Shown piece after piece: positions 1-36,496 of a stretch of 36,496 nt of DNA (within the stretch, counting starts at the first letter, position 1; each line of letters starts with the position of its first letter). The translations under genes and the position numbers were made by a program. The notes below the pieces were generated by a model. The model did not search any database and was not told where the DNA came from. It saw only the letters and a program-made list of their open reading frames with translations. This DNA is from Nitrospinota bacterium (GTDB lineage: Bacteria; Nitrospinota_A; UBA7883; JACRLM01): NCBI GenBank assembly GCA_015231995.1, contig JADGAO010000002.1:2500-38995 (forward strand). The letters run 5' to 3'.

Positions 1-410
1 AACCACGAGCCGGACATCACATGCTCATGAAGTTTGCCGACCGTCTTCTCGCGTTTGACGTCTATCCCCTTGAGGAAGACCCCGGAGCTGGCCGACCCCG
101 CCGCTGAAAGGCCGTAGCCGTAAAGCCGGGGCGCCGCGTAAAACCCCTGCGCCTCAAGCTTGCTTACAAGGGCTGAAGAGTCCTGCGCGAACTTGTAAAA
201 ATCCATGTCGTCTCTGTATCCAGCGCGGTGTATCTGGATGTCTCCCACCTCCATGTCCACCACGTTGCGGATCATGGTCAGCATCACCCCTTCCATCAGC
301 GATCCGTACAGTATCATTATCCCGCCCGCCAGCCCCATTGCGCCCACCGTGACGGCGGCGCGTAGCCTGTTGCGGGCGGCGTTACGCAGGGCGAACAGGG
401 GGATGTTCAT
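1..410 (-). CDS. ABC transporter permease, LolE/FtsX/MacB family (5' part only; runs off the window edge)
   Basis: Not in the ORF track; translated by hand from ATG at 410, which overlaps the upstream TGA (TGATG): MNIPLFALRNAARNRLRAAVTVGAMGLAGGIMILYGSLMEG...GDIQIH...GVFLRGID. 'A.RN..RN..R' plus a TM helix is the typical LolE/MacB N-terminus. Confidence 0.85.
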   Translation of the reverse strand, partial: MNIPLFALRNAARNRLRAAVTVGAMGLAGGIMILYGSLMEGVMLTMIRNVVDMEVGDIQIHRAGYRDDMDFYKFAQDSSALVSKLEAQGFYAAPRLYGYGLSAAGSASSGVFLKGIDVKREKTVGKLHEHVMSGSW

Positions 411-1189
411 CAGTCGCGCCTCAGGCGGGAGATGGAGAAAAACGAGTCGTCAATATCCACGTCCAGATTAAGCGATTCGTAAACTAGCTCAGTGAACTCG
501 CCGGGTTTGTCTTGCGGCGTCACTCTCATTATCGCGGGGAGCCTGCGCCCCGAAAAAATTTTTATATCCTTGAAGACTATTGTCCGCGACGGTTTCATAT
601 CCTCGTCGTAAAACACCTCAGTCACCGGCAGATAGTCATCGCCCTCCACGTTGAGCGTCATGGTTATCTTGCCCCACACGACAGCCGCGTCCGGTTTGGG
701 GGTCAATGTAAAATCCATGACGTACGCGCCATCCCGTTTCCCCTCGAACGTCACGACGGAGTCGAAATCCTCCGTCATGCGCGACTCTTTGACCAGATCG
801 TCGTTAGTCAGGTGGCTTCCCATCCACGAGCCGGACATCATCCCGGATGTCAGCCGGATAGTCTTGTCCGTCTTGGGCAGGTATGTGTAGATGGTGGAGC
901 CGGACTTGAGCGTGGCCGTTCCTTTTTCCTTTAGCGGGCTGGTGACGCGCACCAGCGACATGTCCTTCCCCTTCGACCAACCTTCAAGGCTCATGGCGCG
1001 GGTATAATTAGCTGTGGCGACTTTCATTGTTAGTACGGCGTGGGAGGATTTGCCGCGCCACATGTCGTCAACCCTGTCGAGAATCTCTTTTGCGCGGGCG
1101 GCTCCGTCCGGTTTATCGGCGGCCAAACAGTGGCCCCCTGCGACCGCAGTGAAAAGTATCGCAAAAATGAGAGTGAATTTTGCGTCCAT
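410..1189 (-). CDS. LolA-like outer-membrane lipoprotein-sorting protein
   Basis: Signal peptide (MDAKFTLIFAILFTAVAG...CLA) and motifs 'SPLKEKGTATLK', 'SWMGSHLTNDDL', 'FFSISRL'; coupled to the LolE-like permease. The start at 1189 is preferred because the ORF-track start at 1219 lies in a repeat. Confidence 0.8.
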   Translation of the reverse strand: MDAKFTLIFAILFTAVAGGHCLAADKPDGAARAKEILDRVDDMWRGKSSHAVLTMKVATANYTRAMSLEGWSKGKDMSLVRVTSPLKEKGTATLKSGSTIYTYLPKTDKTIRLTSGMMSGSWMGSHLTNDDLVKESRMTEDFDSVVTFEGKRDGAYVMDFTLTPKPDAAVVWGKITMTLNVEGDDYLPVTEVFYDEDMKPSRTIVFKDIKIFSGRRLPAIMRVTPQDKPGEFTELVYESLNLDVDIDDSFFSISRLRRD

Positions 1190-1233
1190 GCCAACCATTG
1201 TAACTCCACTAGTTGTCATTTTGAACGAAGCGT

Positions 1234-1320
1234 TGTCATTCTGAGGCGAAGCCGAAGAATCTATCTAAAAAAAATTTATTCTACTTTGCTTCGGTCGCTA
1301 AGGCCTCCATCAGGATGACA
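1234..1320. repeat. TGTCAT-ended REP/MITE-like element, copy 1
   Basis: Terminal inverted repeats TGTCATTCTGA...TCAGGATGACA around an AT-rich core. Its reverse complement aligns with 8636-8711. An extra partial end lies at 1214-1232. Confidence 0.8.
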
Positions 1321-1332
1321 AAGGAGCAAGGA

Positions 1333-1878
1333 TTAAAGCATCCCGTACAACATCTCAGGTTCCACTAAAACATTGTTGTCCGAATCGCCCATCCATATTT
1401 GCCCATCCTGGATCGCGCAATGTAGCTCCATCGTCTTTTTCGCCATATTCGCCAACGCCCGTGTGGCTGTTTGTGGCAGGACGATCACTTTGAGATTTTG
1501 ATGGCGGGCCAGATTTTCCTCAATAGGCTCCCACCATTTCGGGACAACCCGCCCGCCATAGGCGTAAACGAAAACCCGTTTCGCCCGGTTGCAGGCTTTT
1601 CGTATTCTTCTTTCATCGGGGAGCCCTACGTCTATCCACAACTCGATTTCATTCGACAGGCTTTTTTCCCAGATGTCCGGCTCATCCTCGGCGGATATCC
1701 CCTCGGTGAATTTCAGTCCTTCCGATGCGTTCAGGGCGAAAGCGAGAATGCGCACCATCGTTCTCTCATCGGTTTCGGACGGATGCTGTGCGATGGTCAG
1801 CTTGAGATCGTTGTAATAACCCCGATCCATGTCCGAGACTTGAACCGTGGCCTTGATTATCGTGGCTTTGATGGCCAT
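1333..1878 (-). CDS. yaeQ: YaeQ family protein
   Basis: MAIKATIIKA..SDMDRGYY..AQHPSETDERTMVRILAFAL..EPDIW..WIDVGLPDERRIRKAC is the YaeQ signature. AAGGA upstream of ATG 1878; the longer ORF start runs through a REP element. Confidence 0.93.
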   Translation of the reverse strand: MAIKATIIKATVQVSDMDRGYYNDLKLTIAQHPSETDERTMVRILAFALNASEGLKFTEGISAEDEPDIWEKSLSNEIELWIDVGLPDERRIRKACNRAKRVFVYAYGGRVVPKWWEPIEENLARHQNLKVIVLPQTATRALANMAKKTMELHCAIQDGQIWMGDSDNNVLVEPEMLYGML

Positions 1879-1906
1879 GAGTTTGCTGTCACTTCCTTTT
1901 CGAATT

Positions 1907-1967
1907 GTAGGGGCGAACCTGCGTGTTCGCCCACATGAGGAGGGCAGACACACAGGTCTGCCCCTAC
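1907..1967. repeat. GTAG-family REP doublet (REPIN-like), copy 1
   Basis: GTAGGGGCGAACCTGCGTGTTCGCCC-spacer-GGGCAGACACACAGGTCTGCCCCTAC: two GTAG-headed palindromes in inverted orientation. A near-identical inverted copy is at 5800-5861. Confidence 0.9.
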
Positions 1968-1980
1968 GTTGAATCCGGGG

Positions 1981-3054
1981 TCAACCCACAGCCGGTTGTT
2001 GTTGCGTCAGACAATGCAATGTCCCCAACCCCCACACCAGGTCAACCGCGTGTATCCCCACAACCTTCCGATCCGGGAACAGCTCCGACAATATCCCAAG
2101 CGCCGTCCGGTCGTTTTCGTCGTTAAACGTTGGAACGATCACGAACGCGTTGGAGATATAAAAGTTCGCGTATGACGCTGGAAGCCTCATCCCGTCGCAA
2201 TAAAGAGGCGATGGCATGGGAAGTTGAACCACGTCAATTCTGGAGCCGTCCTCCAGCCTCGCGTCGTTGAGCCGTTCGATGTTTTCCATCAACGGCGCGT
2301 GGTTGGCGTCGCTTCTGTTTTTCTCCACGCAGGCCACGACGGTGTCTCTGTTCACGAACCGGCAGATGTCGTCCACATGGCCGTGCGTGTCGTCGCCTGC
2401 GATTCCCTTGTTAAGCCATATAACGTTTACCGCGCCGAGCGATTCGCGCAAGGCCGTCTCCACATCGGCTTTCCCAAACCCCGGGTTTCGGACTTGAACC
2501 TTATCGTCTAGCAGGCATTCTTCCGTGGTGATCAACGTTCCTGCCCCGTTCACGTCTATCGCGCCGCCTTCCAGCGTGAAAGGCTTATTACCGATGACTG
2601 CGGGGAGTATCGGGAACTTCAGGCGTTTGGCCAGAATCCCTGCCACTTTGTCGTCGAGTTTCCAGTTGTCGTATTTGGCCCACGCGTTGAACCGGAATTT
2701 GGCTATCGCCCTCTCACCCTTCCCGGTTTTTACGAAAATGGGGCCAAAATCGCGCGTCCAGTTGCGGTCGGTGGGAATGACGAAAAACTCCGTTTTCGTA
2801 ACGTCAACGTGAGCTTTTCGCAACACCGCTTTTGCGTCGGTTTCGGCTTTTTTCGACCCGGCGATGATCCGAACCTTCTCGCCTTCGGATATTTTTCTTA
2901 CCATCTCGGCGAAAACCCACTTGATAGGGGCGAATTTGCCGGGCCAGTCGGCGGAGTTCTGCGGCCAGCATATCCATGTGGCTTCGTGCTTCTCCCATTC
3001 GGCGGGCATTCGCAAACCGGCTCCCGTCGGGCCGTTGGATCGGTTTTTCATCAT
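1981..3054 (-). CDS. aguA: Agmatine deiminase (peptidylarginine deiminase family)
   Basis: RMPAEWEKH, WTRDFGP, FNAWAK, LEGG, DDTHGHVD, ASYANF and C-terminal GTLHCLTQQQP (catalytic Cys); adjacent to aguB. Confidence 0.92.
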   Translation of the reverse strand: MMKNRSNGPTGAGLRMPAEWEKHEATWICWPQNSADWPGKFAPIKWVFAEMVRKISEGEKVRIIAGSKKAETDAKAVLRKAHVDVTKTEFFVIPTDRNWTRDFGPIFVKTGKGERAIAKFRFNAWAKYDNWKLDDKVAGILAKRLKFPILPAVIGNKPFTLEGGAIDVNGAGTLITTEECLLDDKVQVRNPGFGKADVETALRESLGAVNVIWLNKGIAGDDTHGHVDDICRFVNRDTVVACVEKNRSDANHAPLMENIERLNDARLEDGSRIDVVQLPMPSPLYCDGMRLPASYANFYISNAFVIVPTFNDENDRTALGILSELFPDRKVVGIHAVDLVWGLGTLHCLTQQQPAVG

Positions 3055-3062
3055 GCGGATGG

Positions 3063-3956
3063 TTATGGCTTGTCGAGGAATTTTTCGGTCACGCCGTCGT
3101 AGATGTCGGTTCTGCGATCGCGCAGGAAAGGCCAGTTGCGCCGCGTCTCCTCTATCCTCGCAGGGTCTATCTGGGCGATGACAACCCCGTTGTGGTCGCT
3201 GGACGCTTCCGTTATCAACGCCCCAAACGGCCCCGCCACAAAACTCCCACCCCAGAATTCAAGACCCGCCGTTCCCTGCGGCTGTTCGAATCCCACGCGG
3301 TTGACCGCCGCAACATACACACCGTTGGCGATGGCGTGCCCGCGCTGAACCGTGCGCCACGCGTCTTTTTGAGCTTCGCCGAACCTCTCCTTTTCCGAAG
3401 GATGCCAGCCTATCGCAGTGGGATAGAAAATGACAGAGGCTCCGTTCAACGCGGTCAGCCGCGCCGCTTCGGGATACCACTGATCCCAGCAGACCAGAAC
3501 GCCTATCCGCCCGAACGGGGTGTCGAACGCGCGGAATCCGAGATCGCCCGGCGTGAAATAATATTTTTCGTAAAACCCCGGGTCGTCGGGGATGTGCGTC
3601 TTTCTGTATATCCCCGCAAGCCCGTCGGGGTTTATCACCGCCGCTGTGTTGTGATAGAGGCCCGGCGCGCGTTTTTCGAAAAGGGAGGCTATCACCGTTA
3701 CGCCGAGTCTGGCCGCCGATTTCGACAACGCCTTCACCGACGGCCCATCAACAGGCTCCGCCAGGTCGAATAAAGACGAGTCCTCCCGCTGGCAGAAATA
3801 ATGAGTGCGGAACAACTCCGGCAGGCAGATGACGTTCGCGCCCATCGTCGCGGCCTGCTCCACCATCTCTACGGCTTTCGCCAGGCTTTTGTCAGTGTCG
3901 TCCGGCACGGCCATCTGGACGAGGCCGATGTTGAATTTACCCATCGCGCCCATCAC
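3063..3956 (-). CDS. aguB: N-carbamoylputrescine amidase (carbon-nitrogen hydrolase)
   Basis: E-K-C triad motifs: LPELF, YRKTHIPDDPGFYEKYYFTPGD, VCWDQWYPEAAR; also PTAIGW and WPFLRDRR. The start may be 3944. Confidence 0.9.
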   Translation of the reverse strand: MMGAMGKFNIGLVQMAVPDDTDKSLAKAVEMVEQAATMGANVICLPELFRTHYFCQREDSSLFDLAEPVDGPSVKALSKSAARLGVTVIASLFEKRAPGLYHNTAAVINPDGLAGIYRKTHIPDDPGFYEKYYFTPGDLGFRAFDTPFGRIGVLVCWDQWYPEAARLTALNGASVIFYPTAIGWHPSEKERFGEAQKDAWRTVQRGHAIANGVYVAAVNRVGFEQPQGTAGLEFWGGSFVAGPFGALITEASSDHNGVVIAQIDPARIEETRRNWPFLRDRRTDIYDGVTEKFLDKP

Positions 3957-4462
3957 TCCGGCTTTTCCACCCGTCGCGTGACTCTGCGGGTCACTCTTCC
4001 TTTGGGTCTGTCAATTATGGTGAACCTGTCGCCCATCGGCACGAAAAGGTCCGCCGCCTGCTTGATCATTTCCGAAGCTGTTTCCGGGTACGACCATACC
4101 TCCACCCTGCAACCTCTGTTTTTCAGATACCAGATCAGCGGCAGATAATCCTTGTCCCCGCCGATAAGCGCCACCACGTCGAGCTTCTCCGACAGCGTCA
4201 CCGCGTCAATGGTCAGCCACGCGTCGGCGTTTTTCACGGGCTGTTTTATCTCGCCACCCATGCTTGTCCAGAACTTGCGGAACTCGTCGCTTATGGTTTT
4301 GTGGATAGGCTTGTAATAGATTATCCGGGTTATTTCCCTGTCGCCCATATCCTCGATGAGCTGGGCGTAGTTGGTCCTGCCCCCGTAAATGTCGTAACCG
4401 GATATCTCCACGTTCTCCGCGTCTATGAAAACGCCCACTTTCTGGTGAATGAGGCTTGACAT
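3953..4462 (-). CDS. NYN domain (LabA/DUF88, PIN-like) protein
   Basis: VFIDAEN, DAWLTIDA, GGDKDYLPLI..GCRVEV, ADLFVP motifs. The stop overlaps the aguB ATG (ATGA). Start at 4462 is preferred over 4495. Confidence 0.85.
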   Translation of the reverse strand: MSSLIHQKVGVFIDAENVEISGYDIYGGRTNYAQLIEDMGDREITRIIYYKPIHKTISDEFRKFWTSMGGEIKQPVKNADAWLTIDAVTLSEKLDVVALIGGDKDYLPLIWYLKNRGCRVEVWSYPETASEMIKQAADLFVPMGDRFTIIDRPKGRVTRRVTRRVEKPE

Positions 4463-4741
4463 TATGCTTTCGCCCTTATTTCCGCATGAAAACAATAAAT
4501 AACTTACCGGCTAACGCATCTTGCGCGCCGGGCTGAAAATACCGCAGTTCGGCCGGTTACGATTTCCCTAAAGGGTCTTTGTCCGCCAGCCGATATGAAT
4601 AATATATTTGACTTCCCAGAAGGATGCAAAGAAACTATGTCTAACTATGATTGGCGCAGGAACCACTCCACCGTGGGCGGGGGGAACGGAGCGCCGGCCC
4701 ATGCCGCCGTAAGACGGTATCCTGAAAGGGCGCGACTGGGG

Positions 4742-5779
4742 ATGTCGGAAGAGTTTAATGTACTGATAACCGCCGCATCGCGCCGTATAGCGCTTATACG
4801 CGGTTTCAAGCGCGCCCTTGCGCAAACCCCCGGCGGCGGCAAGGTTTGGGTTACCGATTACGACAAGTTGGCTCCGGGATTGCGGTTCGCCGACGGCTAT
4901 CACATCGCGCCGCTGTCCAGTTCGGAAGATTATATCCCCACACTTCTGGACGTCTGCAAGAAACGCAAAATAAAACTTATCATCCCTTCGATAGACGAAG
5001 AACTTCCCCTCTTCGGCAGGCATAAAAAAGATTTCATGGATATCGGCGTCATCCCGCTCGTCTCCGACGAGAGGGTCGGCCTGATATGCAACGACAAAAG
5101 CAAGACAGCCTCTTTCTTCACTTCGAACGGTTTTCCTTTCGCAAAGACTTTTCTTCCCGAAGAGGTTGATCCGGATTCCGCCAAATATCCGCTGTTCATA
5201 AAACCCCGGAGCGGCAGAGGCTCCATAGGCGCCCACATGGTCAAAGACGCCAACGAACTCAAATTTTTCAGTTCTTACGTTCCCGAACCTGTGGTGCAGG
5301 AATATCTTGAAGGACGCGAGTACACCATAGACGTCCTGGCCGGACTTGACGGCAGGATACTTTCCATCGTTCCCCGCGAGCGGCTCGTCATCCGCTCCGG
5401 CGTTTCCGATAAGGGAAAAACCCACAGGAGCATGAAGCTCATCGGGCTTTGCAAGGCTATCTGCGAGAGGTTGGGCATTGTGGGGCCGGTGAACATGCAG
5501 TGCAAGGTTCAAAACGGCAGGGCCACCTTCTTCGAGATAAACCCCCGTTTCTCCGGCGCGATACAGCTCACGATAGCGTCGGGCGCGGATTTCTTTTCGA
5601 TGATAATCAACGAGGGAATGGGCCTTCGGCCAAAACCGGCCATCGGGGATTTCAAGGACAATTTCCTGATGTTAAGCTACGAGGACAGCATTTTCGAGCT
5701 TAATGGAGCCGCTATTCCATCCGTCTCGCCACAACTGGTCAGCGGGAAAAAGACCCGCGAGCTGGTAGAGAAGGTATAG
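4742..5779 (+). CDS. ATP-grasp protein, carbamoyl-phosphate-synthase-like (PRK12767-type) family
   Basis: NVLITAASRR, IIPSIDEEL, ICNDK, FIKPRSGRGSIG, QEYLEGREYTID, FEINPRFSG. The ORF is open from 4595 but the recognisable domain starts at ATG 4742. Confidence 0.82.
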   Translation: MSEEFNVLITAASRRIALIRGFKRALAQTPGGGKVWVTDYDKLAPGLRFADGYHIAPLSSSEDYIPTLLDVCKKRKIKLIIPSIDEELPLFGRHKKDFMDIGVIPLVSDERVGLICNDKSKTASFFTSNGFPFAKTFLPEEVDPDSAKYPLFIKPRSGRGSIGAHMVKDANELKFFSSYVPEPVVQEYLEGREYTIDVLAGLDGRILSIVPRERLVIRSGVSDKGKTHRSMKLIGLCKAICERLGIVGPVNMQCKVQNGRATFFEINPRFSGAIQLTIASGADFFSMIINEGMGLRPKPAIGDFKDNFLMLSYEDSIFELNGAAIPSVSPQLVSGKKTRELVEKV

Positions 5780-5799
5780 CAAAGGCCGCAATTTGTTTT

Positions 5800-5861
5800 G
5801 TAGGGGCAGACCTATGTGTCTGCCCTCTTTCATGCGGGCGAACACGCAGGTTCGCCCCTAC
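5800..5861. repeat. GTAG-family REP doublet, copy 2 (inverted relative to copy 1)
   Basis: Reverse complement GTAGGGGCGAACCTGCGTGTTCGCCCGCATGAAAGAGGGCAGACACATAGGTCTGCCCCTAC matches 1907-1967. It sits between convergent genes. Confidence 0.9.
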
Positions 5862-8494
5862 AAATCCTCTCTCTCCAAAAGCTCCCGCGCCATCTGGAGC
5901 GCCTCTTCCTTTGAGCCTATCTTCTTGTCCAACTGGGCGGAGAAAATTTCCTTGAGAATATCCCCAACTCTGCGTGACGGCCTTGCGCCCATCGCGAGTA
6001 TGTCCTCGCCCGTCACCAGAGGTTTCACCCCGGCGTATTCGCTTATGTACCGCGTGACCGCGGAGGTCACGCCCCGGTTGCGCGACCTGGCGGCAAGGTA
6101 AAGCAGGGCCACGTCGTCGGCTTGATGGAAAAGCTCCCGCAACGCCGATGGGGGCGGCGCGAACCTTGTCGTTGCCAGGCTTTCCAGCGCGGTCGCCATG
6201 AAATCTCTTCGTTTGATAGCGTCTCTCAAAATTTTCCGCGACGAATGGAACGTCTCCATCATTTCCACAACCTCGACCCCGCTTAGCGGATCGAGGATGA
6301 CCAGCAACCGCGCCGGCCACAACTCCATCGGCTTTAACGGGAAAGCCAGCCCCATCCAGATGAGCATGTCTTCCATGTCGTCCATGAGCCGCTCCTGCTC
6401 CGGGCCGAACGAAAGGTTTGGATGGATGAACCGGAGCAGTCCCAGTTCCTTCATCCTCTTCAACGCGGCGGTGGGCCTGCGTTCGTTGAGTATCGCCTTT
6501 ATCTCGGCGAAAAGCCTGGCCCCGGAAAGCCGGTTGAACATCTCGTGCCGCACGGCGTTTCGCAGAAGCGACAGGGTTTGTTTGGCGATGTTGAACCCAT
6601 GCCTGCTTTCAAACCGCACAGCGCGGAAGACCCTTGTCGGATCCTCCACGAAACTTAAGTTGTGCAGAACGCGGATGATCTTGTCTTTGATGTCGGCCTG
6701 GCCGCCGAAAAAATCGAGCAATGCGTTGGGCCGCGCGCCGTTTAAGCGTATCGCCATCGCGTTTACGGAAAAGTCGCGCCTGTACAGGTCGTTGCGGATG
6801 GCGCTCATCTCCACGATGGGGAGCGCCGCCGGATGGGTGTAGTACTCCATCCTCGCCGTGGCCACGTCTATCTTCAGGCCGCCGGGAGCCACCACAACCG
6901 CCGTCTTGAACTTCTCGTGGATCCTGGCTCTTCCCGAAAGGCGCGACGCCAGCTTTTTCGCGAAATCCATCCCGTCGCCTTCTATGACGATGTCGAGGTC
7001 GAGATTGGGGATGCGAAGGAGCAGGTCTCGCACGAACCCTCCCGCCAGATAAGCCGTGCAACCGCTTTTGTTGGCGATGTCGCTTATCACATGGATCAAC
7101 TTGGTGACATGGGCCGGCAGGCGTTCTCGCAATACGCCGCTTACGTCCCTCAGCGTTGGGCCGGCTTTCGCCATGCCGGGCGACGACAGCTGTTCCCGTG
7201 CAAGGCTTTCGCCGTAAAGCCTGGCCAGCGCCGCGCCCCTGCTCAAAAGCCCTACCAGCGCCCCCGTTTCCTTGTCCACCACCGGAACCTGTTTCTGCCT
7301 CATGCCAAGCATGATCTCCTCGACCACGTTCGACGGCGTGTCGGGATTTACGCAGGCGAACTCGCTTATCATGAACTCGCTGGCGCGATGATCCCCAAGT
7401 CCGTGATGGATAGCCTTCTCCACTATCTGCCTTGTGATAAGCCCCGCCACTTTCATCCCGTCCATCACCGGCAGGCCGTTTATGTCGTACCTGGTCATGA
7501 GAGTCTCCGCATCGGCGACGGACGAATCCGTGGAGACGGTTATCACGCTTTCCACCATCATGTTGGCGGCCACGGTTTCGTCAACGGTGGCGCGGAGCGC
7601 TTCCCATATTTTCTCGCTCGCCTGCGTGAGGGTCATGTCCTTTATGGTGGCCGACGCGGCTGTGGAGTGTCCGCCCCCGCCCATCATGGTGGCGACCGCT
7701 CCCGCGCTGATTTCCCGTATCCTGCTACGCGCCACGAGGTGGATCCTGTCTTCCATTCGAACGAGGATGAAAAGGCTGTCCAGGTTTTCGATGTCCATTA
7801 TTTTGTGAGCCAGCGAAGCCACGTCGCCCATGTGTCGTTCGACTCCGGCCGTCGCCACCGCCACCGTCCGCCCGCAGATGATGCGGGCCTGCAGGCTTTT
7901 GAGCAGGTTATTGAGAGTGTCTATCTGCTCCGCCGAAAGCTCCCTGCGGATATAGCCCGCCACCATATTCATGTCCGCGCCGCTTCTGGACAGCCACGCA
8001 GACGCCTCGTAATCCTCCGGCGTGGTTGACGGAAAACAGAGCGAGCCTGTGTCCTCGTATATCCCAAGCATGAGCAGTGTGGCTTCGGCGGGCGTGACGC
8101 TCAACCCGCGCTCGCGCAAAATTTCCGTCATTATCGTGGAGGTTGACCCACGTTTTCGTATCACCGTTTCGGCGGATGGTATGTCGCAAGAGGCGGCTGG
8201 GTGATGGTCGTAGATCGTGAATTTCACGCCAGGCCTGTCCACGAGCTCCGCCAGCGGGCCGATCCTGCCCCTGCTGGATGCGTCCACCATCACCACTTCG
8301 CTCACCGAGGCGATATCGAAGTTTTTGAGCCTTACGATGGGAAGGGAGATATCTTCGTGGGCGAGAAAGTCGCGCACGTTTTTTTCCTGTGAGCCGGGGA
8401 AAACGGCGGACGAACCCGGATATAGCTTTATCGCCGCCATCATGGAAGCCAGGCAGTCGAAATCAGCGTTGAGATGCGTTGTGATTATTTTCAC
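5858..8494 (-). CDS. cca: DHH-DHHA1-CBS-domain tRNA nucleotidyltransferase (CCA- or A-adding)
   Basis: N-terminal THLNADFD..YDHH..GGGGH (DHH/DHHA1), a CBS pair, then GGFVRDLLL..DLDIV, DLYRRDF, EDPTRVFRAVRF (class II nucleotidyltransferase). GTG 8494 is the likely start (ORF track gives 8545). Confidence 0.9.
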   Translation of the reverse strand: MKIITTHLNADFDCLASMMAAIKLYPGSSAVFPGSQEKNVRDFLAHEDISLPIVRLKNFDIASVSEVVMVDASSRGRIGPLAELVDRPGVKFTIYDHHPAASCDIPSAETVIRKRGSTSTIMTEILRERGLSVTPAEATLLMLGIYEDTGSLCFPSTTPEDYEASAWLSRSGADMNMVAGYIRRELSAEQIDTLNNLLKSLQARIICGRTVAVATAGVERHMGDVASLAHKIMDIENLDSLFILVRMEDRIHLVARSRIREISAGAVATMMGGGGHSTAASATIKDMTLTQASEKIWEALRATVDETVAANMMVESVITVSTDSSVADAETLMTRYDINGLPVMDGMKVAGLITRQIVEKAIHHGLGDHRASEFMISEFACVNPDTPSNVVEEIMLGMRQKQVPVVDKETGALVGLLSRGAALARLYGESLAREQLSSPGMAKAGPTLRDVSGVLRERLPAHVTKLIHVISDIANKSGCTAYLAGGFVRDLLLRIPNLDLDIVIEGDGMDFAKKLASRLSGRARIHEKFKTAVVVAPGGLKIDVATARMEYYTHPAALPIVEMSAIRNDLYRRDFSVNAMAIRLNGARPNALLDFFGGQADIKDKIIRVLHNLSFVEDPTRVFRAVRFESRHGFNIAKQTLSLLRNAVRHEMFNRLSGARLFAEIKAILNERRPTAALKRMKELGLLRFIHPNLSFGPEQERLMDDMEDMLIWMGLAFPLKPMELWPARLLVILDPLSGVEVVEMMETFHSSRKILRDAIKRRDFMATALESLATTRFAPPPSALRELFHQADDVALLYLAARSRNRGVTSAVTRYISEYAGVKPLVTGEDILAMGARPSRRVGDILKEIFSAQLDKKIGSKEEALQMARELLEREDL

Positions 8495-8585
8495 TTTACG
8501 GCCCGTGAATTTATTATCGTTTTCCGCTATTATTTTAACCCGCATACGGGAAGCGGTGGGGAATCAAAAAAACATTTTGCAGGGG

Positions 8586-8610
8586 CGCGTCGCGACGCGC
8601 TTTTTTTTTT
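8586..8610 (+). terminator. GC palindrome plus T10, Rho-independent terminator-like (or a GYAG REP half)
   Basis: Perfect palindrome GCGCGTCGCGACGCGC followed by ten T and preceded by GCAGGG. No + strand gene lies upstream. Confidence 0.4.
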
Positions 8611-8635
8611 GTGTCATCCGGGGGATGTCGTTCTT

Positions 8636-8711
8636 TGTCATCCTGAGGGAGACCCTGGCGACCGAAGGATCAAAGTATAAAAAATATTTTTTTGATAGAT
8701 TTTTCACTTCG
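8636..8711. repeat. TGTCAT-ended REP/MITE-like element, copy 2 (truncated)
   Basis: TGTCATCCTGAGGGAGACCCTGGCGACCGAAG..CAAAGTA..TTTTTTTGATAGATTTTTCACTTCG aligns with the reverse complement of 1234-1320. Confidence 0.75.
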
Positions 8712-8801
8712 TGGGGTCTTTTAAAATTCACTGTAAAAACCCTTATTCCCACATTCCATACCACACCGAGAACTTTTCTATTCTGTTTTAAAATATTTTA
8801 T

Positions 8802-8829
8802 TTGAAAAAATTATTTTTTGAGTTACTAT
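8802..8829 (+). promoter_or_regulatory. Candidate sigma70 promoter of the kamA cluster
   Basis: TTGAAA-N16-TACTAT in a very AT-rich stretch about 190 bp upstream of the likely start. Confidence 0.4.
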
Positions 8830-9017
8830 TATCGCAACACGGAGTCGTGAAAAGACTCTGGGGTAACGTAAGCTACTAAATTTTATTGGCTAACGAGTTT
8901 TTTGGCTGATCTTTGGACGAGTGTGAGCAGATGAGCGGGGGTCGCGCGGAGCGCAGGGTTGCCACTCCGTTTTTGGAAGCGTGCTCCCAGAAACACATCA
9001 GGACTATGGAGATGAAA

Positions 9018-10409
9018 ATGGAGATGGACCGTTGCCATGCGGATCATGAAGCTGAATCGTTCAGCGAAGATATCGAACCCCCAAGTACGTGTGGCGGAGC
9101 CGACGCGCAGGTAAACGCTCGCGGATCGGACTCATCCGCCAATATTCCGCAATCCTTTGCAACTTCTTCGGCCAGGTCGCCGAGGCCGGCCTCTTCTTCC
9201 CGCGCAAGCCTGCGCCCCGTATCAATTAACACCAGCGCAAACTCCCGTTCGTTCCGGGAACGTTTCTACCCGGCCGCAACCACGGAAGATTGGAACGACT
9301 GGCGCTGGCAGTTGCGAAACAGGATCACCTCGATAAGAGAGCTTGAGCAAATCGTCGCGCTTACGGACAACGAACGCGAAGCGATGATAATGGGCGGCGG
9401 CTCTCTCCCTGTCGGTATAACTCCATATTACGCAAGCCTGCTGGACGGCAACGACCCGTCCCAGCCGCTCCGCAGGACTGTCATCCCCGCTCCCGGCGAA
9501 TACCTGCGCGGTTTTGGCGAGTCGGACGATCCGCTCGGCGAAGACGGTCACAGCCCCGTCCCGGGCGTCGTTCACAGATATCCTGACAGGGTTTTGTTTC
9601 TTGTCACCGGGTTTTGCTCCACATACTGCAGGTACTGCACGCGCTCGCGCATGGTTGGAGGAGGCGACGAACAGAGGTTCGACGAGTCCGTCTGGAAGGG
9701 CGCGATAGAATATATAAAATCCAACACCGCAATACGCGACGTGCTTCTTTCCGGCGGCGACCCTCTCACGCTCCCGGACGAGAAACTTCACTGGATACTC
9801 TCCAGGCTACGCAAGATACCGCATGTGGAGTTCATAAGGATCGGCACGAAGGTTCCCGCCGTCCTGCCGCAGAGGGTAACTCCGGCGCTCACCTCCATGC
9901 TCAAAAAACATCATCCGCTCTGGATGAGCATCCATTTCATACATCCGTCCGAGATGACCGAGGAGACCGCGCAGGCCTGCGGGCGCCTTGCAGACGCGGG
10001 GATACCGCTGGGGAGCCAGACTGTCCTTCTCAAAGGCGTCAACGACGACGTGGAGACGATGAAAAACCTTTTCCACAACCTGCTCAAAGCCCGCGTGCGG
10101 CCATACTATCTGTACCAGTGCGACCCGATATCCGGCTCGACCCATTTCCGCACGCCTGTGGAGAAGGGGCTTGAGATAATGCAGGGCTTGAGGGGCCACA
10201 CCACCGGTTACGCCCTGCCTGCCTACGTCATTGACGCGCCGGGCGGCGGCGGTAAAATACCCCTGCTACCCGAATACGCTGTCGGCAGGAAAGGCGATTA
10301 CATCATCCTTCGAAATTACGAAGGGCAGGAATATCTTTATCCCGACCCTGTCGCAGGCAAGATGACGGACGCGCCGTCAGTCGTTCCCGTCATCGCCGGC
10401 AGGAGGTGA
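9018..10409 (+). CDS. kamA: KamA-family radical SAM lysine 2,3-aminomutase
   Basis: WNDWRWQL, DPLGED, HRYPDRVL, CSTYCRYCTR (CxxxCxxC), SGGDPL, YQCD and VIDAPGGGGKIP (PLP Lys). The start is among ATGs 9006-9024; GGAG lies 6 nt before 9018. Confidence 0.9.
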   Translation: MEMDRCHADHEAESFSEDIEPPSTCGGADAQVNARGSDSSANIPQSFATSSARSPRPASSSRASLRPVSINTSANSRSFRERFYPAATTEDWNDWRWQLRNRITSIRELEQIVALTDNEREAMIMGGGSLPVGITPYYASLLDGNDPSQPLRRTVIPAPGEYLRGFGESDDPLGEDGHSPVPGVVHRYPDRVLFLVTGFCSTYCRYCTRSRMVGGGDEQRFDESVWKGAIEYIKSNTAIRDVLLSGGDPLTLPDEKLHWILSRLRKIPHVEFIRIGTKVPAVLPQRVTPALTSMLKKHHPLWMSIHFIHPSEMTEETAQACGRLADAGIPLGSQTVLLKGVNDDVETMKNLFHNLLKARVRPYYLYQCDPISGSTHFRTPVEKGLEIMQGLRGHTTGYALPAYVIDAPGGGGKIPLLPEYAVGRKGDYIILRNYEGQEYLYPDPVAGKMTDAPSVVPVIAGRR

Positions 10410-10412
10410 ACC

Positions 10413-11417
10413 ATGAGAGTTGGGCTTACATACGACCTTCGCAAAGATTACGAAGGCGAAGGGCTTGACGAGGAGCAGTTGGCCGAGTTCGACAGCCCGG
10501 AGACGATTGACGCGCTGGAGAACGCCATCCGCCGGATGGGACATGAGACCGACAGGATAGGCAATTCCGCGCGGCTCATCTCTCGCCTTTCCGGCGGCGA
10601 TTGCTGGGACATGGTCTTCAACATCGCCGAGGGGCTTTACGGCTATTCGCGCGAGGCTCTGATACCGGCCCTTCTGGAGTCGCGTGGAATTCCCTGCGCG
10701 TTTTCCGACCCGATGGCGTTGAGCCTGGCTCTTCACAAAGGAATGTCCAAACGAATCGTGCGCGACCTGGGCCTGCCCACTCCGGACTTCGCCATCGTGG
10801 AGTCTGTCGAGGATGTTCGTAACATAGACCTTCCGTATCCTCTGTTCGCAAAACCGGTCGCCGAAGGGACAAGCAAAGGCGTCACCGCCGCTTCGAAGAT
10901 CGAGACAAAGGCCGGGCTTGAGAAAGTCTGCGCCGAACTGCTGGAGCGCTTCCGGCAACCCGTGATAGTGGAGACATACCTGCCCGGCAGAGAGTTCACC
11001 GTCGGGATACTCGGCACGGGACGCAAAGCCACAGCCGTGGCCGCGCTGGAGATAAATCTCAACGATAACGCGGAAAAAGAGATATACACCTTCGTCAACA
11101 AAGAAGAGTGCGAAGAGCGGGTGACGTACACCTTGGCGGGCGACCCGCTGGCGATAGGCGCGAAGAACCTGGCGCTGGCCGTGTGGCGCGGGATGGGCTT
11201 GCGCGACGCTGGCAGGGTGGACGTGCGCGTGGACGCATACGGAGTCCCCAACTTCGTCGAAGTCAACCCACTGCCGGGGCTTCATCCGTTCCACTCCGAC
11301 CTGCCGATAATGTGCACCCATGTGGGCAAGACCTACCAGGAGCTTATCGAAACCATCATGACGTCCGCCCTGGAGCGGACGGGGGCTAGAAGTTTGCGTC
11401 CCGCTTTAGCCGTCTGA
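10413..11417 (+). CDS. D-Ala-D-Ala-ligase-like ATP-grasp amide ligase 1 (non-canonical)
   Basis: FNIAEG, LHKGMSK, AKPVAEGTSKG, GREFTVG, GRVD and EVNPLPGL. Lacks the Ddl N-terminal GGxSxE motif. Strong AGGAGG RBS. Confidence 0.85.
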   Translation: MRVGLTYDLRKDYEGEGLDEEQLAEFDSPETIDALENAIRRMGHETDRIGNSARLISRLSGGDCWDMVFNIAEGLYGYSREALIPALLESRGIPCAFSDPMALSLALHKGMSKRIVRDLGLPTPDFAIVESVEDVRNIDLPYPLFAKPVAEGTSKGVTAASKIETKAGLEKVCAELLERFRQPVIVETYLPGREFTVGILGTGRKATAVAALEINLNDNAEKEIYTFVNKEECEERVTYTLAGDPLAIGAKNLALAVWRGMGLRDAGRVDVRVDAYGVPNFVEVNPLPGLHPFHSDLPIMCTHVGKTYQELIETIMTSALERTGARSLRPALAV

Positions 11418-11426
11418 CCTGGCCGC

Positions 11427-12446
11427 ATGAAAGCCGTCATCCTTCACTCCGAGGTTTCGCAGGAAGCGTCGCCGGATGACTTGGACACCCTTGATCAGGT
11501 GGAAGGCGTGGCGCGCGCCCTCAAGGAGCTTGGCCACGAGACGGTTAACGTCACGTTCTCGCTGAACCTGAAGAATTTGTCCGCAGAACTTGGCAGGATA
11601 GCGCCGGATGTCGCCATCAACCTTGTGGAGACAGTCGGCGGCGCAGGGAGGCTCATCCATCTGGCCCCGTCGTTATTGGAACATCTTTCCATCCCATACA
11701 CCGGTTGCCCTGCGGAGGCGATTTTCGTCACATCGGGTAAAACGCTTGCGAAAAAGACGCTCGCTGGCGCGGGATTGCCGACCCCGATGTGGATATCGTC
11801 CGGCGAAGGCGCGGATGGACAAGATTTTTCGCCGGGCCGGTTCATTGTCAAATCGGCATGGGAACATGCGTCGCTCGGGCTTGACGAGCATTCCGTCATC
11901 CACGCCCAAACATCCGGCCAACTGCTGGAAGTGTTGCGGGCGAAGGAGAGCGTTGACGGCTCGGAGTGGTTTGCGGAGCGGTTTGTGGAAGGGCGGGAGT
12001 TTAACGTGCCAATCCTCGCCGACGGGGAGGGGCCGAGGATATTACCGGTGTCGGAAATAGTTTTTGACGCTTATCCTGAGGGGAAAGTAAGGGTCGTAGG
12101 CTACAGAGCCAAATGGGAGGCGGAATCCTTCGAATACAACAACACCCCCCGCAGGTTCGACTTCCCGGAGAGCGACCACGCTCTGATAAAACAGATGGAG
12201 ATGCTTGCGCTCAACTGTTGGAGCGTTTTCGGGCTGGCTGGGTATGCCAGAGCCGATTTCCGCGTGGACGAAAACGGGAAACCGTGGGTACTGGAGATCA
12301 ACGCCAACCCATGCATAGCCCCGGACGCTGGGTTCGAGGCCTCTGCAAGACGCGCCGGGCTATCGTACACCGACATCGTAGGCTCGCTCGTCGAAGACGC
12401 CATGGCGCGTCGTGGGCGGCGATCGGGGACATCCGTCCGTGCGTAG
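11427..12446 (+). CDS. D-Ala-D-Ala-ligase-like ATP-grasp amide ligase 2 (non-canonical)
   Basis: INLVE, IPYTG, VKSAWEHASLG, GREFNV, YRAKW, YARADFRVD and LEINANPC. Confidence 0.85.
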   Translation: MKAVILHSEVSQEASPDDLDTLDQVEGVARALKELGHETVNVTFSLNLKNLSAELGRIAPDVAINLVETVGGAGRLIHLAPSLLEHLSIPYTGCPAEAIFVTSGKTLAKKTLAGAGLPTPMWISSGEGADGQDFSPGRFIVKSAWEHASLGLDEHSVIHAQTSGQLLEVLRAKESVDGSEWFAERFVEGREFNVPILADGEGPRILPVSEIVFDAYPEGKVRVVGYRAKWEAESFEYNNTPRRFDFPESDHALIKQMEMLALNCWSVFGLAGYARADFRVDENGKPWVLEINANPCIAPDAGFEASARRAGLSYTDIVGSLVEDAMARRGRRSGTSVRA

Positions 12447-12498
12447 CGATGTGGCGTGTTTCTCACCTTCGTCTCTTGCGGGAGAGGTAAACTCCCAA

Positions 12499-12588
12499 GC
12501 CCCCCTGATAAGGGGGGTGGCGCGAAGCGCCGGGGGGTTGAGAAAACCCCCGTTCGCTATCGCTCACAGCCCCCTTGTCAGGGGGCCT
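12499..12588. repeat. Multi-hairpin CCCC/GGGG palindromic element, copy A
   Basis: The reverse complement GGCCCCCTGACAAGGGGGC..GGGGG..AACCCC..GGCGC..GCGCCACC..CCCCTT aligns with 28800-28893 and 20154-20250. Confidence 0.85.
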
Positions 12589-12622
12589 AAGAACGCAGGG
12601 TGATGGGGGTTATATAGCTGAC

Positions 12623-13120
12623 GTGACAAAACCCTCCATCCTCCTCTTCCGCTACGTTCCATCGGACATGGACATCATCGCCATCCGCGATATCGTCGCC
12701 TCCACCGGTTTTTTCAACGAGGAAGAGATAGATATCGCCGTGGAGCTTGTCGAGGAGCGGCTCGCGCGTGGCGAGAAGAGCGGCTACTATTTCGTTTTCG
12801 CCCAGACGCCTGATGGCCGCGTCGCTGGCTACGCTTGTTATGGTCCTATATCCGGGACGAAAAGCAGTTTCGACCTCTACTGGATAGCCGTCCACAACGA
12901 CGAGCGCGGCAAGGGATTAGGCCCCGCCATCATGGAAAAGGCGGAGAAGGCGATGGCCGATATGGGCGCAGTACAGGTCTACGCCGAAACGTCATCACGT
13001 GCGCAATACAAACCCACCCGTTCGTTTTACGAAAAACAGGGTTACGTCCAGACCGCGTTGATGGAGGATTTTTACGACGAAGGCGACGGGAAAGTGGTTT
13101 ATGTGAAGAAACTACGGTAG
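12623..13120 (+). CDS. GNAT family N-acetyltransferase
   Basis: FDLYWIAVH..RGKGLG (acetyl-CoA motif A), ETSSRAQYKPTRSFYEKQGY, DFYDEGDGK. GTG 12623 is preferred because the ORF-track start at 12575 lies in the repeat. Confidence 0.88.
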   Translation: MTKPSILLFRYVPSDMDIIAIRDIVASTGFFNEEEIDIAVELVEERLARGEKSGYYFVFAQTPDGRVAGYACYGPISGTKSSFDLYWIAVHNDERGKGLGPAIMEKAEKAMADMGAVQVYAETSSRAQYKPTRSFYEKQGYVQTALMEDFYDEGDGKVVYVKKLR

Positions 13121-13156
13121 ATACAGTTTCAATCCCCCCGATAGGGAATTCCATTC

Positions 13157-13241
13157 TGCGACATTAATGTCGCACAAGCCAGCCCGCTGTCTTGAAAAAT
13201 CTCTTAAAATTCAATGTCTTAATAATGGTCTAACTCCTGCA
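13157..13241 (+). promoter_or_regulatory. Candidate sigma54 promoter with palindromic UAS for nifU-suf
   Basis: Perfect 18-bp palindrome TGCGACATTAATGTCGCA (13157-13174), IHF-like ATTCAATGTCTTA (1 mismatch), and TGG-N10-GC (TGGTCTAACTCCTGCA, 13226-13241). Confidence 0.55.
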
Positions 13242-13283
13242 ATACCATTCCTTGAGTACTAACTAACTCGAAGTGAGTCAATC

Positions 13284-14045
13284 ATGGAAACCTCAGTTCA
13301 AGAAGCGCCACACCGCTTTTCGGAGCGGTTCACCTCTGCGGGAATGAACCCCAAAAACAGGGGCGCCTATTTCGGGGACGAGGCGGCGGCCAATGGCCTT
13401 GTGCTGGTAGAGGCAAAAAGTAGAGACATAAAGCTTTACTGGCTTATCGAGCCGGAGACGGAACTCATTCATGCCTCGAAGTTTTTCTCATACGGCGGGA
13501 CGGAGTCCAACGCCATCGCCGACAAGCTTTGCGACCTGGTCAAGGGCCAATCGCTCGCCTGCGCTCTGGAGCTTACCGGCGAAGACGTGGAGCGGATGTT
13601 GCGGGACACGCCAGTGATCTCCGCCGTGCCGGAGGTGAGACGGGAAGCGTTCATCGTGGTGGACGAGCTCTTGAACGCCGTCACGGAAGAGTGGCCCAGG
13701 GCATACGTCCGCGCCAAAGCCGCCGGAATAATCAAAGAGTATGGCAAAGGCAAAAAAAGAGCGCCGGGCTTTGACCTTGCGGAACAGGACGCGAAGTGGC
13801 TGAGCCTTCCCAGGGACGAGCAGATAAAGAAAGTGGAGGCCACCCTCGACGGCCCGATACGGGACTATCTGCAAAGCGAAGGCGGCGACATGATCGTGCG
13901 CGACGTGGAGGATGGCAGGCGGGTGATCGTCGAATACGTCGGCGCGTGCGGATCGTGCGCCTCTTCCACGGGGATGACCCTGGCGTTCATCGAGGACAGC
14001 CTGCGCTCGGACCTGTACGAGGGGCTTTCGGTGATTCCGTATTGA
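13284..14045 (+). CDS. NifU-like protein: degenerate IscU-like N-domain plus NifU-C/Nfu domain
   Basis: C-terminal IRDYLQSEGGD..YVGACGSCASS..TL (Nfu CxxC). The N-terminal 'NPKNRG..LYWLI..KFFSYG..A..LCDLVKG' is IscU-like. Confidence 0.8.
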   Translation: METSVQEAPHRFSERFTSAGMNPKNRGAYFGDEAAANGLVLVEAKSRDIKLYWLIEPETELIHASKFFSYGGTESNAIADKLCDLVKGQSLACALELTGEDVERMLRDTPVISAVPEVRREAFIVVDELLNAVTEEWPRAYVRAKAAGIIKEYGKGKKRAPGFDLAEQDAKWLSLPRDEQIKKVEATLDGPIRDYLQSEGGDMIVRDVEDGRRVIVEYVGACGSCASSTGMTLAFIEDSLRSDLYEGLSVIPY

Positions 14046-14103
14046 ATCGGGTTTCGTGGGCATAACAACCGCCTGAGCGGATATCTGATAAAGGAGAAAT
14101 AAA

Positions 14104-14703
14104 ATGGACGCAACAGCAAGCCTTAAAACAGCGGGAGTTTCGCTGTCGAACGATAAGGAGCTGGTGTTAAAGCGAGTCTTCAACGCGCCGAAAGAGATCG
14201 TGTTCAAAGCGTGGACGGATGCGGATCGTTTGATTCGCTGGTGGGCTCCGAAAGGCTTTACGACGACCTCCCTTAAAGTGGACCTTCGCACGGGCGGAGC
14301 CTTTCTCTACTGCATGAGATCGGCCGAAGGGCAGGATTTTTGGGGCAGGGGCGTTTACCGCGAAATCATAGAGCCGAAGTTGATCGTTTACACCGATTCC
14401 TTCTCGGATGAGAAAGGCGCGTTAGTCGAGCCTTCTCACTATGGGATGAACCCGGCGTTTCCGTCGGAAACGTTGGTGACAGTGCGGATCATAGAGCGCA
14501 AAGGCAAAACAGAGGTCACATTGCGTCATGCGGTTCCAGTATCCATCCCTGAGCGTTCGGGAATGGAGCAGGGTTGGGGCGAAATGCTCGATCAGCTCGC
14601 CGAAGAGCTGGAGAAGGAAAAAACAGTCCGAAAAACCGTGACTGCGTCAAAGCATGTGGGACGGGGGAAACGCAAAGCGTTATCTGGGAAAAGGGGGCGG
14701 TAA
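14104..14703 (+). CDS. SRPBCC/AHSA1 domain protein
   Basis: [42 protein letters not shown]; AAGGAG RBS. Confidence 0.88.
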
Positions 14704-14704
14704 C

Positions 14705-16168
14705 GTGAAAGAGGAGGCTAACGTAGAAACCGGACTGATAGAGGCGCTCGACGCCCGGCGGGAGTACAAGTATGGCTTTACGACGGACATAGAGTCGGAC
14801 GTTTTCGCAAAAGGCTTGTCCGAAGACGTCGTTCGCGCCATATCCGCGAAAAAGGAGGAGCCGGACTGGCTCCTTCAATTCCGGCTGGAGGCGTACAGGA
14901 AGTGGATAAAGATGCCGCAACCGGACTGGGCGCAGTTGAGGATCGAGCCGATAGACTTCAACGACATCTCCTACTACTCCTCGCCGAAGAGCAAAAAAAA
15001 GCTGGGTAGCCTCGAAGACGTGCCGCAGGAGATACGCGACACTTTCGACAAGCTGGGCATATCGCTACAGGAGCAAAAGAGGATATCCAACGTGGCCGTG
15101 GACGCGGTGTTCGACAGCGTAAGCGTCGCCACCACGCACAAACGCCGCCTGTTGGAGGCTGGCGTGATTTTCTGCTCCATCTCCGAGGCGGTGAAGGAGT
15201 ACCCGGAACTGGTGAAAAAATATCTCGGCTCCGTCGTGCCTCCGGGAGACAACTTCTACGCGGCCCTCAACAGCGCCGTCTTTTCCGACGGCTCGTTCGT
15301 CTATGTGCCGCCGAACACGATACCGCCTATGGAGCTGTCCACCTATTTCCGCATCAATACGGAGGGCACGGGCCAGTTCGAACGCACGCTGATAATCTGC
15401 GCGGAGAAGAGCCAGGTGTCGTACATCGAAGGTTGCACAGCTCCCCAGTTCGACACCAACCAGCTTCACGCCGCGATTGTGGAGCTGGTGGCGATGGACG
15501 ACGCGTCCATAAAGTACAGCACTGTGCAGAACTGGTATCCGGGCGACCCGGAGACGGGCAAAGGAGGAATCTACAACTTCGTCGTCAAGCGCGGCAAATG
15601 CGCGGGCAGGAACTCGAAGATATCCTGGACGCAGATCGAAACCGGCTCGGCCATCACCTGGAAGTATCCGAGTTGCATACTGCAGGGCGACGGCTCCACC
15701 GGCGAGTTTTACTCCGTGGCGCTTACCACCGGCAGGCAACAGGCCGACACAGGGACAAAGATGATCCACATCGGCAAGAACACCCGGTCGCTTATCATCG
15801 CCAAAGGCATCGCGGCGGACCGTGCAAGCAACGCGTACCGGGGACTTGTAAAGATGCTTCCCGGCGCGTCCGGGGCGCGCAATTACACTCAGTGCGACTC
15901 GCTTTTAATCGGGGACAAATCCAGCGCGCACACATTCCCATACATCGAGGTGGCCAACCCGACGGCGCAGGTGGAGCACGAGGCTTCCACCTCGAAGATA
16001 AACGAGGAACAGCTTTTCTATCTGCAACAGAGGGGCGTGTCGCGGGAACAGGCCATCTCCGCAGTGATAAACGGGTTCTGCAAAGAAGTGTTCAATCATC
16101 TGCCGATGGAATTTTCCGTCGAGGCGAGGAAACTTTTAGCGCTGAAACTCGAAAACAGCGTCGCGTGA
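14705..16168 (+). CDS. sufB: Fe-S cluster assembly protein SufB
   Basis: [61 protein letters not shown] start at 14705. Confidence 0.97.
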
Positions 16169-16181
16169 AGGAAGGAATAAA

Positions 16182-16934
16182 ATGCTAGAGATAAAAGATT
16201 TATGGGTCGCCCTCAACGGGACGCAGATACTCAAAGGTGTTTCGCTGACTGTGGGACGCGGAGAGATACATTCGGTCATGGGGCCGAACGGTTCCGGCAA
16301 AAGCACGCTCTCCAGGGCGCTGGCGGGGCATCCGTCGCTTGAGATAATTTCCGGCTCCATCCTGTTCGACGGGAAAAACCTGCTGGAAATGGCGGCGGAA
16401 GAACGCGCCCGCGCCGGGTTATTCCTCGCCTATCAATACCCGGTGGAGATACCCGGCCTCGGAAACTCCGAGTTCCTTCGCATGGCCTACAACGCCAAAC
16501 GTGTGGCGGAGGGAAAAGAGGAGTTGGACGCGATGGAGTTCGAGGACATCCTCGACGAGAAGATGGGCCTGCTGGGCATGGACTCCAAATTCCGCGAACG
16601 TGGAGTGAACGAAGGTTTCTCCGGCGGCGAGAAAAAGAAAAACGAGATACTGCAGATGGCCGTGCTCGACCCGAAACTGGCCATACTCGACGAAATAGAC
16701 TCCGGGCTTGATATTGACGCTCTCAAAGTTGTGGCCGAAGGCGTGAACAGCCTGATGACGAAAGACAAGTCGCTCATCCTGATAACGCATTACCAGCGGC
16801 TTCTCGATTACATCCGTCCCGATTACGTGCATGTGTTGAGCGATGGCAGGATAGTCAAATCCGGCGGGCCGGAGTTGGCGCATTCGCTGGAGGCGGAAGG
16901 TTACGACGCCATTTCGGCGGGCGCGGTGAGGTGA
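16182..16934 (+). CDS. sufC: Fe-S cluster assembly ATPase SufC
   Basis: GPNGSGKSTL, QYPVEIPG, NEGFSGGEKK, LDEIDSGLDIDAL, ITHYQRLL. Confidence 0.97.
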   Translation: MLEIKDLWVALNGTQILKGVSLTVGRGEIHSVMGPNGSGKSTLSRALAGHPSLEIISGSILFDGKNLLEMAAEERARAGLFLAYQYPVEIPGLGNSEFLRMAYNAKRVAEGKEELDAMEFEDILDEKMGLLGMDSKFRERGVNEGFSGGEKKKNEILQMAVLDPKLAILDEIDSGLDIDALKVVAEGVNSLMTKDKSLILITHYQRLLDYIRPDYVHVLSDGRIVKSGGPELAHSLEAEGYDAISAGAVR

Positions 16935-16937
16935 GCC

Positions 16938-18260
16938 ATGACGACGCAAACCGCAGATACCCCGCGCGAGGTTGAAATCATCCAGGGGTTTATAGGAAGC
17001 CTGGTGTCGGGCATAGGCAAAGAACCCCTGTTATCCGTAAAAGAAGAATCCATCAGGCGGTTCGGCGAACTCGGCTTTCCCAAACGCAAGCATGAGATGT
17101 TCACCTATGCGGACACGCGGGAGCTTGCTGAAACGCCGTTTTCCGCGAGGCGGGTTTTATCCGCCGCCGGATTCGCAGAGCCGTTAACGGGCCATATACT
17201 CGCCGGGTGCGAGCGTAGCGTGATAGTACTGGTGGACGGCTACTACAGCCCCACGCTCTCCAATATCGCAGGGGTGAGCGACCATGTAGTCGTCACGGCG
17301 CTGGGCGTGGCGGCCCAAAACGGGCGTATTCTGGCCATGCTTGAAAAATCGGCCGCAGTCGAGACGGACGTGTTCGCCGCCTTGAACGGCGCGTTTTTCC
17401 GCGACGGCGCAATGATACGGATAAAGACCGGCGCAAAACTTTCGACGCCAGTGCAGGTTGTTCTGCTTTCGTCAGGCTCGAAGGATCCGCAGGTCGTCTC
17501 TTATCCACGGATACTCGTTGACGCTGGCGAGTCGTCGGAGGCCAACGTGATTGTCACTTACGCTGGATTCGGCGGGCCATACTTCGTGAACGCTCGTGAA
17601 GACGTCATTGTTGGCGATGGCGCGTCGCTTGGCTACTGCGTGATTCAGGCGGACGGGCCGGAGTCGTGGAACATGACGAAGCTTGCCGTGGATGTAGGCG
17701 CAAACGGACGGTTCAACCATACTATGGCGTTCAACGGCGGCAAGCTTGCGCGGAGGAATATCGAGGCGCGGCTGAAAGGCGAAGGGGCTAAAATCGAAAT
17801 CAGCGGCGCGTCCGCCCTTGCCGGAAAAGAACAGACCCACATTTACGCGCGGGTTTATCACGACGCCCGGGGGTGCGAAAGCTCCCAGCTGTTCAGGAAC
17901 GTGGTCGCCGGCGATTCCAAAGCAAGCGTGGACACCACTGTTATAGTCGGCTATGGAGCCTCAGGGTCCGTGTCGCGCCAGCTTGTCAACGCGCTTGTCC
18001 TCTCCAACGGGGCGCGCGCGGACGCAAAACCGAACCTGATGATTTACAACGACGACGTCAAATGCTCCCACGGCGCCACGGCCGGCGGCGTCAATGAAGA
18101 CCAGCTTTTCTACATGACCACGCGCGGAGTCCCAAGGGCGGATGCGGAAAAGGCGCTCGTCGCCGCGTTTTTGCGAAGCGTCACCTCGTTACTGCCCACG
18201 CCTGCTTCGGCGGAAACTGCGGAGGAGCTTATCGTGCGGAAAATGGAGAGATTGAAATGA
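16938..18260 (+). CDS. sufD: Fe-S cluster assembly protein SufD
   Basis: FAALNGAF, KPNLMIYNDDVKCSHGAT, LFYMTTRG; lies between sufC and sufS. Confidence 0.93.
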   Translation: MTTQTADTPREVEIIQGFIGSLVSGIGKEPLLSVKEESIRRFGELGFPKRKHEMFTYADTRELAETPFSARRVLSAAGFAEPLTGHILAGCERSVIVLVDGYYSPTLSNIAGVSDHVVVTALGVAAQNGRILAMLEKSAAVETDVFAALNGAFFRDGAMIRIKTGAKLSTPVQVVLLSSGSKDPQVVSYPRILVDAGESSEANVIVTYAGFGGPYFVNAREDVIVGDGASLGYCVIQADGPESWNMTKLAVDVGANGRFNHTMAFNGGKLARRNIEARLKGEGAKIEISGASALAGKEQTHIYARVYHDARGCESSQLFRNVVAGDSKASVDTTVIVGYGASGSVSRQLVNALVLSNGARADAKPNLMIYNDDVKCSHGATAGGVNEDQLFYMTTRGVPRADAEKALVAAFLRSVTSLLPTPASAETAEELIVRKMERLK

Positions 18261-19495
18261 GCGTCATCATGGAAAAAGAAGCGCTCGACGTCAAAAAAAT
18301 CCGGGCGGGTTTCCCCGAGTTGCTTCGGAGCGTCAACGCTTATCCGCTCGTTTACCTTGACAACGCCGCCACGGGATTAAAGCCGTCCGCCGTCATCGAA
18401 AGAATGCGCGCCTTCGATATGCTCGAATACGCCACCGTCCGGCGCGGCTCTTACAAAATAGGGGAAGAAGCCACGGAGCAGTTCGAATTAGCGCGGGCCG
18501 ATGTGGCGCGTTTCATCAACGCGAATCCTGGGGAGGTCGTATTCACCAGCGGCGCGACGCAGTCCATCAACCTTGTGGCGTCGTCGTGGGGCAGGAAGTT
18601 TTTGAAGGAAGGCGACGAGGTTCTCGTCAGCGCGATGGAGCATCACGCAAACATTGTGCCCTGGCAGATGGTATGCGCGGAAACCGGCGCAAAACTGCGC
18701 GTCATCCCTGTGGATGACACGGGCGAGCTTGTAATGGATGAGTATGCAAGGCTTCTTGGGCCGAGAACGAAAATTGTGGCGGTGACGCATGTCTCCAATG
18801 TTTTGGGAACCGTCAATCCCGTCAGGGATATCACGGCGATGGCGCACGGCGAGGGCGCAAGAGTCCTGATAGACGGGGCGCAGGCCATACCTCACATGAA
18901 AGTGGATGTTCGCGGGATTGACTGCGACTTCTATGTGTTCTCCAGCCACAAGCTTTATGGGCCGACCGGTCTTGGAGTGTTATACGGAAAAGCGGATGTT
19001 TTGGAATCCATGCCCCCGTATGTGACCGGCGGCGACATGATAGAGCGCGTGACGTTCGAGAAAACCACGTTCCGCAAAGCCCCCGCAAGGTTCGAGGCCG
19101 GGACGCCGCCTGTGACGCAGGTTATAGGGCTAGGCGAGGCCGTCCGTTACATCCAGCGCGTTGGGTTAGGCAGGATCGAAGAGTACGAGCGCGAACTGCT
19201 CGAATATGGCGAACGGACGTTATCGGCGATACCGGGGATCAGGTTCATAGGGACCGCTCCGGGGAAGGCTTCCATAATCTCTTTCACTCTTGGAGATATC
19301 CATCCGCACGACATCGTCACCGCGCTCGACCATCATGGCGTCGCTGTGCGCGGCGGGCATCATTGCGCCCAGCCGTTGATGGACAGGTTTGGCGTTCCCG
19401 CGACCGTCAGGGCGTCGTTCGCTTTCTATAACACGTTCGCGGATATCGCCACGTTGGCCGAGGGCCTGCGAGAGGTTGTGGAGGTGTTCTCCTGA
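18257..19495 (+). CDS. sufS: Cysteine desulfurase SufS
   Basis: YLDNAAT, EHHANIVPW, SSHKLYGPTG (PLP Lys), RFEAGTP, RGGHHCAQPL (group II catalytic Cys). Confidence 0.96.
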   Translation: MSVIMEKEALDVKKIRAGFPELLRSVNAYPLVYLDNAATGLKPSAVIERMRAFDMLEYATVRRGSYKIGEEATEQFELARADVARFINANPGEVVFTSGATQSINLVASSWGRKFLKEGDEVLVSAMEHHANIVPWQMVCAETGAKLRVIPVDDTGELVMDEYARLLGPRTKIVAVTHVSNVLGTVNPVRDITAMAHGEGARVLIDGAQAIPHMKVDVRGIDCDFYVFSSHKLYGPTGLGVLYGKADVLESMPPYVTGGDMIERVTFEKTTFRKAPARFEAGTPPVTQVIGLGEAVRYIQRVGLGRIEEYERELLEYGERTLSAIPGIRFIGTAPGKASIISFTLGDIHPHDIVTALDHHGVAVRGGHHCAQPLMDRFGVPATVRASFAFYNTFADIATLAEGLREVVEVFS

Positions 19496-19944
19496 TGTCG
19501 TACAAAACCGACCTTTATCAGCAGGTGATCCTGGATCACAACAAAAAACCGCGCAACTTCCACACGATGGAGGGAGCCACCCACTCATGCGAAGGGTACA
19601 ACCCGTTGTGCGGCGACAGGCTTACCGTTTATATGAAGCTCGACCCCGCCGGAGTCATTGACGACGTCAGTTTCACCGGTTCCGGTTGCGCCATCTCCAA
19701 ATCCAGCGCCTCGATGATGACATCCAACCTCAAGGGCAAGACGGAGGCGCAGGCGCGGGAGATGTTCGGATCGTTCCGCAAAATGGTGACGGGCGAAGCG
19801 GAAAACTCCGACGAAGAGAGGTTGGGGAAACTTTCGATATTCTCCGGCGTGCGGGAGTATCCGTCGCGAGTCAAATGCGCCACGCTCGCCTGGCACACGA
19901 TGGCCTCCGCGCTTGACGGAAGCGGTTCTACCACGACGGACTGA
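19495..19944 (+). CDS. sufU: SufU (SUF-system IscU-like) protein
   Basis: LYQQVILDH, NPLCGD, GCAIS, RVKCATL; no LPPVK motif. Confidence 0.93.
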   Translation: MSYKTDLYQQVILDHNKKPRNFHTMEGATHSCEGYNPLCGDRLTVYMKLDPAGVIDDVSFTGSGCAISKSSASMMTSNLKGKTEAQAREMFGSFRKMVTGEAENSDEERLGKLSIFSGVREYPSRVKCATLAWHTMASALDGSGSTTTD

Positions 19945-20007
19945 GACGGCGCTTTCAGTTCCCTGTTGGGCTGTAGCCAAATGGTAAGACAGAAGCTACA
20001 AACGCTG

Positions 20008-20091
20008 TTCGAGGTGTTCTTCACCTCGAACTCCTTGTCTTTTAATGGGGCTGTCGCCCAAATGCTCATCGGGGTGTTCTTCACCCCGATG
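20008..20091. repeat. Two tandem 25-bp hairpins (NNYCGRGGTG-TTCTT-CACCYCGRNN)
   Basis: GTTCGAGGTG-TTCTT-CACCTCGAAC (20007-20031) and CATCGGGGTG-TTCTT-CACCCCGATG (20067-20091), with shared flanks CAAAYGCT and TCCT. Confidence 0.85.
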
Positions 20092-20153
20092 TCCTAAAGT
20101 CAGCAATATCAGCATGAGTATATACAAAGAGCTCGAGGTGAAGGTACCCCTTT

Positions 20154-20250
20154 GTCCCCCGAAGTTCGGGGGACCGCAACGCAGTTGCGAGGGGGTTTAA
20201 TTAAACCCCTCCGGCGCGATTACGCGCCACCTCCCCTTTCTAAGGGGAGG
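20154..20250. repeat. Multi-hairpin CCCC/GGGG palindromic element, copy C
   Basis: GTCCCCCGAAGTTCGGGGGAC / CGCAAC..GTTGCG / GGGGTTTAATTAAACCCC / GGCGCG..CGCGCC / CCTCCCCTTTCTAAGGGGAGG. Confidence 0.8.
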
Positions 20251-20537
20251 GAAAAAGGATGGCCCGTACAAGAACACCCACGCCGAGCATTTGGGAGACA
20301 ACCCCTTACTGTTGGGCAGGGTTCCTGGTCGTTGCGCTTTACCCTGTTTTCAATCTTGAAATCTTGAATATATCCCTGTGTCGCTATTTGCTACAACTGT
20401 TGGAATTCACAACAAGAATTCTCGTTGACATTAAACCTAACTTATTATTAAACAGTCTGTTATTATTGGAGCGATAATTGCATTGTATGCTTTCGTTTGA
20501 AACGATAAACAATGCTAGTGGGAAAAAGATATAAATT

Positions 20538-22298
20538 ATGCCGATCCAGGAGAATTCGAAATTCCTGAAGACCATTTTTTGGGGTTCGTCCCTGGGGCTT
20601 GGGCTTGTTGGCGTCTTCGTGCTGACAGGTTATCTGATTGTTGACAGGTCCATTCATATTCAAGAGGTCACCTCCTCCGTAATAAACAGCGCCGGGCAGA
20701 GGCGGTGGCTGTCTCAACGCATCGCGCTAGAGGCTCTTCACATCGCAAGTTCCGATAACCAGGCGGAAAAAAAGTATTTGAGCGGCAGGTTGGCGGAGCA
20801 TTGCGACGACCTTGAGAATGTGCATAACTGGCTGATCAACGGGGAGCATCCGTTCGGCCTCAAGGGCGGAATGTCCCAAGACCTTCGAAAAATATATTTC
20901 GACGCTCCCAACAATGTCGACAGGGAATTGCGCGAATACATCGCTAACGCCAGGACGCTCATTAACTGGCAAGGCGAAAAGCTTTCGCACGACAATTTCC
21001 ACCTTACATACATACTCAACAACGCCGAAGGCCATATTCTCTCCGAGCTCGACAACGTCGTCAGAATGTATCAGACGGAAGGGGAGGCGATGGTGGCGGG
21101 GCAGAGATACCTGATGAAAGTAACGCTTTTCCTCACCCTGACAGCTCTGTTTATGGTGGCTCTGTTCATTTTCTGGCCTATGGCAAAGCACATAAACAAG
21201 GAAGCGATGGCCCTAGAGGCGGCCCGCCGCAATGCGGAGGATTCCACCAAACTCAAGGACAAGTTCGTCTCTCTTGTCGCTCATGATTTAAGGTCGCCAT
21301 TCATTTCGATGCTCGGGCTACTGAAGATGGTGGAAGAGAACGGCGACGGGGCCAAACTCTCCGAAAAGCAGAGACTCATTCTCGGCAGGGTGGAACAGAG
21401 CGGCGAAGGTCTTTTAAAGATGATAGACGAGCTGTTGAACATAACCAGGCTTCAAACCGGCAACATTTTAATCAGGCCCCGGTTCATCGAAGCGGCGTTC
21501 ATCGTCTCCTCGGTCGTCAACTCGCTGGAGCATATGGCCAAATCCAAGAAGATCGAAATCTCCAACGAGGTTCCGAAGGGGACGAGGCTGTACGCGGATT
21601 TTGACCTGATACAGGAGGTTTTCATGAACCTCGTTTCCAACGCGATAAAATTCACAAATCCCGGCGGCAAAATAGTTGTTTTCGTCCCGGAAGGGAAAAA
21701 GGGGATAGCGATCCGGGACACAGGCGTCGGGATGAACGACAGTTACATTTCCAGGATATTCAAGTATGAAGAGAAGACTACTACAACCGGGACTGGCGGC
21801 GAAAAGGGAAGCGGATTCGGACTTCCACTTTCGGCGGAGATAATGCTGGCCCACGGCGGGTCTCTGCGGGCAGAGTCCAAACCCGGTGAGGGAACCGTTT
21901 TCTACGCCGAACTGCCGGAGAAAAAGCCGCTGGCGCTTGTGGTGGACGACATGGATATCAACAGGGCGGTATTCACCAACGTGCTTGAAAAGGCGAGGAT
22001 GGAGGTGGTGTGCGCCGAAAATGGGGCGAAAGCCTTGAGGGCAATCGAGGAGCGCAGGCCGGACATTATCGTGACGGACATTCACATGCCGAAAATGAAC
22101 GGTTTTGATTTTCTCCACTACATACAGCGCGACCCGATACTTAAAAACACCCCGATCCTCGTCATTTCGGCGGACCCCGACAATGAAATACGGCAGAAAG
22201 CGTTTATGGTGGGCGCGTCCGATTTTATGCTACACCCGTTCGCGCCGGAGGAATTCCTCGCCCGCGCGCGCAGGCTCATAGATTGCGTGAAAAACTAG
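20538..22298 (+). CDS. Hybrid sensor histidine kinase-receiver with PilJ/NarX-type periplasmic sensor
   Basis: Two TM helices flank a domain that begins INSAGQRRWLSQRIA. H-box AHDLRSP, N-box NLVSNAIKF, DTGVG, GSGFGL; C-terminal REC domain (VVDD..DIHMP). Confidence 0.92.
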   Translation: MPIQENSKFLKTIFWGSSLGLGLVGVFVLTGYLIVDRSIHIQEVTSSVINSAGQRRWLSQRIALEALHIASSDNQAEKKYLSGRLAEHCDDLENVHNWLINGEHPFGLKGGMSQDLRKIYFDAPNNVDRELREYIANARTLINWQGEKLSHDNFHLTYILNNAEGHILSELDNVVRMYQTEGEAMVAGQRYLMKVTLFLTLTALFMVALFIFWPMAKHINKEAMALEAARRNAEDSTKLKDKFVSLVAHDLRSPFISMLGLLKMVEENGDGAKLSEKQRLILGRVEQSGEGLLKMIDELLNITRLQTGNILIRPRFIEAAFIVSSVVNSLEHMAKSKKIEISNEVPKGTRLYADFDLIQEVFMNLVSNAIKFTNPGGKIVVFVPEGKKGIAIRDTGVGMNDSYISRIFKYEEKTTTTGTGGEKGSGFGLPLSAEIMLAHGGSLRAESKPGEGTVFYAELPEKKPLALVVDDMDINRAVFTNVLEKARMEVVCAENGAKALRAIEERRPDIIVTDIHMPKMNGFDFLHYIQRDPILKNTPILVISADPDNEIRQKAFMVGASDFMLHPFAPEEFLARARRLIDCVKN

Positions 22299-22342
22299 GA
22301 CCCCATCGAGGGCCGCGCTTTGCCCGCGCCCACCTTGACCCG

Positions 22343-23461
22343 TTACCCGATATTTTTCCTGAACCGCATGACGCTGAAGGAAAGGAACGTCACTCCCAAC
22401 GCAAGCAGAGCCAGCTCCTGCGGCCATAGCGTGTCCAAGCCCATGCCCTTGAGGAATATCCCGCGTATTATCACCAGAAAATGCCGGAGAGGGTTTATCA
22501 GCGTGACCCACTGGAAAAAGACCGGCATGTTGTCCGCAGGGAATATGAACCCGGATAAAAGCACGAACGGGGCGAAAAACAGGAACGTCGCCATCATCGC
22601 CTGTTGTTGAGTTCTTGCGATGGTGGAGATGAACAACCCGAAACTAAGCGACGAAAGCAGAAACACGCCGGTTGACGCGGTGAGCAGAACCAGCGACCCA
22701 CGGATCGGTATCTCATACCAGTAAACGGCGACGATGGAAACCAGCGCCATGTCGAAAAAACCGATGAGCGCGAAAGGTATCGTCTTGCCGAGGATAAGCT
22801 CCACCGGCGTTAGCGGCGTGACCATCAACTGCTCTATAGTTCCTATCTCCCGCTCCCGCACGACGGCCATCGAGGTGAGAAGAAGGCTGATGAGCATCAC
22901 CAGTATCGCTATGACGCCGGGGACGTTGTAGTTCCTGCTTTTCAGGTCGGGGTTGTACCAGGCGCGTGTTTTCATGTCAACGATGACGGGCCGTCCCAAC
23001 ACAGATGAGACGGGAGCCTTCATGTCGCGCGAAAACTTCCCGGCCACCCTGGCGGCGTAGCTGATGGCGATAAGGGCGGTGTTGGAGTCCGTCCCGTCCA
23101 CAAGCATCTGCGCGGCGGTCGGCTTCCCCTTTTTAATGTCCGCCGAGAAGCCGTGGACGATGATGAGCGCCATCGTGGCCTCGCCCCTGTCGAGTATTCC
23201 GTCGGCCTCCCGTGGGGACTCCATGTTGTTTATTATCGTAAAATAGCCGGAGGCGGCCATGCGCCGGACGATCTCCCGGCTCTCATACGAGTTGTCGCCG
23301 TCGTAGACGACGGTTCGGATGTTGTTGACGTCGGTGGTCACGGCATAGCCGAACAAAAGCATCTGCATGATCGGCGCGCCGAACACCACACCCTTCATCC
23401 GCTTGTCCCGCAACAGCTGGATGAACTCTTTGACGACCATCCGCCAGATACGTTCTATCAT
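22343..23461 (-). CDS. ABC-2 type permease (YbhR-like)
   Basis: KEFIQLLRD, WYNPDL, REREIGTIEQLMVTP, LSGFIFP, GIFLKG. Confidence 0.92.
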   Translation of the reverse strand: MIERIWRMVVKEFIQLLRDKRMKGVVFGAPIMQMLLFGYAVTTDVNNIRTVVYDGDNSYESREIVRRMAASGYFTIINNMESPREADGILDRGEATMALIIVHGFSADIKKGKPTAAQMLVDGTDSNTALIAISYAARVAGKFSRDMKAPVSSVLGRPVIVDMKTRAWYNPDLKSRNYNVPGVIAILVMLISLLLTSMAVVREREIGTIEQLMVTPLTPVELILGKTIPFALIGFFDMALVSIVAVYWYEIPIRGSLVLLTASTGVFLLSSLSFGLFISTIARTQQQAMMATFLFFAPFVLLSGFIFPADNMPVFFQWVTLINPLRHFLVIIRGIFLKGMGLDTLWPQELALLALGVTFLSFSVMRFRKNIG

Positions 23462-23464
23462 CGT

Positions 23465-24574
23465 TCAGGCTATCTTCTTTTTAAGTTTCATGTTGGCCGC
23501 CGCAAAAACGACCGCGCCGAACAGGGCCAGCAGGGTAAGGTCGAACCACACCAGTGAAAGCCCGCTACCTTTCAGGAAAATCCCCTTGATGATCGTGACG
23601 AAATAGCGCGCGGGGACGATGCGTGTTATCAACTGCAACACATAGGGCATGTTGATGATGGATATCATGAAACCGGAAAGCAGGAACGCGGGCAGGAACG
23701 TCATCACCAGCGCGATCTGGCTTGCGGGAAGCTGGCTTTTTGTCATTATGGACACGAGTATGCCCAGGCTCAACACGCCGAACAAAAAAACGGCGGAGAC
23801 GACAAGAAGCAAAACGAGGCTCCCCTTAAGCTCCACCCCGAAAACGAAAACGGTGACGGAAACAGCCACCAGCATGTCAATGAACCCTATCAGGAAATAG
23901 GGGATCAGTTTGCCGATGATAAGCTCCGACGTTTTTAACGGCGTGGTGATCAACTGCTCCATCGTGCCTCGTTCCCACTCGCGGGCAATCGTCAGCGACG
24001 TGAGCAGGGCCGCGATGACCGACATGATGACCGCGATCAGGCCGGGGATTATGAAGTTGCGGGATTTGAGGTCTTCGTTGTACCAGACCCGGACTCTTGG
24101 ATCCACCGCCGGGGCGGACCGCCTTGGGGAGAGCTTCGCGGAAAACATGTCCGATGCGGCGGACAGGTAGCCTGCGGCGATGGTGGCGGTGTTGGCGTCG
24201 CTCCCGTCAATCAGGGCCTGTATCTGCGCCGGTTTTCCAAGCCGGATATTCTCGGAAAAACCGCGCGGAATGGCGATGGCGATTTTCGCCGCTCCAGAGT
24301 CTATGATCCGCTCTATCTGCTGGTAATCAACGGACGGGTCGACGATGATGAAGTAGCCGGAGGCCGAAAGATCGCTGGCGAACCTTCTGCTCACTTCGCT
24401 CTTGTCAAGGTCGCACACGACGGTTTTGAGGTTTTTGATATCCATCGTTATAGCGAAACCGAAAATAAAAAGCAGGATCAGCGGCAATAAGAACGCCATC
24501 GCCATGCTCAACGGATCGCGCCTGATCTGGATTATCTCCTTCTTTGCGATGGCGTAAACGCGGGCGATCCTCAT
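23465..24574 (-). CDS. ABC-2 type permease (YbhS-like)
   Basis: KEIIQIRRD, DGSDAN, REWERGTMEQLITTP. Confidence 0.92.
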   Translation of the reverse strand: MRIARVYAIAKKEIIQIRRDPLSMAMAFLLPLILLFIFGFAITMDIKNLKTVVCDLDKSEVSRRFASDLSASGYFIIVDPSVDYQQIERIIDSGAAKIAIAIPRGFSENIRLGKPAQIQALIDGSDANTATIAAGYLSAASDMFSAKLSPRRSAPAVDPRVRVWYNEDLKSRNFIIPGLIAVIMSVIAALLTSLTIAREWERGTMEQLITTPLKTSELIIGKLIPYFLIGFIDMLVAVSVTVFVFGVELKGSLVLLLVVSAVFLFGVLSLGILVSIMTKSQLPASQIALVMTFLPAFLLSGFMISIINMPYVLQLITRIVPARYFVTIIKGIFLKGSGLSLVWFDLTLLALFGAVVFAAANMKLKKKIA

Positions 24575-24575
24575 T

Positions 24576-25502
24576 TCAGGAGACCTCGATGAGATTGACG
24601 AACACGTCTTCCAACGACGGGGCGATCTTCTCGATACGGAGCGGCGTCATCCCTGCGTCTGCAAGAGCCTTGCGTATCGCAGGCTCCGCAACCATTCCGT
24701 CGTCCACGGTCACATGAAGAGCGCTTCCGAAAATGGACGGATCAAACCCTGAGGTGAAAAGAACTTCCATCGCCTCCACCGGGTTTTCCATCTCCACCTC
24801 CAGCACCTCCTTCGTCATGGCCGACTGCTTGAGGGTTTTCGGCGATCCTTCGGCGATGATCTTGCCACGGTATATCAACGCCAGCCTGTCGCAGTATTCG
24901 GCCTCCTCCATATAGTGCGTGGTGACGAAAACGGTGGCCCCTCCCTCCGCCATCATGTAGATGAGGTTCCAGAAGTTCCTGCGCGAAATGGGATCCACGC
25001 CCGATGTCGGCTCGTCCAGGAACAGGATGGGCGGCTCGTGCAGTATGGCGCAACCTAGCGCGAGCCGTTGTTTGACGCCGGTCGGAAGCGTTTTGGTCAA
25101 CGCTCCTCGCCTGTCCATAAGGCCGGCCATCGAAAGAGCCCAATCTTTGCGGCCTTGCGCTTTGGACCTGGGCACGCTGTATATTCCGCTGAAAAAGTCT
25201 ATGTTCTGCTCCACCGTCAGATCGTCGTAAAGAGAGAACCTTTGCGACATATATCCGATGATTTTTTTTATTTCCTCGGATTGCCTCATGATGTCCAGTC
25301 CGCCGACGTATCCGCCGCCGGATGTCGGCGTAAGCAGGCCGCAAAGCATTTTTATCGTCGTGGATTTGCCCGCTCCGTTCGGCCCCAGGAAACCGAATAT
25401 CTCACCCTTGCCCACCTCAAGGTCTATATGATCCACCGCCGTGAACTTTCCGAACATGCGGGTCAACTGTTCCACTTTTACAGTAACGCCGTTCCCGCTC
25501 AT
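24576..25502 (-). CDS. ABC transporter ATP-binding protein (like the YbhF C-terminal half)
   Basis: GPNGAGKS, YMSQRFSLY, signature LPTGVKQR, LDEPTSGVDP, TTHYM. Confidence 0.93.
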   Translation of the reverse strand: MSGNGVTVKVEQLTRMFGKFTAVDHIDLEVGKGEIFGFLGPNGAGKSTTIKMLCGLLTPTSGGGYVGGLDIMRQSEEIKKIIGYMSQRFSLYDDLTVEQNIDFFSGIYSVPRSKAQGRKDWALSMAGLMDRRGALTKTLPTGVKQRLALGCAILHEPPILFLDEPTSGVDPISRRNFWNLIYMMAEGGATVFVTTHYMEEAEYCDRLALIYRGKIIAEGSPKTLKQSAMTKEVLEVEMENPVEAMEVLFTSGFDPSIFGSALHVTVDDGMVAEPAIRKALADAGMTPLRIEKIAPSLEDVFVNLIEVS

Positions 25503-26425
25503 TTGCGTTCCACCAGCGAGATGAACATGTCCTCCAGCGACGGCGCGATTTCACGAGAGCCTTCCACGGGCAGGCCGTTATCCTTTATCACGGCGATCAC
25601 GCCACCGAGCCTGTCCATGGATTCGAGCGCCACATGAATCCTGTCTCCGTAGGCGGTGACTTTCAACACTCCTCCCAGGGGGCGGACGAGCTTCTCGACG
25701 GCGCGGACGGCATGGGTGGCTATCTCCACCATCGGCGCGCCAAGCGAATTTTTAATATTCTTCGGCGTGTCCACCACGATGAGTTTGCCCTCGTTCAAAA
25801 GCCCCACACGGCCGCACCGCTCCGCCTCGTCGAGGTAGGCCGTGGTGATGAGTATGGTCACGCCCTCTTTCAGCAGGTCGTACAGTATTTTCCAGAAATC
25901 GCGGCGGGAGACGGGATCGACGCCGTTGGTAGGCTCGTCGAGAAGCAATATTTCCGGCGTGTGTATCAACGCGCAGGCGAGTCCCAGCTTTTGTTTCATC
26001 CCGCCCGATAACGCCCCGGCCAGCCTGTCTTTGAACGGTGTGAGGTTGGAAAAACCGAGCAGTCGTTCGATTATTGCGGGGCGCTCCTTGCGCGTCACTT
26101 CGTAAAGGTCGGCGTAGAAAAGCAGGTTCTCCAGCGTCGTCAGGTCTTCGTACAACCCGAAGCGCTGGGACATGTAGCCGATTTTGTCTTTGACGGCCTC
26201 AGGATCGCGATTCACGGAAATTCCCGCGACATACGCTTCGCCGGATGTGGGGTCCATGATCCCCGACAGTATGCGCAGGGCCGTGGTCTTCCCCGCGCCG
26301 TCCGGCCCCACCAGGCCGAACAGCTCTCCGCGTCCTATCGAAAGGTCAAGTCCGTCGAGCGCCCTGACATCGCCGAAATGTTTGGCGAGACTGCGGGTCT
26401 CTATCTCGAACTCAGCCCCGCCCAC
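25499..26425 (-). CDS. ABC transporter ATP-binding protein (like the YbhF N-terminal half)
   Basis: GPDGAGKT, LSGGMKQK, LDEPTNGVDP; the H-loop is degenerate (TTAY). Confidence 0.93.
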   Translation of the reverse strand: MGGAEFEIETRSLAKHFGDVRALDGLDLSIGRGELFGLVGPDGAGKTTALRILSGIMDPTSGEAYVAGISVNRDPEAVKDKIGYMSQRFGLYEDLTTLENLLFYADLYEVTRKERPAIIERLLGFSNLTPFKDRLAGALSGGMKQKLGLACALIHTPEILLLDEPTNGVDPVSRRDFWKILYDLLKEGVTILITTAYLDEAERCGRVGLLNEGKLIVVDTPKNIKNSLGAPMVEIATHAVRAVEKLVRPLGGVLKVTAYGDRIHVALESMDRLGGVIAVIKDNGLPVEGSREIAPSLEDMFISLVERK

Positions 26426-27404
26426 CGGCGTCGAGCCTCACGTCGGCGGGCATACCGGGTTTCAACTCCAGCCCATCGTTTTTGACGGCCACTTTCATGG
26501 CGAAGACCAGCTTGACGCGCTCTTCCTTTGTCTGGATGTTTTTGGGCGTAAACTCCGCCTCCGACGCGATATGGCTCACCGTTCCCTCGAAAACCTTTCC
26601 CGGATAAGAGTCCACCGTCACAAAAGCCCTCTGCCCGATTTTGACGGTGTTAAGCTTGTCTTCCTTGACGTAGACGCGCACCCAGGGGTGTTGGAGATCG
26701 GCTATCGTCGCCACCGGTGCCCCTACGCCTGCGGATTCGCCTGGCTCCATGTTCCGGCGCAGTGTTATTCCCGACACCGGGGAGTATAACGTCGCGTCCT
26801 TAAGCCGCTCGCTGGCCAGCGACAGGGCCGCTTCCGCCTGCCGTACGCGGGCTTTGGCCGCCACGATGGATTCCTTTCTCGGCCCTTCCACCGCAAGACT
26901 GTGAGCCTCGACGGTTTTTTTGTGGATGTTGAATGACACGTCGCGGCCTCTCTGCGCCTCCTCCAGTTTTTGGGCGGAGATGGCGCCGCTGTCATGTAGG
27001 AAAACCGCCCGTTTAAGCTCCTTTTCCGTTTTATCAAGCTCGGCTTTGGCCTGCGCTATAGAGGCGGACGCCTGGGCGATGTCCTGCTTGCGCGATCCGG
27101 CGGAAATCTCGTCAAGCCTGGCGAGAGCCTCGTCAAGCGCCGCCATCGCCTGCTCGACGGTTTTTTCCAGCTCCGCGCTTTCCAGCTTTGCGAGCATCTC
27201 CCCTTCGCTTACTCTGCGGCCCTCGTCGGTAAAAATCTCCGCGATTCTTCCGGGAGCCTTGAAGCCAAGGTCAACCTCCGTCACCTCCACGTTTCCGAAA
27301 AGGATAAGGGCTCCGGTCTCTTTGGCGGCGTTTGACGAATAGTAATAAAACCCTAATCCTGCGGCCACGGCCAGCAGGATAAACGCCACGGCGAATTTCT
27401 TCAT
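26412..27404 (-). CDS. HlyD-family membrane fusion protein (YbhG-like)
   Basis: N-terminal anchor, lipoyl/coiled-coil region, AEFTPKNIQT..R, LKPGMPADV. Confidence 0.92.
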   Translation of the reverse strand: MKKFAVAFILLAVAAGLGFYYYSSNAAKETGALILFGNVEVTEVDLGFKAPGRIAEIFTDEGRRVSEGEMLAKLESAELEKTVEQAMAALDEALARLDEISAGSRKQDIAQASASIAQAKAELDKTEKELKRAVFLHDSGAISAQKLEEAQRGRDVSFNIHKKTVEAHSLAVEGPRKESIVAAKARVRQAEAALSLASERLKDATLYSPVSGITLRRNMEPGESAGVGAPVATIADLQHPWVRVYVKEDKLNTVKIGQRAFVTVDSYPGKVFEGTVSHIASEAEFTPKNIQTKEERVKLVFAMKVAVKNDGLELKPGMPADVRLDAGGRG

Positions 27405-28726
27405 TTCGAAATCTCCAAGGAGTTGGAAAGCTCCCCCATAGCCCTTGCAAGGGCCACCAGGCTTGCGTCCCTGTCGTAAACGGCCTGACTATGATCGTTC
27501 TCTACCCGAAGAGTCGAAACCGCCGCGTCCGTTACGTCAGTGGACGAACCCTGCCCCGCGCCAAACCGGAGCTGTTCCACACGCAGGGCTTCTGCGGCCG
27601 CCGTCACTGCTGGCGTTAACATTTCGATCCTCTTCTCGGACAGATCAACGCCGAGGCGGGCCTCTTTCACCTCCCGCGTTATGTTGATACGCAATGCCCG
27701 CTCTTCCACCTTCGCCTTTTCCATCTCCATCGTCTCTTTTGCGGATTCATGGGCGATGGTTCCGCCGTCCAGTATGGGCACGCTCATCCTCAACGAAGCG
27801 CTCCAGTTTTCGTTGAGCCTCATGTCGTCGGCGGATCTCCCGCCATAATCGCCCGTGAGCGTGACGATGGGAAGCCTTTTGCCGCCTGCGATAAGGGCGC
27901 GTTCCTCGAAAATCTTTATTCGTGTCCTTGCGGACGAAAGCTCGCTTCGTTTCGACAGCGCGCCTTTTATGGATTCGTCTTCCGAAGGGAAGGGGAATAT
28001 CGTGGCCTGATATTTTGCCAATTCGATCCGGGCGGAGACGTCTTCGATTCCCATCAATGACTTCAAAGCCTCCATCGCGTTCTCTGCGCTGTTCGAGACG
28101 ACGCTGACGTTGTGCCGGGCGCGGGCCAGCTCCACCTCGCTTTTTAACACATCCAGTTTGGGGAGCGAACCGCTTTGGTGAAACGAAACCACATCTTTAT
28201 GATGCGCCTCCATCTGGCTCACTGCCGCTTCGGCGGAAGACTTCATTTTCTCCAACTGCAATATCTTGAAGTATAGGCTGGCGATGTTGAACAACAGGTC
28301 TTCGCGCGATGTGGAAAGCGAGTCTCTCGCCGCCGACTGTCGAAGATGCGCCACCGCTACGTTTCTTTCGAGCCGTCCACCCCTGTATATGGGAAGCGAG
28401 AACGACAACCCCGCGTCATACACCGGATTGGAAAAATCGGGAAAACTTGCGCCCGGCCCCGGTTTGCCCGATATGGGAGAAAGGGGCGAATCGTAACGCG
28501 ACCTAGTGGCGGCCATCTGCGCGTCCAGCCGCAGTCTGCGCTCCCCCTCTGCGATTTGTACGCTCTCGCCCTCGGAGGTTACGTCAATGGATGCGGCTTT
28601 GAGCCTTGGGTTGTTTTGCAGGGCATAGACGGCGATGTCTTTGAGCGTCATCGGGCCGTCCGCGCCAAATACGGCGTGCGCCGTTATGAGCAGTGCCCCT
28701 AGCGCGAAAATGGAGGCGAGTCTCAT
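27401..28726 (-). CDS. TolC-family outer membrane efflux protein
   Basis: Signal peptide, ALQNNPRL, LPIYRGG, YFKIL, VPILDGG; first gene of the HlyD-ABC operon. Confidence 0.9.
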   Translation of the reverse strand: MRLASIFALGALLITAHAVFGADGPMTLKDIAVYALQNNPRLKAASIDVTSEGESVQIAEGERRLRLDAQMAATRSRYDSPLSPISGKPGPGASFPDFSNPVYDAGLSFSLPIYRGGRLERNVAVAHLRQSAARDSLSTSREDLLFNIASLYFKILQLEKMKSSAEAAVSQMEAHHKDVVSFHQSGSLPKLDVLKSEVELARARHNVSVVSNSAENAMEALKSLMGIEDVSARIELAKYQATIFPFPSEDESIKGALSKRSELSSARTRIKIFEERALIAGGKRLPIVTLTGDYGGRSADDMRLNENWSASLRMSVPILDGGTIAHESAKETMEMEKAKVEERALRINITREVKEARLGVDLSEKRIEMLTPAVTAAAEALRVEQLRFGAGQGSSTDVTDAAVSTLRVENDHSQAVYDRDASLVALARAMGELSNSLEISK

Positions 28727-28760
28727 GCCATACCTCGAACAAGACCCGTTATTAGTTGCT

Positions 28761-28785
28761 GTCCGGGGAGTTTTTCACCTCGGAC
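28761..28785. repeat. Third copy of the GGTG-TTYTT-CACC hairpin family
   Basis: GCT-GTCCGGGGAG-TTTTT-CACCTCGGAC; same length, loop size and GCT lead-in as the 20007 and 20067 copies. Confidence 0.7.
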
Positions 28786-28799
28786 GCTTGGGCGCTCCC

Positions 28800-28893
28800 A
28801 GGCCCCCTGACAAGGGGGCGGCGAACGATAGTGAGCGGGGGGTTCCTAACCCCTCCGGCGCGAAGACGCGCCACCTCCCCTTGTCAGTGGAGC
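28800..28893. repeat. Multi-hairpin CCCC/GGGG palindromic element, copy B
   Basis: AGGCCCCCTGACAAGGGGGC..CCCCTCCGGCGCG..CGCGCCACCTCCCCTTGTCA; inverted homolog of 12499-12588. Confidence 0.85.
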
Positions 28894-28909
28894 AATACCC
28901 TCCATCCGG

Positions 28910-30145
28910 TCAATCGCTGGATTTTATCTGGTCAATGGTCTGCTTCACCAACGTCTCGGCCACGTCGAGGGTCACTTCCCCGGCAACTTTCCTGAAGGAC
29001 TCAAGAAGGCTCGGAGCCATGTCCGACATGACGGCTTTAACCGCCGCTTCCACGCTGTCGCGCACGGCCTTGTCCGCGAACGCCGACGCAACTGCGGACT
29101 GCACAGCCGCTTCCACCACAGCCGGGATGTCCATGCCCATCAAGGCAGACCTCACGGCGCGTTCCACCGCCTCTTCCATCATGGAGGGGTTGACCGGGCT
29201 TGTATCTATCCGCCCGGAACCCGTGGCGGATGGCTTCGCCGGCGTTATCGGTTCTTCCTCCTCGATGGCCCTCAACATGGCCTGCGCTTCTTCGGAGAGG
29301 TCGTCTTCGAGGAAAACGGTCTTGTCTGCCCCGGCGAGTACGGCGTCCGGTTCCGTTTCTTCCGCATGTTCTCCCGGCGTTGTCCGTACAATGATTTCAT
29401 CCTCGTCCGCCAGGGCCTTTATCGCGGCGTCTGTCGCCGGGTACTCGGCCAATTCCAGGTCCGTCTCCGAACCGGTCAGCGTCTCCACCGCAAGGTCTTC
29501 GTCGTCGCCTTCTTTGTAATCATCGTCGGCGACGTCTTCCACCAGGTCGAGTATCTTCACCGAAGCCCCCGAGGGAGGCGCAGGTTGCACAGCCTCTGGA
29601 ACGGCGTCGGCTTTCTCTTCCACGTTGTCCCAGGCGGAGTTCAAGGCCCGCTCCATGTCTTCATCCCCGGTCTCCGAAGAGTCGAGCGAATCCATGATGC
29701 TGTCGAGCGATATGTCTATGTCCTCGAAAGTGTCGTCAAGCCCCTGGACGGGAGCCGGGCCAGCCCCTCCCGCAGTCGTGTTGATGGCCTCCATGACCTG
29801 CCGGACCATGTCCTCCGACCTGAACGGTTTTTCAAACCTGCCGGACGCTCCCACTCTTTTTGCTTTGTCTTCGTCGAAGTCGTCGAGGGCGGAGGAAAGC
29901 ATGTAGACGGGAATGGAGTTTGTGTCCGGATTTTTTTTAATGGCCTGGCAAAGCTCGAAACCGTCCATCTCCGGCATATTGACGTCGGCGATTATCATGT
30001 CCGGCTTTTCATTTAACGCCATCGAGAGAGCGGACTTGCCGTCGCTTGCGACCATGATGTCTATATCTTCACCCTCGAAGGCCAGCTCGAACACCTTCTG
30101 GATGGTGACGCTATCGTCCGCAATAAGGACGCAAATTTTGCTCAT
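28910..30145 (-). CDS. romR: RomR-like response regulator (REC, acidic disordered linker, helical C-terminus)
   Basis: REC 'LIADDSVTIQKV..ADVNMP..DFDEDKA..KPFRSEDM' and C-terminal 'RKVAGEVTLDVAETLVKQTIDQI' resemble Myxococcus RomR (recalled, not searched). No DNA-binding domain. Confidence 0.7.
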   Translation of the reverse strand: MSKICVLIADDSVTIQKVFELAFEGEDIDIMVASDGKSALSMALNEKPDMIIADVNMPEMDGFELCQAIKKNPDTNSIPVYMLSSALDDFDEDKAKRVGASGRFEKPFRSEDMVRQVMEAINTTAGGAGPAPVQGLDDTFEDIDISLDSIMDSLDSSETGDEDMERALNSAWDNVEEKADAVPEAVQPAPPSGASVKILDLVEDVADDDYKEGDDEDLAVETLTGSETDLELAEYPATDAAIKALADEDEIIVRTTPGEHAEETEPDAVLAGADKTVFLEDDLSEEAQAMLRAIEEEEPITPAKPSATGSGRIDTSPVNPSMMEEAVERAVRSALMGMDIPAVVEAAVQSAVASAFADKAVRDSVEAAVKAVMSDMAPSLLESFRKVAGEVTLDVAETLVKQTIDQIKSSD

Positions 30146-30214
30146 AAAACCATAATACGCTTGGAAACCCCTGAAAACACTTCTTTTTCGCCCATTTTAC
30201 GCCAGTTTTTCATT

Positions 30215-30381
30215 TGTGTCCAAAATTAACACAGTTTTTCCGGGCCTGTCAAACAATGCGATGCGAGCCTCTTGATATTATCTTCACCTGTTGTTAGCCT
30301 GAATCAAGATGTTGGATGTTTAAATCCCGTCTTGTGGCTGGGGATAAGTCGCCGTGACCGATTTCCGGCATACGCCATGCA
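30215..30381 (+). promoter_or_regulatory. sigma54 promoter with IHF site and bEBP UAS for the multiheme cytochrome
   Basis: TGTGT-N9-ACACA (30215-30233), exact IHF consensus AATCAAGATGTTG (30302-30314), and CGGCATACGCCATGCA = GG-N10-GC (30367-30380). Confidence 0.7.
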
Positions 30382-30449
30382 TAATCTAAAATCGTATAGC
30401 GCAGGCCCGCATGGCCTGATGCGCTGGCGGACTATTGGGGAGAGCGACG

Positions 30450-31322
30450 ATGAAAAAGTCATTGGCTGTTTTGTTGACGATGACGTTGATGATGCTCGCC
30501 GCCTGCGGAGGCAGTACCACAAGCGGCGGCGGGGGTTCGTCCTCATCGTCTTCTTCCGGCGGGTCGAGCGCCGATTTAAGCTCCATCGCGCTTAAACCCG
30601 ACTTCTCGTGGCACGACTCATACCTGGTGGGGACGCACGCCTCATTCCCATGCGGGACCACCTGCCACACCCCGGCGCTCACCGCCAAAGCCGGCCCCTC
30701 CGCAGGCTATGCGGTGACTTCGGAAAGGAGACAGATATGTTACCAGTGCCACGCCGCCAACTATAACGCCACCAGTTTTATTAACCACGCGTCGTACAAC
30801 ATGGGGACGTATTGCAATTCCTGCCATTACTCTGACAGTTTCAAGACGCGCAACAGGATCAGCCACTCCTCGTACCACCAGTACATAACCGCATCCTGCG
30901 AGACGTGCCATGCAACTCGTTATCCCTCCAGCCATACTAACGGCAGGACTTCCGGTTGCGCGAATTGCCATACATACAGCAACGGAAGCTGGGGGTTCAA
31001 GACCGGCGCTCACATTTACACATCCGGTTGTTCCAGTTGTCACGCTGGCAAAAAACCGTCCAGCCACAGTAAGTACAACACGGACAGTTGCGAACTTTGC
31101 CACAGCTATCCGTCATGGAGCGGCGCCAGCTTCAACCATTCGGGCACATCGTCAGGTTGCTCCACCTGTCACAGCGGGCATTATTCCCCCTACTCGTGCG
31201 AGGGATGCCACACACAGGGGATAAGCTGGTCGTTCCGCCACAACTCCGTTACGTCGGAGAATTGCTACGCCTGTCATCCAAACGGGTCCGGCGAGGATGA
31301 CGAAGGCGGAGGCGATGATTGA
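30450..31322 (+). CDS. Multiheme (9 CXXCH + 1 CX3CH) c-type cytochrome lipoprotein
   Basis: MKK..LAAC lipobox and G/S linker, then CGTTCH, CYQCH, CNSCH, CETCH, CANCH, CSSCH, CELCH, CSTCH, CEGCH, CYACH; GGAG RBS. Confidence 0.92.
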   Translation: MKKSLAVLLTMTLMMLAACGGSTTSGGGGSSSSSSSGGSSADLSSIALKPDFSWHDSYLVGTHASFPCGTTCHTPALTAKAGPSAGYAVTSERRQICYQCHAANYNATSFINHASYNMGTYCNSCHYSDSFKTRNRISHSSYHQYITASCETCHATRYPSSHTNGRTSGCANCHTYSNGSWGFKTGAHIYTSGCSSCHAGKKPSSHSKYNTDSCELCHSYPSWSGASFNHSGTSSGCSTCHSGHYSPYSCEGCHTQGISWSFRHNSVTSENCYACHPNGSGEDDEGGGDD

Positions 31323-31554
31323 TTGAAAACCATAGTAAATTTTCAGAACACAATCGCCTGGATGGTTCTGTCGCATCCGCTCCGCCGTTGCGTGGTAAAA
31401 TCGAACAGTGAGAAATAGCCGCTCCCTATGAGGCGCGGTTAACGCTACCTTTGCGGGGGGCGCTATGGAAGTCCGCGACATAACATCGGATGGAAGCCAT
31501 GCGCGGCTGGAGCGCATATGGCCGGATGAGGCGGGTATCGTGACTGCGCGAATT

Positions 31555-32478
31555 ATGCGATTGTTTGCCGTCTCCACATTTGCGCTCGTCTTTCAACTGT
31601 CTATGGAGTCGAACGCGCAGTCTTTCTACAAATGGGTGGACGACGATGGTGAAATTCACTACTCCGACACCTCAGCAGGCGTCCCCGCCAAATACCGGAA
31701 TCAGGTCAAAGAAGGGCAATTCGCAAAACGGCCTCCGCAATCCTCCGAAAGCCGTTCCAATAGCCCTCAGCCTGCGGAGGCGGTCTCTTCCAAAGACGCG
31801 GAACGGAAACTGAAAAAATACGAAATACCATACATCGCCTACGAAGGTTCGGCTCGGCGGATAATCATCCCGGTCAGGTTCAATAATTCGGTCACCGTCA
31901 ACATGGCGCTGGACACGGGCGCTCCGGGACTTGTTATTTCCACCCAACTCGCCGAGAGGCTGGGCCTTTTCGAAAAAGACGCCGGGTTGTTGTTGACTCA
32001 AGCAGGCGGGATAGGTGGCTCGACCCCAGCCATGCGGACTGTGATAGAGACGATACAGGTCGGCGACGCAAAGGACACGTTCATCCCAGCCACCATCACG
32101 GCCAAGCTTACGGCGGCGTTCGAGGGGCTTGTGGGGATGGATTTCATGTCCAACTTTTCCGTGACGATAGACACGCAGGGGAGGAAACTTGTATTGGAGG
32201 AACTGCAGTCTTCGTCGGCTAGGCCCGGCGGGCACGACGAGGATTGGTGGCGCATAAACTTTCACGATTTTGCGGCCGCACGGGCGGATTGGCGCAGGTT
32301 CGCCGACATTATGGCGGAGCAGGAACGCAACCGCACACTGCCCGGCGTTAGCTCCAGCCAGATAAAGCAGTGGAAGGCGGTGGCGGAAAAACAGTATATC
32401 GAGGCCGACAAGCTTTTCACCAGGCTCGACAGGCACGCCGCTAATAATTCAGTGCCGATGAATTGGCGGAAGTATTAG
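31555..32478 (+). CDS. Exported DUF4124 plus retropepsin-like aspartyl protease
   Basis: Signal-like N-terminus, YKWVDDDGEIHYSD (DUF4124), ALDTGA (catalytic Asp), GLVGMDF. Start uncertain (31465, 31540 or 31555). Confidence 0.82.
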   Translation: MRLFAVSTFALVFQLSMESNAQSFYKWVDDDGEIHYSDTSAGVPAKYRNQVKEGQFAKRPPQSSESRSNSPQPAEAVSSKDAERKLKKYEIPYIAYEGSARRIIIPVRFNNSVTVNMALDTGAPGLVISTQLAERLGLFEKDAGLLLTQAGGIGGSTPAMRTVIETIQVGDAKDTFIPATITAKLTAAFEGLVGMDFMSNFSVTIDTQGRKLVLEELQSSSARPGGHDEDWWRINFHDFAAARADWRRFADIMAEQERNRTLPGVSSSQIKQWKAVAEKQYIEADKLFTRLDRHAANNSVPMNWRKY

Positions 32479-32527
32479 GCGATAAGAGGCCAGGCCATTT
32501 CAGAACGGCGTTCGGGCGCGCCAAAAA

Positions 32528-32947
32528 TCAAATATCTGATGTGCAGTTTGGGCATCGGGTCGCTTTGACCGATATCGTTGAAAAGCATTTGGGGCAATCT
32601 CTTGTCGTCGGTTCGGCGGGTTTGGCTTGCTCTTTCTTTTTCAGGCGGTTCATCTGCTTTATTACGACAAATATCGTGAAGGCCACTATCAGGAAGTTCA
32701 AAACCGTGTTGATGAACAACCCGTATTTAATCACCACCGCCTCCGCCGTCGCTGTCTTTCCCCGGAGCGTTATGGACAAATCGGAGAAATCCACGTTGCT
32801 CATCAACATTCCCACAATCGGCATGATCATGTGGTTGACAAGCGAAGTGACGATGCTACCGAAAGCTCCGCCGATTATCACGCCGACCGCCATGTCAACG
32901 ACGTTGCCCTTTGACGCGAATTCCTTGAACTCCTGAAGCATTCCCAT
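32528..32947 (-). CDS. mscL: Large-conductance mechanosensitive channel with C-terminal Cys4 motif
   Basis: [48 protein letters not shown]; tail CPKC-x10-CPNC. Confidence 0.96.
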
Positions 32948-33107
32948 CGCCAGCTCCTTTGCGAATATGTCCGAGTTTTACGCCTGAGCCCCCACCGTCT
33001 CTCGCTTGCGTCCGGTGGGTTCCATAATAGCAGTTATTTTTTACAGTCGGCGCTCTGGCTTTATAGCCGCCATTTTCCGGGCCACGGGAGGTTGGCTGAA
33101 ACGGTGA

Positions 33108-35741
33108 TCAGCCCCTCAGCTTCTTTCTCCACTCCGCAATCTTGTTAAGAGCCTCCACAGGGGTCATGCTGTTGACGTCGAGTTTTTTCAACTCGTCCTC
33201 CACCTCGCTTGTGTAAGGCGAAAATAGGCTCAACTGATAAACCGGCTGGGCCTGCGCCCCGCTGGCTTTTAACTTGGGATGCCCGGAGGCGTCAATCTCG
33301 TTGGCCTCAAGCTGTGTGAGAATTTCCCCAGCCCTCGTTATCACCTCGCGCGGCAGGCCAGCCAGCCGCGCAACCTGTATTCCGTAGCTTTTGTCCGCGC
33401 CGCCCTCGATTATCTTGCGCAGGAAGATGATTTCGTCGTTCCACTCCCGCACGGCCACGGAGAGGTTTTTCACGCCGGGCATGGAATCGGCCAGTTCCGC
33501 AAGCTCGTGGTAGTGCGTGGCGAAAAGCGTGCGCGCGCCGATCTTGCGTATATGCTCCGCAACTGCCCACGCTATCGAGATGCCGTCGAAGGTGGATGTG
33601 CCGCGTCCGATTTCGTCTAGCACGATGAGGCTTTTGGCCGTGGCGTTGTGTAGGATTAACGCGGTCTCGTTCATCTCCACCATGAAGGTTGACCGGCCTT
33701 TCTGCAGATGATCCTGCGCGCCGACACGGGTGAATATCCTGTCGCACACGCCTATCCGCGCCGAATCCGCAGGGACGTACGCCCCCGTCTGCGCGAGCAG
33801 GCATATCAAGGCCACCTGGCGGATGAACGTGGATTTACCCGCCATGTTCGGCCCGGTGATGATGGAGATCATGGCCGCCTCCCCGTCGAGGTACGCGTCG
33901 TTTGGCGTGAACCGCTCGGTCAACCCCGCACGCTCCAGCGCGGGGTGCCGCCCGGCCTTTATCTCGATAACGCCGCTGTCGTCCACCACCGGCTCCGCAT
34001 ACCCGCGTGTTTTGGCGACATGGGCGAGCGTCGCGTAAACGTCTATCTCGCCCGCGATAACGGCCATCGTCTGCGCCTGCCTCACGTTTTCCGACACCTT
34101 GCCGCGCACATCCGTAAACAGCGCAAGCTCTAAATCCAGCGCGTGTTCCTCGGCGTTTTGTATCTTGTCCTCAAGCTCTTTTAGCGCGGGGGAGACGAAC
34201 CTCTCGGCGTTGACCAGCGACTGTTTACGCATCCATTCCGCAGGCACGGTCTCCGCCTGTCTGCGGGTGACTTCGAAGAAATATCCGAAGACCCTGTTGT
34301 ACTTTATTTTCAGGTTGGATATCCCGGATCGCGCCCGTTCCTGCTCCTCGAGTTTCAGTATCAGCCCGCGCGCGTCTTTCTGCACGGAACGAAACTCGTC
34401 TAGCTGTGGATCGTATCCTTCCTGTATAACCCCGCCGTCGCGGGCGTGGACGGGCGCGTTTGGCGAAATGGCGCGTACAAGAAGCTGGGCCAACTCCCCC
34501 ATCTCTTCCCACATGGATTTCCACACTCGCCCTATCGAAGTATCGAGCGGCTCCACCGACATCCTCAATTTAGGAAGCCGCAGTAGGGCCTCTTTGAGCG
34601 CAAGCAAGTCGCGAGGGGAGCAGTTCGGCCCGGCGGCCCGGCCAACGGCGCGTTCCATGTCGCCAAGACCTGTCAACGTTTCCCTTATCGAATCTTTCAT
34701 GGGCCGGTTGTCGAAAAACGCTCTTACCGTCTCCTGCCGTTCGCGTATGGCATCAACGCCGGTGAGCGGCGCCAGTATCCATTCCTTCAAAAGCCGTCCG
34801 CCCATCGGCGTGGCGGTTTCGTCGAGGAGGCCAAGCAAAGAGCCCTCCCTGCCGCCGTCCATGATGTTGCGGGCCAGTTCCAGGTTCCTGCGTGTGGCGT
34901 GGTCGAGAAGCATGTGGTCGGACGGGTTTTTGACGACTATCCGGTTGAGATGCGCGATGGCGCCCTTCTGCGTTTCGGCGAGGTAATGGACGACCGCCCC
35001 TGCGGCGCAGGTCGCAAGGTCCATTTCCTCAAGCCCGAACCCGTCGAGGTTCGCCACCTTGAAACGCTCCAGCAGAACGCTTCGAGCCGTCTCGCGGTCG
35101 AACGTCCAGTCTTCCACCTTGTCCACAACGGCTCCGAATGCGGCCAGCGTCCGCGCAAGCGAGGGGCTTATTTCGTTGACGCTGTTGGGGGCGAGTATCT
35201 GGCGGGCGTCGAGCCTGTCGAGTTCGTTTTCCAGATCGCCGATGGAGTTGTCGCCTGTGAATTCCATCACCCAGACAAGGCCGGTGGAGACGTCTGCGGC
35301 GGCCAGCCCGAACCCGCGCCTGCCCGGGGCGACTGCGGCGAGGAAGTTGTGGGAACGGTCGTCGAGCAGGGCAGGCTCCATCACCGCGCCCGGAGTGACC
35401 ACGCGGGTGATATCCCTTTTCACGATGCCCTTGGCGAAACGCGGGTCTTCCATCTGGTCGCACACCGCCACCTTGAATCCGGCACGGATCATTTTGGCGA
35501 GGTAGCCTTCCACCGCGTGATGCGGCACACCGCACATGGGGACTTGCGACTCCGACCCTTTGTCCCGCGTCGTAAGCGCGATGTTGAGGACTTTGGAGGC
35601 GGTCACGGCGTCTTCCCCGAACATCTCGTAAAAATCGCCCATTCGGAAAAAGAGGATCGCGTCCGGCCTTTGCCGTTTTAGGTCCATGTACTGGCGCATC
35701 ATGGGCGTGAGCGTTGCTGTGGAAGGGGCGTTTTTACTCAA
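33108..35741 (-). CDS. mutS: DNA mismatch repair protein MutS
   Basis: TPMMRQY, GDFYEMF, TGPNMAGKST, STFMVEM, DEIGRGTST, THYHEL, SYGIQVA. Confidence 0.98.
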   Translation of the reverse strand: MSKNAPSTATLTPMMRQYMDLKRQRPDAILFFRMGDFYEMFGEDAVTASKVLNIALTTRDKGSESQVPMCGVPHHAVEGYLAKMIRAGFKVAVCDQMEDPRFAKGIVKRDITRVVTPGAVMEPALLDDRSHNFLAAVAPGRRGFGLAAADVSTGLVWVMEFTGDNSIGDLENELDRLDARQILAPNSVNEISPSLARTLAAFGAVVDKVEDWTFDRETARSVLLERFKVANLDGFGLEEMDLATCAAGAVVHYLAETQKGAIAHLNRIVVKNPSDHMLLDHATRRNLELARNIMDGGREGSLLGLLDETATPMGGRLLKEWILAPLTGVDAIRERQETVRAFFDNRPMKDSIRETLTGLGDMERAVGRAAGPNCSPRDLLALKEALLRLPKLRMSVEPLDTSIGRVWKSMWEEMGELAQLLVRAISPNAPVHARDGGVIQEGYDPQLDEFRSVQKDARGLILKLEEQERARSGISNLKIKYNRVFGYFFEVTRRQAETVPAEWMRKQSLVNAERFVSPALKELEDKIQNAEEHALDLELALFTDVRGKVSENVRQAQTMAVIAGEIDVYATLAHVAKTRGYAEPVVDDSGVIEIKAGRHPALERAGLTERFTPNDAYLDGEAAMISIITGPNMAGKSTFIRQVALICLLAQTGAYVPADSARIGVCDRIFTRVGAQDHLQKGRSTFMVEMNETALILHNATAKSLIVLDEIGRGTSTFDGISIAWAVAEHIRKIGARTLFATHYHELAELADSMPGVKNLSVAVREWNDEIIFLRKIIEGGADKSYGIQVARLAGLPREVITRAGEILTQLEANEIDASGHPKLKASGAQAQPVYQLSLFSPYTSEVEDELKKLDVNSMTPVEALNKIAEWRKKLRG

Positions 35742-36228
35742 CGCTGGCGAAAGCCTCTTTGAGGGTGTGGTACGTCTCCTCCAGACATTGCGGAATGACG
35801 CGCACGCCGCCGACGGCGGTCATGAAGTTGATGTCGCCGCTCCAGCGGGGGACGATGTGGACGTGCAGATGCTCGTCAATTCCAGCGCCGCCAGCTTTGC
35901 CGAGGTTTACGCCGATGTTGAACCCGTCCGGTTTCATCGCTTTTTTCAGGGCGCGCACGGCCCGCGCGGTAAGCTCGGCGGATTCGGCCAGCTCGGCGGA
36001 GGTGAGGTTTTCGTAATCGGACAGGTGGCGGAAGGGGACGATCATCAGGTGCCCGTTGTTGTATGGGTAGAGGTTCATAATTACGTAACAGGTCGTCCCA
36101 CGGTGGATGATGTGGTTGCGCTCGTCCTCGTCCATCTTCGGCATATCGCACAGGACGCACCCGTCCGGCTTTTCGCCCAATATGTAGCCGATGCGCCAGG
36201 GCGCCCACATGGTTTTTCCGCCGGACAT
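35734..36228 (-). CDS. HIT family protein (FHIT/Ap4A phosphorylase-like)
   Basis: WAPWR, CVLC, NLYPYNNGHL, HLHVHIVPRW; overlaps the mutS start. Start is 36210-36243. Confidence 0.9.
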   Translation of the reverse strand: MSGGKTMWAPWRIGYILGEKPDGCVLCDMPKMDEDERNHIIHRGTTCYVIMNLYPYNNGHLMIVPFRHLSDYENLTSAELAESAELTARAVRALKKAMKPDGFNIGVNLGKAGGAGIDEHLHVHIVPRWSGDINFMTAVGGVRVIPQCLEETYHTLKEAFASVE

Positions 36229-36440
36229 TACGAGTCTCCCCACCGATGGTTTTATGGACGGGCGGGATGATCCATCCGTCCGGGTTTAATTATACATGGG
36301 ATGGGGAGTCATGCGGCGTGGTTTGGCTTTCCACATTTTGCCCTGCGGACTTATTGGAATAATGAACCTGCTCTGGCAACCATTTCCCTTTCTCCCTAGC
36401 AAGGAGACCTTTGCATAAATCGTTGACCAATGATCCTGCC

Positions 36441-36482
36441 CCCTCTCCCGCGCCATATCGCGGGAGAGGGTTGGGGTGAGGG
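36441..36482. repeat. CCCTCTCCC/GGGAGAGGG palindromic element
   Basis: Perfect 12-bp stem CCCTCTCCCGCG-CCATAT-CGCGGGAGAGGG followed by TTGGGGTGAGGG. Confidence 0.7.
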
Positions 36483-36496
36483 CTACAAACAGTGTT

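Follow-up and report, generated by a model that had tools for sequence, protein, structure and literature searches.

A lysine 2,3-aminomutase, two Ddl-fold ATP-grasp ligases and a GNAT form a conserved gene cassette with a probable role in making acetylated beta-lysine amides

We report that four co-directional genes in a Nitrospinota bacterium, located in the 36,496-nucleotide stretch of DNA that was analysed (referred to as the window), code for a KamA-family radical-SAM/PLP aminomutase of the lysine 2,3-aminomutase type (KamA), two Ddl-fold ATP-grasp ligases (Lig1 and Lig2) and a small N-acetyltransferase (GNAT). On balance we favour the view that together they carry lysine, through two ligations and without an NRPS, to an N-acetylated beta-lysine amide or peptide whose acetyl group is handled in a polyamine-like way. 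A route of this kind to an acetylated beta-lysine di- or tripeptide or amide had been put forward in an earlier reading of the DNA (the sequence-only reading), and synteny, phylogeny and gene fusions agree with it and lend it support. That reading also pointed out that no characterised product is known for the gene set; full-text literature searches likewise found no paper on the KamA-Lig1-Lig2-GNAT gene set.

According to the ORF listing of the window all four genes are on the + strand. The KamA reading frame is open from 8913 (TTG) to 10409 and has in-frame ATG codons at 9006, 9012 and 9018, one of which is the likely start (9006..10409 is used here). It is followed by Lig1 (10413..11417; 334 aa), Lig2 (11427..12446; 339 aa) and GNAT, which ends at 13120 and starts either at a TTG (12575) or at a GTG (12623), the latter giving a protein of 165 aa. 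The gaps calculated from the ORF coordinates, 3 nt between KamA and Lig1 and 9 nt between Lig1 and Lig2, are those given before; the gap between Lig2 and GNAT is 128-176 nt. Upstream of KamA, an AT-rich divergent intergenic region (8546..9005, + strand) represents a candidate promoter region: the GC content is down to 0.49 in the 8001-9000 bin, and sigma-70-like hexamers (TTGAAA-16-TACTAT; a consensus match only) are present at 8802-8829. Neither a sigma-54-type site nor an Rfam family at threshold was found in 8546..9005.

The Lig2-GNAT gap carries a long imperfect palindrome (about 12500..12585), inside which the TTG at 12575 is positioned. The palindrome noted earlier is real, with a predicted fold of -98.3 kcal/mol and a z value of -7.08, but an operon-specific meaning did not stand. 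The repeat has 45 matches across its own genome, among them a second copy within the window at about 28792-28893. As one of many genome-wide copies it is therefore not specific to this operon; it is a dispersed REP/MITE-like repeat, neither an operon signal nor a part of the pathway.

KamA matched LAM_C and Radical_SAM in family profile searches, and its best NCBIfam model was lysine 2,3-aminomutase AblA with 486.5 bits; the shortfall against the equivalog cut-off (525.4) stems from the model's unmatched C-terminal part. The EpmB model gave 248.6 bits (cut-off 369.3). In the alignment with the solved lysine 2,3-aminomutase PDB 2A5H (470 bits) the substrate, PLP and cluster residues are all retained, i.e. 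CxxxCxxC (Cys125/129/132), Arg134, Asp293 (YQCD), and Asp330 and Lys337 (VIDAPGGGGK), and 74-75 of the 75 cassette KamAs have them too. The lysine-type residues claimed at the outset, including both acidic ones, are hence all present, and the prediction that KamA makes beta-lysine is well supported. The N-terminal approximately 80 residues are of low complexity and without homology. This is the sole KamA-family gene found in the genome.

Both ligases match Pfam Dala_Dala_lig_C (88.9 bits for Lig1). Scores against the Ddl/Van models range between 83 and 136 bits, far under the cut-offs of 243-246 (best Ddl model for Lig1, 136.2 bits versus 243), while a canonical Ddl encoded elsewhere in the genome scores 293.7 bits, over the cut-off. 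Compared with this Ddl, GGxSxE is absent from Lig1 and Lig2, Lig1 carries TYDLRxDY...AEFD with an 8-residue insert, and the omega-loop NKY of Ddl is NKE in Lig1 and RAKW in Lig2; the catalytic Lys, R-x-D and E-x-N are retained in both, so the motif differences read from the sequence earlier are borne out. In the tree Lig1 forms its own clade (100 SH-aLRT support) and Lig2 another (99 support; two sub-clades), both apart from canonical Ddl; a grouping with true Ddl, which the sequence-only reading had named as counter-evidence, was not seen. With low scores, separate clades, lost motifs and a Ddl gene elsewhere, an assignment of Lig1 or Lig2 as Ddl was rejected, in keeping with the suggestion that they are probably not cell-wall enzymes. 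Lig1 is highly conserved across phyla, with 54-61% identity in all but one of the 80 loci kept (the exception, at 47%, being the Flavobacteriaceae locus L054). Lig2 evolves faster and is 25% identical to Lig1; judged by a colinear hhalign alignment (probability 99.9), it is a paralogue of Lig1. The AF2 models (pLDDT 85.8 for Lig1 and 90.7 for Lig2) have Ddl structures as the best Foldseek matches of Lig1 and a Ddl fold for Lig2. Lig2 and GNAT co-vary as two subtypes, which may mirror shared history and not shared specificity.

The acetyltransferase is a generic GNAT (Pfam Acetyltransf_1/_7/_10) with RimI as its best NCBIfam match, below the cut-off (39.8 versus 86.4). The AblB model had no match to it, and none in the genome, in the NCBIfam profile search; it is approximately 100 residues shorter than that model, and AblB was rejected as its identity on the lack of a match. 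Over residues 9-160 it aligns with PDB 2R7H (133.6 bits), an orphan crystal structure titled 'Putative D-alanine N-acetyltransferase of GNAT family', which is a clear orthologue. The next characterised PDB relatives are phosphinothricin/methionine-sulfoximine-type acetyltransferases at only about 30 bits.

The conserved four-gene order called for by the sequence-only reading was recovered in the best-scoring 80 of 578 genome loci, for which genes were called mechanically from ORFs and tblastn. Among these, KamA is directly upstream of Lig1 in 73/77 loci, Lig2 comes after Lig1 in 64/67, and 46 of the 56 loci with enough downstream DNA have GNAT; KamA-Lig1-Lig2-GNAT loci in this set cover at least 11 named phyla. 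None of the other genes of the window is common to these loci, and no transporter, carrier or regulator accompanies all of them; a subset has the cassette under a sigma-54 activator, and in 8 loci a conserved protein of approximately 100 aa without known family precedes KamA. In one genome of the same family KamA-Lig1 and Lig2-GNAT are on separate contigs, and loci with KamA-Lig1 alone, without GNAT, exist, so these pairs are sub-modules that can sit at separate loci. In four genomes KamA does not adjoin Lig1, and in three of these a cassette-type KamA is found elsewhere; Lig1 is nearly always adjoining KamA or in the same genome and is its constant partner. Within the window's own class the cassette occurs patchily (3 of 23 genomes), which fits an accessory metabolic trait, and we think it rather probable that the cassette is self-contained and has spread horizontally. 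Judged by record titles, the carriers were sampled in the sea, in freshwater, peat and groundwater and in digesters; such mixed habitats do not favour a purely salt-driven osmolyte.

Fusions link the same proteins. Lig1-Lig2 single proteins account for 27 of 29 longer Lig2 relatives and keep the catalytic residues in both halves. Since many organisms encode such a polypeptide with both active sites intact, the two ligases are probably one unit, and the idea that they work together gains support. Of the 120 longer GNAT relatives among the matches listed, 42 are Lig2-GNAT and 76 are (GNAT'-HDAC)-GNAT single proteins. In many relatives a deacetylase is fused with or adjoins the cassette GNAT, and its domain is closest to acetylpolyamine amidohydrolases (APAH; 244 bits to 9GKZ and 237 to 6PHR), enzymes that act on small molecules; these linked deacetylases favour a small-molecule, polyamine-like reading. 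This deacetylase is absent from the window, and the genome has only an unrelated stand-alone HDAC (38% identity).

In the pathway that we propose, KamA would turn L-lysine into beta-lysine, and Lig1 would then, at the expense of ATP, make a first amide bond in which beta-lysine takes part, by Ddl-like acyl-phosphate chemistry. Lig2 would add a second amide bond to the Lig1 product, and GNAT may acetylate a free amine, either on an intermediate or on the product. The APAH-like deacetylase of many relatives would take an acetyl group off again, such that acetylation and deacetylation could represent a polyamine-style cycle or a transient protecting group. Both this sequence of reactions and the choice of partners for beta-lysine are our inference. 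The end product would most likely be a cytoplasmic physiological metabolite, such as a peptidic analogue of polyamines, a compatible solute or a reserve rich in nitrogen.

Parts of this scheme have counterparts in known systems. Lig1 and Lig2 share the three-domain ATP-grasp fold of Ddl/VanA (Foldseek TM about 0.73-0.75), and the retained ATP/Mg residues are the reason why acyl-phosphate amide-bond chemistry is expected; in contrast to Ddl/VanA the omega-loop Lys-Tyr is Lys-Glu (Lig1) or Lys-Trp (Lig2) and the N-terminal substrate domain is remodelled. The logic is that of PylB/PylC, where a radical-SAM lysine mutase generates an isomeric diamino acid that a Ddl-like ATP-grasp ligase joins to an amine. 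PylB, however, is from another radical-SAM family than KamA, the PylC model is absent from the NCBIfam matches of Lig1 (best 25 of 37) and from all 23 of Lig2, and the cassette differs from the pyrrolysine genes in having a second ligase and a GNAT and no PylD. Ngg, a GNAT and ATP-grasp fusion with one ligase domain, makes the osmolyte NAGGN from a glutamine precursor without an aminomutase; likened by description, it shares the logic of an N-acetylated dipeptide-type solute, and Lig2-GNAT fusions recall it, whereas the cassette uses beta-lysine, an aminomutase and two ligases. As in polyamine metabolism with SpeG-type GNATs and APAH, a GNAT goes together with an APAH-like zinc deacetylase, a pairing which suggests that an aliphatic primary amine is acetylated reversibly; unlike there, the deacetylase bears a GNAT-like domain of its own at the N-terminus, frequently forms one protein with the cassette GNAT, and is linked to beta-lysine and ligase genes, not to spermidine/putrescine genes.

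[quoted passage not shown] This pair has been annotated in bacterial genomes (PMC3543383). That KamA and GNAT form such a route, with the ligases as unrelated neighbours, e.g. spare cell-wall ligases, is nevertheless very unlikely: the cassette GNAT is of a different, smaller family, the ligases are not Ddl, are intercalated in 64 of the 67 loci and in other organisms occur as fusions with each other and with GNAT, KamA-Lig1 occurs without GNAT, and many cassette versions add the APAH-like deacetylase. We give least credence to a catabolic role, lysine degradation via beta-lysine. KamA begins lysine fermentation in clostridia, and Bacillus kamA is reportedly part of a lysine-utilisation operon under sigma-54 control. 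Against this, a degradative route has no use for two amide ligases that consume ATP, and a conserved gene for a beta-lysine 5,6-aminomutase, a dehydrogenase or a thiolase-type enzyme was not found beside the cassette.

Two further alternatives are each improbable in our judgement. The cassette might modify a macromolecule, attaching beta-lysine or a peptide tail to a protein (EF-P, ribosomal) or an envelope precursor in a RimK/RimI/EpmA/EpmB-like manner. The EF-P of this genome has a Lys-tipped KPGKGGA loop, no EpmA over the cut-off is encoded in the genome, and the unusual conservation of Lig1, the RimI match of GNAT and the family-less protein before KamA point the same way. As the sequence-only reading stated, efp and epmA are absent from the window, EF-P being on another contig. 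EF-P-type targets are universal, whereas the cassette is present in just 3 of the 23 class genomes; moreover, KamA is of the AblA and not the EpmB type, the ligases are Ddl-like and not RimK-like, the linked deacetylase is nearest to small-molecule enzymes, and the loci have no conserved candidate target gene in common. A secreted antimetabolite or cationic antibiotic, e.g. a beta-lysine oligoamide resembling the tail of streptothricin, with GNAT for self-protection and the deacetylase for activation, would accord with the patchy distribution resembling horizontal transfer and with the distant phosphinothricin-type relatives of GNAT. ATP-grasp ligases are paired with GNATs in tabtoxin-type pathways, and acetylation followed by deacetylation is a known pro-drug logic. 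Against this, the loci share no conserved exporter or immunity gene, sequences are very highly conserved between phyla with a constant minimal gene set, unlike typical variable antibiotic clusters, and the sigma-54 activator of a subset hints weakly at physiology.

We report that a lysine-type aminomutase (KamA), two intact ATP-grasp ligases (Lig1 and Lig2) that are distinct from cell-wall D-alanine--D-alanine ligase (Ddl), and an N-acetyltransferase of the GNAT family that is distinct from AblB form a conserved, mobile and sometimes fused unit. In the window this cassette spans positions 8913-13120 on the plus strand and consists of four long co-directional open reading frames (ORFs) separated by gaps of 3 nt, 9 nt and 128-176 nt, such that the ORF coordinates bear out the closely spaced co-directional arrangement claimed in the sequence-only reading. 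For KamA the frame is open between 8913 and 10409, and ATG codons are in frame at 9006, 9012 and 9018; it is followed by Lig1 (10413-11417), Lig2 (11427-12446) and GNAT, which starts at 12575 (TTG) or 12623 (GTG) and ends at 13120. Family searches placed a divergent tRNA-nucleotidyltransferase-like gene (5858-8545, minus strand) upstream of KamA, and a NifU-like gene, an AHSA1-domain gene and a suf operon are located downstream of the cassette.

KamA matches the Pfam families LAM_C and Radical_SAM, and its best NCBIfam model is that of lysine 2,3-aminomutase AblA (TIGR03820) with 486.5 bits, which is below the equivalog cut-off of 525.4, as the match covers no more than model positions 2-362 of 417. 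The scores on the rival models are lower (glutamate 2,3-aminomutase, 432.2; arginine 2,3-aminomutase, 407.2; EpmB, 248.6), and on the subfamily model KamA reaches 342.9 bits (cut-off 199.2). Aligned to the solved Clostridium enzyme (PDB 2A5H; 470 bits), and with residues counted along the alignment, it has kept Cys125/129/132, Arg134, Asp293, Asp330 and Lys337. Specifically, the radical-SAM motif CxxxCxxC is present and its three cysteines are kept in 75/75 cassette KamAs from other genomes; YQCD aligns to Asp293 (equivalent kept in 75/75), VIDAP to Asp330 (74/75), and VIDAPGGGGK to the PLP-binding Lys337 (74/75). The earlier assignment of these motifs, including both acidic residues, thus agrees with the 2A5H alignment and with the 75 cassette KamAs. 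In lysine 2,3-aminomutase Asp293 and Asp330 bind the epsilon-ammonium group of lysine, and they are replaced in glutamate 2,3-aminomutase. No second KamA-family gene was found in the genome and, given the kept residues and the best score on AblA, beta-lysine is the likely KamA product. KamA does not fit the EF-P beta-lysylation system (EpmA/EpmB), its 248.6 bits on the EpmB model being below the cut-off of 369.3; genome-wide, no EpmA/GenX ligase scored above cut-off (best 50.6 vs 286.9).

Both ligases match Pfam Dala_Dala_lig_C, and on the Ddl models TIGR01205 and NF002378 (cut-offs 245.65 and 243) Lig1 reaches 112.0 and 136.2 bits and Lig2 83.4 and 108.3 bits, respectively; both are far under every Van model. 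A canonical Ddl (293.7 bits) is present on a separate contig of the genome. The AlphaFold models (pLDDT 85.8 for Lig1 and 90.7 for Lig2) have the ATP-grasp fold of the Ddl type, with Ddl structures as top Foldseek matches (TM ~0.73-0.75), and the two ligases are colinear paralogues with 25% identity. The GGxSxE motif and the omega-loop Lys-Tyr are functional motifs of Ddl. When Lig1 and Lig2 were aligned with four canonical Ddl, all from the window's class, the place of GGxSxE was seen to be taken in Lig1 by TYDLRxDY...AEFD plus an insert of 8 residues, and in Lig2 by another acidic stretch. Where the omega-loop of Ddl reads NKY, Lig1 has NKE and Lig2 has RAKW, and of the two ligases Lig1 alone retains the equivalent of DdlB Ser281 (HSDLP, compared to PDAGF in Lig2). 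The catalytic Lys, R-x-D and E-x-N are retained in both ligases and are invariant in the alignments of their respective relatives, and hence the motif alignment upholds the earlier statement that both keep the ATP-grasp residues.

A maximum likelihood tree with 95 rows, computed by a quick search with SH-aLRT support only and with Ddl rows solely from the window's class, separates the clades of Ddl (22 rows), Lig1 (23) and Lig2 (50) with supports of 99, 100 and 99, respectively; the Lig2 clade is made up of two sub-clades, one with 14 rows and the other with 36. The phylogenetic check that had been suggested thus places Lig1 and Lig2 outside the canonical Ddl clade. On these grounds, i.e. scores below cut-off, altered GGxSxE and omega-loop and separate clades, we reject a D-alanine--D-alanine ligase (Ddl/Van) identity for either ligase, in agreement with what had been read from the motifs. 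With PF07478 clusters excluded, the ESM Atlas gave for Lig1 only generic ATP-grasp/RimK clusters under 0.9 together with unnamed clusters. A predicted Lig1 + Lig2 complex (score 0.01, mark 0.32) speaks neither for nor against binding. A further Ddl-like domain with TIGR01205 scores of 165-172 bits, below cut-off, was observed in a relative (G011:C24:106965-107849) and similarly in G013, G016, G020 and G021; it belongs to open frames of ~720-760 aa, and these relatives include genomes with or without the cassette.

The cassette GNAT is a generic small GNAT according to Pfam. It has no match to the AblB model (TIGR03827) at E ≤ 0.001, and AblB as its identity was consequently rejected; the AblB model has no match genome-wide either (the genome is 86% complete). 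A clear orthologue (133.6 bits) is PDB 2R7H, whose deposition title is 'Putative D-alanine N-acetyltransferase of GNAT family'; the one open paper found to cite this entry treats it as a structural neighbour only.

Of 8000 candidates scored as relatives of Lig1, 7979 reach E ≤ 1e-10, and the best 120 show 58-100% identity; those of the best 120 that are named are nearly always called 'D-alanine--D-alanine ligase' or a family variant, with one 'ATP-grasp domain-containing protein'. A pattern scan with one genome per species returned at least 601 stretches, 578 of which were confirmed, and the best 80 were kept for the counts. According to NCBI labels, these best 80 of at least 578 loci belong to Thermodesulfobacteriota (27), Planctomycetota (14), Pseudomonadota (9), Spirochaetota (5), Myxococcota (5), Bacteroidota (3), and Acidobacteriota, Moduliflexota, Sumerlaeota, Ignavibacteriota and Fidelibacterota (one each), and 12 are unlabelled. 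One of the loci (L067) comes from Virgifigura deserti, a cultured organism. As judged by tblastn of the window proteins against the same best 80, KamA is directly 5' of Lig1 in 73/77 loci having at least 1.4 kb upstream, Lig2 is directly 3' of Lig1 in 64/67 loci having at least 1.2 kb downstream, and GNAT is present in 46/56 loci having at least 2.6 kb past Lig2 (adjacent in 38 and behind a ~1.8 kb insert in 8). The expected four-gene order is therefore conserved in this survey, and none of the remaining window genes recurs in the compared cassette loci. In four genomes KamA is non-adjacent, and three of these have a cassette-type KamA elsewhere (60-66% identity). One copy, on a Bacteroidota chromosome (L066, genome G026), seems to be decaying: its GNAT match is in two pieces and the distant KamA has an internal TAA.

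Within the window's class a Lig1 orthologue was found in 3/23 genomes (2/22 among high-quality genomes), and the nearest Lig1 tree rows to that of the window come from other phyla. Together these two observations argue that the cassette is an accessory, mobile trait. In G001, a genome from the window's family that lacks the cassette, the flank shows no colinearity on the side of KamA, and for this reason no clean insertion site could be demonstrated.

The ~1.8 kb insert before GNAT encodes a 580-600 aa protein in which a weak GNAT-like domain at the N-terminus is combined with a strong Hist_deacetyl domain (~255 bits); the best solved relatives of the latter are acetylpolyamine amidohydrolases (9GKZ, 244 bits; 6PHR, 237). 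Fusions were also detected. The longer relatives of Lig2 (n = 29) comprise 27 Lig1-Lig2 polypeptides of 660-716 aa, with the catalytic residues kept in both halves, one Lig2-GNAT, and one in which Lig2 follows an unmatched N-terminus. For GNAT, the 120 listed of 317 longer relatives at E ≤ 1e-15 comprise 76 in which GNAT is preceded by the GNAT-like domain and deacetylase, 42 Lig2-GNAT and 2 others. These fusions suggest that all cassette components act in one process, in the observed gene order. A stand-alone histone deacetylase-type gene of the genome (contig C333) was considered as the missing deacetylase and rejected; it shows 38% identity to the cassette type and adjoins an unrelated radical-SAM gene, which we take to be RimO/MiaB-like.

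In one member of the window's family (G002), KamA-Lig1 and Lig2-GNAT are on separate contigs (L119 and L120), the former flanked by unrelated genes, and two further loci (L053 and L077) have KamA-Lig1 only. The split and the KamA-Lig1-only loci point to two sub-modules, with Lig1 as the ligase tied to beta-lysine supply. The Lig2-GNAT pair of G002 lies a few kb 3' of a sufS homologue, echoing the suf neighbourhood in the window.

A sigma-54 activator is encoded upstream of the cassette in ~18 loci, and sigma-54-type promoter-like sites are present 5' of KamA in 12/18 loci with the activator compared to 6/56 without it and 6/74 in an opposite-strand control. The activator is absent from the window, where a scan with the sigma-54 consensus gave no site 5' of KamA and fewer matches than in shuffled sequences. 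An Rfam scan of positions 8400-13400 revealed no riboswitch upstream of the cassette, only two chance-level matches to miRNA models on the palindrome, far under the gathering scores. The sequencing runs found for the window are DNA metagenomes only (shares ≤0.32). The palindrome in the Lig2-GNAT gap (12500-12585), which had been noted before, is real and forms a long imperfect hairpin, yet it belongs to a dispersed REP/MITE-like repeat (~95 nt, G+C-rich, on many contigs, in full-length and half copies) for which the genome has 45 matches, among them a second window copy at ~28792-28893. Since the Lig2-GNAT gap is under 150 bp in most other loci, the larger gap in the window is attributed to the repeat. 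The palindrome has no pathway-specific meaning; it may act as an RNA structure.

Additional genes accompany the cassette in some loci. A small conserved protein is encoded between the sigma-54 activator and KamA in eight loci (L009, L011, L048, L058, L060, L061, L084 and L087); it has a ~90-residue core without a Pfam family, and in the ESM Atlas only unnamed Thermodesulfobacteriota clusters with 51-110 members were found. Six loci, mostly from Planctomycetota (L015, L018, L032, L033, L042 and L075), have a Cys-rich protein of ~175 aa between KamA and Lig1; of two tested, one matches PF03692 (CxxCxxCC, zinc/iron-chelating) with 21.9 vs a cut-off of 23 and the other is without a Pfam match. PhoU_div (DUF47) and PHO4 phosphate-transporter genes are positioned 3' of the cassette in five Thermodesulfobacteriota/delta-proteobacterial loci (L036, L040, L044, L049 and L058), three of which are labelled Syntrophus or Syntrophaceae, and this adjacency may reflect shared ancestry and not function.

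Regarding the window upstream of KamA, the product of 5858-8545 (minus strand) is 895 aa long with DHH/DHHA1, two CBS domains and a poly(A)-polymerase head domain, and it aligns over the full length of the model for A-adding tRNA nucleotidyltransferase, although with 840 bits vs a cut-off of 1440. An agmatine deiminase (PAD_porph; 1981-3054, minus strand), a neighbouring CN_hydrolase (3063-3956, minus strand) and a third ATP-grasp ligase whose N-terminal domain is PylC-like (4595-5779, plus strand) are encoded nearby, and the pairing of the first two presumably indicates an N-carbamoylputrescine-amidase-type route to putrescine. The third ATP-grasp gene also adjoins the tRNA-nucleotidyltransferase-like gene in a cassette-less related genome and was not seen in the other cassette loci compared; a connection of this region to the beta-lysine pathway would be speculative.

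We propose that beta-lysine made by KamA would undergo two successive ATP-dependent amide ligations, by Lig1 and then by Lig2, and that the cassette GNAT would acetylate an amine. Where present, the acetylpolyamine-amidohydrolase-like enzyme would take an acetyl group off again, as expected for a protecting group or for homeostasis of the polyamine style. A tentative reading, for which the odds are in our view somewhat short of even, is that the product represents a new class of small cationic metabolites: a beta-lysine-based peptidic polyamine, formed by two ATP-grasp ligations to amino or diamino partners, with its own acetylation/deacetylation homeostasis, free of non-ribosomal peptide synthetase (NRPS), and spread by gene transfer over at least 11 bacterial phyla, mainly of uncultured anaerobes. 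As a rival to the proposed pathway, the cassette might modify a macromolecule; a free metabolite is favoured over protein modification by the patchy distribution and by the closeness of the deacetylase to enzymes that act on small molecules. Other rivals to the proposed pathway are an antibiotic with self-protection, plain N-acetyl-beta-lysine as the product, and a catabolic role of the cassette. A purely salt-driven osmolyte is weakly argued against by the record titles, which name marine, freshwater, peat, groundwater and digester sources.

The earlier interpretation as a beta-lysine amide/peptide pathway is supported as far as sequence analysis reaches. The finding is wider than it was: the cassette occurs in many phyla, some of its parts are naturally fused, a deacetylase may be added, there are two sub-modules, and the GNAT has an orthologue with an orphan crystal structure. 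In the full text of about 8.1 million open PMC papers and 0.36 million preprints we found no description of a set of aminomutase, ATP-grasp/Ddl-like ligases and GNAT, consistent with the earlier view that it is not already characterised; the few open papers that bring together aminomutase and ATP-grasp are unrelated to it, judging by title and abstract opening, and one of those pairing beta-lysine with ATP-grasp is on negamycin, as is a further preprint. To judge from its genes, the cassette is a new pathway variant assembled from known enzyme families.

The cassette enzymes all come from well-known families and are called 'D-alanine--D-alanine ligase' or 'D-alanine N-acetyltransferase' in the records, which leaves a conserved pathway mislabelled in at least 578 genome stretches and thousands of metagenomic proteins. 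The small gene set and the normally cytoplasmic enzyme types make it amenable to direct testing by heterologous expression. Once the product is identified, beta-lysine would gain a new use in addition to N-acetyl-beta-lysine, EF-P modification and NRPS antibiotics; two large ATP-grasp families and the orphan structure 2R7H would receive a function, and the 'second Ddl' annotation would be corrected in Thermodesulfobacteriota, Planctomycetota, Spirochaetota and other phyla.
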